The position numbers were made by a program, and so were the translations under genes. This document shows, one piece after another, positions 1 through 64,000 of a stretch of 64,000 bases of DNA. The notes beneath the pieces are model-generated. The model saw only the letters and a program-made list of their open reading frames with translations. It made no database searches and was not told the DNA's origin. The stretch is taken from the IMG/VR virus record IMGVR_UViG_3300023202_000383, positions 62,001 through 126,000 of that record. One strand, written 5' to 3'. Position 1 is the first letter of the stretch; every line of letters starts with the position of its first letter.

Positions 1-144
1 AATCCTACGGCTAATACTGATAGCCTTGTGAAGACTTTTAAGTCTGATCTTGAAGCCGCTATTACTAATGTTAGTGCTGAGACTATTAAAATGAACTATT
101 CTGGTATCCTTTATGGTAGAGGCGGGCATAACTTCCCGGTTTAA
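1..144 (+). CDS. 3' end of a CDS running in from the left edge (hypothetical)
   Basis: Frame 1 is open from base 1 to TAA at 142-144 (NPTANTDSLVKTF...HNFPV*); the next ATG follows at 146. Confidence 0.5.
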   Translation, partial: NPTANTDSLVKTFKSDLEAAITNVSAETIKMNYSGILYGRGGHNFPV

Positions 145-145
145 T

Positions 146-424
146 ATGCGACGATATACTCCACAAGACATTGTTAACTTGATTGAAGAGGATTTGGGGA
201 AATCTTCAACTCCTAATTATTTCCGAATAGTTCAAGACTATTTAAGCAGGAGAGTCAAAGAGCTTCAGGAGGAAGGTGAGGATAATCCTTATCCTTATGC
301 ATTGGGCGAAGCGGGTGCACATATGTCAAATCTGCTCTATGCTTTGGATCGCATAAAGATCTATGTGGATGACGAGCATGTTATTGACATAATCGATCAG
401 GCGATCGAAAAGTACACTAAATAA
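146..424 (+). CDS. Hypothetical protein
   Basis: ORF 113..424; ATG 146, directly after the upstream stop, is the likelier start (MRRYTPQDIVNLIEE...). Confidence 0.6.
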   Translation: MRRYTPQDIVNLIEEDLGKSSTPNYFRIVQDYLSRRVKELQEEGEDNPYPYALGEAGAHMSNLLYALDRIKIYVDDEHVIDIIDQAIEKYTK

Positions 425-437
425 GTTATAATTTAGA

Positions 438-1324
438 ATGAGATTGGGCTATTTATATTCTGTGACTCTCATGGAAGCCGACCTCATGGTCGGATTTGGT
501 CCACAAATCCAAAAAACATCCAAAGAACTAGGATTGCTCCAGAAGAGTTAGCTGGGTTTATTCAATCAATAAAAGATGAAACAAAAGTATATATCCCATG
601 GCTTATCAAACAGATTTCTCCATCAAAAGCGGGCAGTCAAAGATTGCGTCTTCCAGAAGACATACCAAGAATAATCAATGTCTTGCGGTCATTTAATAAA
701 TTAAAGACCAAACTGCCACATAAAGACATCAATAAATACACTTTTAGAGATTTAGAAGCGCAAGTAGATAAATTGAGCGGTACCGCTATAAAATCTAAAC
801 GCCAAAAAGCGAAAGATATAAAAGCTGAAGGAGTAGAGGATTACAGGGAAAATGCTTCATGGAAGATAATTAAAGTGACTACCGCTAAAGCAGCTTGTAT
901 TTTGTCTAAGAACACTAAGTGGTGCACAAGCGATGAAGGTGTAGCGGCAGGATATCTCCCGCTATATATCGTGTTTAAGAAAAGTGGCAGCAAGTTGATC
1001 AAAGTTGCACAGTATGATGCTGATTTTGATCAGGTTATGGATGTAAAAGATAATCCGATAGATCAAGTACCAAAATCATTGGCTGAATTGATGAAACCTC
1101 AATCGCCTAGTCCTGAACAAGCATATCGCTATGCTAAAGATGTCATCAAGGGAAGATGGCCCGATGGAGAAGAAACGATAAAGAAAGATCCTAAATGGGC
1201 TTATCACTATGCTCTCGATGTCATCAAGGGAAGATGGCCTGAGGCTGAGGAAACGATAAAGAATGATCCTGAATGGGCTTATCACTATGCTCTCGATGTC
1301 ATCAAGGGAAGATGGCCTGAGTGA
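438..1324 (+). CDS. Phage protein with KWCTS motif and C-terminal 26-aa AYxYAxDVIKGRWP repeats; apparent frameshift near 530
   Basis: ORF 644..1324 stays open back to 437 with no ATG; the ATG 438 ORF in another frame joins plausibly at KELG/IAPEELAG; three C-terminal repeats. Confidence 0.55.
1111..1321 (+). repeat. 78-bp tandem coding repeat, about 2.7 copies
   Basis: TGTCATCAAGGGAAGATGGCC occurs at 1141, 1219 and 1297; copies 2 and 3 are near-identical. Confidence 0.9.
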
Positions 1325-1348
1325 CAACATTAAGTTTTATGAAGTAGA

Positions 1349-3016
1349 TTACTTACTCCAGATAAATTTGAAATGGCCAGCGTCCCATAATCTGCGATAT
1401 CTATTATTGAACATATTTTCAGATTCAGTAAGAGACGGATCGAAATTATCTAATTTGTCCAATAATTTATGTTTTTGAAATTGATGTCTATTAAAGACCA
1501 TATTGTCTTTGACATAACAATATCCAGGCTGTGTTATTGAATCAAGTTTGAATCCCAGTGCTTTATATAAATTTCCAGCAGAGAATCTTCTGTCGCAGTA
1601 TGTCATTATTGTTTTTGGGCCATGCGATCTGGTAAAATGTCTAAGCAATTTACTTGCGCCGCCAATAACGTTGTTGTTTATTTTGTTGGCAAATCTTGAT
1701 ACTTCCCATTCGTATTTTTTGTGTTTGTTGAATCCCATACAACAAACGATTTCATTATCATATGTAAGAGCATATTTAACCCTTGAATTTATATGTCCTT
1801 GCATATGGTTGGTGCTCATAAAATCACTGAAGTTGTTATTGTCGAGTTCTACAATGTCACATTTTCTGGCATATATCTTGTTACTCAACCCCATCTTGTT
1901 TTTTATTATCGACTTGATTATGTCAGTTTTGTCTTTCCATTCGTTCTCATAGATTTGATATACTAGATAGTTATTGCTAAGAGCTAGATCCGCTTTATAA
2001 TAATGTCTATATTTTTCATCTTTAGTCTCTTTTTTGTTAAATGAATGCCAATATATTCCATGCATTTCTATTCCAAAGTCACCGGCATTACAGTCTACTT
2101 CATATGGGCTAATTATTGTTCTATCATTTATTATTACTTCACGATATTGTTCAATGAATTCAATAATTTCTCTCTGTGGATTTGTCATGTTGGCAGAACA
2201 TTTAGAGCATCCGCCTTTAGAAACCATCAATCTATTTGGAGTTGTTCTAAATTCACCATGTAATTTGCATTTTATAATTATTTCATTTTTATCGCCAATG
2301 TATTCAGACAATACTTTATAATGATCTTTATATATTTCTCGTATTTGGTCTACGAATTTATTATGGTTCTTTTTCTTAGCTTCATTTGCACAATCAACAC
2401 AACCATGTCCGCGTAAGTGATTTTCAGCTATTTGCTTGAATTCACCGTGGGTCGGACATTTTATTTTAATTATTGATTTTCTTCCGTTCTTTAATATAAC
2501 ACTGTTATAATCGTATTTGTCACTATGGATTCTACGTGCCTTTTCGATGAATTTATCAGTGGTCAACATCAATTTTGCATTGCCGCATTTTGAGCATCCT
2601 TTGCCTTTTAAATGATTGGCTGGTCTTTGTCTAAAGGTATAATTGTGTTCCTTGCATTTTATTATTGCGAATACACCACTTACTGTCTTTTTATTTGTGT
2701 ATCCAAGATATTCGTATTTATCGCCGTGTATTTTCTTCGAATCGGCAACAAAACTATCGAAGTTTCTTCTGAGCGAATTAATAATTTTATGGCCCGATTT
2801 TTCATATATTAGACGATTTCTCTTTTTATAATCTATATACTGCATTCCTTCTTTTGATGATCTGGTTTGTATATTGTGTTTTTTGAGTTTTAATGATACT
2901 AATTTTCCAGACCTGCCCACTGATTTTCCGATTTCTGATTGGCTTTTGTGTTGTATTATGTACTGATCATATAGCCAATCATAATCATCTAATTTTTGTG
3001 GATTTAGTTTACTCAT
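1349..3016 (-). CDS. Free-standing Hef-like homing endonuclease (HTH + CxxHG/CxxC zinc modules + Vsr/DUF559-type nuclease + GNAT-like C-terminal domain)
   Basis: Repeated HxDKYDY..IKCPxHGEF..HLxGxGCxxC modules; EVD..GIEMHGIYWHS nuclease motif; C-terminal IYARKC..EVSRFA..GGASKL..TYCDRR..RRLWDAG; AT-rich. Confidence 0.8.
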   Translation of the reverse strand: MSKLNPQKLDDYDWLYDQYIIQHKSQSEIGKSVGRSGKLVSLKLKKHNIQTRSSKEGMQYIDYKKRNRLIYEKSGHKIINSLRRNFDSFVADSKKIHGDKYEYLGYTNKKTVSGVFAIIKCKEHNYTFRQRPANHLKGKGCSKCGNAKLMLTTDKFIEKARRIHSDKYDYNSVILKNGRKSIIKIKCPTHGEFKQIAENHLRGHGCVDCANEAKKKNHNKFVDQIREIYKDHYKVLSEYIGDKNEIIIKCKLHGEFRTTPNRLMVSKGGCSKCSANMTNPQREIIEFIEQYREVIINDRTIISPYEVDCNAGDFGIEMHGIYWHSFNKKETKDEKYRHYYKADLALSNNYLVYQIYENEWKDKTDIIKSIIKNKMGLSNKIYARKCDIVELDNNNFSDFMSTNHMQGHINSRVKYALTYDNEIVCCMGFNKHKKYEWEVSRFANKINNNVIGGASKLLRHFTRSHGPKTIMTYCDRRFSAGNLYKALGFKLDSITQPGYCYVKDNMVFNRHQFQKHKLLDKLDNFDPSLTESENMFNNRYRRLWDAGHFKFIWSK

Positions 3017-3137
3017 ATGTTATATTTGCCTCAGTATCAAATACTTTATTAATTATGGATTGTGTCGATCTTTAGACTCCGTGTGTTATGATAGTAAATT
3101 ATTCAAAAATATTATAGTAAGTATAGGAGAAATTATT

Positions 3138-3851
3138 ATGGCTATAATGGGACCATCCGAATTACCCTCTATTCTTAAAGTTAAGTCGGAAGAGCTTAAG
3201 AAGTATGTTCTGTCCAGGCTTGGCTTCCCGACTGTCGAGATAGAAATTGAAGAATCGCAGTTTGAATCAGTTCTAAGGACGACTGGTGATTGGATAGCTC
3301 ATTATTTTCCTAAAGAGCAGAAGCTCGCGTTCTTCAACACGGTTCCTCTGCAAGGCACTTATCCATTGCCAACTGATGCGTATTGGGTTCAAGAGGCAGC
3401 GTGGGATCCAGCAACAACTAGAATTGGTGATGTATTTGGTGCTGAATCATTCCTGTTTTGCTACAGCGGTGATTCCAACATAGTTAGAGAAGATGGAAAG
3501 CTTGTAAATATTAAAGAATGGGATGACTCATATAAGGCTCTTACCCCATATGGCCCGCGTAGGCTAGTCATAGAAGAACACCTTGAGTCACAGAGATTGG
3601 TATCTATTGAGTATGAAGGCGGTTCAATAGAATGCACACCAAACCACCCACTTAAAACGGACGGTATAAGTAACATGATAAATGGATGGGAATGTGCTGA
3701 GGATTGCAAATCTGTTACTTTAAACAATGGTAAGATTGTCCCCGTTATTGGTATTGCTGACATAGAACCTGGGCCAACATATACAGTTCATGCTATTGGC
3801 GCACATTGCTTATTTATATGCAAAGATGGTGAGTCAGTAGTAGGTCATTGA
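3138..3851 (+). CDS. Neck/head-tail adaptor (T4 gp13-like), N-terminal fragment (107 aa) fused to a C-terminal Hint domain
   Basis: GGAGA RBS before ATG 3138; ELKKYVLSRLGFPTVEIEI is typical of gp13-like N-termini; the sequence switches to Hint after GAESFLF. Confidence 0.8.
   Translation: MAIMGPSELPSILKVKSEELKKYVLSRLGFPTVEIEIEESQFESVLRTTGDWIAHYFPKEQKLAFFNTVPLQGTYPLPTDAYWVQEAAWDPATTRIGDVFGAESFLFCYSGDSNIVREDGKLVNIKEWDDSYKALTPYGPRRLVIEEHLESQRLVSIEYEGGSIECTPNHPLKTDGISNMINGWECAEDCKSVTLNNGKIVPVIGIADIEPGPTYTVHAIGAHCLFICKDGESVVGH
3459..3848 (+). mobile_element. Hint (intein-like) domain, 130 aa, ending at His with no terminal Asn or C-extein
   Basis: Block A CYSGDSNIV, block B SIECTPNHPL, block F-like PTYTVHA, block G-like VVGH, then two in-frame TGA stops. 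Confidence 0.8.
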
Positions 3852-3949
3852 TGAAACTCAGAACGTTATATGAATCTATTGATTCCATCGATTTGGATTT
3901 GCGCAATTTGTTAGATATCGCTGGGATCCGTGGTAAACAAAGATTGTGA
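3851..3949 (+). CDS. 32-aa micro-ORF MKLRTLYES...
   Basis: ATG overlaps the upstream stop (TGATG); the N-terminus resembles that of the next ORF. Confidence 0.4.
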   Translation: MKLRTLYESIDSIDLDLRNLLDIAGIRGKQRL

Positions 3950-3969
3950 GCCGATAATCGGACATTAAA

Positions 3970-4209
3970 ATGAAATTGAAGAATTTACATGAATCTGGTG
4001 ATTCTTTGATCCTTTTAAAGGACAAAGTTGAACGCATGAGATCAAGCACATTACACAAGATTGAGCAAGAAATAGAATTATTAGAAATCGGGTTACATGC
4101 ATTAAATAAAAATAAGCCGCATGTAACGGTAGATCATATGGAAAGATCTATTGATGCACTCAAAAAGCTTGCGGGATATCTAAACACATGGTGGGATACT
4201 AATTTATAA
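3970..4209 (+). CDS. Small helical hypothetical protein (MKLKNLHES...)
   Basis: 79-aa ORF in the operon orientation; MKLxxLxE N-terminus. Confidence 0.6.
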   Translation: MKLKNLHESGDSLILLKDKVERMRSSTLHKIEQEIELLEIGLHALNKNKPHVTVDHMERSIDALKKLAGYLNTWWDTNL

Positions 4210-4251
4210 TCAAAATATGATTGCCAATCATATTGCGGGCAAATATGATGT

Positions 4252-5262
4252 ATGAAACCAGCCAATTTTGTTGATATAGATATTAAAAAACTCAAAAAGT
4301 TCTTTCGGACCCATACATTAGGCCAATGTGCGAAAGAATTCGGCTGCTCCAGTGCAACAATAAAGCGTAAACTGAAAGCAGCCGGTGTTGATACTTCTAT
4401 CCACAACAATAGCAGATTAGCTAAAGACTTATTCAAGAAATCCAAAAAAGATACATCATTTCTGACCGAGAATTTTTTGTATGATCAATATATAATCCAG
4501 AATAAAGATTCTAAGACAATAGCTGAAGAAAACAAGTTACATTATAATACTGTGCGCAATAGGATACAGAAATATGGTTTAAAGAAATCAGCAAAAAATG
4601 TGTCAGCATCTATGATGGTTAGGCATTATGAAAAAACTGGATATATGCATCCAGGTCAGAGACCAGATGTAATAAATAAGATCAATAAAAGAAGATCAAG
4701 ATATTATTATAAACCAGCTAAATCTAGTAAAAATTGTTTATTTAAATCGCTGCATGAATTATGTTACGCATTACTTTTAGACAATGATGACGATGTTGAA
4801 TCGTGGGATTATGAATTAATAAAGATCCCATATATTGATAGATTGACTGGCAGGCACAGGATGTATTATGTCGATTTCTCCGTTCAGGCTAAATCGGGCG
4901 ATAGATGGGTTGAGGTTAAGCCAGCTGAGAATATGATTCCGCACGACAAATATTTATATGCGTCCCAAGCCGCAAAACAAGCTGGGATTATGTTTAGGGG
5001 GCTCATAGGGGATGAAAAAAGTCGGGGATATGAACTATTTAAATCTGGATATATGAAAGATAACATTGAATTTAGGAATATTAAAGATATAAAAAATGAC
5101 AAGAATTATACTCTATGGTTCAAAAATATCAATGAAGTAGGTAAAATAAAACACGACCACTATGTTTACAAAGAAGAGGTTGGGCCGTATGTCAGAGTCA
5201 AGCTTAAAGCAAAAGCCAAGAATAAGTCTGGCACCTCTAACACATATCAATGCTATAACTGA
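4252..5262 (+). CDS. HTH-containing TnsA-N/PD-(D/E)XK free-standing endonuclease
   Basis: Two HTH-like segments; FKSLHE..WDYE..IPY..YYVDF..WVEVKP nuclease motif. Confidence 0.75.
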   Translation: MKPANFVDIDIKKLKKFFRTHTLGQCAKEFGCSSATIKRKLKAAGVDTSIHNNSRLAKDLFKKSKKDTSFLTENFLYDQYIIQNKDSKTIAEENKLHYNTVRNRIQKYGLKKSAKNVSASMMVRHYEKTGYMHPGQRPDVINKINKRRSRYYYKPAKSSKNCLFKSLHELCYALLLDNDDDVESWDYELIKIPYIDRLTGRHRMYYVDFSVQAKSGDRWVEVKPAENMIPHDKYLYASQAAKQAGIMFRGLIGDEKSRGYELFKSGYMKDNIEFRNIKDIKNDKNYTLWFKNINEVGKIKHDHYVYKEEVGPYVRVKLKAKAKNKSGTSNTYQCYN

Positions 5263-5902
5263 CACGAAGACCAGTCAGATATTTCTATCTCACAAAGCGT
5301 TTGTTAGTAAAAAATGTAATGATATTCTAGTCGACGAGCTTGCCCATTTGGTATCTGGAGATGCTAGCCATGGCGAAGAATGGCAGGATTGCTGCAATAA
5401 TTTATATGATTCTGTACCAACACACAATCCAGAATTTGATGGATTAAAAAGAAGATTGGGGATACCAGAATATATCGGGGCGAACATCGGGAATATTACT
5501 GGAATTCAGAATGTATTGACCGATTATCATCTTCTACAGCAGTATAGACGATTTTCCCAGAAAATTTTGGGAACAGAGGGCCATTGGGAAGTGCTCGGAG
5601 ACAATAGAATTAGATTATATCCAACTCCCAGGGGCACATTCCCGGTAGTAGTGTTATATGTGCCCGTGATAACCAGATTCAGGTCACCTCAAGCGAGATT
5701 GCTAGCCATGGATATGCTTGTGGCTGAATCTAAGATAATGCTTGGAAATGCTAGGGCGAAATTTAGTTCAATTCCGTCGCCTGATGGTGGGTCGCTAACT
5801 CTTGATGGTGATACTCTTCGCCAGCAGGGCGAAGAGGAACGCGAGAAAATCGTTGAGAAGGCTAATCTTCTTGCGGAGCCTCTTCCTGTACTAAAATGGT
5901 AA
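5189..5902 (+). CDS. Neck protein (gp13-like) C-terminal fragment preceded by a zincin/SprT-like domain
   Basis: GAGGT RBS before ATG 5189; DELAH..SHGEEW motif (5333-5383); from 5483 IRLYPTP..KIMLGNARAKFSSIPSPDGGSLTLDGDTLRQQGEEE matches a gp13-like C-terminus. Confidence 0.75.
   Translation: MSESSLKQKPRISLAPLTHINAITDTKTSQIFLSHKAFVSKKCNDILVDELAHLVSGDASHGEEWQDCCNNLYDSVPTHNPEFDGLKRRLGIPEYIGANIGNITGIQNVLTDYHLLQQYRRFSQKILGTEGHWEVLGDNRIRLYPTPRGTFPVVVLYVPVITRFRSPQARLLAMDMLVAESKIMLGNARAKFSSIPSPDGGSLTLDGDTLRQQGEEEREKIVEKANLLAEPLPVLKW
5863..5900. repeat. 38-bp direct repeat, left copy
   Basis: TAATCTTCTTGCGGAGCCTCTTCCTGTACTAAAATGGT, identical to 7620-7657. Confidence 0.95.
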
Positions 5903-5936
5903 TTATTTTAGCTGAATAATTACTATACTTATAAAA

Positions 5937-7622
5937 ATGAAAGTTGCAGATATAAATGAGCAGGCGTTAGTTGATGATTATAAATCTGGCGCATCTCTCA
6001 GAGATCTTGCCAATAAGTATGGTGCCAGCAGACCAACAATAAAAAAGAGGTTGTTAAAAAATGGTATAGGTATATTGTCATCTACTGACTATATTGCGAA
6101 GTACAATAAGAAGCACAGAGATAAATCTAACAAAAAGAATCGTCAGGGTATTGTGAAAAATCAGGTAGAATATGTAGATATTAATAGAACCACTGGGGAG
6201 TTTGTTGAGCAAGCGGCATCTATTCATAATAGTAGATATGACTATTCGTTAGTAGATTATAAGACTGCTGACGATAAAGTAATTATAATATGTCCTATTC
6301 ATAATAAATTTAGACAAACTCCGCATAGCCATTTAAAAGGCCATGGTTGCCCAAATTGCGGCAGAGAGGCTGGTATTAGCAAGAGATCTATCAAATTTAA
6401 TGAATTTCTTAATAGAGCTGTAGAAAAGCATGGAAATAAATTTAGATATATTGAAGATAGCTATAATGGGCTGAATTGTGATATAACAATCATATGTCAA
6501 GAACACGGGGAATATAATCAGAATGCAAGACAACATTTGTATGGCAGGCAATGCCCTCGATGTGCTGGCGGAGGATATATATCGACAACTAATGAATTCA
6601 TAAGCAAGGCCGTTGAGGTTCATGGCGGCAAATTTGATTATAGCCGCGTTGAATATTCAAACAATAAAACTCCAGTTACAATAGTTTGTCCAGTGCACGG
6701 CGAATTTATGCAGAAGCCGAATGGTCATTTGAATGGCCATGGGTGCTTGATGTGTGCTAGAGATGCGACTTCTTCTGCTGCAGAGTTTGAAATAGTTGAA
6801 TTTCTTAACTCAATTGGCATTAATAGTATTCAACATTCCCGGAGCATCATACCACCCCTTGAATTGGATATTTTTGTTCCTGATTTTAATGTAGCTATAG
6901 AATATAATGGCATATATTGGCATTCATTTGGTAATTTGGAGGAAGAAGATAAATATTCGCATTGCTGCAAATTAGATCGTTGCAAAAAACTTGGAGTCAG
7001 ACTAATCCAGATTTTCGAAAATGAGTGGATATATAAAAAAGATATAGTAAAATCGATGCTAGTGTACTTATTCAATAAAAGTAATAACAAGATTTATGCT
7101 AGAAATTGCGATATTAAAGAGATATCTACATCTCAATATAAAAAATTTACTGATGCTAATCATATGCAAGGATATAGGGCCGCTGCCGCGAGGTATGGTT
7201 TATTTGATGGGGATGAACTTGTTGCTATAGGATCATTTAATAAATATGGTAGTAGAGATTATTGGGAAGTTATCAGATTCGCCAATAAATTGAATCACCA
7301 TGTTGTCGGTGGTTTTTCTAAGATATTGAAACATTTTATAAGAAATGACAAACCTAGTAAAATTGTAACATATGCTGATAGAAGATATTCAGACGGCTCA
7401 TTATATAACAAATGTGGTTTTAAATATATATCGACTACTGATCCAAATTACTATTATGTCAATGGACTAGAAGTGAATAGCCGCCAAAAATTTCAAAAAC
7501 ATAAGCTTAAAGATAAATTGCGCGAGTTTGATAAAAATTTGACGGAAGCGGAAAATATGTTTAATAATGGGTACCGTAGATTATGGGATGCTGGCAATCT
7601 TAAATACCAGTTTCTTATTTAA
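5937..7622 (+). CDS. Hef-like homing endonuclease with GNAT-like C-terminal domain
   Basis: HTH, three HxxxY/FDY..CPxHG..GCPxC modules, ELDIF..AIEYNGIYWHS, and the same C-terminal domain as 1349..3016. Confidence 0.8.
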   Translation: MKVADINEQALVDDYKSGASLRDLANKYGASRPTIKKRLLKNGIGILSSTDYIAKYNKKHRDKSNKKNRQGIVKNQVEYVDINRTTGEFVEQAASIHNSRYDYSLVDYKTADDKVIIICPIHNKFRQTPHSHLKGHGCPNCGREAGISKRSIKFNEFLNRAVEKHGNKFRYIEDSYNGLNCDITIICQEHGEYNQNARQHLYGRQCPRCAGGGYISTTNEFISKAVEVHGGKFDYSRVEYSNNKTPVTIVCPVHGEFMQKPNGHLNGHGCLMCARDATSSAAEFEIVEFLNSIGINSIQHSRSIIPPLELDIFVPDFNVAIEYNGIYWHSFGNLEEEDKYSHCCKLDRCKKLGVRLIQIFENEWIYKKDIVKSMLVYLFNKSNNKIYARNCDIKEISTSQYKKFTDANHMQGYRAAAARYGLFDGDELVAIGSFNKYGSRDYWEVIRFANKLNHHVVGGFSKILKHFIRNDKPSKIVTYADRRYSDGSLYNKCGFKYISTTDPNYYYVNGLEVNSRQKFQKHKLKDKLREFDKNLTEAENMFNNGYRRLWDAGNLKYQFLI

Positions 7623-8182
7623 TCTTCTTGCGGAGCCTCTTCCTGTACTAAAATGGTGACTTGCGACTTTATGGCATCTACGATGTCGCCAATAAGCGTG
7701 CCTTCGTAAGTCTTGCCTGCCTCTATCTTTTTGAGTGTTCTATGATGAGATGTTATGATAGTGCTGTGGTTGGATCTGTTGAGAAGCTTAGTTAGCTCTG
7801 GATAACTGAATCTCAACAGATCCCTTGCGGCGCATATTATAATATCTCTTGTTGTAGTGACTGCTCTTACTCTAGACTTACTAAGAACCTTTCTTTTGTC
7901 AACATTCATTATCTCGCAACCGATTCTAAGCACATCGTCGAATGTTGGTGCACGCGATAGCGTACCGTGGGTTGGTTTACTTGGTCTGTCGGTTTTGATG
8001 ATTGGCTTGCCTTCGGCTTCTTCAGCTCTTTTCCTAGATATAAAATATTCTAGGTTAAATTCAGGTTTTTTCCTTTCCGGCGGCGGCGTTGGCCATCCGT
8101 TTTCAACATCTGATTCATATAGCATCTGCTCTAGCTCTTCTTCGGTATATAATTCTGTTCTGTCCATGTAAACGTTGTTCAT
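7619..8182 (-). CDS. DnaA domain IV (Bac_DnaA_C)-like DNA-binding protein
   Basis: VLSKSRVRAVTTTRDIIICAARDLLRFSYPELTKLLNRSNHSTII parallels the DnaA C-terminal S..R.R.....RQIAMYL.R....S...IG..F.RDHTTV pattern. Confidence 0.65.
   Translation of the reverse strand: MNNVYMDRTELYTEEELEQMLYESDVENGWPTPPPERKKPEFNLEYFISRKRAEEAEGKPIIKTDRPSKPTHGTLSRAPTFDDVLRIGCEIMNVDKRKVLSKSRVRAVTTTRDIIICAARDLLRFSYPELTKLLNRSNHSTIITSHHRTLKKIEAGKTYEGTLIGDIVDAIKSQVTILVQEEAPQED
7620..7657. repeat. 38-bp direct repeat, right copy
   Basis: Identical to 5863-5900; the pair brackets the endonuclease gene. Confidence 0.95.
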
Positions 8183-8221
8183 GTTTTAGCGTCATATAAA
8201 AATTATCAAACATAAATTAGA

Positions 8222-8710
8222 ATGTCTTTTGAAACCATAAAAACCGAGCACCGGATCAACGTAATTAGCGGCAACAAGATACTTGTGCCTGGTTGTGAGC
8301 CGCAATCTACTATAAGCTCAACCACTCTTGCCAAAGAGCAGCAAGAAGATGGGATATGCAATGGGGCATTAGTTGATTTAGATGATGCATTAGATGCCAT
8401 ACCAGGATCTAGAGTCATCCTGGGTATGAATTGGGGGAACTTAGGGACACAGAAATTCTTTGTATTGCCGCCCGTTGATAATTCGTTATGTTGCAGGGGG
8501 TCGATAGCTTTGGAAGATTACTATGCTGTGCTTAGAGGATTGCCGTCTGCAGAGACAGAGCAAGATTTAGAGAATATAGTTGATAATTGCGATAGCTTTA
8601 ACAACTATCAGTGCGATGGATCTATTTTAGAAAGAACATTTGACGATCCAAGAGCATTAAATAGGACTGAATTGCCGCCCGCCAGCCAATCTCGTGGGAG
8701 GTGCATATGA
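8222..8710 (+). CDS. Hypothetical virion-module protein
   Basis: ORF preceded by CAAACATA motif; coupled to the next gene. Confidence 0.6.
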   Translation: MSFETIKTEHRINVISGNKILVPGCEPQSTISSTTLAKEQQEDGICNGALVDLDDALDAIPGSRVILGMNWGNLGTQKFFVLPPVDNSLCCRGSIALEDYYAVLRGLPSAETEQDLENIVDNCDSFNNYQCDGSILERTFDDPRALNRTELPPASQSRGRCI

Positions 8711-9279
8711 TACATAGATTTAGTCAAGTAAATGACAAAGCCAATGATGTTGCTGCTGGTCAAAAGCAGCCGTCATTTAGAAGTGATGTGTCTCAGGAAA
8801 ATCCTTTGATCCAGCTCCATGATCCTGATAGCCCCGATATGGCTTATGCTGCTAGGGTCGCCAAGGAAATAATCAGAATAAGTGGTGCGCATGTCATTGT
8901 TTATACAAGGACCCACAATAATGACGTTGATGACGTGTGGGAAGAGGACGCCAATCCAACATACAGAGCTGGTAAGCATTACAAAGCGTTCTTTGTGCCT
9001 GAGCCCATAAAAACAGAGCTTACTAGGTTTGGCAGCGATACTGAAAATAATGTCGAGATTGTGTTTGACAGGGAGCAGATATATCAAGACTTCGGTGACA
9101 GAATGCTGCATGCTGGGGATATTATTGAGGTCCCATACAATTCGGCATTTCACAGGCTGGGCAAGTTCAGGATACTAAATGCCAGGGATTCGGGTAATTT
9201 CAGATATAAGTTCCTTTACTTTACGTGCGAGTGCCAGAACATTACTGACGACATTACTATCAATATAGATCATCAATGA
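8707..9279 (+). CDS. Neck protein / head closure (gp14-like)
   Basis: Position between the gp13-like and gp15-like genes; VWEED..LTRFG..GDIIEVPY pattern. Confidence 0.6.
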   Translation: MIHRFSQVNDKANDVAAGQKQPSFRSDVSQENPLIQLHDPDSPDMAYAARVAKEIIRISGAHVIVYTRTHNNDVDDVWEEDANPTYRAGKHYKAFFVPEPIKTELTRFGSDTENNVEIVFDREQIYQDFGDRMLHAGDIIEVPYNSAFHRLGKFRILNARDSGNFRYKFLYFTCECQNITDDITINIDHQ

Positions 9280-9509
9280 TTAAAGGCGATGCTAATTTTG
9301 AATTTGATGCAGACAAGTTAACCGAAATGGTTAATGGTATTGTTGATGAATATGTCGATAAATTAAACGAGGAAATACAGATCAAGAACCCTGGATCAGC
9401 TGAAACGGAAGTAAATAGAGAGAAAAGAATTATAAAAATTTATGATGATACTCCTGAAGGATCGGGAGACAAAATCATACAATCAACTAAAGATATTTTG
9501 GGCTTATAA
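9276..9509 (+). CDS. Small hypothetical protein
   Basis: Translationally coupled ORF (ATGA/TAATG overlaps). Confidence 0.55.
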   Translation: MIKGDANFEFDADKLTEMVNGIVDEYVDKLNEEIQIKNPGSAETEVNREKRIIKIYDDTPEGSGDKIIQSTKDILGL

Positions 9510-10363
9510 TGGCAATATATGATTTTAAAAACACCTATACGATAACTGGAGTCCCAGTTGCCGGGTCTACTCCGCTACATGGTGTGGTAGAGCAGAATCC
9601 TATAATTGACACGCACCCTCCAGGGATGTCTCAGGAATCAGACATACAGGGTGTCACTCCTGTAGGCTGGGAAGAAGGTAGAGTTGATGTTCAAGACGTT
9701 ATATATTCTTTGCAGCCTGGGTTTAGATATCTAGACCAAGCCATGAAAGCTTACTTTTCTGATATAAGAGTTCCAACTAAGGACTCTTATCGATTTGTCA
9801 GAACTATTGTGGCTGGAGCAGACAAATCTGTTCAGATATGGAAAGATGAACTTGCACATGGTAGAGTTGAGCTGCCAGTAATGTCGATCAATAGAGGCAA
9901 TCATTCGTTTAACTCGGCTAAGTTTAGTCCTCCGTATTTATCAGAAAATTTGATATTCTCAAATAGGCAGAAAACGAGGGTTAGGGAACAGTTTAGGCCC
10001 GTACCATTTATTGTAGACTACACATTGCATCTGTGGGCAGAGCACAAGAGAGACATCGAAAACATTGCGTATCAAATATTAATAAGATTTAACACACTAG
10101 CTGAATTCACAGCTTGCGACAATAAAGTTATGGGCAATGTGCAGATGAAATTGGGTGGAATGAGCGATGCGAGTGATAAAGATGCTGGTGCCGATCAGCT
10201 TGCCAAAACTAGGTATGATATATCAGTGTCTGCTGAGGCATGGTTGTCGTTGCCAGAAAGAATCTCGCCAACGGTTATAGGAAAAATTGGTGTTCTTAGG
10301 GAAGATCTTAGAATCTTCGAACCAGATGTATTCACGGAAAGATTTGGACAATTGAATTGTTAA
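9509..10363 (+). CDS. Tail terminator / sheath stabiliser (gp15-like)
   Basis: LPVMSINR..PVPFIVDYTLHLWA..QILIRFN motifs; lies upstream of the sheath gene. Confidence 0.7.
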   Translation: MAIYDFKNTYTITGVPVAGSTPLHGVVEQNPIIDTHPPGMSQESDIQGVTPVGWEEGRVDVQDVIYSLQPGFRYLDQAMKAYFSDIRVPTKDSYRFVRTIVAGADKSVQIWKDELAHGRVELPVMSINRGNHSFNSAKFSPPYLSENLIFSNRQKTRVREQFRPVPFIVDYTLHLWAEHKRDIENIAYQILIRFNTLAEFTACDNKVMGNVQMKLGGMSDASDKDAGADQLAKTRYDISVSAEAWLSLPERISPTVIGKIGVLREDLRIFEPDVFTERFGQLNC

Positions 10364-10372
10364 GGAGAACAA

Positions 10373-10591
10373 ATGGCTAAGCACGAAAAAGTACGGTTGA
10401 CGAATATCTCTAGGCAGGCGATCAGTGTTCAAGTCAAGCCTCCTGGAGGTGACTTTTTCAGAGACGAACGGCAGGTAAGGATGGGCGCTGGTAAAAGTGT
10501 CGTTCTGCCGAAGGATTATCTATTGTGGCATCAGATTACTAATTTGAAAGGCAGTAGAAAACTACGAGTGGTAGATGTGACTAAGAAATAG
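10373..10591 (+). CDS. Small basic hypothetical protein
   Basis: AAGGAG RBS; 72-aa ORF before the sheath gene. Confidence 0.65.
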   Translation: MAKHEKVRLTNISRQAISVQVKPPGGDFFRDERQVRMGAGKSVVLPKDYLLWHQITNLKGSRKLRVVDVTKK

Positions 10592-10602
10592 AAATTATCA
10601 CT

Positions 10603-10610
10603 CAAAAATA
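10603..10610 (+). promoter_or_regulatory. Putative late promoter CAAANATA (representative copy, upstream of the sheath gene)
   Basis: Same octamer upstream of genes at 3104, 8207, 15399, 18553, 20676, 28469, 37511, 45774, 48666, 51939, 52456, 52853, 61132, and on the minus strand at 3021-3028. Confidence 0.7.
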
Positions 10611-10641
10611 TTAGGAAGAATTGCATTAGGAGATTTATGAT

Positions 10642-13455
10642 ATGGCTTTATTTCTAAGTCCAGGCGTATTTCCAAGAGAAATCGATCTGAGCACGCTGCC
10701 TACAGCTGACGGCGCGCTGCGTCCGGCTTTCATAGGAACAGCCCAAAAAGGCCCTGTTAATGAGCCGACGCTAGTCACCAACGGCCAGCAGTTTATAGAT
10801 ACTTTTGGTGAACCATTTCCGGACAGTGCTCTAGGATATGCGGTTTTGGCATATCTTACCGAGGGTAGATCTGCGTGGGTCCTGAGAGTTGGCGTAGAAT
10901 TCAAAGAGGGCATGGATGAAGATCTGGTGCCTGACTCGATCGATACGGCTGGAAGCAGGGAAGAGGGTTGGGGTAGAGTATCTCTGTTTAGAGGGATAGA
11001 CTTTGGTAGGATACTCTTCAGGGAAGTTACGAGCAGCAGACCAGTTGGTATCCATGGCGCGTCTGTTGACAGTATCGAATTCAATGACATAGATTCTGGT
11101 GGCGACGACGCCACTCTCGTGTTCTCTTCTACTGCGTATACTGGTACCGTAGACACTACATATACTCTCACTATAACTAGTGATCCAGTCAGTGGCGAAG
11201 TTCTAGATGGTGCGAGCTACGTAATAACGGATGACGATGACAACGAGATAGACTCTGGTACTCTTTCGGCGTTGACGGATCCGACGTTAAGTGATACTAT
11301 AGACTTGACGACTGAGCTCGGTTTAGCGTTCGCAGTAGACGTGACGGCTGGCGATCTTGGGGAAGGCGATGTCTTCACATTTAGAGCGACCCCGGATACA
11401 ACTTCGTTCTCGGTAACAGTTGAAGGTGTAACTAGGACTTACACTATAGCCGATGGTGATTATGAAAGTGCCGAAGAAGTAGTAATGGCTCTTGAAACAG
11501 CTATCGCCAGTACCGATGACGACATTACTCCGGTTGTTGCTTTGAACAGCTCTGGTGTAGAAGTCCCAGCTATAAGAACGGATGTTGCTGGTGAATGGAT
11601 CCAATTTGCTGGGTCGGAAGCATTGGCTGCAGAATTGGGAATAGCCAATTGGACTCTGGACGTTCCAAGAAGCTTCTTGCTCGCATCTGAAGCAGAGCGA
11701 TACAACATCGGCAGTGATAGCAATAGGGTCGTTCTTGATGTCATCGGGTCTGAAGATACAACGAGATTTGATTTCTCGATTGCTGTAAATGCCAATTACA
11801 CGGCGTCTGCTCTTGCATCGATTCTTGACGCAAACAGCACCGAGGGGCCAACCAAGTTCTTCGATGCGTTCGAAGTCACTTTGCCTGGTGGTACCAAGCA
11901 CTTTATGCTCACAACCACTACTGGCAACAAATTCGATCAGCTCAAGATGCAGGCGACATTCACATTCCAGAGAACTTTGGAATTTGCTGATGAAGTGGGG
12001 ATCGAGTTCCCATATACTAGGGCATTTAGGGCATTTAGTGACCTTCTTGGCAGGAATGTGCTGCCGGAATCGGGCTCCATTACGCAAGAGACCCCTGAAT
12101 CTTGCGAAGACGATCCATTGAGCTCTGAGTGTGCAGTTGATGCTGCATATTTCTCGAACATCGTTGGTTGGTTCATCGCCAAATCTCCTGGTACGTGGAC
12201 GGGCGATTTGAGCTTGTCTGTTGAGGTCTTTGATGAAGGTCTTGGCGATACAGCCGGTAGATTCAAAGTGACTGTGTTTGACGAAAACGGTATCGCTTTG
12301 GACGTTGTCGATGACGTCACATTTAATCCATCGGACACTAGATATATCGGCAATGTTGTCAATGAGGGCAGTCCAATTGGCGGGGTGAATGGTAATAGCT
12401 TCTATCAGTGGGAGCTTAGGCCAGATTTTCTTGTTGACGATTCTGATTCGAGGGTTCCTAGCCCGATATTCAGGGAATCATTCGAAGGCGGAGCAAATGG
12501 TATTCCATCAGATCCGTTGTTCTCGACCGAGCTTGACAATGCCGTAATCGGCAATCCGGCCAAGCCGAGCGGGTTGTTCTCACTAGACAATGCCGAGACT
12601 TTCGACTTCAATCTGCTTATGATCCCTGGGTTCAGCAGCGGGCCTGTTGTTTCTCAAGGTTTGCAATTCGCTGAAAACAGAGGGGACGTACTTTACATAG
12701 TCGACCCTCCGTTCGGCCTGAAGCCCCAGCAGGTTGTTGATTGGCATAATGGTCTGTTGTTTAGTGATCTCACGACTTCTCTAAACACCAGTTACGGAAC
12801 CCTATATCACAGCTGGCTGAAGATCAACGATCAATTCAACGGTGGTTCGATCTTTGTACCGCCGTCTGGTCATGTTGGTGCAGTCTTTGCCAGGACCGAA
12901 AGAGACACTGAGCAGTGGTTCGCGCCTGCGGGTCTCAATCGGGGCAGAATTCTTGATGCTCTTGATGTCGAGGTAAACCCGACCGAGGGCGAAAGAGATT
13001 TGATGTATGGCAACAACAATGCGGTCAATCCGATTGTTAATTTCATTCAAGATGGAATAACGGTCTTTGGGCAAAGAACCCTACAGCGTAGGGACAGTGC
13101 TCTCGACAGAAACAATGTCAGGATGCTTCTGATCTTCTTGAAGAAGAATTTGACCAGGCTGTTGAGAAACTTCCTGTTCGAGCCAAACGATCCTGTTCTG
13201 AGATCTCAGGTTGTAAGTGCAATCGAGCCCTTCTTGGCGGATATCGCTTCGAGACGCGGTTTGACAGCGTTTAATGTTATTTGTGATGAGACTAATAACA
13301 CGCCAGAGAGAATTGACAGGAATGAGCTTTGGGTAAGCGTGTTTATCCAGCCTACCAGAGCGGCTGAATTTATTGTATTGAATTTGGTAATTCTAAGAAC
13401 TGGTGCATCTTTCGGTGCCCAGGAAGTTCTTGCCGCTGGCGGCGTAGTAAACTAA
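10642..13455 (+). CDS. Contractile tail sheath protein (gp18-like)
   Basis: LSPGVFPREID N-terminus; WFAPAGLNRG, VNPIV, FGQRTL, NVRMLL, FEPND C-terminal motifs. Confidence 0.95.
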   Translation: MALFLSPGVFPREIDLSTLPTADGALRPAFIGTAQKGPVNEPTLVTNGQQFIDTFGEPFPDSALGYAVLAYLTEGRSAWVLRVGVEFKEGMDEDLVPDSIDTAGSREEGWGRVSLFRGIDFGRILFREVTSSRPVGIHGASVDSIEFNDIDSGGDDATLVFSSTAYTGTVDTTYTLTITSDPVSGEVLDGASYVITDDDDNEIDSGTLSALTDPTLSDTIDLTTELGLAFAVDVTAGDLGEGDVFTFRATPDTTSFSVTVEGVTRTYTIADGDYESAEEVVMALETAIASTDDDITPVVALNSSGVEVPAIRTDVAGEWIQFAGSEALAAELGIANWTLDVPRSFLLASEAERYNIGSDSNRVVLDVIGSEDTTRFDFSIAVNANYTASALASILDANSTEGPTKFFDAFEVTLPGGTKHFMLTTTTGNKFDQLKMQATFTFQRTLEFADEVGIEFPYTRAFRAFSDLLGRNVLPESGSITQETPESCEDDPLSSECAVDAAYFSNIVGWFIAKSPGTWTGDLSLSVEVFDEGLGDTAGRFKVTVFDENGIALDVVDDVTFNPSDTRYIGNVVNEGSPIGGVNGNSFYQWELRPDFLVDDSDSRVPSPIFRESFEGGANGIPSDPLFSTELDNAVIGNPAKPSGLFSLDNAETFDFNLLMIPGFSSGPVVSQGLQFAENRGDVLYIVDPPFGLKPQQVVDWHNGLLFSDLTTSLNTSYGTLYHSWLKINDQFNGGSIFVPPSGHVGAVFARTERDTEQWFAPAGLNRGRILDALDVEVNPTEGERDLMYGNNNAVNPIVNFIQDGITVFGQRTLQRRDSALDRNNVRMLLIFLKKNLTRLLRNFLFEPNDPVLRSQVVSAIEPFLADIASRRGLTAFNVICDETNNTPERIDRNELWVSVFIQPTRAAEFIVLNLVILRTGASFGAQEVLAAGGVVN

Positions 13456-13469
13456 AAATAAGTTTACAG

Positions 13470-13501
13470 AGAAAAAGGGCTCTTAATGGAGCCCTTTTTC
13501 T
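13470..13501 (+). terminator. Rho-independent (probably bidirectional) terminator
   Basis: AGAAAAAGGGCTC-ttaatg-GAGCCCTTTTTCT hairpin. Confidence 0.8.
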
Positions 13502-13535
13502 ATGTATATAAATGAAATAAGATGTAGGTGTCACT

Positions 13536-15374
13536 ATGATATTATGGGATAAAACTGAAATTAAATTTGGTACCAATAAAGATACTACCCGTAAACAGGA
13601 TAGTGTAATCGTAAAATGTGAAGCTTGTGATAGTGAGCTTATTAGGTCATATGTATCTGTTAAGAATACCATAAAACGTTCTGGTAAATATAACTGCCAT
13701 AGTTGTGCTACTAAGAACAATAAATTTATAGATGGATGCTCCAAGAGAGCATCTTCTAAATGGCAGGACCCAGAATACAGAAATAATAATTTAGCTGCAG
13801 TCAGGTCTGATGAGTACAGAGAAAAAAAGAGGAAAAGTTCCATTGAGAAATGGCAGGACCCAGAATATAGGAAGAAGCACTTATCTGAAGAAGCAATCAA
13901 GAAACGGTCAGTAAATTCAAGCAATGCAGCAAAAAAGAAATGGCAGGACCCAGAATATAGGAAGAAATTAAAAACTGTGTTGTCAGACAGAGCAAAAAGT
14001 CAGTGGGCTGATGATTCGTACAGAAGCAACATGTCAGCAATTCAATCTACTAATGCAAAGAAAGCATGGGCCAAAAAACGTGATAAATTCTTAGAAACAT
14101 TCAGATCAAATCGTTTTAGAGAATTAATGCGATCTATATCTTCAAGTCAATCAGACGCCACTAAGAAGCGCATAAGTCTAGCATCAAAAGAGTTATGGGA
14201 TAATGAATTATATAAGAACAGAATGATAAAAGTTCTATTCTCTCCAGAGATAAAACAAAAACGTGCAAAGGCAATAAAATTAAAAAAAGAAAGCGAAGAA
14301 TACAAGCATAAACTGGAGAAACGTAGATTATCAGCAGAACGCAATTTTAAAATTGCGGCATCGGAATTGAATCCAGAATATGATTACTCTTCCGTAGATT
14401 ATACAAATAGTAAAGATAAAGTTGAAATTATCTGTAATCTCCATGGGTCGTTTTGGCAAACCCCCAACAACCATACTTCTAAATTAAATAGGTGCCCAGC
14501 TTGTGCAAGTAATCAATCTAGATTACATCTTAATATAGAAAATTATATAAATTCAATCGGATATAAGACCATAACCAATGACAGGAGAGTTATCAAACCG
14601 TATGAATTAGATATAATGATATCTGATGCTGCTATTGGTATAGAAGTTGATGGGCTGTATTGGCATTCATATAATAAAATAGAAACTTCTGAGGAGAGAA
14701 AAAGACATAGCAATAAGGTTGATATGGCATCAGCAGCAGGAATTAGGTTGATTTGTATACGAGAGGACGAATGGAATAATAAATGTGATATTGTAAAATC
14801 TAGACTGCGTAATATATTGGGGTTGTCTAATAGAATTTATGCTAGAAAATGCAAAATAGTAGAAGTTGATAATAGTGCATACAAACAATTTGTTGAATCA
14901 ACACATTTGCAAGGATATAGAAGTGCATCCAGAATTTATGGTCTTGAATATGATAATGAATTAGTTAGTGTGATGTCATTCAATCCATATCGACCATCAA
15001 AGGCCGATAACCATTGGGAAATCATGAGGTTTTCAACGGCTTTAGATACAGTTGTGATTGGGGGTGCATCTAGATTATTTACAAAATTTATTAAGGACGT
15101 AGATCCAAAATATGTTCTATCATATGCTGATAGGCGATATGCTACTGGCAATGTATATTTTAAAATAGGTTTGGATTTTTCTGGGATAACGAGACCAAAT
15201 TATGTCTATGTGAAGAATGGTATGACATATTCAAGACAGAACTTCCAAAAACATAAGCTTCCAGACAAGTTAAACAATTATGATCCACGACTGACCGAAG
15301 CCGAAAATATGTTTAATAATGGATATCGTAGACTATGGGATGCTGGCAACTTTAAATTCATTTACAGGCGTTAA
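13536..15374 (+). CDS. Hef-like homing endonuclease with zinc ribbon, KWQDPEYR helical repeats and GNAT-like C-terminal domain
   Basis: CEAC/CHSC; repeats at 13758, 13848 and 13938 (90-bp period); ELDI..GIEVDGLYWHS; RRLWDAG end. Confidence 0.8.
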   Translation: MILWDKTEIKFGTNKDTTRKQDSVIVKCEACDSELIRSYVSVKNTIKRSGKYNCHSCATKNNKFIDGCSKRASSKWQDPEYRNNNLAAVRSDEYREKKRKSSIEKWQDPEYRKKHLSEEAIKKRSVNSSNAAKKKWQDPEYRKKLKTVLSDRAKSQWADDSYRSNMSAIQSTNAKKAWAKKRDKFLETFRSNRFRELMRSISSSQSDATKKRISLASKELWDNELYKNRMIKVLFSPEIKQKRAKAIKLKKESEEYKHKLEKRRLSAERNFKIAASELNPEYDYSSVDYTNSKDKVEIICNLHGSFWQTPNNHTSKLNRCPACASNQSRLHLNIENYINSIGYKTITNDRRVIKPYELDIMISDAAIGIEVDGLYWHSYNKIETSEERKRHSNKVDMASAAGIRLICIREDEWNNKCDIVKSRLRNILGLSNRIYARKCKIVEVDNSAYKQFVESTHLQGYRSASRIYGLEYDNELVSVMSFNPYRPSKADNHWEIMRFSTALDTVVIGGASRLFTKFIKDVDPKYVLSYADRRYATGNVYFKIGLDFSGITRPNYVYVKNGMTYSRQNFQKHKLPDKLNNYDPRLTEAENMFNNGYRRLWDAGNFKFIYRR

Positions 15375-15435
15375 TTGATTCATAGATTTCTTCTCTTGCA
15401 AAAATATTATAGGAAATTTTTTGTAGGAGACAAAA

Positions 15436-16053
15436 ATGCCTGGTTTTTCAATAAATAATGGGGCTACTGCTACTGGCGGTGGGCCATCTCATACAACCGA
15501 ACCTCGTAGGATGCATAGATGGGTTTGGGAGGTTATGGGACCTGAAGCTGGTTTCACTCCTATGGGTGACACTTGGGCTAGCCAGTCTAGGACTCTGAAG
15601 CTTCTTCTTAAGTCCTGTAGCAGGCCATCGTACTCGTTCGAAACTCCTGAAATGCACCATAATCAGGAAAAGGCTTACTTTGCTGGTAAGCATACTTGGG
15701 AGTCGATCAACCTGACATGGTATGATGCTGAGCAGCCAGTTGATGTTTCCAGAGCAATTTGGGAATGGAATCAGGGTGTTCTGAATATGGAGCAGCAAAC
15801 CGTTGCCCCACCTTCATTTTATAAGAGACAGTCGAAGCTAACTATGCGTAATGGTTTGGGTGCGGCTAATGAATCTTGGGATATCCTAGGATCATGGCCA
15901 TCCCAGAGCAACTGGCAGGCTCTTGATTACACAAACCATGAACTACAGGTAGTTGAGGTTCGTCTGCATTTTGATAGAGCAGTCAGGGATCAAAGTGTCA
16001 ACGTTCCTAACTTGACTCTTGCCAATCCAGGTGCCTCAGTAAACCTGGTATAA
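15436..16053 (+). CDS. Tail tube protein (gp19-like)
   Basis: First structural gene after the sheath; SRPSY..YFAGKHTWESINLTWYD..GSWP..LDY..VRLHFDRA. Confidence 0.85.
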   Translation: MPGFSINNGATATGGGPSHTTEPRRMHRWVWEVMGPEAGFTPMGDTWASQSRTLKLLLKSCSRPSYSFETPEMHHNQEKAYFAGKHTWESINLTWYDAEQPVDVSRAIWEWNQGVLNMEQQTVAPPSFYKRQSKLTMRNGLGAANESWDILGSWPSQSNWQALDYTNHELQVVEVRLHFDRAVRDQSVNVPNLTLANPGASVNLV

Positions 16054-16058
16054 ATTAG

Positions 16059-16733
16059 ATGCCCGGTTTTAATGTTAATACTGGATCTCCAGGTAACCAG
16101 AATTTATTTGGTCTGGATACCTTCAATCACCATCCAGGCAGAGCCTTTGTAGGCGGAACTGGTGGTGGTTCTGGTGTTGATTTGGGAAGAGTATATAGGT
16201 GGTTGGTAAGAATACGAAATGTCGGTTCTAATACCGAAATTGAATTCGCATTAGCTGCGAAAAAGATATCTAGGCCAGAATTTACATTTGAGAAAATAAC
16301 TATACATCAGGGGCAAAATGAGATGTACCTCCCTGGTAAGTATAAGTGGTCTCCAATAGAGATTGAATTCTATGAAAAATTGGAACTAAAAGATGTTAAT
16401 CCAACTGGACGCAACGGTGCATTTAGAGTAGATTATGCTCCAACAGAAAGCAAATCTACTGCTATGCTAAGGAGATGGTGGTCACAAACTGTTTCCGATT
16501 ATAAATTGCATTCGATAAATCCGTCATTTAAGAAGATCATAGATATATATATGACAGATGGAAATGGGAGGCCAGCTCATGTGTGGAAATTGTTCGGAGC
16601 ATGGCCCATGAGTGTAAGTGGGTCTAGCTTCGACAATACTTCAACTGAACTATCAACATCGACCGTGAAAATATCATATGATACTGCTGAAGAACATGGA
16701 GCAAATGGATTTATAAATGATGAGGGCCTTTAA
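16059..16733 (+). CDS. Tube-like paralogue (gp19/gp54-like)
   Basis: SRPEF..YLPGKYKWSPIEIEFYE..GAWP..ISYD. Confidence 0.7.
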   Translation: MPGFNVNTGSPGNQNLFGLDTFNHHPGRAFVGGTGGGSGVDLGRVYRWLVRIRNVGSNTEIEFALAAKKISRPEFTFEKITIHQGQNEMYLPGKYKWSPIEIEFYEKLELKDVNPTGRNGAFRVDYAPTESKSTAMLRRWWSQTVSDYKLHSINPSFKKIIDIYMTDGNGRPAHVWKLFGAWPMSVSGSSFDNTSTELSTSTVKISYDTAEEHGANGFINDEGL

Positions 16734-17332
16734 TGCCTGGATTCAAATTAGGCAAAATAGATAGTGGTACCAGGCGAGCTCTAGGTCCGAGCGATGTTGT
16801 ATATTCATATACTTGGGAAATCACAAGTCTGCCTTTCAATAGAGTATTCACGCAGGGGAATAGCCTTTTAAATAATATCCGCGAAAAAATTACTGGCCAG
16901 AGCAGCGTCCAGATATATGCTAAAGATGTGACTCTTCCGACATATAATTTCATAGATGAGAAGTATAAAAGTGCATCTCTTTCATATAAATATGCTAAAG
17001 AGATAAATTGGAATGACGTCAAGATAACGTTTTATGATACTAGGGGGATCATTAACCTTCTAAATTTAATGACCAGGCAAACTTGGGATAGGAATACTGG
17101 CATACGGCCAGCTGTGGAGTATAAGTTTGATAGTGTTATAACTGTGTTTAGGGGCGACGATGCCAATGTAAGGGATCGCAGCATTATTAGAGAAATAGAA
17201 GAAACATATAAATTAAGAGGGAGTTGGATCAAGCAACTAGATCAGGCACCTCTAACGTATGAAAGTAGTGATGCGCATACCGTGTCTGTGATCTTATCAT
17301 ATGATTGGGCGGAGTACGATCCGTCTGAATAA
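16733..17332 (+). CDS. Tube-like paralogue (gp19/gp48/gp54-like)
   Basis: VTLPTY..WNDVKITFYD..GSWI..LSYDWA. Confidence 0.7.
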   Translation: MPGFKLGKIDSGTRRALGPSDVVYSYTWEITSLPFNRVFTQGNSLLNNIREKITGQSSVQIYAKDVTLPTYNFIDEKYKSASLSYKYAKEINWNDVKITFYDTRGIINLLNLMTRQTWDRNTGIRPAVEYKFDSVITVFRGDDANVRDRSIIREIEETYKLRGSWIKQLDQAPLTYESSDAHTVSVILSYDWAEYDPSE

Positions 17333-17370
17333 TTTTGATGTATTTTATATTATAGCAACTGGAGATAAAT

Positions 17371-18333
17371 ATGCCTCCGCAAGAAAATGAAATTCCGCTA
17401 GATAATCAACCAGCCGAAGACGTTCAAGGCGTTCAAGGCGTTCAAGGCGTTCAAGGCGTTCAAGGACCTAAAACGACTGATGCACAGGGCCCAGAAAAAT
17501 CTGAGGCTCATAATTTAATAGACCAAATCATCCATATGGGGTCGAAGGACTTACTGCCTTGGGAAGAGGTGGTGCTTCCAAGTCTTGGCCTCTATTATAA
17601 TGATAGAATCCCTGACGGTAAGGTTGCTGTCAGAGCAATGGATGTGCATGTAGAGAAAATCTTAGCGAATACGCGATTGGTTCAATCTGGTCATGCTATA
17701 GAACATTTGTTTGCTAGATGTGTGCAATTGCCAGAGGGTGTCGATGCATTGAGTTTGCTGGTTAGTGACAGGACATTTTTGTTATATGTGATACGCGGAA
17801 TTACGTACGGCAACAAATATGAATTCCTTGCAACGTGCGGAGATTGCGGTCAATCATCGACATTTCTTTATGACATCAATAAGATGTCAGAGACGATAAA
17901 GCAAGCAAACCCGGATCTTGGCAAGGAGCCGTTCAAGGTTCCTTTGCCCATGCTTAGTAAGAAATTCGATAAGGATGTGTGGGTTGGCGTTAGATTTGCT
18001 AGGGGCAGAGATGCGTTCGAGCTTATGGAACGCAAGAAAATGAACAGAAGAATTGGGACTTCTGTTGGTGAAATGTCTGCTGAAGAGAATGATGATGTCA
18101 CTGAGAATTTAGCAGTACTTATACAAAACTTCATGGGTGAAACAATAGGCCCAGATAAGATTAGGGCATTTGTTGATACTTTGCATGCATCCGATTCGTC
18201 TACTATAAGAGAATTCATTAGGAAAAATGAGCCGGGCATTGACTCTACTGTCAACCTACAGTGCCCGGTATGCGACTCTTCTCTTAGAATTGCTTTGCCG
18301 ATTACTGAAACCTTTTTTCGTCGGGCGGGATAG
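17371..18333 (+). CDS. Baseplate hub assembly chaperone (gp26-like)
   Basis: VLPSLG..EKIL..DRTFLL..RGITYG..CGDCG..CPVC..FF C-terminus. Confidence 0.75.
   Translation: MPPQENEIPLDNQPAEDVQGVQGVQGVQGVQGPKTTDAQGPEKSEAHNLIDQIIHMGSKDLLPWEEVVLPSLGLYYNDRIPDGKVAVRAMDVHVEKILANTRLVQSGHAIEHLFARCVQLPEGVDALSLLVSDRTFLLYVIRGITYGNKYEFLATCGDCGQSSTFLYDINKMSETIKQANPDLGKEPFKVPLPMLSKKFDKDVWVGVRFARGRDAFELMERKKMNRRIGTSVGEMSAEENDDVTENLAVLIQNFMGETIGPDKIRAFVDTLHASDSSTIREFIRKNEPGIDSTVNLQCPVCDSSLRIALPITETFFRRAG
17421..17465 (+). repeat. 9-bp tandem repeat x5 (VQG)
   Basis: CGTTCAAGG x5. Confidence 0.95.
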
Positions 18334-18550
18334 TTTTGCGATAGACAATGAGTATTATCATATTCTTGAGCAGCAGTTCCAGCTCAAGATGCAAGGCAAT
18401 CTCAGCTTAATAGAACAAACAATGCTTAATGCCGAAGACCGCCAATGGTGGATAAATAGGCTCAACAAGCATTTCGAAGAACAGAATAAGAAGCAAACCA
18501 CTCAGCAGCCGATGAGCGACATGCCGCCGCTCCCGGATTATCCTCAATAA
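18314..18550 (+). CDS. gp51-like hub assembly domain, possibly made as a frameshift extension of the upstream gene
   Basis: EYYHILEQQFQL..LSLIEQTML..EDRQWWINRL; no convincing start codon of its own; overlaps ACC TTT TTT CGT. Confidence 0.5.
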   Translation, partial: FFVGRDSFAIDNEYYHILEQQFQLKMQGNLSLIEQTMLNAEDRQWWINRLNKHFEEQNKKQTTQQPMSDMPPLPDYPQ

Positions 18551-18578
18551 TTCAAATATATTGTGAGGAGGTATCCGG

Positions 18579-19388
18579 ATGCCTGAGTTTACTAGAATAT
18601 CTGGCAGAAGAGGGTCTGTTGTAAATCTGGACGTCGATTTTTATAAAGGCGGCCAGCTTGCCGATCCAATACTGTACAGAGTTGAAATATTCAGGGGTAA
18701 AGTTACACCTGAAAATATTGTCGCTGCATTTCAGTTAGATGAGCCAGAATCCAGTTCATATCCATTGCCGGTTGTGCAATTGGAGGATTCTAGCGGTCCG
18801 ATAGCTGGCAAATTCAGGCTTCCGTGGTTAGTTCCGGACGATCTTGTGGTTCCGGACACCTATTTTGACACTTGGTTTTTCTTTACTAGTGATCCAAGAT
18901 CTGGATCTGGCGATACGTTAGAAAACCATCAAGATGAATTAATAGAAGCTTGCCATAGATTCTTTGTTTATCCTGATGAGTGGCACACAGACCCTAAATT
19001 GCAGACAATTAGGTTTGGATATGAGCCCCTTGATCAGAAGTTCCACAAGCCTGAAGTTCGTCCTTTAGAGGTTGGCGTAATGCCGTTACCTCTTTATGAT
19101 TTTGATTTCAATTTAATAGTGCCTATGATACCGTTCATGCAGGCGACTATATCGATAGAGACTGAAAATTGCGAGTCGCTGGTAGAGGACGAACCGATGG
19201 AGATAAAGCTCCGTCAAGGAGCATATAGAACTAATCCGTTTGTGTTTAGTTACCTTCTCGATACGTCGCAATTTCTTATAGGCACATATAGATATAGAAT
19301 TACTACTACGTTGCCGTGTGGTACCACTAGGGTCAGTCCGACCTTTATATTTACGATAAGTGGTATCGGCCAACGTGTTGGAACATGA
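18579..19388 (+). CDS. Hypothetical beta-rich virion protein
   Basis: GAGGAGG RBS, CAAATATA motif upstream, long ORF. Confidence 0.6.
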   Translation: MPEFTRISGRRGSVVNLDVDFYKGGQLADPILYRVEIFRGKVTPENIVAAFQLDEPESSSYPLPVVQLEDSSGPIAGKFRLPWLVPDDLVVPDTYFDTWFFFTSDPRSGSGDTLENHQDELIEACHRFFVYPDEWHTDPKLQTIRFGYEPLDQKFHKPEVRPLEVGVMPLPLYDFDFNLIVPMIPFMQATISIETENCESLVEDEPMEIKLRQGAYRTNPFVFSYLLDTSQFLIGTYRYRITTTLPCGTTRVSPTFIFTISGIGQRVGT

Positions 19389-20368
19389 TAAAGCCCACTC
19401 CTGAACAGATATCTGCGTGGATTGAATCGAATTTTGATACAAAGCCCAGAAAGGGCGGGCTTGAACTACGTATCAATAATCCATTCGATGGCGATACTGG
19501 ATATCATATGAACATATCTGTGGTTAAGGCATGTTGTCATGATTGGCGTGGAGATGATTGGGCTAGGGGATATAAACCGTCATTCCTTAGATTCGTGCAG
19601 TTATATCGCAATTGCAGCTTCGCTCAAGCTGTTAAAGAGGTGTGCGGCCAAGATGTTACTATTAGGTCTCTGCAGAATAAATTGCGCGATGATGCTAAAA
19701 AGGCTGAAGAAAAGAAGAAATCTGAGAATCTTGGGTTACCTAAAAACAAGAAAATCGTAGAATCGGATTCTAGATTCGCTAGGATTGTCAAAAATTGGCT
19801 CAAGTCCAGAGGGTTAACGGAAGAGCTTATGGAATTATATGACATTCGCTATGCTGGTGGCGATGTCATATGGCCATATTATGAATATGATGAATTGGTT
19901 TATTGGCAGAGCCGTAATTATATGAATAAAAATTTTCTTTTCCCGCCTGAAGATGTAGGGGTTACGAAGGGAATGTTCATATATGGGTTCGACTTGATAG
20001 AGCCTAGTGATTATATTATAATTACAGAGGCGATATTCGATTGTATGACTATTGGTGCCCAGTGTTGCGCCAGTGGTGGTGCTGCGTTGACAAATATGCA
20101 GATTAGAAAGATAAAGGCGTTGAACCCGGTCAATGGTGTAATTCTGGCACCCGACAATGATGAAGCGGGGCTCAAGAGCTTACGGGACAACTATTTCCTT
20201 ATTGAGAAATACTTCAAGGTATATCACAGTATCCCTCCGAAGTTCCACGGCAAGAAAGACATAAAGGACTGGAACGACTTAGGCCGCATTGTAGGATTCA
20301 GAAAAACGAGAGAGATATTTGAGTCGTCTATTAAGAAATTAGAAATTAGCGACGTCGCCAAATTATAA
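19385..20368 (+). CDS. DnaG-type (TOPRIM) DNA primase-like protein
   Basis: WLKSRG, YWQSR, IIITEAIFD, VILAPDNDEAG and KDWND motifs. Confidence 0.75.
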   Translation: MIKPTPEQISAWIESNFDTKPRKGGLELRINNPFDGDTGYHMNISVVKACCHDWRGDDWARGYKPSFLRFVQLYRNCSFAQAVKEVCGQDVTIRSLQNKLRDDAKKAEEKKKSENLGLPKNKKIVESDSRFARIVKNWLKSRGLTEELMELYDIRYAGGDVIWPYYEYDELVYWQSRNYMNKNFLFPPEDVGVTKGMFIYGFDLIEPSDYIIITEAIFDCMTIGAQCCASGGAALTNMQIRKIKALNPVNGVILAPDNDEAGLKSLRDNYFLIEKYFKVYHSIPPKFHGKKDIKDWNDLGRIVGFRKTREIFESSIKKLEISDVAKL

Positions 20369-20656
20369 TTTCTTTATTTCATATTTTCTTAATATCGTAA
20401 GCTTTGATGGATCAGTGCTGTATGTTCTGAATGCTTTGCCATATTCCGGGCAATATTCTTTAAACCAATCTATTTTCTCCTGTGGGGTCATTATGTCTAT
20501 ATATAATAGGTGATCTCTCATAATTGTAACGGTATTATCTGATAGCTTTTCTGCCAGAAGGCATTTTACTTTGCCTTCTGACTCTTCTAGTGGGTATATA
20601 AGTATGTAGGATGTTTTGGAATCCCCCTTATACCTGCACCAGTATAGTTCCTGCAT
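20363..20656 (-). CDS. Hypothetical protein
   Basis: Fills the gap between plus-strand genes; likely start MQELYWCRY. Confidence 0.55.
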   Translation of the reverse strand: MQELYWCRYKGDSKTSYILIYPLEESEGKVKCLLAEKLSDNTVTIMRDHLLYIDIMTPQEKIDWFKEYCPEYGKAFRTYSTDPSKLTILRKYEIKKL

Positions 20657-20691
20657 GGATATGAAATACTGGTTACAAATATAAATGAGAT

Positions 20692-22191
20692 ATGGTACTA
20701 CCACAAACTACATCATGGTCAGTAGACCTATATATAGGAACTTCAGATACAAATCTTGGTGGAGAAAGATTTACTGGTGGCAGACGTAGATCTGGCTTGA
20801 ATGCTGTGCAGAAGTTTGAAGTAGTCAGTTTTATAAATCACGGCACCATGATAAGGGCTAAAGTCGAATCGCCAGATTTGCAACTCAATGCGATTTTTGA
20901 TGATGAATACTTGATGAATGCTAGAAAGCTTGATCAGCCTACATTGGTTAGATATAGAGTAAAGTGGGCTGAGGGTGACGAATCTATTGCTAAATGGCAG
21001 ACAGCGATACTGACTGATATACATACCAATGGAAAGGCCGCTAGAGGGGCGTCATTCGAATTTATAGCGATAGATCCAATTACATTTTTTGTCACTCAGG
21101 GGTCGGCATCTGGAAGAGTGTACAAAGGAAGAGTTGGTACTACTGAAGTAAATGGTCGCAAGATTAAAGGCGTAATTGAGCAAGTTCTTGACGATTACGT
21201 GCCAGATAAAATAACGCTTTCTGTGCCCCAAGGTAGGCAAGATATAGACGGCAACAGGAGAGTTTTCAATATAAAGAAGTTTGTGTCTGCTACAACAGAT
21301 GCTCCTCATAGATATCATATGATGAGACAAGATCCCAAGACATTTATAATGTCCATGTTAGATTGGTCAGCAGATTTCCTAGCGGATACTAATAGCGAGT
21401 CGACATCTTGGATTATAAATTATGGTGAAGATGTTGATGAACGCGGCCAAGTTACTCTCAGCATAAATATTGAAGAAAGTTATGCTCCTTGGCTTCGCAG
21501 CAGGCCGTTTAAAGACCAGACAAAAACGATTATCCTTAGATATGGTGGCACTAACGATCAAAAACTTAGAGATATAATAAAATGGGAGTTTTTAGCTAGT
21601 CCATTTGTCTCTGTTATCAATACTAGATTGGCTACTAGTGGAATATCCGCTATTTCTGGGCAATATCTAGACATAACAAATGCCAATGAATCTGATGAAG
21701 TGTTTGTTGATGATACTAATACTGGGAATAAGTCTAATCCTAGGATAGACATAAGCCGTGGGTTCGCTAAGCCGGAAATCATCAATAGGGGTAGCACTAT
21801 TGGTGGTCTTGGCACAACATATATCCCATCAGTTCCTGAATTTAGCGCTGGAGAACTTGGCAGAAAATACGGTCAATATATAACTGGCAGATCTAGGCAG
21901 ACATATTTCAATATGATAAATTTAGTTAGCAGATTAAAGATAACTTCTAGAGGAGTACCAGACTTATTCGACCCTACGGAATTGGGCAAATCATTCGTGA
22001 ATGTTCAATTCCAGAGACCGCAGGTGTCTGCCGAGGATGTTAATTTGAGGACTTTGTTTGATGGTAATTGGCTGCTATATGGATGGAACCATAGATTAAC
22101 AAGATTAAATGGTAATTGGGAAACTGATTTATATGTTTCTAGGTTCGATTATGATGCTAATGCTATACCAGGACCATTAGGAAATGCCTGA
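20692..22191 (+). CDS. Baseplate hub protein (gp27/gpD-like)
   Basis: Synteny; C-terminal LKITSRGVP..FDGNWLLYGWNHRL..WETDL pattern. Confidence 0.55.
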   Translation: MVLPQTTSWSVDLYIGTSDTNLGGERFTGGRRRSGLNAVQKFEVVSFINHGTMIRAKVESPDLQLNAIFDDEYLMNARKLDQPTLVRYRVKWAEGDESIAKWQTAILTDIHTNGKAARGASFEFIAIDPITFFVTQGSASGRVYKGRVGTTEVNGRKIKGVIEQVLDDYVPDKITLSVPQGRQDIDGNRRVFNIKKFVSATTDAPHRYHMMRQDPKTFIMSMLDWSADFLADTNSESTSWIINYGEDVDERGQVTLSINIEESYAPWLRSRPFKDQTKTIILRYGGTNDQKLRDIIKWEFLASPFVSVINTRLATSGISAISGQYLDITNANESDEVFVDDTNTGNKSNPRIDISRGFAKPEIINRGSTIGGLGTTYIPSVPEFSAGELGRKYGQYITGRSRQTYFNMINLVSRLKITSRGVPDLFDPTELGKSFVNVQFQRPQVSAEDVNLRTLFDGNWLLYGWNHRLTRLNGNWETDLYVSRFDYDANAIPGPLGNA

Positions 22192-24853
22192 TCCACTTGA
22201 CATAGTAGGCAAAATATCGTTTGCGCTCGACGAAGGCAGCGTGGGCGATGTACGCAATCAGTTAAGCGACATTGCAGACGAAATATCTGGTGAATTTGGT
22301 GGAACTATATCTGATATGTCAAAAAAGGCATCAGAGGGAGTGAAAGAATGGAAGGCTGATGTTGATAAGGTTACCCATGAATATCGGAAGCTTGAGCGAG
22401 CTATTAGAAGAGGCGACATAACAACAGAAGAGGCGATAAAAGGATATGAAGAACTCAGCAAGCAGGCCGATCTATTGCATGAGCAGGAAGAAGCAATTGG
22501 GGTTGCACATGATGTTTTAACTGCAAAAAGAATTGATAATTTGGATATGATTCAAAAAAGTAGTGATAAAAGTCTAGAAAATCTTAAAAAAGAGCATAGT
22601 CTGCTTGGTAAAATAGACAAGGTTATGGCTGGGTTTGGTGTGAAAACCAAATTTGCCGAACTTACCGATGCTAAGAAAGCAATGGCTGCTGCCGCCGGAT
22701 TCTTGCAAGAGAAGGTTAAAGAACTCTTTATAGAGCAAGGAAAATACATCACTCAAAATTTTGTGATGTACGGGTCCATAACTGATATTAATGAACAGAT
22801 ATTAGAAGCCGGTGCTGGGTTTGGTGTTCTGTCGAAAACAGCTAGGGAATCTGCTGAACAATTAATGGCCCAATCGATAAATTTAGGAAGATTGGAAACA
22901 TCGTTAGGAGACTTGGCTGGTGAAGTTGGTAATTTTGTAGACATGACCGGCGTATCTGCAGCTTCTGCGGCCAAATTAACTAAGCAATTTGAGGCTCAAG
23001 GCTTAAGCATGGGCCATTTAAGAAGCATGTTTGAAACAGTCAAAGGGGCCATGGCCGGATTCGCTGTCACCGGAGAGGAAGCTGGTCAAATAATCGATAG
23101 GCTTGCGAAATCTGCAATGATGCTCACTGCCAGAATGGGCGAGACGAGATTTGCAGAGTATTCCGAGAAGCTATCGGTTGTGATGGGCTTAACGAAAGGA
23201 GTAGGTGGAGATTTACAAGCTGTTAGTCAAGTTTTTCAAACATTAGAGACAGATGCCACAAAATTTGCTGTCGCATTGGGTGCTGAAGGATTATATGCTC
23301 CGCTAGAAGACCAAATAGGCATTATAATAGAAAGATCCGATGAACTAATGCAAATGGTTAAGGGAACGCCAGAGTTTATGCAAGAACAGATGGCTCAAGC
23401 TATGCTCAATATGTCTATGGGTACAGTGCGGGCGTTCCAATTGATAAGAAAAGAGGCAGCGAAAGAATTTGGCAAAACTGTTGACGAGATAACGCCTGCA
23501 ATGATAAAATCATATGCTGAGCAGAAAAGGATTCATACAGACGCCATCAGAAATTTCACGGAGCTTACTGAATCTTTTGTAAATAATATAAAAGTATTAT
23601 TGGTACCGTTGGTGAAAGGTATAAATTATATTTCTGAATTGTTAGTATCAGGAATGAGAGCTGTAGAAAAATGGACTGAAGGATGGGATGATTGGGCTAA
23701 AATAACAGGCACTGTCATAGCTTCAATAACGTCGATAGCTTTGGCTATTGCCACATTAATAGGCGGCCTTAAGTTATTTAGTAAGACTGCGTCTGCAGTT
23801 GTTAGCGATATCGCCGAGGCATTTATTGATAATTTGTCGTACGCAATATTTAGGGCTATGAAGGCTATCGGCGCAGGTCTAACAGCGATGTCTAGAGGTC
23901 TTCGTGCTCTTGCGAATCCGAAAGTGGTTGTGGGTCTTGTGTTATTGACTGCTTCGGCTATTGGATTAGGATTTGCGCTAAAATTGGCAGCGCCGTTTGT
24001 TGAGGCATTTGGAAAAGCGCTTACCGACGTTCTCAAAGAAATAACTATTGAAAAGGCTGCGGCAGTCGGGGTGCTTGGGGTATCATTTGCTGCTTTCGGC
24101 GGTGCTTTGGCGTTGGGAGCTGTTGGGATGTTTGCCGGTGCTGCTGCAATGGCGGCATTAGCAGGTCCGATGGAGCGTGTTGTAGATGCTGCATTTAAAG
24201 TTAGGTCTATAGGCCCTAGATTCCATCAATCGTTTGAGAATATAGCGAAAGGCGTGGAAGCGATAGCCGAATCGAGTTGGCTAAGATTTTCAGCTGGTGC
24301 TGCTTCGATAGCTTTTGGCTTGAGAATGATCACTAGTGCTGTATCTAGTAACATAGCATCGGCTTCGTTGATACCGGACGTTGCAGATGCCCTATCTAAT
24401 ATGTCTAGATCTATATCGATGTTTTCAGATGTCGAGGATATTAGGAAAGTTGGGCCTGCTCTTGATTCTGCTTTAGTATCTATGGACAAATCACTCGAGA
24501 AGTACTCTGATTCAATAGTCGAGAATATAACCAATGTAAGCGATTCCTTGGCGGCCATGATCGATAATTTAGAGAGGATGCAAAAATCTGCCGAAGAGGT
24601 GAGAGCCAAAACTGTCTTGCCTGGTGGTGTCAACGCGCCGCCAGCTGCCGGTGGTGGAACAGATGCATCTAGCACAATAGTTGAAAAATTGGATGAATTG
24701 ATAGCTGTTGCGGTTGGTATGAATATAGATGGCAAAAATATTGAAGAAGTCAGAGCAGCTTTGATAGAATATCTACCGATAATTGCCGAGAACGAATCTG
24801 CTGCCTCTGGAGGAATTTCTAGATTCGCTTCGCATTGGGGTATGTCACCATAA
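22184..24853 (+). CDS. Tail tape measure protein
   Basis: 889 aa, Ala/Gly-rich and helical, with hydrophobic segments; located in the tail module. Confidence 0.8.
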   Translation: MPDPLDIVGKISFALDEGSVGDVRNQLSDIADEISGEFGGTISDMSKKASEGVKEWKADVDKVTHEYRKLERAIRRGDITTEEAIKGYEELSKQADLLHEQEEAIGVAHDVLTAKRIDNLDMIQKSSDKSLENLKKEHSLLGKIDKVMAGFGVKTKFAELTDAKKAMAAAAGFLQEKVKELFIEQGKYITQNFVMYGSITDINEQILEAGAGFGVLSKTARESAEQLMAQSINLGRLETSLGDLAGEVGNFVDMTGVSAASAAKLTKQFEAQGLSMGHLRSMFETVKGAMAGFAVTGEEAGQIIDRLAKSAMMLTARMGETRFAEYSEKLSVVMGLTKGVGGDLQAVSQVFQTLETDATKFAVALGAEGLYAPLEDQIGIIIERSDELMQMVKGTPEFMQEQMAQAMLNMSMGTVRAFQLIRKEAAKEFGKTVDEITPAMIKSYAEQKRIHTDAIRNFTELTESFVNNIKVLLVPLVKGINYISELLVSGMRAVEKWTEGWDDWAKITGTVIASITSIALAIATLIGGLKLFSKTASAVVSDIAEAFIDNLSYAIFRAMKAIGAGLTAMSRGLRALANPKVVVGLVLLTASAIGLGFALKLAAPFVEAFGKALTDVLKEITIEKAAAVGVLGVSFAAFGGALALGAVGMFAGAAAMAALAGPMERVVDAAFKVRSIGPRFHQSFENIAKGVEAIAESSWLRFSAGAASIAFGLRMITSAVSSNIASASLIPDVADALSNMSRSISMFSDVEDIRKVGPALDSALVSMDKSLEKYSDSIVENITNVSDSLAAMIDNLERMQKSAEEVRAKTVLPGGVNAPPAAGGGTDASSTIVEKLDELIAVAVGMNIDGKNIEEVRAALIEYLPIIAENESAASGGISRFASHWGMSP

Positions 24854-26046
24854 TGACAGCATATAACTCAAATTATCTGATAGGTGCTGATAGAGATATT
24901 CTTGACCCAAGAAATGTCAGAATGCAATTTGTGATCCAGCAGTCTGGTGGGCAGCAGGCCACTAGAAATGTTAAAACTAGATCTGGCGTTCCTATACAGG
25001 TACAGGTCATACCGAAAAATAGGGGCAATATCTATTATGATGTGCCGTTTCAGTTTCCGCCTATCATAAAGACTGATAGCAAAGGCGGAAATTGGAAAGA
25101 GTTTAATTTGTTTCAAGCAGAACCGCTTCCTCTATTTATGGGTGGTTCTCCTAGAACCATTACTATGCAATGGTCTTACATAATAACTAGTCAGATGTCG
25201 CCATTTAAGTATAGAGTTGGCACTCAAGGAGCTATGCTTACTTCTGCTGATGGCGACAAGACGAGGGTCAGATGGGATGTTGAGACAGTTGCCAATATAG
25301 TTAAAGCCATTAGGGGATATTTTTATAACACTGTAGCATCTGCTTTGGTTGTAAGATTTTACGCATACAATATTGTTGGCCCAAACAATAATCAGGAAGA
25401 GTGGTCATTTAGATTAGAAAACGTTAGCGTGTCACATAGCGACACACTAATATCAGACTCTGTCTTTGATAGAGAAGTTATTGTTTTAGACGAGAATGGA
25501 CTGCCTAGAATAGTTTCTGAGACAGTCCAAGAAGATGTTGAGATCAGAGCAACCCAAACAATACCTCAGTTTAAAATAGGCAATGGTGGGATCACTCATG
25601 TCAGAGATGCAAATGGAAATTTAGTACCTGCAAATGTGAGAAATGTTACAGATTCGAAAGAAAGTGCATTCGAGAATTCAGTCTTACGCGGTTTTGATGG
25701 GTCTGCAAAATTAGATGATATTTCGACTACGAGCAAATCGAATTCAGATGGGACTACAACTTTTACTGCGACATTGGACAATGCTACCAGAAGTGTAACT
25801 AGAGATAAACTGCAAGTTGGTAGCAATTTTTCTCGCAAAGTATATCCACTCAGAACTGATATATCCGTCACTCTGAAATTTTATACTGATATGGATCCTG
25901 AGGCGGCTAGTTCTAGAGCTGAAAGTGTAGGTGCTGAACTCGATGCTGAACAAGCCAATAAAGCGCAAAAATTGATCAGTGTAAATAATCCGTTTATTAG
26001 AAACATGCCATCTCTTAGAAATGGTACATTAGTAGATTGGTTCTGA
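24853..26046 (+). CDS. Baseplate/tube-initiator-like protein
   Basis: Follows the tape measure gene (TAATG coupling); FQFPP..WKE..EPLPLFMGGSPRTITM motif. Confidence 0.55.
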   Translation: MTAYNSNYLIGADRDILDPRNVRMQFVIQQSGGQQATRNVKTRSGVPIQVQVIPKNRGNIYYDVPFQFPPIIKTDSKGGNWKEFNLFQAEPLPLFMGGSPRTITMQWSYIITSQMSPFKYRVGTQGAMLTSADGDKTRVRWDVETVANIVKAIRGYFYNTVASALVVRFYAYNIVGPNNNQEEWSFRLENVSVSHSDTLISDSVFDREVIVLDENGLPRIVSETVQEDVEIRATQTIPQFKIGNGGITHVRDANGNLVPANVRNVTDSKESAFENSVLRGFDGSAKLDDISTTSKSNSDGTTTFTATLDNATRSVTRDKLQVGSNFSRKVYPLRTDISVTLKFYTDMDPEAASSRAESVGAELDAEQANKAQKLISVNNPFIRNMPSLRNGTLVDWF

Positions 26047-26047
26047 T

Positions 26048-26347
26048 ATGGCTAATATAGTAAGATTCGCAGATTCAAGGTTTAGGCAAACTGAACTAAT
26101 TCGTATTGATGGTGTCAGAACGTTTGGGCTTTGGGAAGACTTCATAAAAGATTTGCCATTTGATTTGTTCACTGTCCCTAATAATTTGGCTGGAAGAGCC
26201 GATGAAGTTTCAGAGGTAGTATATGGGACCCCCAAATTGTTTTGGGCTATAATTGCGTATAATAATGTTAGAGATCCCTTAAATTGGCCTCCGGCTGGGA
26301 TTACAATAAAAGTACCTGTTGTATCGTCTCTATTGTCAGAATTATGA
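26048..26347 (+). CDS. LysM-like baseplate wedge protein (gp53/gpX-like)
   Basis: GRADEVSEVVYGTPKLFWAIIAYNNVRDP..GITIKVP. Confidence 0.8.
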   Translation: MANIVRFADSRFRQTELIRIDGVRTFGLWEDFIKDLPFDLFTVPNNLAGRADEVSEVVYGTPKLFWAIIAYNNVRDPLNWPPAGITIKVPVVSSLLSEL

Positions 26348-28467
26348 CAGATGTTTTAGACAAAATGTGGCAAGGCTTTTTCGAGACACGAAATAAGCCC
26401 TTGCATTTTAGGTTTCAAGGCAAGTATCGTGCACTTGTTGTAGAGACGAACGACCCACTGCGCGTGCATAGAATAAAGTTTCTATGCCCTGAGCTTCATG
26501 ATGCCAATGTGAATCCGTCGGATGCTCCGTGGGCAGTGCCTGCAACTGATTTTGGCACAAAAGGATGCGGCAGGTGGTCATATCCTTGCATAGGCGATTA
26601 TGTATGGATAGAATTTGAGAAGCAACATGCATATGCGCCAGTATATACTGGATTTTGCGACCCAACTAGGCGTAGGTTCTATACATTACCTTCTATATAT
26701 GGCCCCACACCGATCCCTGTAGATCCGCGTGGTAATCCTGTTCCACAAAACAGAAGACCTGTTGATTTTGATCCAGACTACATGCCAAGAGATAATCGCC
26801 CGATGTCTCATGGATGGCAAGATAGATATGGTAATTTAGATGTACACAATGCCGTAGGATTTTTCCCGGCTGAGCATAGGGATGCTCCGCCCCCGCCTGG
26901 CGTTGACGCTTTTACTTCAAATTTGATGCAACAGGCTAAGAAGAGCATTAATTTTGAATCCAATGAAGCAAGACCTAAAGTAAACGATCCGGATACTAAG
27001 TATATGCTCAGAATGTCCAAGTATGGGCATATGATGATACAATCCGACATTGGTTATTTGTGGAAAAGAGATGGGGACCAAGGTGAATTTACTGGAGATT
27101 TTGATCAAGATGCGCAATTTGAAGTAGATAGATGGCTATATATCCAGAAGCTTATCAATGAAGATGCTCCTTCTGGTAAAGACCAGCGCCGTTTGATGCT
27201 TATGAGTCGGCTAGGCCATAAGCTTGAATTTAGAGATGTAGGGTGGAACAGAACGAGAGATGGTGAATTTGGCCCGGCGTCTGACATATCAGACTCTGAT
27301 TTGGATGAGAGGTGGGTAAAGCTTAGAACTAAAGGTGGTCATTTAATACAGGCATCTGATATTGGCTTTGATCCTATAAATGACGAATATGTTAGCAGGC
27401 TCCTTTTAGATGAAGCCAGGAATGCTGGCGATCTAGATAATGAAAAATCGTTTGGGAATGACGCTAGATTTCTTAGATTCGTAACCAGAAGCGGCATTAA
27501 AATAGCAATAGATGATCGTACAAGCAATGTGACTAGAGCACATGCAGAAGATCTCACAAATGAAGAGATAGGCATAGGTGTTTTATTAAAGGGCAGAGCG
27601 ACGCCTGGAGCTGGTGCGGCGTATGGGGCATTGTCTGGCGATCCTAAGGGATTTTATTGGCAGTTTGATGAAAGACCTGAGAGAAATAGCACGACATGGG
27701 GAACACCTCTTGGATCTGCTATTGAGATGACCGATGATAGGGAAGCTATTGTAATAGCTCCTGGATTGAGAAATCTTCCAACGCAGTGGGAAAGATTGAG
27801 AAATAATGAATTTCTTACTCAATCGGCATTCGATCTATCTCCACATGAAGAAGCACATCACCTCATAATAGATCATGAGCTTGAAACAATAAGACTTAAA
27901 ACCAGGGCCGGGCAGGGTGAGAACCCGTTCTTCCCCAGAACTTCATCATCGTCTGGCGAGCATGCTGGTCTTGAGATGAGAGACGGACCATCTGGCTCTG
28001 CTTGGTTAGAACTGATTGATATTGAAAGTCGTGGAATATGGTTTAGTCAGGAGGTTGGCGTTGGTATATGGAGAGCCAAAAGCGGCTCTGACATGGCGGT
28101 TTGGATAGATGACCAGCAAAATCAGATTGTCGTAAGAAACAATCTTGGGAAGATTCAAATATTCTGCTCTGGCGACACGGAAATAAAGAGTTCGGCCAAT
28201 ATCAATCTAGATGCTGCATTAAGTATAAATCTTAAAGCTGGTCTTGGTATCAATATGCAGACCCCAACTGGGCAATTCTCATTCTCTGATGCATTTGATG
28301 CATCTGGTGACATAAGAGGTAACAATATTTTGGGCATATTCCCGCAAATCAAGCAGGGCGATGGCGGCACGCCTGGCTCCCCATCCGGCACACCGTCGCC
28401 AGCTGTGTCGATACCTACTACACCTCTGCCGTCTAAGACTGAACCAGACGATAGATATCCTGGATAG
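26344..28467 (+). CDS. Baseplate central spike (gp5/VgrG-like)
   Basis: OB-fold YRALVVETNDPL..APWAVP..PCIGDYVWIEFE; beta-helix-like C-terminus. Confidence 0.8.
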   Translation: MTDVLDKMWQGFFETRNKPLHFRFQGKYRALVVETNDPLRVHRIKFLCPELHDANVNPSDAPWAVPATDFGTKGCGRWSYPCIGDYVWIEFEKQHAYAPVYTGFCDPTRRRFYTLPSIYGPTPIPVDPRGNPVPQNRRPVDFDPDYMPRDNRPMSHGWQDRYGNLDVHNAVGFFPAEHRDAPPPPGVDAFTSNLMQQAKKSINFESNEARPKVNDPDTKYMLRMSKYGHMMIQSDIGYLWKRDGDQGEFTGDFDQDAQFEVDRWLYIQKLINEDAPSGKDQRRLMLMSRLGHKLEFRDVGWNRTRDGEFGPASDISDSDLDERWVKLRTKGGHLIQASDIGFDPINDEYVSRLLLDEARNAGDLDNEKSFGNDARFLRFVTRSGIKIAIDDRTSNVTRAHAEDLTNEEIGIGVLLKGRATPGAGAAYGALSGDPKGFYWQFDERPERNSTTWGTPLGSAIEMTDDREAIVIAPGLRNLPTQWERLRNNEFLTQSAFDLSPHEEAHHLIIDHELETIRLKTRAGQGENPFFPRTSSSSGEHAGLEMRDGPSGSAWLELIDIESRGIWFSQEVGVGIWRAKSGSDMAVWIDDQQNQIVVRNNLGKIQIFCSGDTEIKSSANINLDAALSINLKAGLGINMQTPTGQFSFSDAFDASGDIRGNNILGIFPQIKQGDGGTPGSPSGTPSPAVSIPTTPLPSKTEPDDRYPG

Positions 28468-28483
28468 CCAAATATAGGAAGAG

Positions 28484-29212
28484 ATGATTGTAAGCAGACC
28501 TACTGGAGAATTTCTGGAACTTCTGCCCAAAAGTGAGGTGGATGATGCCAGTGTTATATTTACAATCAGCAATGAGATACCTCCTAGGCCAGACCTTGAT
28601 TTTTCAATAGTAACAGTGGGTCAAGAAAGAATATCAATCCCTAAAATCCATTCTATAAATGATAGAGTTAGAGCAGCGGGCGAGTTAATATTTACAACTA
28701 AAGTTAGTCAATCTGATATACTGGGTGATGGCAGGAAACCGTTTGTGACTGGTGAAGTTTTAGAATTTACTGAGGAAGATGATACGGATATAAATCCGAA
28801 GTTTGTTGGCGATGAGATTGAGACGAAGCACAACAATAATTATCCAAATTATGAAAGCTTCGGGATCACTAGAGATCAAGATGAATCAATATTTGATGCT
28901 GCTCTTTCCGCCCAACAAGTGATCCTAGATAGTATAGCTGGTTTGCAAGAGAGATATAAAGAACTTCAAACTGAAATATCGGATCTCAAAAAAGAAGAGA
29001 ATGAGATAACTAGGTTGCTGTCTGCCTTTAGTGTTGTTATAGATGCGGGACAGGACAATGACGATATACTTGATGCTGTTCAGAAATTGAATAGCAGATT
29101 GGTTGTTAACGGTGAAAGAAGACAAACAGCTATAGATGAGATAAACGCCATACCAGATGATCTCGTTACAAAGAGAGATGAACTTAATTCGATAACGGAG
29201 ATCGTCAAATGA
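28484..29212 (+). CDS. Hypothetical protein with C-terminal coiled coil
   Basis: ORF in the baseplate operon; CAAATATA upstream. Confidence 0.6.
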   Translation: MIVSRPTGEFLELLPKSEVDDASVIFTISNEIPPRPDLDFSIVTVGQERISIPKIHSINDRVRAAGELIFTTKVSQSDILGDGRKPFVTGEVLEFTEEDDTDINPKFVGDEIETKHNNNYPNYESFGITRDQDESIFDAALSAQQVILDSIAGLQERYKELQTEISDLKKEENEITRLLSAFSVVIDAGQDNDDILDAVQKLNSRLVVNGERRQTAIDEINAIPDDLVTKRDELNSITEIVK

Positions 29213-29613
29213 TTGATAAACTTCTTATCGATTATAGAGGATTTAATCCACCGATTTTTGGTGGGCAACAGAACATATTATCCAGACAATCTGGTGAACG
29301 ACTCATTAAAAATGACTTATTGCAATTGTTATTGACATCTCCTGGCGAAAGAGTGATGAGGCCAGATTTTGGGACGATAATAAAAGAATCGCTGTTTGAA
29401 CCAATAGACAGTGTGACTTTGAGAGATATTGAAAAAGATGTCAATAATAAGATAAGGACGTTTGAACCGAGAGTAAGTGCTACAGCCAATGTTGCATTGG
29501 ATGCCGATAATAACACGTTAAGAATAACGGTGTCTGGGATTGTATTGGAGAGGCCGAATAGCCTGTTTGAATTTGAGACCAGCATACCATTAAGAGTTGG
29601 AGATGTTTCATAA
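29209..29613 (+). CDS. Baseplate wedge subunit (gp25-like)
   Basis: LLLTSPGERVMRPDFG..LFEP..FEPRV. Confidence 0.9.
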   Translation: MIDKLLIDYRGFNPPIFGGQQNILSRQSGERLIKNDLLQLLLTSPGERVMRPDFGTIIKESLFEPIDSVTLRDIEKDVNNKIRTFEPRVSATANVALDADNNTLRITVSGIVLERPNSLFEFETSIPLRVGDVS

Positions 29614-31598
29614 TGGTGAATCAATTCGGTGGACAAACGAGGACGTCGTTTTTCTCTAACGAAGGCCAAAACCAAGTTAGAGAAACGCTGTTCCAGTTGC
29701 CCGTTGACCCAGAGCAGTTTGGTGTTTTGCTGCCTCCAGCTGACTTGCGTAGGCTTGATTTTAGTGCCCTTGAATTCACTACTGCTAGAAGAGCATTGAT
29801 TGAGTACATCAGGACCTACTTCCCTGATGATTTTAATGATTTTGTTGCCAATAATGGCATTATAATGCTCGTTGAATTGCTGTCATATATTACGGCAGTT
29901 CTAAGTTTGAGGGCTGATGTTTTAGCAAACGAAGCGTTTTTGCCGACAGCCAATACTGAGAATGCTGTCGTAAACCATCTTGCATTGATATCTCAGAAGA
30001 TACGCAGAGCATCTCCTGCCGTAACTGACATAGAGTTATCGATTCCTAATAGGTTGGGATCTGATGTCAGGGTTCCGCCTGGATTATCTTTCCAGATTTC
30101 TGGTGGTGATGGTGACAATATTACATATGAAGTGTTCAGATCGCCTGATGATTTTACGTCAGATATAATAATTCCAGCTGGTAAACGTGGAATAATAGCG
30201 TTTGGAATAGAAGGTAGGACAAAGAGCCAAACGAGTATAAGCGAAGGCATATCCGATCAGAGGATATCTATACTTGATGACTCTATACTTGAGAGTCCAG
30301 TGAGAGTAACGGTTTCTGGTGCTGGGTCTAGCAATCAATGGGATAGGATTGAGTTCATAGAGCAAGCCAACCCTACTGATGAAGTTTTCGAAGCCAGATT
30401 CTTTGAAGGTGAATTGCAGATAGTATTTGGGAACAATGTTACTGGTGCGATCCCAGAGAATGGTGCTACAATAGAAGTGGAATACCGCACTGGCGGCGGC
30501 AGAAGAGGCAGGATTGGTGCTGGTGTTATAGACGAAACCAGGCCGATTACTCCTGAATTTCCATTTACTGCTACTATAGACGTCAGGTTTAGAAACATAA
30601 GTGGCAGCTCTGGTGGCGATGATCAGGAATCGATAGACGAGGCTAAGAGAAGAGCACCGAGGGATTTTGCTACTAGAAATGTCGCGGTGGCTGCCGAAGA
30701 CTACGCACAGTTGGTTAATTCGTTTAGCCACCCGACATTTGGGTCAGTAAGTAAATCTCTTGCTACAATAAGAACGGGACTAAATTCCAATAGAGTGGAA
30801 TTGCATATTCTGGCAGAGGGCACAGATGGAGCGATAACTACGCCTAGTGTCGGTTTAAAAAAGGCAGTGGACACATTTATTACCGATCTGAATGTGTTGA
30901 CAGACCATGTCGTTGTTCTTGATGCTATTATAAAGAATGTAGATTTAGAAATGCAGGTAATAATCAACAGAAGAGCAGATCCTACTGTTGTAAAGCAAGC
31001 AGTCAATGACGCCATAGATAACTTCTTCGACATCAACAATTTCGACTTGGGTGATCCATTTTATGTATCTCGCTTGTGCGATGCGATCCAGAGTGTAGAT
31101 GGTGTTTCTTACGTTGACATAATCAAGCCATCTGATAACATTCTTCCGGTTGATAGGTTGGGCGAACAGAGAGTGCTTAATGTTGAGGTCCAAACCAAGA
31201 CTGTAACACATCCTGAATTTGGCAATGGCGATAATGCTGGATACAAAATAAATGGGATAGAAGGCAAAGAGTTAAATCTTGAGATCGGCGTTGAATATAC
31301 ATTTAATGTCGATGCCGATGGTCAACCATTCTATTTGACTACTAGCAATGTAGGCCAAGACCCAGACGCTATAATAACTGATGGTGTTGAAAGCAGCACA
31401 GATGGGTATCCCACTGATTCTGGATCATTTACATTCACTCCATCAGAAAGCACTCCCAGTGCATTCTGGTATCAATCATTAGCCGGTAATAGCCTAGGAT
31501 GGAAAATAAATGTCGTCCAGCAGGGGATTGGCAGGAACGAAATCATAAGACTCGGAGATCGTCAGCTCAAGTTCTTCTTTGAAAGAAGACCGACGTAA
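29613..31598 (+). CDS. Baseplate wedge subunit (gp6/baseplate J-like) with inserted C-terminal beta domain
   Basis: DFSALEF..FNDF..MLVELLSY..NEAFLPTA; FGNNVTGAIP; YRTGGGRRG; GGDDQES..AVAAEDY. Confidence 0.9.
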   Translation: MVNQFGGQTRTSFFSNEGQNQVRETLFQLPVDPEQFGVLLPPADLRRLDFSALEFTTARRALIEYIRTYFPDDFNDFVANNGIIMLVELLSYITAVLSLRADVLANEAFLPTANTENAVVNHLALISQKIRRASPAVTDIELSIPNRLGSDVRVPPGLSFQISGGDGDNITYEVFRSPDDFTSDIIIPAGKRGIIAFGIEGRTKSQTSISEGISDQRISILDDSILESPVRVTVSGAGSSNQWDRIEFIEQANPTDEVFEARFFEGELQIVFGNNVTGAIPENGATIEVEYRTGGGRRGRIGAGVIDETRPITPEFPFTATIDVRFRNISGSSGGDDQESIDEAKRRAPRDFATRNVAVAAEDYAQLVNSFSHPTFGSVSKSLATIRTGLNSNRVELHILAEGTDGAITTPSVGLKKAVDTFITDLNVLTDHVVVLDAIIKNVDLEMQVIINRRADPTVVKQAVNDAIDNFFDINNFDLGDPFYVSRLCDAIQSVDGVSYVDIIKPSDNILPVDRLGEQRVLNVEVQTKTVTHPEFGNGDNAGYKINGIEGKELNLEIGVEYTFNVDADGQPFYLTTSNVGQDPDAIITDGVESSTDGYPTDSGSFTFTPSESTPSAFWYQSLAGNSLGWKINVVQQGIGRNEIIRLGDRQLKFFFERRPT

Positions 31599-31660
31599 TT
31601 ATTTTCTTAATCCAACCGATGCCGCCCACGGCATCGTAACGCGTACCGGAAAGACAATAA

Positions 31661-31945
31661 TTATAGTACTCTTAGGCCATCGCTGTGCATTAAATTGGAT
31701 TTCGCGTATTTAGCTAGTTGTATGGCGATTCTGGCTTTATCGTAATCGTGTCCGCATTCATATATTATTGGAGTGTGCGGCAATTCAGGGTCAACCACTA
31801 TCATCATAGCGGTAGGGATATCCCTTTCTTCGCATTTCTTGCTTATTTCTTCGTACCACAACTTATATAGCTCGTCGTGTTTTTCTTTTAGTTGTTCTTC
31901 ATTAATTTCTGTATTATTAGATTTTGTGCTACTTTTCTTAGCCAT
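31661..31945 (-). CDS. Hypothetical protein
   Basis: GGAG RBS 5 nt before the ATG (MAKKSS...). Confidence 0.6.
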   Translation of the reverse strand: MAKKSSTKSNNTEINEEQLKEKHDELYKLWYEEISKKCEERDIPTAMMIVVDPELPHTPIIYECGHDYDKARIAIQLAKYAKSNLMHSDGLRVL

Positions 31946-32582
31946 GTCTACTCCAGATGATAAAATTTGGGCGACCTTCAAATACTGTAGTGATGCCTTC
32001 GCTTCTGTTGGCCATCCTGTTTCATTTCCGCCTAATACTGATCCAAAAACAACCTACAAGTGGAGATATCTTAAGCGTTTCCATGAACAAGTGACCGAAA
32101 TGGGCTTAAGTAGCAATAGTATATTTAAAATTGCTGTTGCGATGGCTTTGGAAGCTAAGAAGAAAGGGCACCTTAGAAGAAAGGGCATGGCTATATTGGC
32201 ATCCGACAATCTATTGGAAGTTGGATGCAAGTTGTTGGAAGCAGAAGATAAAGCGCAAGACAATATAATCGATAGGATTGTGGCTAGCAGGAAATTTGTT
32301 GAATCGCTTGATAATCCTATCGACAGAATGATATCATCGGCAAGTGATGAAGCATTGCCTAATATTGTCATGTGGCACATGGATGGTAGTATATCGACAG
32401 TATACTTGTCTATTTCAAAGACATGTAATGCGGCTATGCGCAAAATAGACAAGGACGATAGAAAATTACTGCCCGACGCTGTTGAATTAATCAAAGCAAG
32501 AAGAAAAGTCGAAAAACCAGCACGACTAAAAGCTAGAGTCAGAGCCATGATGGGCAATGATTGGATCTACCAAGGAGTATAA
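31944..32582 (+). CDS. Hypothetical protein
   Basis: ORF 31773..32582; the upstream part is antisense to another gene, so ATG 31944 is the likelier start. Confidence 0.6.
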   Translation: MSTPDDKIWATFKYCSDAFASVGHPVSFPPNTDPKTTYKWRYLKRFHEQVTEMGLSSNSIFKIAVAMALEAKKKGHLRRKGMAILASDNLLEVGCKLLEAEDKAQDNIIDRIVASRKFVESLDNPIDRMISSASDEALPNIVMWHMDGSISTVYLSISKTCNAAMRKIDKDDRKLLPDAVELIKARRKVEKPARLKARVRAMMGNDWIYQGV

Positions 32583-32583
32583 A

Positions 32584-33027
32584 ATGAAGATAGGATTCAC
32601 TGGAACACGTGAAGGGATGACGGATGAGCAGAAGAGCAAAGTATCTGAAATTCTAAAGGATTTCGATATAGAAGAAGCTCACCATGGAGATTGTGTTGGA
32701 GCTGATTCTGACTTCCACGAGATGTTAGATGAAAATGTTATCCATATTCATCCACCTAAAAACGAATCTAAAAGGGCGTTTTGTGAGGGAGGTATTGTTT
32801 ATTCTGGGAGACCGTATCTTGTAAGAAACAGAGATATAGTCAATAGCAGCGATATTTTGATAGCTACGCCAAAAGATATGAAAGAACATTTTAGGTCGTC
32901 GGGAACTTGGGCTACCATTAGGTTCGCAAGACACAGAAAAATTCCGATATATATTGTATGGCCTGATGGTACGCTAAAGGTAGAGAATGCTAGTCAGAAT
33001 ACTGAACAATCAGACGCTAAAGTTTGA
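32584..33027 (+). CDS. SLOG/YspA-like Rossmann-fold protein
   Basis: IGFTGTREG, HHGDCVGAD, YLVRNRDIV, SGTWATIRFAR. Confidence 0.75.
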   Translation: MKIGFTGTREGMTDEQKSKVSEILKDFDIEEAHHGDCVGADSDFHEMLDENVIHIHPPKNESKRAFCEGGIVYSGRPYLVRNRDIVNSSDILIATPKDMKEHFRSSGTWATIRFARHRKIPIYIVWPDGTLKVENASQNTEQSDAKV

Positions 33028-34534
33028 GCAAATTACTCAACCTGAAGAAGATGTAATAATTAAAGAATTCAGTATCAAGCATCCAAGAAGTATATATATT
33101 GATACTGAAATGGGCAACTTCGACGGTTGGATACGCAAGTACAGATATAAAACTCAAACTATGAGCAGAGCACTGCTCGGTGAATTGATATCTGTTTGTA
33201 AAAAGCATGGGCTGCCGCTTAATATAAAAGATGATAGGCCGCCTCCTAAGTACCCGGCACCAGATCCAGAATCGATCAAAGACGACATATTGCCTGGGAT
33301 TGTCTTAGATCCTCATCAATTGCGGGCTGCAAAGGCATGTTGTAGAGCTGAATGTGGATTGGTAAGTGTTCCAACAGGCGGCGGCAAAAGCGAGATAATA
33401 GCTGTTATTGCTAAAATGTATAACTGTCCGACTGTTATTATAGCTGAACAGATAGTTGTAATTGAACAAATAAAGAAGAGGCTAGAACTCAGAGATGTTG
33501 TAGAGGAAGTTGGCTTGTTCTGTTGTGGTAAGAGACCAAATGATCAGCAGGTCATTGTTGGATCTATTCAATCTATCATAATTCCATCCAATCCTCCAAA
33601 GAAATTAAAAAAAGATACACCCGAAAGTTATGAAGCTAAGATGAAAGGATATAAAACTAGGCGAAAGAATGCTAGAACGTTGAGAGAAATAATTAAGAAG
33701 TGTGATCTTTTGATGGTAGATGAATGCGATAAAGCAACTACTCGCAATTATAGAAAGCTGTTCAGATATTGGTATAAAGGCCGTCGCAGGTATGGTTTTT
33801 CCGGGACCTGTGAGGACCCTGCAAAGCCGGTAGAAAATCTCAATATGAAGGAGAATTTAGGCTCTATTATCGCTAGGGCATCTAGGGCCGAGCTTGAAGC
33901 TATAAATAGGATTATCCCAGTAACATACACTGCTATGGCTTTCGGTGACCCATCTCAGAAACATAACAAAGCTGCATATGATATAGCAGAAAATGATCAT
34001 ATAGTCGAGAATGAGAAATTTCATAAATTAGTGTCGAAGCTTGCGATTATGAAGTCCAATGAGTCTGACGATCATGGTGTGCTGATATTGGTCGAAAAGA
34101 TAAATCTCGGCAAAGCGTTGGAAGAATTGATTCCTGGATCTAAATTTATATATGGTAAGACTAGCAAAACAAAACGCAGAAAGATTATAGAGGGGTTCGA
34201 GAATAGAGATATAAAAGTCTTGATCGGCGGTAAAATTGTAAAACGCGGCCTTGATCTTAATGGTGGGTGCGAATCATTAATTATCGCTACCGGCGGGCGA
34301 CTATGGTCTGACTTTGATCAAAAAGTTGGTAGGGCTGTTAGGCAGAACAAACGTGGATTTTCTGAGATTTATGACTTTTACTTTTTGTGTAATTATTATT
34401 TATATGAACATTCTAGGGGTCGTTTGAAGGCAATAGTCAATATGGGATATCCTGCCAAAGTAATATTCCCACATGTTGTTCTAGAGGCCAAGAAGTTCAT
34501 CAAATCTAGGTTTAGGATTCCTAAAAAGAAGTAA
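32987..34534 (+). CDS. Superfamily 2 DNA helicase (UvsW-like)
   Basis: PTGGGKS, VDECD, GFSGT, RGLD, QKVGRAVR. Confidence 0.9.
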   Translation: MLVRILNNQTLKFEQITQPEEDVIIKEFSIKHPRSIYIDTEMGNFDGWIRKYRYKTQTMSRALLGELISVCKKHGLPLNIKDDRPPPKYPAPDPESIKDDILPGIVLDPHQLRAAKACCRAECGLVSVPTGGGKSEIIAVIAKMYNCPTVIIAEQIVVIEQIKKRLELRDVVEEVGLFCCGKRPNDQQVIVGSIQSIIIPSNPPKKLKKDTPESYEAKMKGYKTRRKNARTLREIIKKCDLLMVDECDKATTRNYRKLFRYWYKGRRRYGFSGTCEDPAKPVENLNMKENLGSIIARASRAELEAINRIIPVTYTAMAFGDPSQKHNKAAYDIAENDHIVENEKFHKLVSKLAIMKSNESDDHGVLILVEKINLGKALEELIPGSKFIYGKTSKTKRRKIIEGFENRDIKVLIGGKIVKRGLDLNGGCESLIIATGGRLWSDFDQKVGRAVRQNKRGFSEIYDFYFLCNYYLYEHSRGRLKAIVNMGYPAKVIFPHVVLEAKKFIKSRFRIPKKK

Positions 34535-34622
34535 TTCTTAGTAAAAATATTACCCAGAGTGTTTTTCTCTATTTGTGAAGTGAGTAAATAATTATAGAGT
34601 TACTCATTTTACGCGGGATGCT

Positions 34623-36821
34623 ATGGGTAAATTAAAAGTACCTGAAGTAATAAATATACCTACCCAAAATATCCGTCAACTTTATTTTGACAACAATAAA
34701 GTTGAGGATCTTCTGGTCAGATATGTATGGACTGGATGCACGGATGTAAAAATGCGTGATGGGGTTATGGAGCATGCCGAAGAATTAATTAGGCAAATCA
34801 TTAGAGCTCATAATCTGCACAGAATATATCCTGGCCATGAAGAGTCGACATTTGGCGATTTGTTTCAGACTGCATGGGTTCAGATAGAAAAGACGCTATA
34901 TAAATATAAGGCCCGTCCCTACTGTGCATATTGCCATGATATGAATAGGCCTCAGGATTCGTGCTTGTATGTCCCTGGCCCAATCGAATATGGTATTCTG
35001 ACGCCAGAGGATGTGGCCAAGAAAAAACTCAAATGCCCTAACAAAAAATGTGAGAAATTTGGTAAAGCGCCGGACAAAATCATATATAGGGGAGAATCCA
35101 AAGTCTTCAACTTGTGGTGCGTCAGGCCAGAAACCACAATATTTGGAGTCAACGGTATAGATACCATTGATAATGTTTCTAGAAGAATTGGATATGATGA
35201 TAGAGAGGAAATGTGGACAATTGGTATGAATGGCAGCCCAAGAAAGGTTATTGCTGGAATTTCTAAGCCATTGACCAATGTTATCGATATCAGGACAGAA
35301 CTTGGTTACGAAATAGGATGTACACCAGAACATTCATTAATGTGCGATAGTGGATGGGAAAAAGCCAAGAATATTAAAATTGGCGATCTAGTAGCAATTG
35401 AATACAATCAACAATTTTATGTTGATAACAATAATATAGATATAGAATTAACAAAGAATAAACCTGGTTGCAGCGGCGTTCGGAATGATGATTGGCATCC
35501 TCCCAAAATGTTTAATGAAGAGTTATCATATATTTTGGGGCTATATGTGGCGGAGGGTTCGTGTTCAAAAACGCAAGTTGCTATATATAATATTGATAGT
35601 GATGTTGTAAATGCATTAGTAAATAACAATTTAGGGTTAAAATTTGTAAACCATCCGAAAAAACAGGTTACAATATGTTGCAATAAGAGGTTTTCTGAAT
35701 TTGTCGATAAACTTGGATTTGGAAACAAGGCCTGTGATAAACAAATACCACAAATAATGATGCGGATGTCTAAGGAAAACATCATAGCAATGATTAGGGG
35801 AATTGCTGATGGTGATGGTCATTCATCATCCCACAACGGCACTGTTGGATTTACTAGTACCTCAGTAAAATTGATAGACCAATTGAGAATGCTTTTGTTA
35901 AATCTTGGGTTACTTACTAAAATAAGTGTAGATAATAGAACAATCAATGAGTTTAGAAAAGGTAATAAAACTTATAAATCTAACAAGAGTATAGCATACC
36001 AATTGCAATTGCCGACAGATGATTCAAAAAGATTTTATGATACTGTAGGATTTGGTATTAAGCGTAAGCAGGCCAAACAAAATAAATTAAAGCAACCGAG
36101 GAGACACATATATGGTCTAAATGATAAATTCAGAAGATTATATAATAAATATGGCTGCGGTGATCTTGGATATGATAAGATTAGGACTGTTATACGAACG
36201 GATAGGACAAGATGTGTATTATCTACTGCTATAACTATGCTACATAATTGGTCTAAATTTTCTGATGATAAAGATTATAAATCTATAAAGAATATAATAG
36301 ACAAGCATATCTCGAGCGGCGTCAGATCTATATTGGTCCCAGTTATAGGCATTAGGGAAGGGATGAGTCCAGTACATGAAATATCTGTTGACTCAGAGGA
36401 TCATTCATATATAGCAAATGGTATAGTATCACACAATTCACAAGTTGCAAGAACTGTGATATTGGCATATATCAAAAAAGAAGGCAGAGATTATAAGAAT
36501 TCCGGTGCATATAAGAAGCACCTTGAAAGTCAGACTAGGTCTGATAGCGATAAGATGAATAGGTTCCTGGATGAAGCAACCGAGATATTGAAGTACAATA
36601 ATACCCATGCTGAGATATTAGAAGCGTTGAAGCACATAGTAAGAACTGATTCCAGACCATATGAAGGGATAATTGGCAAGCTTGTCAAGCATTCTGGGCA
36701 ATCCAGAGCCCAAGTCGCGGGGTTCTTGAGAATGATAAGGCTGAGATGCGACGAATTCACTGATTCGCCTCTAAATGAAGATATCGATAGAGAAAAGTCG
36801 TACTCTACAGATGACGAATAA
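34623..36821 (+). CDS. Late-transcription sigma-like factor (gp55-like) with zinc-ribbon insert and intein
   Basis: Spliced exteins give YFDN..DLFQTAW..KVFNLW|SQVARTVILAYIKKE, like the gp55-type FxYFTQI..AFL..IxKE region. Confidence 0.6.
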   Translation: MGKLKVPEVINIPTQNIRQLYFDNNKVEDLLVRYVWTGCTDVKMRDGVMEHAEELIRQIIRAHNLHRIYPGHEESTFGDLFQTAWVQIEKTLYKYKARPYCAYCHDMNRPQDSCLYVPGPIEYGILTPEDVAKKKLKCPNKKCEKFGKAPDKIIYRGESKVFNLWCVRPETTIFGVNGIDTIDNVSRRIGYDDREEMWTIGMNGSPRKVIAGISKPLTNVIDIRTELGYEIGCTPEHSLMCDSGWEKAKNIKIGDLVAIEYNQQFYVDNNNIDIELTKNKPGCSGVRNDDWHPPKMFNEELSYILGLYVAEGSCSKTQVAIYNIDSDVVNALVNNNLGLKFVNHPKKQVTICCNKRFSEFVDKLGFGNKACDKQIPQIMMRMSKENIIAMIRGIADGDGHSSSHNGTVGFTSTSVKLIDQLRMLLLNLGLLTKISVDNRTINEFRKGNKTYKSNKSIAYQLQLPTDDSKRFYDTVGFGIKRKQAKQNKLKQPRRHIYGLNDKFRRLYNKYGCGDLGYDKIRTVIRTDRTRCVLSTAITMLHNWSKFSDDKDYKSIKNIIDKHISSGVRSILVPVIGIREGMSPVHEISVDSEDHSYIANGIVSHNSQVARTVILAYIKKEGRDYKNSGAYKKHLESQTRSDSDKMNRFLDEATEILKYNNTHAEILEALKHIVRTDSRPYEGIIGKLVKHSGQSRAQVAGFLRMIRLRCDEFTDSPLNEDIDREKSYSTDDE
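35118..36437 (+). mobile_element. Intein with LAGLIDADG endonuclease (440 aa)
   Basis: W|CVRPET, GCTPEHSL, LGLYVAEG, RGIADGDG, SYIANGIVSHN|S. Confidence 0.95.
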
Positions 36822-36835
36822 ATATAATTTGGAGG

Positions 36836-37510
36836 TTGCCTGTGTCAAAAGACATTAAAGAATCAAGTGTAGATCCTGTAGAAAGAGTACAGCGTAAAGT
36901 TAGAGGCAAGAAAGTTGGTAAGGATAAGAAAAAGCCTGAACCAACTGTAAGGCGTGACGCTGAGCCTGTAACAAAGAAGAAAAACGACCCCAACAATACT
37001 GCATATGGCAAGGGCAGTTTAAGGGGATCTAAACATAAGTGGATCAATAAGAGAAAATCCAGAGACTACCATAGAGCTGAAGAGTTTTTGCTCAGTTCAG
37101 AAAGCAAGCCCATATATGAAGTTATCGAAAATTTGTCAGATATTGATGATTTCTCGAGCATTGTACAGTTGATCGATAGGTTATTGGAAGAAGAAACCAA
37201 GTTTGATGATAATTGGTTATCTACGATCAGGGATACTGTAGTGACTATAGCCGAAGCCCGTGGTATGAGATCGGAGCCATTTGTTGTGAAAATTGGCGAC
37301 GAAGAGGGGCAGAAAAAAGCTGAGAGGAAAATGAAATCGTTGCTAAGGCAAGATATGTATGAGATGTTTACTCATAAATGGATAGAGAAGGTAATTGACA
37401 GAAAGCACAATATTATAAGATATTTTGCCGTAGCAGAACAATCTTATGGGGACAGGCTAAGAAAAGCGGAAGAAAATCCTAATATAGAAATTATAAAGAT
37501 CTTTTCTTAG
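36836..37510 (+). CDS. Hypothetical protein with basic N-terminus
   Basis: Long ORF with a GGAGG RBS near the start. Confidence 0.6.
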   Translation: MPVSKDIKESSVDPVERVQRKVRGKKVGKDKKKPEPTVRRDAEPVTKKKNDPNNTAYGKGSLRGSKHKWINKRKSRDYHRAEEFLLSSESKPIYEVIENLSDIDDFSSIVQLIDRLLEEETKFDDNWLSTIRDTVVTIAEARGMRSEPFVVKIGDEEGQKKAERKMKSLLRQDMYEMFTHKWIEKVIDRKHNIIRYFAVAEQSYGDRLRKAEENPNIEIIKIFS

Positions 37511-37529
37511 CAAAGATACTTTAGCTAAA

Positions 37530-38780
37530 ATGGAGAATTTTACTATGGATAGGTATGATCCGAAACTTATCGCTGAGCAGATGGATTTTGAACCAGAAGA
37601 TGTCGATGTCGATGTGAATGACGTCCCTTCTGACGTCCCTTCTGACGTCCCTTCTGACGTCCCTTCTGATGTCGCTGGCGATATGGATTATGATGCGCCT
37701 GATGACTATGATGTTCATGATGAAGGCGAAGATGAAGGCCCAGTTGTTCATCTTACAAGAGAGCTTTTAAAACAGCTAGTCCAGGAAGTCATGGAATTAG
37801 AACTTGGCGACTGGGTTGGCGACAGAGATCTCGCCAGTGAATTAGCAGACAAGGCCGAAGAGCTTTGTTGCGGCGATGAAGATGAAGCGGTCGATTTGAC
37901 CACTGAACATCTTGATGACCTTAAATCTGTCTTGTCGCCAGGAGATGAAGACGAAGATGAAGACGAAGATGGGGGCGAAGCTGGTGATGGTGGCGAAGAG
38001 GGCGACGAAGCTAGTGATGATGAGGGCGAAGATGACGGCGGCGATGATGAAGATTATGAAGACGACATGAAGAAGGGTGACTATGATAAGGACCCCCATG
38101 CTGCAGCCCTAGGCGGCAAGGGCGATGAGGAGGATCCACATGCCGCAGCATTAGGGCGAAAAGAAGATAAGGACGAGCAGGGCAACCCAATCCAGGAGAT
38201 GGCTGATTCCATGTGTGCTATTCCTGGGTGCCCGCATGAGTGTGCATGTAAGCAATGCTGCTGCTGCGAATCACATTGCGAATGTTTAGAGCAGGTTGGT
38301 CCTGGTGCTGAGATGATGGCTGGCGATTATGAAGAGGCGGACATGGAGGCTCATTGTGCTGCCGGTGATTATGAAAAAGATGAGGAGAGATATAGCGAGT
38401 CTCATAAGAAGCTCATCGGTCGCAACAAAGAAGTTGTGGAAGAGGACAAGAAAGAGGCCAAGCCTGAACCAAGAATCAAGCCACTAACTGAAAGTGGTAA
38501 AATTCGTCATATCATATCAGAGAGCGTTTCTAAAGTCGTCAAAAACATATCTGAATCGTACGATATGAAGTTTGAAGACACTAAAAATCCAGACATTGTA
38601 AAAATAGTGTCTGAGCACAAAGAATCTCAGCTTAAGTTAATCGAAGAGAATATCAACCTTGTTCTTGAAAGCAAGAGCTGGCTCATGAGTCGGGATGCAG
38701 AAAAGCTTATTGGATACAATAAATGCAGCCTTATCAAGCCAGAGAAGGCTAAGCATTATTACTTGTTGTTCGATAAGTAA
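37530..38780 (+). CDS. Highly acidic low-complexity protein (probable prohead core/internal protein)
   Basis: D/E-rich; CAAAGATA upstream; Cys cluster; DPHAAALG x2. Confidence 0.6.
   Translation: MENFTMDRYDPKLIAEQMDFEPEDVDVDVNDVPSDVPSDVPSDVPSDVAGDMDYDAPDDYDVHDEGEDEGPVVHLTRELLKQLVQEVMELELGDWVGDRDLASELADKAEELCCGDEDEAVDLTTEHLDDLKSVLSPGDEDEDEDEDGGEAGDGGEEGDEASDDEGEDDGGDDEDYEDDMKKGDYDKDPHAAALGGKGDEEDPHAAALGRKEDKDEQGNPIQEMADSMCAIPGCPHECACKQCCCCESHCECLEQVGPGAEMMAGDYEEADMEAHCAAGDYEKDEERYSESHKKLIGRNKEVVEEDKKEAKPEPRIKPLTESGKIRHIISESVSKVVKNISESYDMKFEDTKNPDIVKIVSEHKESQLKLIEENINLVLESKSWLMSRDAEKLIGYNKCSLIKPEKAKHYYLLFDK
37619..37666 (+). repeat. 12-bp tandem repeat x4 (DVPS)
   Basis: TGACGTCCCTTC x4. Confidence 0.95.
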
Positions 38781-38859
38781 GGAAAGTGATGTCCGATAAA
38801 GATTTTATCAAGCGTATCGCTGGCCTAATAAGTGAAGATGCAGACGGCGGTAGTAGGAA

Positions 38860-41800
38860 TTATCTGTTATAATTAATATTATGTTTTCGGTGCGAGATCA
38901 CTTGTCTCGTATCTATCGGTCTACCACCTAGCTGGTTGGTAAATTTCGCTAGCTCTTGCTCCGGCGTCATTTGGTTATTGTTCATTGTCATCATAGTATA
39001 TGGCATCAATATATTGGGGTCATTTGTGTGCACCAGCTGAGCTTGATGCTGAGCCAAATTCGCTCGCTGCTTGGCTTCCAATACCATATCTTGGTCTTTA
39101 TTCTTGATTGGGATAAGCCCAGCTGCATCTTCTGCTACAGCATCATTAATGGCTACGAAGGCTAGAGCTGCGGCCATAACGAGGTCGTCGTGATTACCTC
39201 GACCTTTTTGCGCCCCAGTTTTACCGGTCTCGAATCCTAGTCTATTTCGTTCTTTGACGTAAATCACTAATTGATCTAACAGTCTTTCACTTCTTATATA
39301 ATATCCGTCACCTTCATTTTCTGATATGCAGATTTTCAACATCTTGTTTAATGTTGCTTTGCCAGATTGGCTAGTTGCAAATCCTATTGGGCCTAGCTGG
39401 TTTGTATTATGCCTCTTTTTCCTCCATAGAGATGGATAAAGCAGATCTTGCATGTCGTCTATAAAGCTGTCACCTATGCCAGTACGTTCTATGCATGCTA
39501 ATGCATTATTGTACCATCTTCCTAAATAATCGACTATTTTAGAGAATGTGTCTGGTCTGACCTTACCCAAGTATTCAGCAACTTGTTCCATCGTGTCTAC
39601 GTCGAATATCTGTATCGCTGAAAAGTCTTGGTTCTTGCCGGTTGCAATATCGACTCCCATTACATAAGTGTGTCCTGGGTTGTCGCTTACTAGTTTGCCG
39701 TTTTTCAGGACAGATTTATCTGGTTTTACTGGTTTTCTCCAGATTCTTAGACCTTCATCTGCTGTGTTTCCTCTAAACTCTAGGTGTTCTTTGTTGCCCG
39801 TTTGCGGATGTATATACTCAACAATATCGGCAGGAATTTCAGGTAGAAACGATTCATCCACCATTTTCATCACTCTAGCTATCGCGGTTGGGCTAAGGAC
39901 TGTACTGCCGCTGCCTATAAACTCAGCGAGAATTTCTTGCCTGAATAGGTGAGATTCACCCTTCTGTTGCATGTCACGGTATTCGCCTTCAAGCCAAGGC
40001 GACCAATATGGTCCGTATTTTTCTATTCTTGCTTTATCGCGGCATTTTTCAATGTCGTCTATTGGAGCAAGCCTTTTTTGCTCTCCGCTTACGTCATCTT
40101 TCCATTCAAGCGCCCAATCCATATCCCACCAATTTATTTCGATGGCATTAAAGTTATTCAAATCTTTCTTTGCGTCAGTCCATGTGCTCCAGTACCAGTT
40201 GCCAAGGCCATTTGGAGTCTGGTGACCTATAAATCCATTATAAGATACTGAATGTGCCCACTTGTCTTCGTTGTTGTCCGGTAGCGAGAAATCATAGACT
40301 TCTTTATTTGAATAATCTACAGATTCTATTTTAGACCAAATTATTTTGTCGTTTATATAATCACCATATTTAGAAACGTCAATATTGTTTTGAGAAGCAA
40401 CATTTAACAGTTTTAAAAGTACCTTTCTGCTTACATTTTTCTTGTGTCGAGCCTTATTGCTCAATACGACATTCAAATTTAACCCATATTTGTGTTTTAG
40501 TGTCCAAGTACCAAATGGCAAATCATCAAATATTTCTTTACATATTTTGTGCCCGTTTGGTATGATATCATAACTAGTGCCACTTCTTGTGCCTTCGCAC
40601 AGCGATCGGTTTTTTTGTTTTCTATCAAATCCAAATTTTATTTCATCAAAAAAGATTGATGAATAATATTTACTGCATTCTATAATATAGGTATCATGAT
40701 TGTGCTGTGATACCTTGGTCTTTTTATTGTTCTTAATATATTCATTTGCTGATTCCGCTGTTCTTATGCGTTGTGTTGTAATTACCCCGAAGTTGTTTAA
40801 TATGATACGTATTTGTTTGGCTAGATCGGCCGATGTTGTTGTATATCCAACTAGCCCATCGCGTTTTCTGCTGTGGCCATCTCCGTCATACATTCCAGAC
40901 AGTAGTGATGCGATGATTTGTTTGCTGCATTGCATCAATCTGTTTGGTATTCGCTTATTCGGCGCATTGGTATGTTCAAATCCTAAATGCAACATTAGTT
41001 CCCACAAATTAGTGGAAAAAATTTGCCAATGGATTCCATCAGTATTTGTCCACGGCAATTTTAGTCTGTCAAGAACGCGAGATATATCATCGCCGCAGGT
41101 TATGGTAATCTTGTGGCTATTGCAATTTTTGGAACTATATACAGACCCCTCGGCAATATACAGGCCGAATAAATAAGCCAAATCTGGTGTGATTTTGGCT
41201 GGGTTAAATGGGTACTTAACGTTTGTTGATGGGTCAAATCCAGTTATGCTAGTGTTGTCACCCCAGCAGTTCATGCCATATTGTGTCGATAACCAATCGC
41301 CTATCTCTAATTCAGACAATGCATACCACCCAAATCCTTTGTTTTGTTTATAGGCATACATTTGATGTGCTAGCGACCCTTCAATTTCGCCATATCGTGT
41401 TGTCAACTTTTTTGTATCTGCCACTCCGCTGTTGTAGAAAAAACCACCTTCTCTTAATTTATTACGACCCAAAACGTTGTATTTGGGAACAGCATATGTG
41501 CCAGATTGTTTGTCGTTTATAAAATTATCGACTAGCGTTGGACCTTGATCAGTTACTACATATGTGCCCTTAGGAACACATGATATGACTATCAGAGCAC
41601 CACCATGCATGAGAGTAGACCTACCGGCAGCCCACATCGCTTCCATGTGCGGCATGAACGCTGCCTCGTCGATGATATTCAATGATGAGGCGTATGATCT
41701 AAGTGTATCTGGCGACGATGTCAGAGATCGTATAGTAGATCCATTGGTGAATCCGAACTGATGCTCGTTATCGATTGGAGTCTGCCATATCTGCTTCATC

Positions 41801-42144
41801 CAATCTGGGAGATTATTATATACAAATTTTACGTTTCTATTTAAGAATTCTTTAGCTTCGAGATCTCTTTTGGAGACTATTAGTATTGTCTTATTGCTAT
41901 GGAACATAGCAAACCATAAACAATATGCCCCAGTAAGCGTAGAGACGCCCGTTTGTCTACATTTTTTAAAAATATTGAATTGGTGATTCCTAAAATCTTC
42001 GAGACACCTTTTTTGATAACTAAATAATTGGAAGTCGAGCAATCCAATGCTCGGGTGTTTGATCTTGCAGAATGTCTGTATAAAGTATGATACTGATTTC
42101 TTACATCTACCAATCAGTATTTTTAGTTTATCTGCGTCTGACAT
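38860..42144 (-). CDS. terL: Terminase large subunit with intein
   Basis: KCRQTGVST Walker A, IIDEAAF Walker B, VIS|TPNG motif III, YVMGVDIATG and HDDLVMA nuclease motifs. Confidence 0.95.
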   Translation of the reverse strand: MSDADKLKILIGRCKKSVSYFIQTFCKIKHPSIGLLDFQLFSYQKRCLEDFRNHQFNIFKKCRQTGVSTLTGAYCLWFAMFHSNKTILIVSKRDLEAKEFLNRNVKFVYNNLPDWMKQIWQTPIDNEHQFGFTNGSTIRSLTSSPDTLRSYASSLNIIDEAAFMPHMEAMWAAGRSTLMHGGALIVISCVPKGTYVVTDQGPTLVDNFINDKQSGTYAVPKYNVLGRNKLREGGFFYNSGVADTKKLTTRYGEIEGSLAHQMYAYKQNKGFGWYALSELEIGDWLSTQYGMNCWGDNTSITGFDPSTNVKYPFNPAKITPDLAYLFGLYIAEGSVYSSKNCNSHKITITCGDDISRVLDRLKLPWTNTDGIHWQIFSTNLWELMLHLGFEHTNAPNKRIPNRLMQCSKQIIASLLSGMYDGDGHSRKRDGLVGYTTTSADLAKQIRIILNNFGVITTQRIRTAESANEYIKNNKKTKVSQHNHDTYIIECSKYYSSIFFDEIKFGFDRKQKNRSLCEGTRSGTSYDIIPNGHKICKEIFDDLPFGTWTLKHKYGLNLNVVLSNKARHKKNVSRKVLLKLLNVASQNNIDVSKYGDYINDKIIWSKIESVDYSNKEVYDFSLPDNNEDKWAHSVSYNGFIGHQTPNGLGNWYWSTWTDAKKDLNNFNAIEINWWDMDWALEWKDDVSGEQKRLAPIDDIEKCRDKARIEKYGPYWSPWLEGEYRDMQQKGESHLFRQEILAEFIGSGSTVLSPTAIARVMKMVDESFLPEIPADIVEYIHPQTGNKEHLEFRGNTADEGLRIWRKPVKPDKSVLKNGKLVSDNPGHTYVMGVDIATGKNQDFSAIQIFDVDTMEQVAEYLGKVRPDTFSKIVDYLGRWYNNALACIERTGIGDSFIDDMQDLLYPSLWRKKRHNTNQLGPIGFATSQSGKATLNKMLKICISENEGDGYYIRSERLLDQLVIYVKERNRLGFETGKTGAQKGRGNHDDLVMAAALAFVAINDAVAEDAAGLIPIKNKDQDMVLEAKQRANLAQHQAQLVHTNDPNILMPYTMMTMNNNQMTPEQELAKFTNQLGGRPIDTRQVISHRKHNINYNR
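40219..41580 (-). mobile_element. Intein with LAGLIDADG endonuclease (454 aa), C-terminal Gln
   Basis: S|CVPKGT, FGLYIAEG, SGMYDGDG, VYDFSL..GFIGHQ|T. Confidence 0.92.
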
Positions 42145-42208
42145 AATTTCTCCATATACTTGTTACTATAGTATATTTTCTATCAAATTTTTGTATAGGA
42201 GAGTCTGT

Positions 42209-42712
42209 ATGCCAGAAAAAGATCCCGAAAAAGATTTGGAATTAGATGATGATTTGATGGACATACTCGATTCTGTGGAAGAAGAGGAGTCGGGTGAAGA
42301 AGTCAAGTCTAAACCCAAAAAAGAAGTCGAAACTATCGAGGCCACTAGCGATTCTGATTCGACTGCAGATGACAGCGGTCCGTCAGAACTTCAGAGAGTA
42401 TTGGATGATTTCGACTCGATTAAGAGAGATTTGCTATATTCGTTCCAGGAAGACAGAGACAAGATACAAAATTTTGTTGATTATTTAGAGAAAGAATTGC
42501 AAAGTGACCCCAAGAGTTATTATGTTGAGGGCATATCTTCTCTCTTGTCAACAAAAGCCAGTATTTCCAGCAACGCCATAAGAGTGCTTGATTCTATTGC
42601 TAAAATTGTATCTGCTTCGAAGAACCATCCTGGAATATCTCAAAGCGAATCGCCTGTTTCGCCGAAAGATTTGGATAAGTACCTTGGAAAGTTTGACGAA
42701 GAAGCGCCATAA
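42209..42712 (+). CDS. Possible terminase small subunit (gp16-like)
   Basis: AGGAG RBS; lies between terL and portal; helical core DFDSIKRDL..SDPKSYYVEGISSLL. Confidence 0.4.
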   Translation: MPEKDPEKDLELDDDLMDILDSVEEEESGEEVKSKPKKEVETIEATSDSDSTADDSGPSELQRVLDDFDSIKRDLLYSFQEDRDKIQNFVDYLEKELQSDPKSYYVEGISSLLSTKASISSNAIRVLDSIAKIVSASKNHPGISQSESPVSPKDLDKYLGKFDEEAP

Positions 42713-42747
42713 TTGTATTTTACAATTGGAAATATTAAGAGAAGCTA

Positions 42748-45738
42748 ATGGCTTGGCAACTATTTGATAGAATTAGAGGGTTTACTAGATCTGCTGGTAT
42801 ATATCAGCAGGACCGCCTGCTTCAAGACCAGCCTTCTATAGATAAGTTAATTTCTGGCAATCAATTTCTAGACTTCAATCAGCAGCAAGCACTTCTAGAC
42901 CAGACCAATCTTCAAATAAATAGACTTGAGCGATACAAAGATTATGACCAGATGGATGAAGTTGGCGAAGCGTCGCTCGCGTTAGACCTATATGCTGATG
43001 AGTCATCGATAGTTGACCCAGAATACAAGCATACTGTCATTATAAAGTCTGCACATTCTTCTGTAAAACATGCTCTTGAAGACCTGTTTCACAATCGAAT
43101 ATTAATAGATAGAATAATCAGGGCGATGGTGCGGTACTTGGTAAAGTACGGCGATGCTCCGTTTGAAATCATACCAACGACTGATAGAGATGGCGTTGCG
43201 ACCATCAAATTCATAAATGTTTATAACTTCACTAGGGTTGAAACGAAGTATGGTGATCTAGTTGGCTTCTTCCATCAAGATGAGATGGCGGCTGAGCCGA
43301 CGTTTCTGCACCCGTGGCAGGTTGTGCATTTTAGGCTTACTGAGTATGGTAATATTTATCACCCTTACGGGCGGTGCGCCGAATTCGGCACTAGGGTTTC
43401 CACGCCATCCGGATATAAGAATATTGAAGATTTTAAACCTGGGGATGATGTATACTGCTTTGCTAACAACAAATTAGTCCCGACTAAGGTGGTTGCTGCA
43501 TGTCATTCTGGCGAGAAGAAAATATTAAAAATTAAGACGCGGCATTTTGAAAATAGATGTAGCGAAAATCATCCAGTAATGGTTCGGCAGTGGAATCTGA
43601 AGCCGTTTAAGTATGGCAAGAAGTGGTTCGCTGATCTTGTCTATAAGAGAGCTGACGAAGTTGAGATTGGCGATGAATTAGTTGTTCCTAGAACACCTGA
43701 ATCTAATAATTATAATATTCTTGGCAATATCGGCAGCATGAACGTTGTCGCTGATGAAAAATTCGCGAGATTATTCGGATTCTTGATTGGCGATGGATGG
43801 TTGATGCGCAGGCATGGCAAAAACACCGGTGTTGAATTTGCTAATGGAGTAGACTCGAATCTTAATAAATATTATGGAGAATTATTGGATAATTATTCTC
43901 CTAATAAGATAAGGTCTTATAAGAAAAATGGGTCTCAAAGCACTTTAGTAGAAGATGCGACACATACATGCTCGAAAGATTTTGCTGATTTCTTAGAGAA
44001 AAAATGTGGATTCATTCAGGGTTCATACAATAAGAGAATCCCGCAGTGGGTATATTCTAGCCCAATGTCGGTCCAGAAGGAATTTATCCGTGGGTTGATT
44101 GATTCGGATGGTAGTAGTAATGTTGACGAATGGAAGTGTGAAAGGCTGCAGCTTGAGCTATCAAATTATGAATTAATAAAAGATGTTAAGATGCTTCTGC
44201 ATAAAATGGGTCTCAAGTGTGGGCAGATTCTAAAAAGAAACCGAGACGAAGACACTACTATAATCCATAGCCAAGAGTATGATAGACTCGATTCGTGGAC
44301 AATATACTTTTATAGATCAGACTTATTTGAAGCTGCTGGAAGACATGTGCAGCATTTAGCTGGTTCTCGTGGGTACAACTCTCGCAAGAAGGAATCTTCT
44401 AAATTTGGCAAAGATGTGATTTTTGAACCAGTAGTGTCTATAGAAGATGGCGGAACAAAGCCAACTGCTGATATTCAAGTTGATCACCCAGCATCAAACT
44501 TCGTTGCTGATGGTGTTGTTGTTCATAATTCTATCTTAGAGGGCGGAAGAAAGGCGTTCAAACAGTTGCGCCTTATGGAAGATGCAGCCCTTATATATAG
44601 AATCACGAGGGCTCCGGAGAAGAGGTTGTTCTCGATACCTGTTGGTAATATTCCAACTAAAGAAGTGCCTGAATATATTCAGGCTATCGCTCGGCAGTTC
44701 AAGAATCAACGATTCTACGATCCAAGGACGGGCGAATTTAACGAGAGGTATTCGCCGCTTATTCAAGAGGATGATTTCTTCTTGCCCAAGCGACCTGATG
44801 GAAGTGGCCCTGCAATTGACATACTCAAAGGTGCAGAGAATCTTGATCAGATAGCCGATATAGACTATTTCAAGAAGAAGATGGTCGCGCCTATGCATAT
44901 CCCATTTAGCAGGGTTGGCATAGGTGAAGGTTCTGGTGAAAATAGCGAGAAGTCTTTGGCATCTGAACATTCTCAATTTGCCAAGGCGGTTCAGTACGTC
45001 CAAAGAGAGATCGCCATAGGCTTACAGAAGGTCGCTATATGCCACCTGGCTATGGCTGGATATACTGCAAAGCAGATTAAAGATTTCTCGATTACGATGA
45101 CCGCCACTAATGCTATCGATGAATTATATAGAATAGAAACATGGTCTGGCAGGACCAGGGTCATGGCCGATCTCAAGGACCTTGGTTGGTTCCCGGACGT
45201 GTGGATTGTCACGAGATTTACGGATCTTAGCCCGGACGAGATTCAAGAACTCAAGACGATGGAGTCTCAGCTTGGAAGTGATGAAGGGGTGGATGAAGAG
45301 GCTCTTGGTCTTGGGGGAGGGGGAGGCGGAGGCGGTGGGATAGATGATCTGCTTGGCGCAGAAGAGGGCGAAGGTCTTGATGAGCTTGAAGGCCTTGAAG
45401 CCGAAGGAGAGGGTGGAGAAGATGGCGAGGCTGAGGATTTAGAGGATCTTGGTCTTGGCGAGAAATCTATGTATAATGCATATAAGGAAAAGAAAGTTCT
45501 GCAAGAACACAAGTTGCAGAGAAAGCGTAGAATAATAAAGGAATTCGTAGAGAAGATAAGAAACATGGGTATGAATAATGGGGGCGAGAAAGCTAATGAG
45601 ACATCTGCCTACGAAAATCTTAGGATGGAGAATGAGTTTGACGGACTAGAATCCAAGTCGAATATTGGTGGAGGTGTTTTAGAAGAAGATATTAAGAGCG
45701 AAGCCAAAGAAGAATATAAGAAAATATTGAGTGAATAA
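42748..45738 (+). CDS. Portal protein (gp20-like) with intein
   Basis: ALDLYADES, PYGR|SILE..KQLRLMEDAALIYRITRAPEKR, EDDFFLP, DIDYFKKK. Confidence 0.95.
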   Translation: MAWQLFDRIRGFTRSAGIYQQDRLLQDQPSIDKLISGNQFLDFNQQQALLDQTNLQINRLERYKDYDQMDEVGEASLALDLYADESSIVDPEYKHTVIIKSAHSSVKHALEDLFHNRILIDRIIRAMVRYLVKYGDAPFEIIPTTDRDGVATIKFINVYNFTRVETKYGDLVGFFHQDEMAAEPTFLHPWQVVHFRLTEYGNIYHPYGRCAEFGTRVSTPSGYKNIEDFKPGDDVYCFANNKLVPTKVVAACHSGEKKILKIKTRHFENRCSENHPVMVRQWNLKPFKYGKKWFADLVYKRADEVEIGDELVVPRTPESNNYNILGNIGSMNVVADEKFARLFGFLIGDGWLMRRHGKNTGVEFANGVDSNLNKYYGELLDNYSPNKIRSYKKNGSQSTLVEDATHTCSKDFADFLEKKCGFIQGSYNKRIPQWVYSSPMSVQKEFIRGLIDSDGSSNVDEWKCERLQLELSNYELIKDVKMLLHKMGLKCGQILKRNRDEDTTIIHSQEYDRLDSWTIYFYRSDLFEAAGRHVQHLAGSRGYNSRKKESSKFGKDVIFEPVVSIEDGGTKPTADIQVDHPASNFVADGVVVHNSILEGGRKAFKQLRLMEDAALIYRITRAPEKRLFSIPVGNIPTKEVPEYIQAIARQFKNQRFYDPRTGEFNERYSPLIQEDDFFLPKRPDGSGPAIDILKGAENLDQIADIDYFKKKMVAPMHIPFSRVGIGEGSGENSEKSLASEHSQFAKAVQYVQREIAIGLQKVAICHLAMAGYTAKQIKDFSITMTATNAIDELYRIETWSGRTRVMADLKDLGWFPDVWIVTRFTDLSPDEIQELKTMESQLGSDEGVDEEALGLGGGGGGGGGIDDLLGAEEGEGLDELEGLEAEGEGGEDGEAEDLEDLGLGEKSMYNAYKEKKVLQEHKLQRKRRIIKEFVEKIRNMGMNNGGEKANETSAYENLRMENEFDGLESKSNIGGGVLEEDIKSEAKEEYKKILSE
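43375..44529 (+). mobile_element. Intein with LAGLIDADG endonuclease (385 aa)
   Basis: R|CAEFGT, CSENHP, FGFLIGDG, RGLIDSDG, NFVADGVVVHN|S. Confidence 0.95.
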
Positions 45739-45821
45739 CGCAATTCCAATATAAATTGGAAATTAATTCCAGACAAAAATATTTACGAGTACATCTTCAT
45801 CCAAATTGTAGGAGTATTATG

Positions 45822-48596
45822 ATGGATAATCGAGATTTTCAGCAATCCGCCATCACGGAATCGGTGGCAATGGATAGCAGGAAATTCTTGTCCGCTATCA
45901 ACAACTCTGCCCAGAGCCAAATAAAGTTTTTTCAAGAAGCTGTTCAAAAGCTCGGCAGTCGTGTAGATTCTGACTGGAATCTTGTAGCTCTCCATTCGGA
46001 CAAGCTTTTCTTTGAAGACCAGGATGGTCGTTTTTATGTGGCCAGCCATTCTAAAGAAAAGGGCGGAAGAATAGAGATCAACGACATTAAGCAGGTTGTC
46101 GTAACAGAAGGCGACAAGGCCCCTGTGTTCGAGTCTGCCTGCAATCAGCTTGTTGACGCTATCGAAGAAGGCAATACTAAGAAGATAGATGCCGCCTTCA
46201 GCAAGATAGCTGCAAATAGGTTTAGGCCAACGGCTGTTCCGAATAGCGGATATGTAAAGACTAAAGACGATATTGTCAGACATGTTGCTATTCACAATCC
46301 TGCAGTTGAGGAAGAAGGCAAGGTTTTTGATCTAGCTGATAGGATCGTCGAATCTATAGACGATAAATACAATATTATAGAAGGATCGGTTTCCGGTTCG
46401 TTCCGTAGCTCTGATTTTGAGCTGCCGATTACGGAATTAACTGTTCGTAGAGTAGTTGCGAACAGTATGAAATCTGTTGCTGAAAATGCGTATAAGAATG
46501 AAAATTTCCAGAAGCTTGTTGAATCAACTGCTGGTTTGATATGCAAAGGAAATGTTGAAAAAGCTGTTGCTCAAGCAGCGGTATTCTTAAAAGAGAACCA
46601 AGAATTTAGTCTTCTCAGCAGCTCTGAGACCAGAGAATTAGTGAACAACACTCTTGCCGCCTGCGGCGTGATGAATGAATCTCTGGTAGATGATACTACT
46701 ACTCTGTTTAGGAAGACGAATCTTAAGGTCAACAGAGGCGACATAGTAGAGGCTTGGAAGAGAACTGCTAAGAGAGCAAGTCATGCTGTTATGTATGAGA
46801 ATGTTCTTGCTCTTGAAGAAGCCGATGACTTCAATAAGACATACGATAAGTTCTTAGGAACTATTTTCGAGAGTGCTGATAGAGCTAAGGCCGTTAAGTG
46901 GGCACTTGGCAAGATCAAGAATGAGGTAGCTGGGGATGAAACCCTGACTGCTGAAATCGAAGAGATGATCGAAAATGTTGACACCGGCAGTGCGCAGGCG
47001 GTCAGCAACGCAGAGAGCTTATTGGCCAGAATATCCGAAGGCTTAAACGACGCTAGCACAGACATAGACAATTATGATGATCTGGGCGGCGAAATGGGCA
47101 TGGAGCCAGAGGATGAGTTTGCTGAGCCTGAGCCTGAACCAGAGGCGGAGCCAGAGACTGGTGATAAGTCTGGCACTACTATCAACATTTATACTGGCGA
47201 TAATGGCGCGGAGGTTAAGGACGATGGGTCAGAGCCTGATCTCGGCCTAGACGATGAGGGTGAAGATGTCGGAGACATAGGCGAGGAAGGTGAAGAACTC
47301 GACCTAGACGATCTACTTGCATCTGAGTCCAAAGATGATGGCGACACTATCGATGAAGATTCGGCTGCTCAAAAGGCGCTGCTTGATGCCATAGAAAATG
47401 GTCTCAACATTTCGGAAGATCTGTCGGAAGGCTTAGACGAAGATGAGGAAGTTGAGCCTTACGCGCTTCCTGAGGGCCTAGAATCTGGGGAGATCAATCA
47501 CGATTATGGCAGCCCAGCGTTAGTTGAAGCTGATGAGAGAGATATCGCAAATGCTAAGAGAGTCCTCTCTAGGGTTGGTGGTGGTGAGCGAGACGATATG
47601 ATGAAAGTCGAGTTCGAGGCCAGGCAAATGGCTGACGAACAAGACATGAACAGGGATGAAACTAACGAATTCGTCGAGTCCGTTCTTGCTGGCTGGTCAG
47701 ATGCCAGGAGAGACGACATCGAAGAGTCGCAATACAAGCAACCATCCAAACTATATACTCCTCGCAGAGGCATGAAGCGTGCTGCTATGCGTGAGGGCGT
47801 CAAGTGGCTTGACCGTGAAGGTACTGGCGTTCTTGGCGAGTATGGTGATGTGAGGTTTGTCCTTGACCACGCAGATCCGCCTGTATTCCTTAGTGAGGAT
47901 GGGCAGATTGAAATAGGTATCCCTGAGCAATATGTTGAGGATGTCTTAAAGCTTGCAGAGATAAAAGAAGGCGATCCGGCAGATGAAGCCGCATTCCTTG
48001 AATGGTTTAATGAGAATGTGGAGCAGCTTCGCTTGAGCGAGTCCTCGGATGATGATGCTCTTGATGAATCGGTTGCTAGGATGAAAGTCGACTCAGCTGG
48101 CAATGCTGAAGTTGAAGTAGACACCGATGGCGGTGCGATACCAGAAATGCCAATGGAGCCAACCGAGCCAGAAATGCTTCCGATCGAAGAGCCTATGGCT
48201 GATTATGATGATGTCGACGACTATACAGATGTAGATGTTGACACTGATGATGCAGCCGCAGTTGGAGTAATGGCCGATTATGATGAGGTCGAAGGCGAGA
48301 ATGACATCGAGCCTCAAGAAGTCGAGATGACCAATTATGCTGGTGATTACGATGAAGAAGAATACGATGAAGAAGAAGCGGGGATGGAAACCCACAAAGA
48401 CATGCCCGATGAAATGGAAGAAGTAGATGCGGGCGATGGTGACGAAGAAGCTGAAATGAAATCTGAGCTTCCAGACTTCATTAAGAAGAAGAAAGAAGAA
48501 AGCAAAGACAAGGGCGATGAGGACGAAGACCCCCATGCCGCAGCTCTAGGACGCAAAAACGGCGACAAGGACGACAAAGAGGGTGATGACGATTAA
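45822..48596 (+). CDS. Large acidic prohead core-like protein
   Basis: Between portal and protease; GGAG RBS; D/E-rich linkers. Confidence 0.6.
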   Translation: MDNRDFQQSAITESVAMDSRKFLSAINNSAQSQIKFFQEAVQKLGSRVDSDWNLVALHSDKLFFEDQDGRFYVASHSKEKGGRIEINDIKQVVVTEGDKAPVFESACNQLVDAIEEGNTKKIDAAFSKIAANRFRPTAVPNSGYVKTKDDIVRHVAIHNPAVEEEGKVFDLADRIVESIDDKYNIIEGSVSGSFRSSDFELPITELTVRRVVANSMKSVAENAYKNENFQKLVESTAGLICKGNVEKAVAQAAVFLKENQEFSLLSSSETRELVNNTLAACGVMNESLVDDTTTLFRKTNLKVNRGDIVEAWKRTAKRASHAVMYENVLALEEADDFNKTYDKFLGTIFESADRAKAVKWALGKIKNEVAGDETLTAEIEEMIENVDTGSAQAVSNAESLLARISEGLNDASTDIDNYDDLGGEMGMEPEDEFAEPEPEPEAEPETGDKSGTTINIYTGDNGAEVKDDGSEPDLGLDDEGEDVGDIGEEGEELDLDDLLASESKDDGDTIDEDSAAQKALLDAIENGLNISEDLSEGLDEDEEVEPYALPEGLESGEINHDYGSPALVEADERDIANAKRVLSRVGGGERDDMMKVEFEARQMADEQDMNRDETNEFVESVLAGWSDARRDDIEESQYKQPSKLYTPRRGMKRAAMREGVKWLDREGTGVLGEYGDVRFVLDHADPPVFLSEDGQIEIGIPEQYVEDVLKLAEIKEGDPADEAAFLEWFNENVEQLRLSESSDDDALDESVARMKVDSAGNAEVEVDTDGGAIPEMPMEPTEPEMLPIEEPMADYDDVDDYTDVDVDTDDAAAVGVMADYDEVEGENDIEPQEVEMTNYAGDYDEEEYDEEEAGMETHKDMPDEMEEVDAGDGDEEAEMKSELPDFIKKKKEESKDKGDEDEDPHAAALGRKNGDKDDKEGDDD

Positions 48597-48625
48597 TCGC
48601 ATCGGTGCTTGAGCGCAGCGGGTGG

Positions 48626-48658
48626 AAGGGCGGGTTAGGAAACTAACCCGCCCTTTTT
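48626..48658 (+). terminator. Rho-independent terminator
   Basis: AAGGGCGGGTTAG-gaaa-CTAACCCGCCCTTTTT. Confidence 0.85.
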
Positions 48659-48688
48659 ATTTGTTCAAATATAAATCAGGAGATTATT

Positions 48689-49372
48689 ATGAATACAGTG
48701 ATTAATAGAGGCGCTATTGCTCAAACTGGCCAGGTTCCTGCTGGCACTCAGTTTATCCAAGACACCTTCCCTCTAAAAATTTTAGAGTCGAAGAGAGACG
48801 TTAATGAGTCAATAGGTGGCAAACCAACCCTAAAGATCACTGGCGTCATCCAAAAGGCTGATGAAGCAAATCAGAATGGTCGTGTTTATCCATATGATGT
48901 TCTGGCAGAAGCTGTAGACAATATTCAAGAAGATTTAGAGACTAGAGCTGTTATCGGAGAATTCGATCATCCAAGTGACGCAAAAATTCATCTGGACAGA
49001 GTTAGTCATATTATGACTAGAGTTTGGATGGAAGGCAAGTACGTTTATGGTGTTGCTGAAGTTTTAGAAGAGATGCCATGTGGTCAAATGCTCGGTGCAT
49101 TGCTTCGTAGTAAAGCTAGAGTTGGCATTTCTTCTAGAGGTGTTGGAGACATGGAGGCCGTCAATGAAGGGGCGGACGGGGAGATGCACCGAGTGCTTCC
49201 CGGTTATTCATTTGTCACTTGGGACATCGTAGGTGAGCCAAGTGTCAAAGAAGCCGTGATGAGCGTGATGGAGAGTCGCAACAGGATTGTAACTAGAGCC
49301 AAGAAGGCGAATATCGATCCATGTGAGGCTTTGGTCACAGAAATTAACAAATGGCTCAGAAGTATCCGATAA
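48689..49372 (+). CDS. Prohead core protease (gp21-like)
   Basis: NQNGRVYP, GEFDHP, VSH, GISSRGVG, WDIVGEPS. Confidence 0.92.
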   Translation: MNTVINRGAIAQTGQVPAGTQFIQDTFPLKILESKRDVNESIGGKPTLKITGVIQKADEANQNGRVYPYDVLAEAVDNIQEDLETRAVIGEFDHPSDAKIHLDRVSHIMTRVWMEGKYVYGVAEVLEEMPCGQMLGALLRSKARVGISSRGVGDMEAVNEGADGEMHRVLPGYSFVTWDIVGEPSVKEAVMSVMESRNRIVTRAKKANIDPCEALVTEINKWLRSIR

Positions 49373-49385
49373 GTATCTAATCTTT

Positions 49386-50783
49386 ATGGATTATGTTACT
49401 AATCAAGTCGTAGAGTATATATGTTCAGATTGTAAAAAGTCACAAAAAATGAAGTATCGCCGGACCAGATATAATGGTTGGCGATGTAAAAGTTGTAAAT
49501 TAAAAGCATTACACAAGTCTGGCCATTATGATGGCAAGATTGGGTTGAATAAATTATCTGAAGAAGATAAAGATAAATTATCTAAAATAACTTCTGACAG
49601 ATGGAAAAATAAAGAATATCGACGTAAATGGAAAGAATCGAGAAATAAAACCAAAGAAAAAAGATCTAAAATATCGAAGGAGATATGGTCTGACCAAAAC
49701 AGGAAAGATAAATTATCAGAATTGCTCAAAGAAAGGTGGAAGGATCCAGAATACAGAAAATTAAAAAGTGAACAAAGCAAAAAATTATGGAATGATAAAG
49801 ATTATAGATCAAAAACTAGATTCAATAGAGGCAAAATATCGGGATTGCAGGAAACATTTTATTCTATATTAGATGATTTAGGATATGTTGCTTCTGATAG
49901 ATCTGCAGAAAAGCATTATTTTAGAGAATATGAGAACAAGCCGGATGATATAGAATGTTCAGTCGGCAATAAGGGTCCTTATAGTGTTGATTGTGTCATT
50001 CCTAAGTCAGATGGAACATATTTGGCTATTGATATTAATGGAGAATGGCCACACAGCCAACCAAATCGCGTCAAAATAGACGATGCAAAAATGTCATATA
50101 TGAGAAGTTATTTATCAGATCAATATGACTATAGAGTTATATGGGAAGTTGATTTTTTAAGCAAGAATAAGCTTGTTGACACGCTAAAAGAATGGCTAGG
50201 GATAAATGACATCAAAATATCCGAGTTTAGTTTCTCTGATATAGAGATCAAAAAATGTGTGGCTAGCGAATATAGAATATTATTGGGCAAGTATCATTAT
50301 TTGTCAACTGGCACAAGAGGTGGTATTTCTTATGGTGCATACTTGGATAACAAATTAACTGCTGTGTGCATGTTTTCGCCTCTTTCCAGGCAAAATATAT
50401 TGATCCCCAAAGAATATAATCGAAACCAATGTAGAGAACTGTCTAGATTCTGCATTGATCCAAGATACCAGAAAAAGAATTTTGGGTCTTGGTTTATATC
50501 TAGGTGCATTAAACTCTTACATAGAAATATTAAATTTATAATATCATATGCAGACACTACATTTGATCACGATGGGTCAGTATACAAAGCGAGCAATTTT
50601 AAATTAGATAAGGAAGTCCCACCTGATTATTGGTACATGAGGCAAGATGGTTGGGTGCTGCATAAGAGGACAGTATATGGGCACGCCGTTAGAATGTCTA
50701 TGAAAGAATCTGAATATGCAGAAAAACATTATTTAAGAAAAGTATATGGAAATAAAAAACTTAGGTTTGTATATAACCGGTAA
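49386..50783 (+). CDS. Endonuclease (Vsr/DUF559-like) fused to a Mom-like GNAT DNA-modification domain
   Basis: Zinc ribbon, WKDPEYR repeats, YSVDC..AIDINGEWPH; C-terminal KYHYL..ELSRFC..SWFISRC..ISYADTTFDHDGSVYKASNF. Confidence 0.7.
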   Translation: MDYVTNQVVEYICSDCKKSQKMKYRRTRYNGWRCKSCKLKALHKSGHYDGKIGLNKLSEEDKDKLSKITSDRWKNKEYRRKWKESRNKTKEKRSKISKEIWSDQNRKDKLSELLKERWKDPEYRKLKSEQSKKLWNDKDYRSKTRFNRGKISGLQETFYSILDDLGYVASDRSAEKHYFREYENKPDDIECSVGNKGPYSVDCVIPKSDGTYLAIDINGEWPHSQPNRVKIDDAKMSYMRSYLSDQYDYRVIWEVDFLSKNKLVDTLKEWLGINDIKISEFSFSDIEIKKCVASEYRILLGKYHYLSTGTRGGISYGAYLDNKLTAVCMFSPLSRQNILIPKEYNRNQCRELSRFCIDPRYQKKNFGSWFISRCIKLLHRNIKFIISYADTTFDHDGSVYKASNFKLDKEVPPDYWYMRQDGWVLHKRTVYGHAVRMSMKESEYAEKHYLRKVYGNKKLRFVYNR

Positions 50784-50790
50784 GCAGTAA

Positions 50791-51576
50791 TCATACCTCA
50801 AAATCTGGGTCGGTTGCCATATCTAGGATTTTGTTGTCTTTTAGAGCTGCACGAAGCTGTTTTGACTTTATTAGCATTTGATAGTCTTTGCTATCAAACC
50901 ATTTTTTGACCATATTGTATAGTGTTATTGCATTTTCATTCGTCAGATCATGATCTTCTGCAAACACGGGTGAAACGTAATCATTGCCGATTTTCTTTGG
51001 AGTCATTCTTATCTGAATAGCTCCCCGCTCTTTAGACTTTAAAATGTGCTTTGGGTCTGCACCAGGCACTTCCAACATCCTAAATATTATGTTGCTTATA
51101 TCATCTGTGATATAGTCTGTAAATATCCAATAATGACCGGATGACGATTCTATTGTCGCGGATCCGAGATTCCACACAGATTTTATCCAATGCTGCCCAG
51201 CTATCAGGTTTTCTCTTGAGTCACAATCTAAAACCAAGACGTGAATCGGCTTATCTCTCTTCACAAAACATTGTATGGTGCCGTAGTTGGCTTCGTCGGT
51301 AAGCAGATTATTCATAAACTGACTATATCCATCGGAACTTACTTTGCGGCTTCTGTATGTCTCGTCATATGGGTTTTTGCTAACTTTGTCTGTTTCTAGG
51401 ACAAAGTATTTATCCATTGGGCCTGCTAATTCTAAGAATGGGTTCTTGCTTGTTGTTGGGAATTCATCATCATTGCCATCAGCGTCTTTTAGCATCTGCA
51501 CCAATTCTTGCATTTCACTATCTTGCTCGTATTCATCTGGTTCATTCTTGAAGAAAATGTTTTTCAATATCGACAT
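50791..51576 (-). CDS. Hypothetical protein, possibly AEP/primase-like fold
   Basis: VLVLDCD and ESSSGHYWIF resemble AEP motifs I and II (weak). Confidence 0.4.
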   Translation of the reverse strand: MSILKNIFFKNEPDEYEQDSEMQELVQMLKDADGNDDEFPTTSKNPFLELAGPMDKYFVLETDKVSKNPYDETYRSRKVSSDGYSQFMNNLLTDEANYGTIQCFVKRDKPIHVLVLDCDSRENLIAGQHWIKSVWNLGSATIESSSGHYWIFTDYITDDISNIIFRMLEVPGADPKHILKSKERGAIQIRMTPKKIGNDYVSPVFAEDHDLTNENAITLYNMVKKWFDSKDYQMLIKSKQLRAALKDNKILDMATDPDFEV

Positions 51577-51898
51577 CTTGTGTTATTCTCCTGATTTCAT
51601 TAGCTAGAGCTTTGCCAGTTATTGTGCCTGCGTAGTTTGGATCTTTCCATTGCTTCTTGGCTTTATTGCTAGCTTTCTTTTTCTTTTCCTTGGTCCAGGC
51701 TGCAGTTCCGGCACATGATTTGCATGTGTATTTCTTCTTGCCGCGTTTGTTTTGCCTATATACAGCACCGATCGTCACTTCAAATTCTTTGTTGCACTTC
51801 GAGCATTTGATTTTAATCTTGGAGTCAATAGTCTTAGGTGCTGTGTATGTTATTTCCCATTCACCCATATTATCGATTGCGTCTAATATTTTGCTCAT
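51542..51898 (-). CDS. Zinc-ribbon protein with WKDPNY module (nuclease-less relative of the endonuclease N-termini)
   Basis: CSKC..YTCKSCA..KKQWKDPNY. Confidence 0.6.
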   Translation of the reverse strand: MSKILDAIDNMGEWEITYTAPKTIDSKIKIKCSKCNKEFEVTIGAVYRQNKRGKKKYTCKSCAGTAAWTKEKKKKASNKAKKQWKDPNYAGTITGKALANEIRRITQDVDIEKHFLQE

Positions 51899-51982
51899 TT
51901 GTGTCCAGTGATCTGATTTGGCATCTATAATAATTAATCAAAGATATAACAGAGGGTAGAGGAATCCGAGTCAGGAGCCAAA

Positions 51983-52453
51983 ATGATTGATCAGATTTAT
52001 ATGCTAGGTACAATAAGTGAAACGTGGCTAGCTGGCGTTATTATAGCTGTCGCATTATTGATTTTAAAAGTAGTTGATTGGATGATTTCTAAGGCGGAGA
52101 AGAAGGAGCTTTCTACTCTTAGAGAAGCAATCACTAGTTCTATTAATTCAGTTGGGTCTACTTTATCAGAAGATCTAGGTGAAGTTAAAGGATTAATACA
52201 CAAGAACATCGAGATCTCACAAAAGACGTGGGAGCTTCACAACAAATATGATGAGGATGGAGTCCCACTTGTTTATGTTCCAAGAAGTTGGGTAAATCTT
52301 CAAAGTGAGATTGCCAAAACATGCGATTCTATTAGTAGATCTCAAGAATCCATAACTAGAACCCAGGAAGCTTGCCTGAAGGTTTTGGAAAAGATGAATG
52401 ATAGAATGGTTGATGGCAAGATGATAAATAAGGATTCAAGCAAGAAAGACTGA
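51983..52453 (+). CDS. Single-pass membrane protein (holin-like candidate)
   Basis: N-terminal hydrophobic helix WLAGVIIAVALLILKVVDW, then coiled coil; AGGAG RBS. Confidence 0.5.
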   Translation: MIDQIYMLGTISETWLAGVIIAVALLILKVVDWMISKAEKKELSTLREAITSSINSVGSTLSEDLGEVKGLIHKNIEISQKTWELHNKYDEDGVPLVYVPRSWVNLQSEIAKTCDSISRSQESITRTQEACLKVLEKMNDRMVDGKMINKDSSKKD

Positions 52454-52516
52454 TGCAAATATATTTATGATTAATTTGGGATTGATAAATCCTGTCAACA
52501 TTCAAGGAGAATCGAA

Positions 52517-52822
52517 ATGCTGAAGCCAGTACGTTCAAGTCTAAAAGGTGGCGTTCACAATGCAGGCGGAAGTCTGTCCGGTGATGGTCATCGCATGAAG
52601 GGCCAGGGCAAAGGCGTCAACGTCAATGCAGGCAGTGACCAGGTTGGTGGCAAGGCCGTCAAGATGGGTATGCAGGGCGGCGATAATTCTGCTTCTGTTA
52701 AAACAGTAGGCATGGTTGGCCGTAGTCATGGTGATGGTAATGGTGGCGGAACAACTGCCAAGATGGGCCAGCAGGGTGGTGACAACTCTGGTGGTATCAA
52801 GACCGTCCCAATGGGCAAGTAA
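52517..52822 (+). CDS. Small Gly-rich basic head-module protein
   Basis: AAGGAG RBS, capsid-like codon bias, KMGxQGGDNS x2. Confidence 0.7.
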   Translation: MLKPVRSSLKGGVHNAGGSLSGDGHRMKGQGKGVNVNAGSDQVGGKAVKMGMQGGDNSASVKTVGMVGRSHGDGNGGGTTAKMGQQGGDNSGGIKTVPMGK

Positions 52823-52875
52823 TTTCTGTATTATAGAAATTATAAATTCACTCAAAAATACCCTGGAGCCTGAAA

Positions 52876-53580
52876 ATGGACAAGATTCGTGAATTACTGA
52901 ATAAGTTGGGGTCTGAGGAGCTTACAAAGAAGATCCTTGAGGCTTTCGACGGTCACGAAGATGAAATTCGCAAGACCCTCGAGGAAGAGTATGAAACTCG
53001 CCTCAAGAAAGCGAAAGAAGTTTGCGTAGAAGAGGTTGAGGCTTATAAGCGTGAATTGGCACGCAAGGTCCAAGTCTTCTGCGAATCTCGTGCAGATAAA
53101 ATTGAAGGTCAGATAGCCAAGCAAGTGGCAATTCGTGAGTCTGATGCTGAGACCAAGCTTAAGAAGATCGCCGCAGAAGTTGAAGGCGTAGAGCTAAATG
53201 GTCCAAGCGATGATGACGTCCGAGCCATGCAAGAGGAACTAAAATCTCTTAAGAAACAGCTTGCAGCTATCTCTGAGCAGCGTAACAACGCTGTGAATAA
53301 GGCTAACCGTGCACACGGTGTGGCCGAAAGTGCTCTCGAAAGGAACCGTGAGCTAGAATCGAAGCTTGAGGAAGCCAAGAAGGCTAAGTCTGAACCGATC
53401 GAGGAGAGCAAGAAGGGCAAGAAGGACAAGAAAGAAGTCAAGCCTTCGAAGCCAGCTAGCACTCGCAAGACCCTCAAGGAAAATGTTTCGAAGTCACGCA
53501 AGGGCGGGGCAAATTCTGAGCCCAAGCCAAAGCCAAGTGGCTTCAATCCAGAGACAATCGCGTCCCAGATGGACGAGTAA
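52876..53580 (+). CDS. Prohead scaffold protein (gp22-like)
   Basis: Charged coiled-coil protein immediately upstream of the capsid gene. Confidence 0.75.
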   Translation: MDKIRELLNKLGSEELTKKILEAFDGHEDEIRKTLEEEYETRLKKAKEVCVEEVEAYKRELARKVQVFCESRADKIEGQIAKQVAIRESDAETKLKKIAAEVEGVELNGPSDDDVRAMQEELKSLKKQLAAISEQRNNAVNKANRAHGVAESALERNRELESKLEEAKKAKSEPIEESKKGKKDKKEVKPSKPASTRKTLKENVSKSRKGGANSEPKPKPSGFNPETIASQMDE

Positions 53581-53600
53581 TTTTTTAAAGGAAATTGACT

Positions 53601-55151
53601 ATGAGCCACGTGCAGAACACGATTACTGAGACCGCAGACGCCCACAAGGAGTCTGTATTGGTTGAGGCACGTAGGAATACTATGGTCAAGAAGTGGTCGC
53701 CAGTCCTTGCCAAGTGCAAGGAGGTTAACAGAAAGAAGTATGGCCTCATGGCCCAGCTTCTTGAGAACCAGCATCAAGCTTGGAACCCAGAGGGTGGCAA
53801 CTCGATGCTGTTCGAGGATGTTACCACAACTGGCAACGTAGCGGACTTTACCCGCTTCGCACTTCCTCTGATTCGTAAGTCCTACCAGCGTCTGATTGCC
53901 GACAATCTTGTTGGCGTTCAGCCGATGACTCAGCCAGCATCGCTGATCTTCTATATTCGTTATCGTTACGCCATCTCCAAGGGCCAGACGGTTGCGGGTA
54001 CGCAGATCATGCGTCAAAACACCAGCCAGCAGTTCGCTAAGCAGAACGGCTGGGCACTCGATCCGTTCTACTCTTCGCAGTACGTACGTAACGAGGAAGC
54101 CACAGTCGCTGCCGGTACTGGCACTGAGACAGTCACCAAGGTGCTGGATCAGCGTCCGATCTTGGCTGGTACAGTGGTTGTTAACGTTTACGAAGCCGAT
54201 CAGTTCAACCAGCAGTGCGATCTTGACGATGCGTTCCTGCAGGTTACATATGATTCGGACGGCAACGTTGACACCGTTCTTCTCAACTCCGACGACACTG
54301 ATGTAACAGCGGGCCTGGTCGTTGACGAGATGTCCTCGTCCTTCGACGGTTCCACTGGTACTGTCACGCTTGTCGTCACAGGTGCATTCCCAGCGGGTGC
54401 CCGTGCTTTCGTTGACTACGAGTACGACCTCGAAGCCAACCCATTCCAGCCAGAGCTGACTCTGAGCATCGACAGCGACTCGGTCGCCGCCGTTACTCGT
54501 AAGCTCAAGACCGCTTGGTCGCTGGAGGCCGCACAGGACCTCAAGGCTGTCCATAACATCGACGCAGAGGCAACTCTGACCGATCTTATGGCCGACGAAA
54601 TGGTCGCGGAAATCGATCGTGAAATCATCAACGATCTCATCATCGCCGCAGCCATTAGGGCTAACCACAACTTCGCCACCGCAGCCGGTGCCTCGGTCAA
54701 CTTTACTGACCGTAACATCGCCCTGCTCTACAAGGTGCTCGAAGTTGCCAACATCATTCACAGAGCCACCTTGCGTGGTCCTGCCAACTGGATGGTCACC
54801 TCGGCTGACATCGCTTCGAAGTTCGAGCAGCTGAATGACTTCCGTGGCAGCGACGCTCTGGCGGATGAGGGAATCGATATCGGCATCATGAATGCCGGTA
54901 CGATTCAGGGTAAGCTGAAGCTGTACAAGGATCCGCTGTTCCCGAACTGCCGAATCCTGATGGGTTATAAGGGTAATAGCGTCCTTGACGCTGGGTACTT
55001 CTATGCTCCGTACATTCCGCTTCTCAGCACTCCAACCGTGCTCGATCCTAACTCCTTTGTCCCGAACAAGGGTGTGATGACGAGATATGGTAAGAAGCTG
55101 ATAGAAGACGGTGGGCTCTACTATGGAACTGTTACCGTGTCCAATCTGTAA
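53601..55151 (+). CDS. Major capsid protein (gp23-like)
   Basis: KKWSPVL, LLENQ, VGVQPMTQP, TRKLKTAWSLEAAQDL, AEIDREII, GYFYAPYIPL, TRYG. Confidence 0.97.
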   Translation: MSHVQNTITETADAHKESVLVEARRNTMVKKWSPVLAKCKEVNRKKYGLMAQLLENQHQAWNPEGGNSMLFEDVTTTGNVADFTRFALPLIRKSYQRLIADNLVGVQPMTQPASLIFYIRYRYAISKGQTVAGTQIMRQNTSQQFAKQNGWALDPFYSSQYVRNEEATVAAGTGTETVTKVLDQRPILAGTVVVNVYEADQFNQQCDLDDAFLQVTYDSDGNVDTVLLNSDDTDVTAGLVVDEMSSSFDGSTGTVTLVVTGAFPAGARAFVDYEYDLEANPFQPELTLSIDSDSVAAVTRKLKTAWSLEAAQDLKAVHNIDAEATLTDLMADEMVAEIDREIINDLIIAAAIRANHNFATAAGASVNFTDRNIALLYKVLEVANIIHRATLRGPANWMVTSADIASKFEQLNDFRGSDALADEGIDIGIMNAGTIQGKLKLYKDPLFPNCRILMGYKGNSVLDAGYFYAPYIPLLSTPTVLDPNSFVPNKGVMTRYGKKLIEDGGLYYGTVTVSNL

Positions 55152-55180
55152 TAATTTTTACGGAACACGGTATTAGCCAT

Positions 55181-55217
55181 AAAAAGGCGGCTTGGAGACA
55201 AGCCGCCTTTCTTTTTT
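55181..55217 (+). terminator. Rho-independent terminator after the capsid gene
   Basis: AAAGGCGGCTT-ggagac-AAGCCGCCTTT followed by a T-tract. Confidence 0.85.
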
Positions 55218-55270
55218 ATATAATAACAATATATTAGAGACATATCATCATTACTTTTTAGGAATATAAA

Positions 55271-57355
55271 ATGCCGAAATTTAAACAAACTCTACCAGCC
55301 AAACAAATTGAAAAGTGGATACAAAATGGAATGTCAATGAGTGAAGTTGCGAGGCGACTAAATAAAAGTGTTGGTAGCATATCTAATTTCTGCAAAAAGC
55401 ATAGTATAAAATCTAATTTTTCTAGTAAAGCCGTTAATATTCCGGTTGATGAAGCCTATAAACTATATCAAAATGGCGTAAGTATGTATAAGTTAGGAGA
55501 GAAGTATAACCGCCCGCCGTCTCTCGTGAAAAAGAAGCTATTAAAGAAGTATCCAGATCTTTGTATTAGAGATATGGATTCTGCAAAAAGACCAGAATTA
55601 CTCAATGACCCAATAATGCTCGCCGATGAAATGAAGTGCAAGTCATTAAGGCGCATCGCTAAAGAATTAAAAGTTAAAGTTCAAACTGTTAGCAGCGCTG
55701 CAAAAAGGCTTGGGCTAACTGAACTTATAAGAGATCAACTTGTTACAGATAAGCCTGAAGATATTCGGTTGCTATATGAATCTGGACTTAGTCTCACGAG
55801 TTTAGCGGACATCTATAATACTTATCCAACAACGATATCGAATATTATAAAAAGAGCGAAAGGGGCGACTAGACCAAGCGGGGGTGTGATACGTGATTCT
55901 AAATATGATGAATTAAATGATAAGGAATGGTTAAAACACCAATATCATGATCTTGATAGATCTATGGCGTTTATAGCGGCGTGGCTTGGTACGTCTATTG
56001 GGAATGTGTCTCACGCCCTTGACAAACATGGTATTTTAAAGAAACCAAAGAGAAAAGTATACTCTAAATTACGTAGGAAAATTTCGAAACATACGCTCAC
56101 CACCAAATGGGGAACTTGGAAATTGCAGAGCAAGGCCGAGATTGAATTTGTTAATAATATTCCTCAATCCGCTAAATTTGTAGAGTATGAACCTGAAACT
56201 TTAGAATATAATGGTGTTGAATACACACCTGATTTTAGAGTAGATGGTGAATATATTGAGATAAAACCTCCATCATATGCTTGCGAGCCAGGTGTAGATA
56301 GACAAAGATTCGTTAAACAGTTGTGCATTGCTAATAAGAACAACATAGCAATCAAGCCGTGGTATAACGGAAAGTTTTTGGATTATAAAGAAATTGAAGA
56401 CATTGATAAATATTTTGCTTTAAATTGGAAAGTTGTGTTTGATTCATCAAATGTATGCTTCGAATTTTTAAAATCATATGGTTTTAGGCCAGTAGAATGG
56501 AATAAAGATTTTTTGCTCGGCGCACTAAATAAATTACATTCTATTCCAGAAAATCAATGGCTTAACGCCAATTATCAGTGTTCTAAAATAATTGATATGA
56601 TTAGACATTTTAATCCACACTTCTGGTCTTCAACTCACAAAGGTTACAACACTATCAAGATGGCATTTGAGCCTGGTAATCAGACTATACTTAAACAGGC
56701 CTTAGAAAGTTTATGGGAGAAGAAGAGAAATATTAATATTTATGGTCTCGTTCGGATAATAGCGAAGAAGTTTAAAGATTTTGCTATGGTTAGTATTTTT
56801 AAACCGTGGGTCGCTAAGCACGTATATAATAAATTACTTCCGGATGGCGGTATTGTTATAGACCCATGCATGGGTTGGGGCGGTAGATTTTTGGGTACTA
56901 TAGGATATGATATAAAGTATATCGGGTATGACCTAAATAACAATGCGGTGCAATCAAATACTAATTTGGTCGAATTTGTAGGATCTTTGTCGATGCACGA
57001 TCCTGATTTTTCCGTTGCTGATTCTTCTGTCATTGATTGGCCAGATGGTGATTTATTGTTTACTAGTCCACCATATGATGATACCGAATATTATGATGGA
57101 TTAAAAGAACAGTGTCGAGATACGACGCCGATTTATGAGAATATTATGAGGTTTAAGGAGAAGATTGCTTTGAACATCCCTAAGCGTCATACGGATAAGT
57201 GTGTCGAGATTGCTGAGAAACATGGTCGGAAGTTAATTGATATGTATAAGATGAGGACTTCTAATTTTATGGGGAGGCGTGAGAGTACGTTTGAGCCGAT
57301 TCTTATATTTGATAAGCTTCGTGCCAATGGCGTCTTGCCGCTGCGTGTGGTTTAG
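55271..57355 (+). CDS. Multi-HTH + PD-(D/E)XK nuclease + amino (N6A/N4C) DNA methyltransferase fusion
   Basis: About five HTH-like units; YEP..YTPDF..YIEIKP; VIDPCMGWGGR..YIGYD motif I; LLFTSPPY motif IV. Confidence 0.75.
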   Translation: MPKFKQTLPAKQIEKWIQNGMSMSEVARRLNKSVGSISNFCKKHSIKSNFSSKAVNIPVDEAYKLYQNGVSMYKLGEKYNRPPSLVKKKLLKKYPDLCIRDMDSAKRPELLNDPIMLADEMKCKSLRRIAKELKVKVQTVSSAAKRLGLTELIRDQLVTDKPEDIRLLYESGLSLTSLADIYNTYPTTISNIIKRAKGATRPSGGVIRDSKYDELNDKEWLKHQYHDLDRSMAFIAAWLGTSIGNVSHALDKHGILKKPKRKVYSKLRRKISKHTLTTKWGTWKLQSKAEIEFVNNIPQSAKFVEYEPETLEYNGVEYTPDFRVDGEYIEIKPPSYACEPGVDRQRFVKQLCIANKNNIAIKPWYNGKFLDYKEIEDIDKYFALNWKVVFDSSNVCFEFLKSYGFRPVEWNKDFLLGALNKLHSIPENQWLNANYQCSKIIDMIRHFNPHFWSSTHKGYNTIKMAFEPGNQTILKQALESLWEKKRNINIYGLVRIIAKKFKDFAMVSIFKPWVAKHVYNKLLPDGGIVIDPCMGWGGRFLGTIGYDIKYIGYDLNNNAVQSNTNLVEFVGSLSMHDPDFSVADSSVIDWPDGDLLFTSPPYDDTEYYDGLKEQCRDTTPIYENIMRFKEKIALNIPKRHTDKCVEIAEKHGRKLIDMYKMRTSNFMGRRESTFEPILIFDKLRANGVLPLRVV

Positions 57356-57571
57356 TGTGGTGTCTGTTCGGTCCTGCCGCTGCGTGGGATCAGGTAAGGT
57401 AAAGTTTTGCCGCTGCGTGGAGTCAGGTATAGTTCAGTTAGATCATGTTTTGCCGCTGCGTGTGGTCATGTGCAGTTGAGTGCTGTCCTGCCGTTGTGTG
57501 TGGTGTAGTGGCATTCTGTTCCGCCGCTGCGTTGCGTACAGTCCTGTTTCGTCACGTCAAGTCCTGCCGCT
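57332..57571. repeat. Array of GCCGCTGC repeats separated by GTNNN pentamer runs (candidate ncRNA/guide array)
   Basis: Octamer at 57337, 57376, 57409, 57452, 57490 (GCCGTTGT), 57523 and 57566 (partial); spacers of 31, 25, 35, 30, 25 and 35 nt. Confidence 0.85.
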
Positions 57572-57810
57572 ATTTTTATCCATTGCTTTAATTCTTCATC
57601 AAGAATTGGGTCGCCGTGTTGTGGGTCTGCCATATCGATCTCCTTGTATTGCGACATCAATGTCAGTTGCATTTGTTTTCTGAAATTAGTATTTCTTGCC
57701 ACTTGTCTGTGTGTTATTAAAATGACTACAGTTGGGTGCAGATAACTATTGTGGAAAGCTAACGACAAGCTGCGAGATTCGGATCTAGAACCAATAAATA
57801 TTAAAGATAA

Positions 57811-58176
57811 ATGAAATTCGAAGCAATAAAAGTTGTTGGTGTCAAAGACGATAGATTGTGCAATGACATCCAAGATCCCGACGTAGAAGCATGGGTCTTA
57901 TGTACAGTAGAAACTAGCGAAGTACAATATGGTGCATTCATAACTAACGGTGATAAGCATCGGGGGGTGCGAACGACGATTGGGTGGAGTATTGATGCTG
58001 CAAAAGATCTGCAATCGTTGCATGGCTTTAGTGTCTACGATACTTTAAAATCGATATATATTGACGAATTGCAGAAATGTCTTAACAGGGGTTGGGCTAG
58101 CATAGAAGGGGAATGTTTCTTTGATGGCCAAGAAAATTCGGAGATCAAAGAAATAGTTAAAACATATCTGAGTTAG
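57811..58176 (+). CDS. Hypothetical protein containing a major-capsid-like segment
   Basis: WSIDAAKDLQSLHG..TLKSIYIDEL vs capsid WSLEAAQDLKAVHN..TLTDLMADEM. Confidence 0.6.
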   Translation: MKFEAIKVVGVKDDRLCNDIQDPDVEAWVLCTVETSEVQYGAFITNGDKHRGVRTTIGWSIDAAKDLQSLHGFSVYDTLKSIYIDELQKCLNRGWASIEGECFFDGQENSEIKEIVKTYLS

Positions 58177-58179
58177 GTC

Positions 58180-58776
58180 ATGTTAGAAGACGAAAATATT
58201 AGATTCATCCATGTACCAAAGACTGGTGGGTCGTCTGTCTCATGTGTCTTGTTTGGCGATGGCAAAAGGGGAACTGGTCATCAGCCGGTTTGGCAATGTC
58301 CTCCGAAGTTAAACCAAAATCAAGTTACTGTGGCGTTTGTGCGCAACCCATTAGATCGTTTGGTATCGACTTATTCGTACCTTCTTGCTGATGGGCAAAA
58401 CAATAGAGACAAATCCGATAGCCAGAAGTTTATAAAACCGCATGGGGGATTTAAACAATTTGTTGAGGCTTTAAGTCAAGATCCGGATTTTTATTTCGAG
58501 CAGCAGCATTTGAAACCACAGTTATATTACCTGTCTGAATCTGGTAACAATGTCTGTGCCAATATAGACTGGTTGTGTAGATATGAGAGATTTGACGCAG
58601 ATTTACGCAGGCTATGTCTTGCATTCGGCAAGGAATACCGAAATATCAGAATAAATGCCTCAAAGCATGAGCATCATATCTATTATTATGATGATAAAAC
58701 AGCTGATTTAGTGATGCAGGTATATCATCAGGACTTTGAAGCTTTCGGATATCCTACTTGCCTAAAGACGGGTTAA
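58180..58776 (+). CDS. Sulfotransferase family 2 protein
   Basis: FIHVPKTGGSSV (5'-PSB), FVRNPLDRLVSTY (3'-PB), HLKPQ, DFEAFGY. Confidence 0.85.
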   Translation: MLEDENIRFIHVPKTGGSSVSCVLFGDGKRGTGHQPVWQCPPKLNQNQVTVAFVRNPLDRLVSTYSYLLADGQNNRDKSDSQKFIKPHGGFKQFVEALSQDPDFYFEQQHLKPQLYYLSESGNNVCANIDWLCRYERFDADLRRLCLAFGKEYRNIRINASKHEHHIYYYDDKTADLVMQVYHQDFEAFGYPTCLKTG

Positions 58777-58836
58777 TGCCGAGACCGAATGTTGTATGTA
58801 GCGGGAAAACGGGAAAATTGAAGCTATGAATAATGG

Positions 58837-59148
58837 TTGGGATTGGCAATGCTAAGAAATATCATAGAATTTGTGTTTTTTAGATCCGGTAAGTGGTATC
58901 CAGTCGATAAGTTCGTTGCTCGTGGAAAAGATTGGGACCAATCCATTTCTCATTTAGAAATTTCTAAATTAGAAGAACAGGCTGAGCCATACATGGGCGA
59001 TCGTGAGCAATTTATGTTGTTTTATATTGATAAAAGCGATGATACTAGATTGAAAGTGGAATCGTGCATCGGTGAATTTAGACGTGGAAAACTGATGATA
59101 AGTAATGATGAAAACGTAATTAGGGCATTCAGACGCAACAATAAATGA
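58837..59148 (+). CDS. Hypothetical protein
   Basis: Part of a run of coupled small ORFs. Confidence 0.5.
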   Translation: MGLAMLRNIIEFVFFRSGKWYPVDKFVARGKDWDQSISHLEISKLEEQAEPYMGDREQFMLFYIDKSDDTRLKVESCIGEFRRGKLMISNDENVIRAFRRNNK

Positions 59149-59573
59149 GTGCGATATATGTCCATGATATAGTAGCGCCAGCCGGGGAGTGGTTGCCTAG
59201 AAATTCTATGACCAAGCTTGAATGGGACAGAGTATATTCTGGTATGATTTACTCTGCATTTGGGGCAAATGATCCGTCATTTGATAATCTTAGACTAATG
59301 CTGCGAGTAGGCACTGTCGAACCATATGGCGGTTTATTCATGGTAGATATTAAATGCATGGATGATCAATACTCGAGAATACATATGATACCAGTGTGGG
59401 AAGTGGGACGTGATATCTTTAATGACGGCATTGAATATAGACTCCATAATTGGGTGTCTGATGGCTCGCCTATTAAAACAGGAATGTACTTAAGGTCTAA
59501 GCAGAAGAGTTCTCCTATTGCCAACGATAGGAGAATTAGAGAAGTGATCCAAGACTTTTTGGATTCTATGTGA
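59145..59573 (+). CDS. Hypothetical protein
   Basis: Overlapping start/stop coupling. Confidence 0.55.
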   Translation: MSAIYVHDIVAPAGEWLPRNSMTKLEWDRVYSGMIYSAFGANDPSFDNLRLMLRVGTVEPYGGLFMVDIKCMDDQYSRIHMIPVWEVGRDIFNDGIEYRLHNWVSDGSPIKTGMYLRSKQKSSPIANDRRIREVIQDFLDSM

Positions 59574-59881
59574 TGAATAAAATAGCAGAATTGATTGCCG
59601 ATCGAATTTGGTCGAGATTGTCTCGCGATGGCAATTATTATATTAACACAATGGACCCCTCGAAAATTTCCTTTGGAAGAAAGATGTCTGATATCTTGTT
59701 GACCATTAATGATGATAAGGTTTCTATAGAAAGATTAGTTATTTGGTCATCTGGAAGGCGTATTAGATCTCCAATGTGGGGCAAACGATTTCATGATTTT
59801 GCTGATCCAGACTTTGATCCAGAAAAATGGGTTATAGAAGCAGAAGCGAAATTCAGGGAAATGATTGAATTGTATTCATGA
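59570..59881 (+). CDS. Hypothetical protein
   Basis: Overlapping start/stop coupling. Confidence 0.55.
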   Translation: MMNKIAELIADRIWSRLSRDGNYYINTMDPSKISFGRKMSDILLTINDDKVSIERLVIWSSGRRIRSPMWGKRFHDFADPDFDPEKWVIEAEAKFREMIELYS

Positions 59882-60201
59882 CTGATAACGAACGATGGCT
59901 AGTTAATACACTGCGTCAGCTTGATGAACTCAATACTGAGATGAACCAAGCCCGTAAGAGAGGTAAGAATACTGGTATTCCTGGGATGCGCGGCGGAGAT
60001 TGGCTTGAAGCTAGTGGATGGGAGGAAGTGGACGTAGAGAGTCCATATCGCTGGAAGTCGCCTGAAAATGGCACTGTTTTGTGCTTTGAGAGAGCTTTCC
60101 ATCAAGAACGGAATAGAATACGAAGAGATATGGAATTGCTACTTGAGCAGTTTAGAGTAAAATACCCTTTAAATGGGTCTTCTGCAAAGGTTCAAAAATG
60201 A
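59878..60201 (+). CDS. Hypothetical protein
   Basis: ATGA coupling on both sides. Confidence 0.55.
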
Positions 60202-60992
60202 GACAATATCTAGAAATGCTTGACTATGTTTTAAATTGCGGAGAAAAAAGGCCAGATCGCACTGGCACAGGAACAATCTCTGCGTTTGGTGGACAGATGT
60301 TTTTCGATTTGAATGAAGGATTCCCGCTGGTAACCACTAAGAAAGTCCATTTAAAATCGGTTATTCATGAACTTTTGTGGATGCTTAGTGGAAATACCAA
60401 TACAAAATATCTGAACGACAATGGTGTGACAATATGGGATGAATGGGCTGATGATAACGGCGATTTAGGTCCAATATATGGGCACCAATGGAGGTCTTGG
60501 CCTGATGGCGAGAATGTGTTTGATCAAATTGCGAATGCACTGTATTCGATCAAGACAAATCCATATTCTAGAAGACATATAATCTCTGCGTGGAATGTTG
60601 GTCAACTTGGTGAGATGGCTTTGGCACCTTGCCATGTAATGTTTCAGTTTTATGTATCTGTCGATGGGACTCTTAGCTGTCAGATGTATCAAAGGTCAGC
60701 GGATTTGTTTTTGGGTGTACCATTCAATATTGCTTCTTATGCTATGCTCACACATATGATGGCACAAGTGACTGGATTAAAGCCCGGCCACTTCATTCAC
60801 GTGCTTGGCGATGTTCATATCTATAGTAACCATGTTGAGCAGGCCGAGTTGCAGCTTTCTAGAGAACCGAGACAATTACCTAAGCTCAAGCTCAATCCCG
60901 ATATTATATCGATTGATGATTTTACGTATGATGATATCTCTGTTGAAGGTTATGACCCACACCCGACAATAAAAGCATCAATATCTGTTTGA
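60198..60992 (+). CDS. thyA: Thymidylate synthase
   Basis: [56 protein letters not shown]. Confidence 0.97.
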
Positions 60993-61143
60993 GGGTCAAT
61001 AATGGATGATTTGGAAGTTAAAGTGCTCGAAGCTTTAGTTGATGGTCCGTTGCATATGGCGGAAATTATAGATAAAACGTTATATGAAGAAGATAGATCT
61101 TCGTAGAGATCGAAAGCTAGAGCTTGCGTAACAAATATATTAT

Positions 61144-61512
61144 ATGAAGCTTAATTTATTACATGAAAACGTAGATCCAGATGAAATTGAAAAAGGTGAT
61201 TGGATTAAGCTTTTCGGGATAGCCGATGACGTTTATGGACGATTTCTCGGTCGCAAGAAATCGAAACGCAGTCCGGTGGGAGATAGAATATTAGGACAAT
61301 TTTTAGTCCCGGCGTTTGTCGGAGAAGTAGATCCTGAATCTCCATCACCATATTTGGTAAGATGGATACCATTAGATCAAGCCGAGAAAGCGACGCCAGA
61401 TGGCACATGGGAATCGTGGCGGCACGATCTGACTGGTGAGACGGTTACCCATCCGCCGAAATGGCGTAGATTTTATGAGATGGATAAGTATAAGAAATAT
61501 TGGTTATATTAA
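61144..61512 (+). CDS. Hypothetical protein (MKLNLLHE N-terminus)
   Basis: CAAATATA motif just upstream; 122-aa ORF. Confidence 0.6.
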   Translation: MKLNLLHENVDPDEIEKGDWIKLFGIADDVYGRFLGRKKSKRSPVGDRILGQFLVPAFVGEVDPESPSPYLVRWIPLDQAEKATPDGTWESWRHDLTGETVTHPPKWRRFYEMDKYKKYWLY

Positions 61513-61913
61513 AATCTCTGAATTACTATAAAGCATAAATAATCTAGGTTTTTGGGTTTCTTTGGTGCGTCTAAGATTTGTCTAACACCATACTTGCCAT
61601 TTCCCCATTTAGTTATGAGGTATGGCATTAAATGTAGATCTGCACCAAATGGATCTAATTCGCATGCTTTGCTGTGTGATGAACTATGTTCTATTATGCA
61701 CAATCCTGTCTTTCTTAGGCAACTCATCCATGTAGTTAAGCATGTTTCCGGATCATAGCTATGGTCGAATGAATTGCTATAGATAAAGTCGGTATTGCAC
61801 ACCCATTCTGGTTTGGCATCGTGAAAATCCCATTGGATGGTGTTCGGAAAGAATTCTGCTGTTTCTGATATTTCTGTGCCTATTACATGACACCCTAGAT
61901 ATTTATAATAAAG
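61509..61913 (-). pseudogene. 5'-truncated class I SAM-dependent methyltransferase-like gene
   Basis: The frame extends upstream of the listed ORF as YLGCHVIGTEISETA..WDFH..DFIYSNSFDH..GLCIIEH but meets an in-frame TGA with no start codon. Confidence 0.55.
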
Positions 61914-61940
61914 TCAAATGTCTGTAAATGGAGGTAAATT

Positions 61941-62138
61941 ATGCCAGCAAAAAGCGAAGCACAACGTAGGGCAGCTGGGGCGGCCCTCAGTGCAAAAAGA
62001 GGTAAGACCAGTCCTAAGACCTTAAAAGGTGCATCTAAGCAGATGCATGATTCTATGACAGAGAAAGAGCTTGAAGATTTCGCCAGGAAAGAGTCGTTTG
62101 AATTGGCATTGGATACTGTTTTAGAATCAATAGGCTGA
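61941..62138 (+). CDS. DUF3008-like small protein
   Basis: MPAKSEAQRRAAGAALSAKRG..LKGASKQM..SMTEKELEDFA; GGAGG RBS. Confidence 0.75.
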   Translation: MPAKSEAQRRAAGAALSAKRGKTSPKTLKGASKQMHDSMTEKELEDFARKESFELALDTVLESIG

Positions 62139-62187
62139 TTTTTAGCACGCTCATGTCAATACACGTTTGACATGAGCGTGCTAAAAA
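62139..62187. repeat. Perfect 21-bp inverted repeat
   Basis: TTTTTAGCACGCTCATGTCAA-tacacgt-TTGACATGAGCGTGCTAAAAA. Confidence 0.95.
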
Positions 62188-62510
62188 GAGCTGCAGTCGA
62201 ATCAGAGGAAGGTTGGAGAGAGAAAGTTCTCCCAACTATGCCATTTATAAAATTCCCGGACGGCTGGGAAATAAAAATTATTCCACCTATTCAAGGTGCT
62301 ACAACGAGGTTTATTGCAAAAATTGAGGGCATTGAGATATCGGTTTATTCAGATCATTTTGAAAACCTAGGCTGCTATGGTAAGCCGTATTGGGAAATAC
62401 ACCCCATCGGTGGGGATGTTGCTAGATATGATTTGGACAAGCCAGATGAAATGATACTTGGAATATGCGAATCTGTAGTTGAACAAATGTCTAGAAAACA
62501 GACGAAATGA
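62172..62510 (+). CDS. Hypothetical phage protein
   Basis: 112-aa ORF; PFIKFP..IIPP..ISVY.D..LG..PYWEIHP. Confidence 0.6.
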   Translation: MSVLKRAAVESEEGWREKVLPTMPFIKFPDGWEIKIIPPIQGATTRFIAKIEGIEISVYSDHFENLGCYGKPYWEIHPIGGDVARYDLDKPDEMILGICESVVEQMSRKQTK

Positions 62511-62657
62511 ATTGGATATTTAGAGTATTTACGCCGATGATGCGGCCAGACATATCACGCGCTCTAAGTGATCCAAGCACTATTGCTGCTTTCAAGAAAT
62601 TCCAAAAATCTTTATGCGCCAACATAATAATGATCCCCCGATGCCCCTCAAATAAAA

Positions 62658-63131
62658 ATGCACATATTCAGCGCAGCAAATCGAAGGTCCCTTGAAGAAG
62701 CGTCGGTTTTGGGCTTATGTTCAATTCGTGACGGAAAGATTGTAACGGACATAGATGGCCCACATTCTGACGCATTTGTGTGCTTTAGATTTGTCCTTAC
62801 TAATGATGCCAAAATAGAAAAGATGGCATCAGATGTTGCTGCAAACATGGCATTCAAGGATATGACCGAGAGTCTCGTTCTTGGTTATAGAGGCAAGAGT
62901 GTTGTGGATGTAGGATACTTTTATGCGCCACGTGTGTCACTCCATATCATCCCGGACGATGGTTTTGAATTTGTTTTGGGCGATACAATATTGGTTAATT
63001 CTGATTGTGATGGTTGGGTATTTTGTAAGTCAGGTAAAGTGATATCTCCATCACCATTTAATTTATATATCGAAGATTGCAATATGTTGTTGTCGTTGAT
63101 AAAAGAATATACTAATGAAGTCGGTGAATGA
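62658..63131 (+). CDS. Hypothetical protein containing a major-capsid-like segment
   Basis: LVLGYRGKSVVDVGYFYAP vs capsid ILMGYKGNSVLDAGYFYAP; start uncertain. Confidence 0.55.
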   Translation: MHIFSAANRRSLEEASVLGLCSIRDGKIVTDIDGPHSDAFVCFRFVLTNDAKIEKMASDVAANMAFKDMTESLVLGYRGKSVVDVGYFYAPRVSLHIIPDDGFEFVLGDTILVNSDCDGWVFCKSGKVISPSPFNLYIEDCNMLLSLIKEYTNEVGE

Positions 63132-63423
63132 TATGGATATGAGCGGAATTGATCTTAGATATAAGTCGGTTGATGGGTCTATGATTGCTGGGATCGTTGA
63201 TAAATATCTGAATTCAGTGTGGCCGAGGTTGGTTCTAGAAGAAGGCGGTCCGTGTGAATTGTTTTATTGGAAGTCGCATGAATCTAAAGTCAATGAAAAC
63301 TTTGCTGAAATGATTTATGTGATATGGGATGGCAACGAATGTATTGTAGTTGTTGAAAATGACATGGAAAATGCTATCAAAGAACTAATGAAGATTCACA
63401 TAAACTCAGTCAAACCCGCTTAA
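63115..63423 (+). CDS. Hypothetical protein
   Basis: ORF in the accessory run. Confidence 0.5.
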   Translation: MKSVNDMDMSGIDLRYKSVDGSMIAGIVDKYLNSVWPRLVLEEGGPCELFYWKSHESKVNENFAEMIYVIWDGNECIVVVENDMENAIKELMKIHINSVKPA

Positions 63424-63891
63424 TTTAGTCCATTTGTCAATCGCTAAGTATTTCCCCCAATGACCATGCATTTTCCCGGGTTTGCCGTGTTTTGTTATAG
63501 TTGTTGATGGTGTTATCAGAGCTTCGTCGGTATTATTTCGACCGTAGATTATCACTCCATTCTTATATCCTATTATATTTATTGCATCATCGATGATTTG
63601 TATTTGGTAATCGTTTACAAACAACCCATCATTGTCTATCTCGCTCCATTTGCCATACAATATTTTTATGTCTCCACACCAATCTCCATCATCTGCAAAG
63701 TCCAATGATAATCCATCGTCGTGAACAAATTCGTGCTTGATCTTAGTTAGCTTAGATTTTAAGGCGGCACTGCCTATGTCAATAAAATGTTGTTCTTTTA
63801 CTGGATATAATGGATCATTTAGTTTTGGGTCTCTAAATCCACTCCTCTGTGCCCACATAGCATAAAGCCAATTTGTGAGTTCTTGTTTCAT
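63406..63891 (-). CDS. Hypothetical protein
   Basis: 161-aa convergent ORF. Confidence 0.55.
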   Translation of the reverse strand: MKQELTNWLYAMWAQRSGFRDPKLNDPLYPVKEQHFIDIGSAALKSKLTKIKHEFVHDDGLSLDFADDGDWCGDIKILYGKWSEIDNDGLFVNDYQIQIIDDAINIIGYKNGVIIYGRNNTDEALITPSTTITKHGKPGKMHGHWGKYLAIDKWTKLSGFD

Positions 63892-64000
63892 CTTATTTTA
63901 TATACCATAATGACAAGAAAATATAAAGTAGAATGTTTTCGGCAATCAAATCATTCTTTAAAAAACGAAAATCTATTGCAAATAAGTCTACCCCAAAGGG

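What the first reader, a model, noticed from the sequence alone, without database searches (positions are those of the whole stretch)
57332..57571. Non-coding array: GCCGCTGC repeats with spacers built from GTNNN pentamers
Seen: seven octamer repeats. The spacers parse almost perfectly into 5-7 pentamers with a fixed GT (occasionally AT) and three variable bases, e.g. GTGGA GTCAG GTATA GTTCA GTTAG ATCAT GTTTT and GTTGC GTACA GTCCT GTTTC GTCAC GTCAA GTCCT. One spacer has an extra base. Period 5 does not fit coding, spacer lengths differ in steps of 5, and the variable bases are not copies of one another, so simple slippage does not explain it. It is not CRISPR (8-bp repeat, no cas genes). Inference: a processed RNA array in which the fixed dinucleotides are bound by a polymerising protein and the variable bases carry non-contiguous guide information; alternatively a half-helical-turn-phased DNA protein-binding array. 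No obvious effector gene is adjacent, and the transcribed strand is unknown.
Basis: partly seen in the sequence, partly recalled or inferred. Interest (0 to 1): 0.85.

Follow-up and report, generated by a model that had tools for sequence, protein, structure and literature searches.

The report
Orphan VIPR guide-RNA array in jumbo phage
This non-coding stretch is an array of the recently described phage VIPR guide RNAs, in which pentamers have a fixed part held by a Cas7-like protein and two free letters that spell a gapped DNA target; here it stands alone in a T4-like jumbo phage with no gene for that protein nearby.

Summary
Seven GCCGCT-type cores at 57337-57573 are separated by spacers of 25, 30 or 35 nt (one of 31). 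The spacers consist of 36 pentamers that all start with R-T (33 GT, 3 AT). Nothing else in the window looks like it.

The same architecture occurs in more than 35 unrelated viral and metagenome contigs of 47-63% GC. There it flanks a ~250-aa gene of an unnamed family with no Pfam or PHROG match. Its AlphaFold model (pLDDT 90.7) matches chains of type III-A Csm and type VII CRISPR effector complexes. In 30 of 30 loci that gene lies on the strand opposite GCCGCT. The RNA sense therefore reads AGCGGC NN (xAY NN)k.

This fits VIPR (Viral Interference Programmable Repeat), described in 2026 preprints. One Vipr RAMP protomer binds each pentamer and the two free bases read DNA with a 1-nt skip. Non-canonical GAC/NN and CAC/NN arrays next to Vipr-like folds are already reported.

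The window array has no detectable Vipr from 57 kb before it to 24.9 kb after it, so it is a solo array. Expression could not be tested. One of six decoded guides matches a relative's portal gene 14/14 (1 of 300 shuffles). This is a new member of a known kind.

The parts
57337..57573 (-). Whole VIPR-type array: seven cores and six guide tracts. The RNA sense is inferred to be the minus strand, reading AGCGGC NN (xAC NN)k.
   Evidence: Orientation is inferred from 30 of 30 related loci where the RAMP gene lies opposite the GCCGCT strand.
57566..57573 (-). Core 7 (plus strand GCCGCTAT). It is the first AGCGGC in the RNA sense.
57531..57565 (-). Tract T1: 7 pentamers. Decoded dinucleotides in the RNA sense are AG TT GT GA AG TG GC, plus GC from the core.
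   Evidence: An exact 1-nt-skip scan of IMG/VR gave 5 unrelated hits, which is chance level.
57523..57530 (-). Core 6 (GCCGCTGC).
57498..57522 (-). Tract T2: 5 pentamers.
57490..57497 (-). Core 5, degenerate (GCCGTTGT; AACGGC in the RNA sense).
57460..57489 (-). Tract T3: 6 pentamers. Its decoded pattern AGxAGxTCxTGxATxCAxGC matches the portal gene of a related phage 14/14.
57452..57459 (-). Core 4 (GCCGCTGC).
57417..57451 (-). Tract T4: 7 pentamers.
   Evidence: An exact scan of IMG/VR gave 12 unrelated hits, which is chance level.
57409..57416 (-). Core 3 (GCCGCTGC).
57384..57408 (-). Tract T5: 5 pentamers.
57376..57383 (-). Core 2 (GCCGCTGC).
57345..57375 (-). Tract T6: 6 pentamers with a 1-nt insertion that breaks the phase once.
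57337..57344 (-). Core 1 (GCCGCTGC). It lies inside the last codons of the plus-strand 694-aa ORF, which ends at 57355.
57466..57633 (-). Short minus-strand ORF. An AAGGAG Shine-Dalgarno sits at 57640-57645 and the ATG at 57631-57633. Twenty-one codons lie outside the array, then the frame runs into it. It is probably not a real protein. It may be a leftover start of the small accessory gene that precedes such arrays elsewhere, or simply the 5' leader of the RNA.
   Evidence: A gene caller extended it to 78 aa. It has no family match.
44661..44680 (+). The phage's own portal-gene site, homologous to the T3 match in relatives. It matches 11 of 14, below the 80% cut-off used in the VIPR papers.

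Best explanation
The region is a VIPR-type vrRNA array of the non-canonical xAY/NN class.

Inferred mechanism: it is transcribed from the minus strand. The RNA is a run of five-base units. In each unit a purine-pyrimidine pair (A-C here), together with the base before it, forms the scaffold gripped by one protomer of a Vipr protein, a stand-alone Cas7-like RAMP that polymerises along the RNA. The two remaining free bases are presented for pairing. Read with one skipped target base per unit (NNxNNx...), the free dinucleotides specify a double-stranded DNA site, which the filament occupies to silence a rival mobile element.

The hexamer AGCGGC is two scaffold-like triplets, AGC and GGC, with no free dinucleotide between them. 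It punctuates the array into six short guides of 6-8 dinucleotides.

In this phage the array is solo. No Vipr gene lies within 57 kb on one side or 24.9 kb on the other. It would therefore have to use a Vipr made elsewhere in the 332-kb genome or by a co-resident phage or prophage. That is how solo vrRNAs of satellites and VIPR-null phages were reported to work.

Shown: the grammar of the array, its identity with arrays that flank RAMP genes, and the strand rule in those loci. Inferred: transcription, processing at the cores, loading, the 1-nt-skip code for this class, and the biological target.
For: 1. Grammar. All 36 pentamers start R-T on the plus strand, which is A-Y in the RNA sense. Spacers step by 5 nt.

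2. Same architecture elsewhere. Pattern scans found arrays with GCCGCT, two free bases and (RYcNN)k in viral contigs and in 28 of 120 metagenome hits, with up to 47 units. Over 1854 pentamers the RNA-sense logo is N N g(45%) A(78%)/G(16%) C(88%)/T(12%). The last position is 100% pyrimidine and the two N positions are near uniform.

3. Protein partner. A ~250-aa gene lies next to or between the arrays. Of the 28 metagenome arrays, 21 have it in the locus; the rest are short or cut. In 30 of 30 loci it is on the strand opposite GCCGCT.

4. Fold. The family has at least 243 metagenome members and no Pfam or PHROG match. The AlphaFold model has pLDDT 90.7. Foldseek gives probability 1.0, with E-values down to 1.5e-7, to ~190-290-aa chains of type III-A Csm and type VII effector complexes. 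It also hits a 194-aa viral protein named Cas system-associated RAMP superfamily protein, E 5e-12. hhalign to SUSP1 Vipr is weak (E 0.017) but collinear through helix-1 and the glycine-rich loop.

5. Literature. VIPR consists of a Vipr RAMP, a small accessory gene and period-5 GGY/NN vrRNAs, mostly in phages (10.64898/2026.04.26.720920). One protomer binds per repeat and the Y pocket excludes purines (10.64898/2026.04.26.720927). Non-canonical GAC/NN and CAC/NN arrays next to Vipr-like folds are reported (10.64898/2026.10.21.760802). Solo vrRNAs occur in VIPR-null phages (10.64898/2026.10.15.759431). I confirmed the GGYNN tracts co-oriented with vipr in SUSP1 itself.

6. Folding. The minus-strand RNA folds no better than shuffles (z +1.2), as expected for a guide tract held open by protein.

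7. Target. Guide T3 matches a relative's portal gene 14/14 under the 1-nt-skip rule only. Skips of 0, 2 and 3 give at best 12/14. One of 300 shuffled guides does as well, and the phage's own site scores 11/14.
Against: No Vipr homologue was found in the window or in the next 24.9 kb, by tblastn, family HMM, hhalign or a G-loop motif.

No RNA-seq run holding this sequence was listed, so neither strand nor processing is shown.

No sigma-70-like promoter was found on the minus strand upstream of the array. Both flanking genes are on the plus strand, so read-through would produce the opposite strand.

Five of six guides have no better-than-chance match. Exact scans of IMG/VR for T1 and T4 gave 5 and 12 unrelated hits.

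The T3 match has three weaknesses. Its skipped bases fall on codon position 2, not the wobble position reported for SUSP1 targets. Its last dinucleotide (GC) is constant in five of the six tracts of this array. With six guides tested, the family-wise probability is only about 0.02-0.05.

The scaffold's first base is fully degenerate here. One core is degenerate and one tract has a phase-breaking insertion, so decay after loss of the protein gene is possible.

The guides are shorter (6-8 units) than the 9-16 units of characterised vrRNAs, and there is no 40-60-nt 3' tail.
Confidence: 0.8

Rival explanations
1. The array is a decaying relic of a VIPR locus. It arrived by horizontal transfer, the vipr and accessory genes were lost, and it now has no function.
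For: No Vipr or accessory gene is nearby. One core is degenerate, the terminal core is GCCGCTAT, and one tract has a 1-nt insertion. The array has 55% GC in a 38-41% GC genome. It is absent from 79 relatives, including those that share the upstream gene. Lopez et al. describe a single ancestral vipr-vap1 deletion that left orphan arrays.
Against: All 36 pentamers still keep R-T and five of seven cores are exact. That is hard to reconcile with neutral decay unless the loss was very recent. In the published case the orphan arrays are functional and redirect other elements' Vipr (10.64898/2026.10.15.759431).
Confidence: 0.13
2. The array is a DNA-level element, such as iterons, a centromere-like site or a packaging site. 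A DNA-binding protein recognises GCCGCT and contacts GT steps every half helical turn.
For: In other phages, arrays lie on both sides of one gene (L138), which resembles iteron-flanked initiator genes. The core is a fixed hexamer. No transcription data exist.
Against: The partner protein has a RAMP (RNA-recognition-motif) fold with a glycine-rich loop, not a DNA-binding fold. Orientation relative to that gene is strictly one-way in 30 of 30 loci. The period is exactly 5 with two free positions, which is the published RNA grammar. Unit lengths of 33-43 bp are not helical-repeat multiples.
Confidence: 0.04
3. The array is protein-coding or a structured-RNA element: the 55-78-aa minus-strand ORF, a CRISPR mini-array, or terminator hairpins.
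For: A gene caller placed a 78-aa ORF over it. There is a good Shine-Dalgarno and ATG at 57631-57645. Two weak terminator-like hairpins lie on the plus strand.
Against: Period 5, and unit lengths of 33, 38, 39 and 43 nt, are incompatible with a reading frame. The ORF has no family match. Neither strand folds better than shuffles, with z +1.2 and +0.2. Rfam gives no hit on the array. An 8-nt repeat with no cas genes is not CRISPR.
Confidence: 0.03

Closest known systems
[quoted passage not shown]
   Same: Period-5 units with three constrained and two free positions. The dominant triplets in the RNA sense are GAC, AAC, CAC and TAC. A Vipr-like RAMP fold is encoded next to such arrays in related loci.
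   Different: That paper reports about ten repeats per array. Here the tracts are 3-11 units (5-7 in the window), punctuated by AGCGGC into arrays of up to 47 units. The window copy has no Vipr-like gene nearby. Whether the AGCGGC-punctuated loci are among its 21 clusters could not be checked, because figures are not held.
Canonical type II VIPR of Escherichia phage SUSP1 (10.64898/2026.04.26.720920; 10.64898/2026.04.26.720927)
   Same: Scaffold/NN pentamers co-oriented with the RAMP gene, and arrays both upstream and downstream of it. The locus is minimal: a RAMP plus a small accessory gene. The third scaffold position is strictly pyrimidine. The system is carried by phages.
   Different: The scaffold is g-A-Y instead of G-G-Y. 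There is no 40-60-nt pseudoknot tail, only a 6-nt core. The guides are shorter. The partner RAMP is ~250 aa against 195 aa and has no significant sequence similarity.
Solo (orphan) vrRNAs of F5 satellites and VIPR-null SUSP1-family phages (10.64898/2026.10.15.759431)
   Same: An array with no vipr within 20 kb. The host is a phage whose relatives lack the array. One decoded guide points at a relative's essential gene.
   Different: Those solos are GGYNN with a recognisable SUSP1-type tail, and their cognate Vipr-bearing phage is known. Here the supplier of Vipr is unknown and the host is a 332-kb T4-like jumbo phage.
Class 1 CRISPR crRNA-Cas7 backbone
   Same: A RAMP protomer polymerises on the guide RNA and its thumb periodically interrupts pairing. 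The short core is about the size of the 8-nt crRNA handle.
   Different: The period is 5 rather than 6. Only two bases per unit pair. There are no cas1, cas2 or other cas genes. In related loci, neighbouring units look like diverged copies of one another (L130, L142), which points to growth by duplication rather than spacer acquisition.

Membership tests
VIPR vrRNA array | Tandem 5-nt units with a constrained trinucleotide (GGY or a related consensus) alternating with two hypervariable bases, in at least 4 units | tested here: met
   There are six tracts of 5-7 units. A-Y in the RNA sense is kept in 36 of 36 pentamers. The class-wide logo is N N g A/G Y, with near-uniform N N, over 1854 pentamers. 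In the window itself the first scaffold base is not conserved.
VIPR vrRNA array | A vipr gene (stand-alone RAMP) adjacent to the array | tested here: not met
   No hit by tblastn, family HMM, hhalign or G-loop motif from the window start (-57 kb) to +24.9 kb. [quoted passage not shown] About 259 kb of the source contig was not examined, and a Vipr too divergent for sequence methods cannot be excluded.
VIPR vrRNA array | Arrays of the same sequence class are associated with a Vipr-like RAMP elsewhere | tested here: met
   Thirty loci have the ~250-aa RAMP next to AGCGGC/xAY-NN arrays, always co-oriented in the RNA sense. The RAMP fold is supported.
VIPR vrRNA array | A conserved 3' tail (a pseudoknot in type II) capping each repeat tract | tested here: not met
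   Only a 6-nt core separates the tracts. No stable fold is present. The discovery paper describes other architectures, including staggered arrays in which one vrRNA ends where the next starts. The feature is therefore type-specific, and this may be that architecture. It could not be verified because figures are not held.
VIPR vrRNA array | Transcribed and processed into discrete small RNAs that co-purify with Vipr | not testable with these tools
   No RNA run was listed for this sequence. Only DNA runs hold it.
VIPR vrRNA array | Free dinucleotides match natural DNA targets under the 1-nt-skip rule, above chance | tested here: inconclusive
   T3 scores 14/14 in the portal gene of L098, under skip 1 only, and 1 of 300 shuffles reaches that. 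The other five guides are at chance. T1 and T4 exact scans returned chance-level unrelated hits. A class-wide skip-rule test on 235 kb was uninformative.
Vipr protein family (for the ~250-aa partner in related loci) | Single-RRM RAMP with a glycine-rich loop and thumb, phage-encoded, in a minimal two-gene locus | tested here: met
   High-confidence model. Foldseek matches chains of type III-A Csm and type VII effector complexes and viral RAMPs. A C-terminal G-loop motif, GLGS(3-5 residues)GKF, is nearly invariant. A small accessory gene lies upstream in 10 loci. A direct structural comparison with solved SUSP1 Vipr was not possible, and sequence similarity is not significant.
CRISPR array | Repeats of 23-50 nt, spacers free of internal periodicity, and cas genes | tested here: not met
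   The core is 6-8 nt, the spacers have a strict period of 5, and no cas genes are present.

The most novel reading that the evidence does not exclude
AGCGGC-punctuated xAY/NN arrays may be a distinct, tail-less VIPR architecture. They would produce many very short guides (6-8 dinucleotides) from one transcript. In this reading, a T4-like jumbo phage carries a solo copy to borrow the Vipr of a co-resident element and aim it at rivals. One guide is aimed at the portal gene of close relatives while sparing the phage's own allele.
Probability: 0.25. Interest if true: 0.6.

Novelty: new member of a known kind. Interest (0 to 1): 0.42.

Why it matters
VIPR was described only in 2026 and has been characterised in two closely related systems. 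This locus, and the more than 35 sister arrays found along the way, add several things:
- They show the same period-5 grammar with an A in place of the second scaffold G.
- They show a six-base punctuation mark in place of a long structured tail.
- They reveal a large unnamed RAMP family of at least 243 proteins, all hypothetical.
- They extend solo arrays from SUSP1-like coliphages and their satellites to an environmental T4-like jumbo phage.

If the solo array is active, array-only hijacking of another element's guide-binding protein would be a general tactic in phage-phage conflict. The T3/portal pair would then give a concrete, testable guide-target example. For annotation, the 78-aa ORF called over this region should be dropped.

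Tried and rejected
- Near-identity search of the phage collection with 2.5 kb around the array gave no match.
- Rfam at a permissive threshold gave only two sub-threshold L20-leader matches near 55.1-55.3 kb, unrelated to the array.
- The first collection scan, with the window's 11-mer repeated, mostly returned 12-nt coding repeats (GCCGCTGCGTGG and similar) in high-GC phages. These are unrelated.
- Eighty capsid relatives (70-80% aa identity; 79 after excluding the window's own contig, L032) were searched within about 10 kb of the capsid gene for any period-5 array. None was found.
- The genome-collection scan returned 64 single-match loci that are chance hits or 15-nt coding repeats. The only possible exception is a short array at the end of an Eisenbacteria MAG contig.
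- A literature search with the core sequence led nowhere.
- Ideas considered and dropped: Chi-site array (AGCGG), primase recognition sites (GTC/GTT), a TRAP-like RNA-binding ring, iterons, and a pac site. None explains the strict two free positions plus the RAMP partner.
- No RNA sequencing run was listed. DNA runs show no variation.
- Promoter scans do not settle the strand.
- Extending the T3 match into neighbouring tracts, checked by eye, gave no continuation.
- A class-wide test of skip rules with 239 guides against 235 kb of held loci showed no difference between rules or from shuffles. The database was too small and not the right target set.
- The A1 profile against PDB sequences does not reach SUSP1 Vipr.
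Full report
**Observation**

The plus strand of 57337-57573 carries seven copies of a GCCGCT core. Five are exact GCCGCTGC, one is GCCGTTGT and one is GCCGCTAT. They are separated by 31, 25, 35, 30, 25 and 35 nt. The spacers parse into 36 pentamers, 33 starting GT and 3 starting AT. The 31-nt spacer has a single extra T.

GT-to-GT distances peak sharply at 5, 10 and 15. A scan for in-phase GT finds hits only here in 64 kb, on one strand, and almost never in shuffles. The array is identical in three DNA runs and in two JGI assemblies from different samples, so it is not an assembly artefact.

**Setting**

The window is part of a 332-kb metagenomic contig, of which IMG/VR holds 256 kb. It belongs to a distant T4-like jumbo phage with about 38-41% GC.

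The array lies 2.2 kb downstream of the gp23-type capsid gene. Before it is a 694-aa HTH/endonuclease/methyltransferase-like ORF, whose last codons contain the first core. After it is a block of small plus-strand genes that includes a sulfotransferase.

None of 79 relatives with 70-80% identical capsids has any period-5 array within about 10 kb of the capsid gene. Twenty-two of them share part of the upstream gene. The genes downstream of the array are also unique to this phage.

**Relatives of the array**

A two-unit pattern (GCCGCT, two free bases, three in-phase GT, a gap, then GCCGCT NN GT) pulled out arrays of the same design from unrelated contigs of 47-63% GC. They came from viral contigs, a Logan contig and 28 of 120 metagenome hits. 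Some have more than 40 units.

They were essentially absent from 185,579 representative bacterial and archaeal genomes.

Across 450 cores and 1854 pentamers, the plus-type strand reads R-Y-c-N-N. On the other strand this is N N g(45%) A(78%)/G(16%) C(88%)/T(12%). The last position is pyrimidine without exception, and the two N positions are close to uniform. Tracts hold 3-11 pentamers.

Neighbouring units in some arrays are diverged duplicates that keep the scaffold (L130, L142). The arrays therefore grow by duplication and are held by selection on the fixed positions.

**The partner protein**

All-against-all comparison of ORFs around these arrays found one shared ~250-aa protein and one shared small (75-110 aa) helical protein.

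- Family size: the larger protein belongs to a family of at least 243 metagenome proteins, none named and none with a Pfam or PHROG match. None occurs in GenBank phages.
- Fold: with a 50-sequence alignment, AlphaFold gives pLDDT 90.7.
- PDB matches: the top 50 listed Foldseek hits are all ~190-290-aa chains of type III Csm/Cmr and type VII CRISPR effector complexes, at probability 1.0.
- Viral matches: the best is a 194-aa protein named Cas system-associated RAMP superfamily protein.
- Motif: a C-terminal GLGS(3-5 residues)GKF motif is nearly invariant.

The gene sits beside or between the arrays. In 30 of 30 loci it is on the strand opposite GCCGCT. Read in the sense of the gene, the arrays are AGCGGC NN (xAY NN)k.

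**Identification**

A literature search surfaced four 2026 preprints on VIPR, Viral Interference Programmable Repeat.

- VIPR loci are mostly phage-borne. They consist of a stand-alone RAMP (Vipr), a small accessory gene and vrRNAs made of GGY/NN pentamers.
- One Vipr protomer binds each pentamer and hides the GGY, with a pocket that excludes purines at Y. The NN bases pair with DNA while every third target base is skipped.
- Seven types are described, with variant consensus sequences and array layouts. These include staggered arrays with no spacer between vrRNAs.
- A language-model survey reports 21 period-5 clusters with non-canonical triplets such as GAC/NN and CAC/NN next to Vipr-like folds.
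- Solo vrRNAs, lacking vipr within 20 kb, occur in satellites and VIPR-null phages and redirect other elements' Vipr.

I confirmed the canonical layout in phage SUSP1: GGYNN tracts co-oriented with vipr on both sides of the gene pair.

The class found here fits this description point by point, with g-A-Y in place of G-G-Y. The AGCGGC core reads naturally as two scaffold-type triplets (AGC, GGC) without an intervening NN. That also explains the 3-nt phase shift at each core.

**The window copy**

In the RNA sense (minus strand) it gives six tracts, T1-T6, of 6-8 dinucleotides each.

No Vipr homologue or accessory gene is detectable from the window start to 24.9 kb beyond the array. This was tested by tblastn, family HMM, profile comparison of all 150-330-aa ORFs, and a G-loop motif. 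By the published criterion the array is solo. About 259 kb of the contig remains unexamined.

A minus-strand start signal (AAGGAG, then ATG at 57631-57633) precedes the array. It opens a frame that merely runs into the array. Gene callers turned this into a 68-78-aa ORF. Period 5 rules out coding.

Neither strand folds better than shuffles. No RNA run was listed and promoter scans are uninformative. The strand is therefore inferred only from the 30 of 30 rule.

**Targets**

The six guides were scanned with skips of 0-3 against the window and against 1.04 Mb of relatives.

- Only T3 under the 1-nt skip gave a perfect match. It scores 14/14 in L098 and 13/14 in five further relatives at the homologous site. 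That site lies in the conserved core of the portal gene.
- The phage's own portal site scores 11/14.
- One of 300 shuffled guides does as well. For six guides this is about 0.02-0.05 family-wise.

Three caveats apply. The skipped bases fall on codon position 2, not on wobble positions. The differences among relatives lie at bases the guide reads. The last dinucleotide is constant in this array.

T1 and T4 have only chance-level exact hits in IMG/VR, in unrelated contigs. A class-wide skip-rule test was uninformative. Target evidence is suggestive at best.

**Verdict**

The element is a new member of a known kind: a solo, non-canonical (xAY/NN, AGCGGC-punctuated) vrRNA array in a T4-like jumbo phage. 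It may be active, borrowing a Vipr made elsewhere, or it may be a recent relic. The evidence favours the former only weakly.

Interest is moderate. The kind is very new, the sister loci define a large unnamed Vipr-like family with a tail-less array layout, and a concrete guide-target pair is available for testing. Nothing here lies outside the published framework.

Noticed in passing
window 42748-45738 (+): The portal gene is 996 aa. PHROG portal matches are split (residues 46-199 and 557-840) around a ~300-aa middle part that matches endonuclease and terminase-large-subunit families. This suggests an inserted intein or homing-endonuclease-like module.
   Followed up: partly
window 55271-57355 (+): A 694-aa ORF lies directly after the capsid gene. 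It has several N-terminal HTH units, a PD-(D/E)XK-like motif (YTPDF...EIKP), and a C-terminal part with methyltransferase-like motifs (DPCMGWGG, SPPY). The C-terminal part recurs downstream of the capsid gene in 22 relatives, the N-terminal part in 8.
   Followed up: partly
window 57466-57702 (-): Public gene calls place a 68-78-aa ORF over the array. Most of it is array sequence with period 5, so it is almost certainly a false gene call.
   Followed up: yes
window 55086-55262, both strands: Two mirror-image sub-threshold matches to the L20 leader model (28 bits against a gathering score of 58.7) lie just after the capsid gene. This is probably a long palindromic terminator rather than that leader.
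   Followed up: no
window 37599-38462: A dense cluster of 6-, 9-, 12- and 18-nt tandem repeats rich in GAT/GAA/GAC. It looks like a coding acidic low-complexity region.
   Followed up: no
window 1124-1321: A 78-nt tandem repeat with 2.5 copies at 90% identity. The period is a multiple of 3, so it is probably a repeated protein module.
   Followed up: no
window 58180-58776 and 60198-60992; L355 15893-16531, 16860-17756, 19476-20195: The variable region after the array carries two sulfotransferases, a thymidylate synthase, a polysaccharide pyruvyl transferase, a TylF-type methyltransferase and a Lar-like restriction-alleviation protein. This is a hyperplastic accessory region.
   Followed up: no
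L001-L031 (e.g. L014 6669-7084, L006, L013): Many high-GC viral contigs carry long coding arrays of 12-nt or 27-nt units that begin GCCGCTGCG (Ala-Ala-Ala-Trp-type repeats). They share the octamer with the finding by chance only.
   Followed up: partly
L137 958-1290 (-), and nine other loci listed: The small helical protein encoded just upstream of the arrays overlaps the first array units with its 3' end. In L137 it carries a C-terminal zinc ribbon. It is a candidate Vipr accessory (vap-like) protein with no family assignment.
   Followed up: partly
L213 (IMGVR_UViG_3300029908_000004, 215 kb, GC 0.47); L212 and L214: Three loci encode the same RAMP family but have few or no exact GCCGCT cores. 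L212 shows a degenerate array with GCCGCC, ACCGCT and GCCGCA cores, so the core varies within the family.
   Followed up: partly
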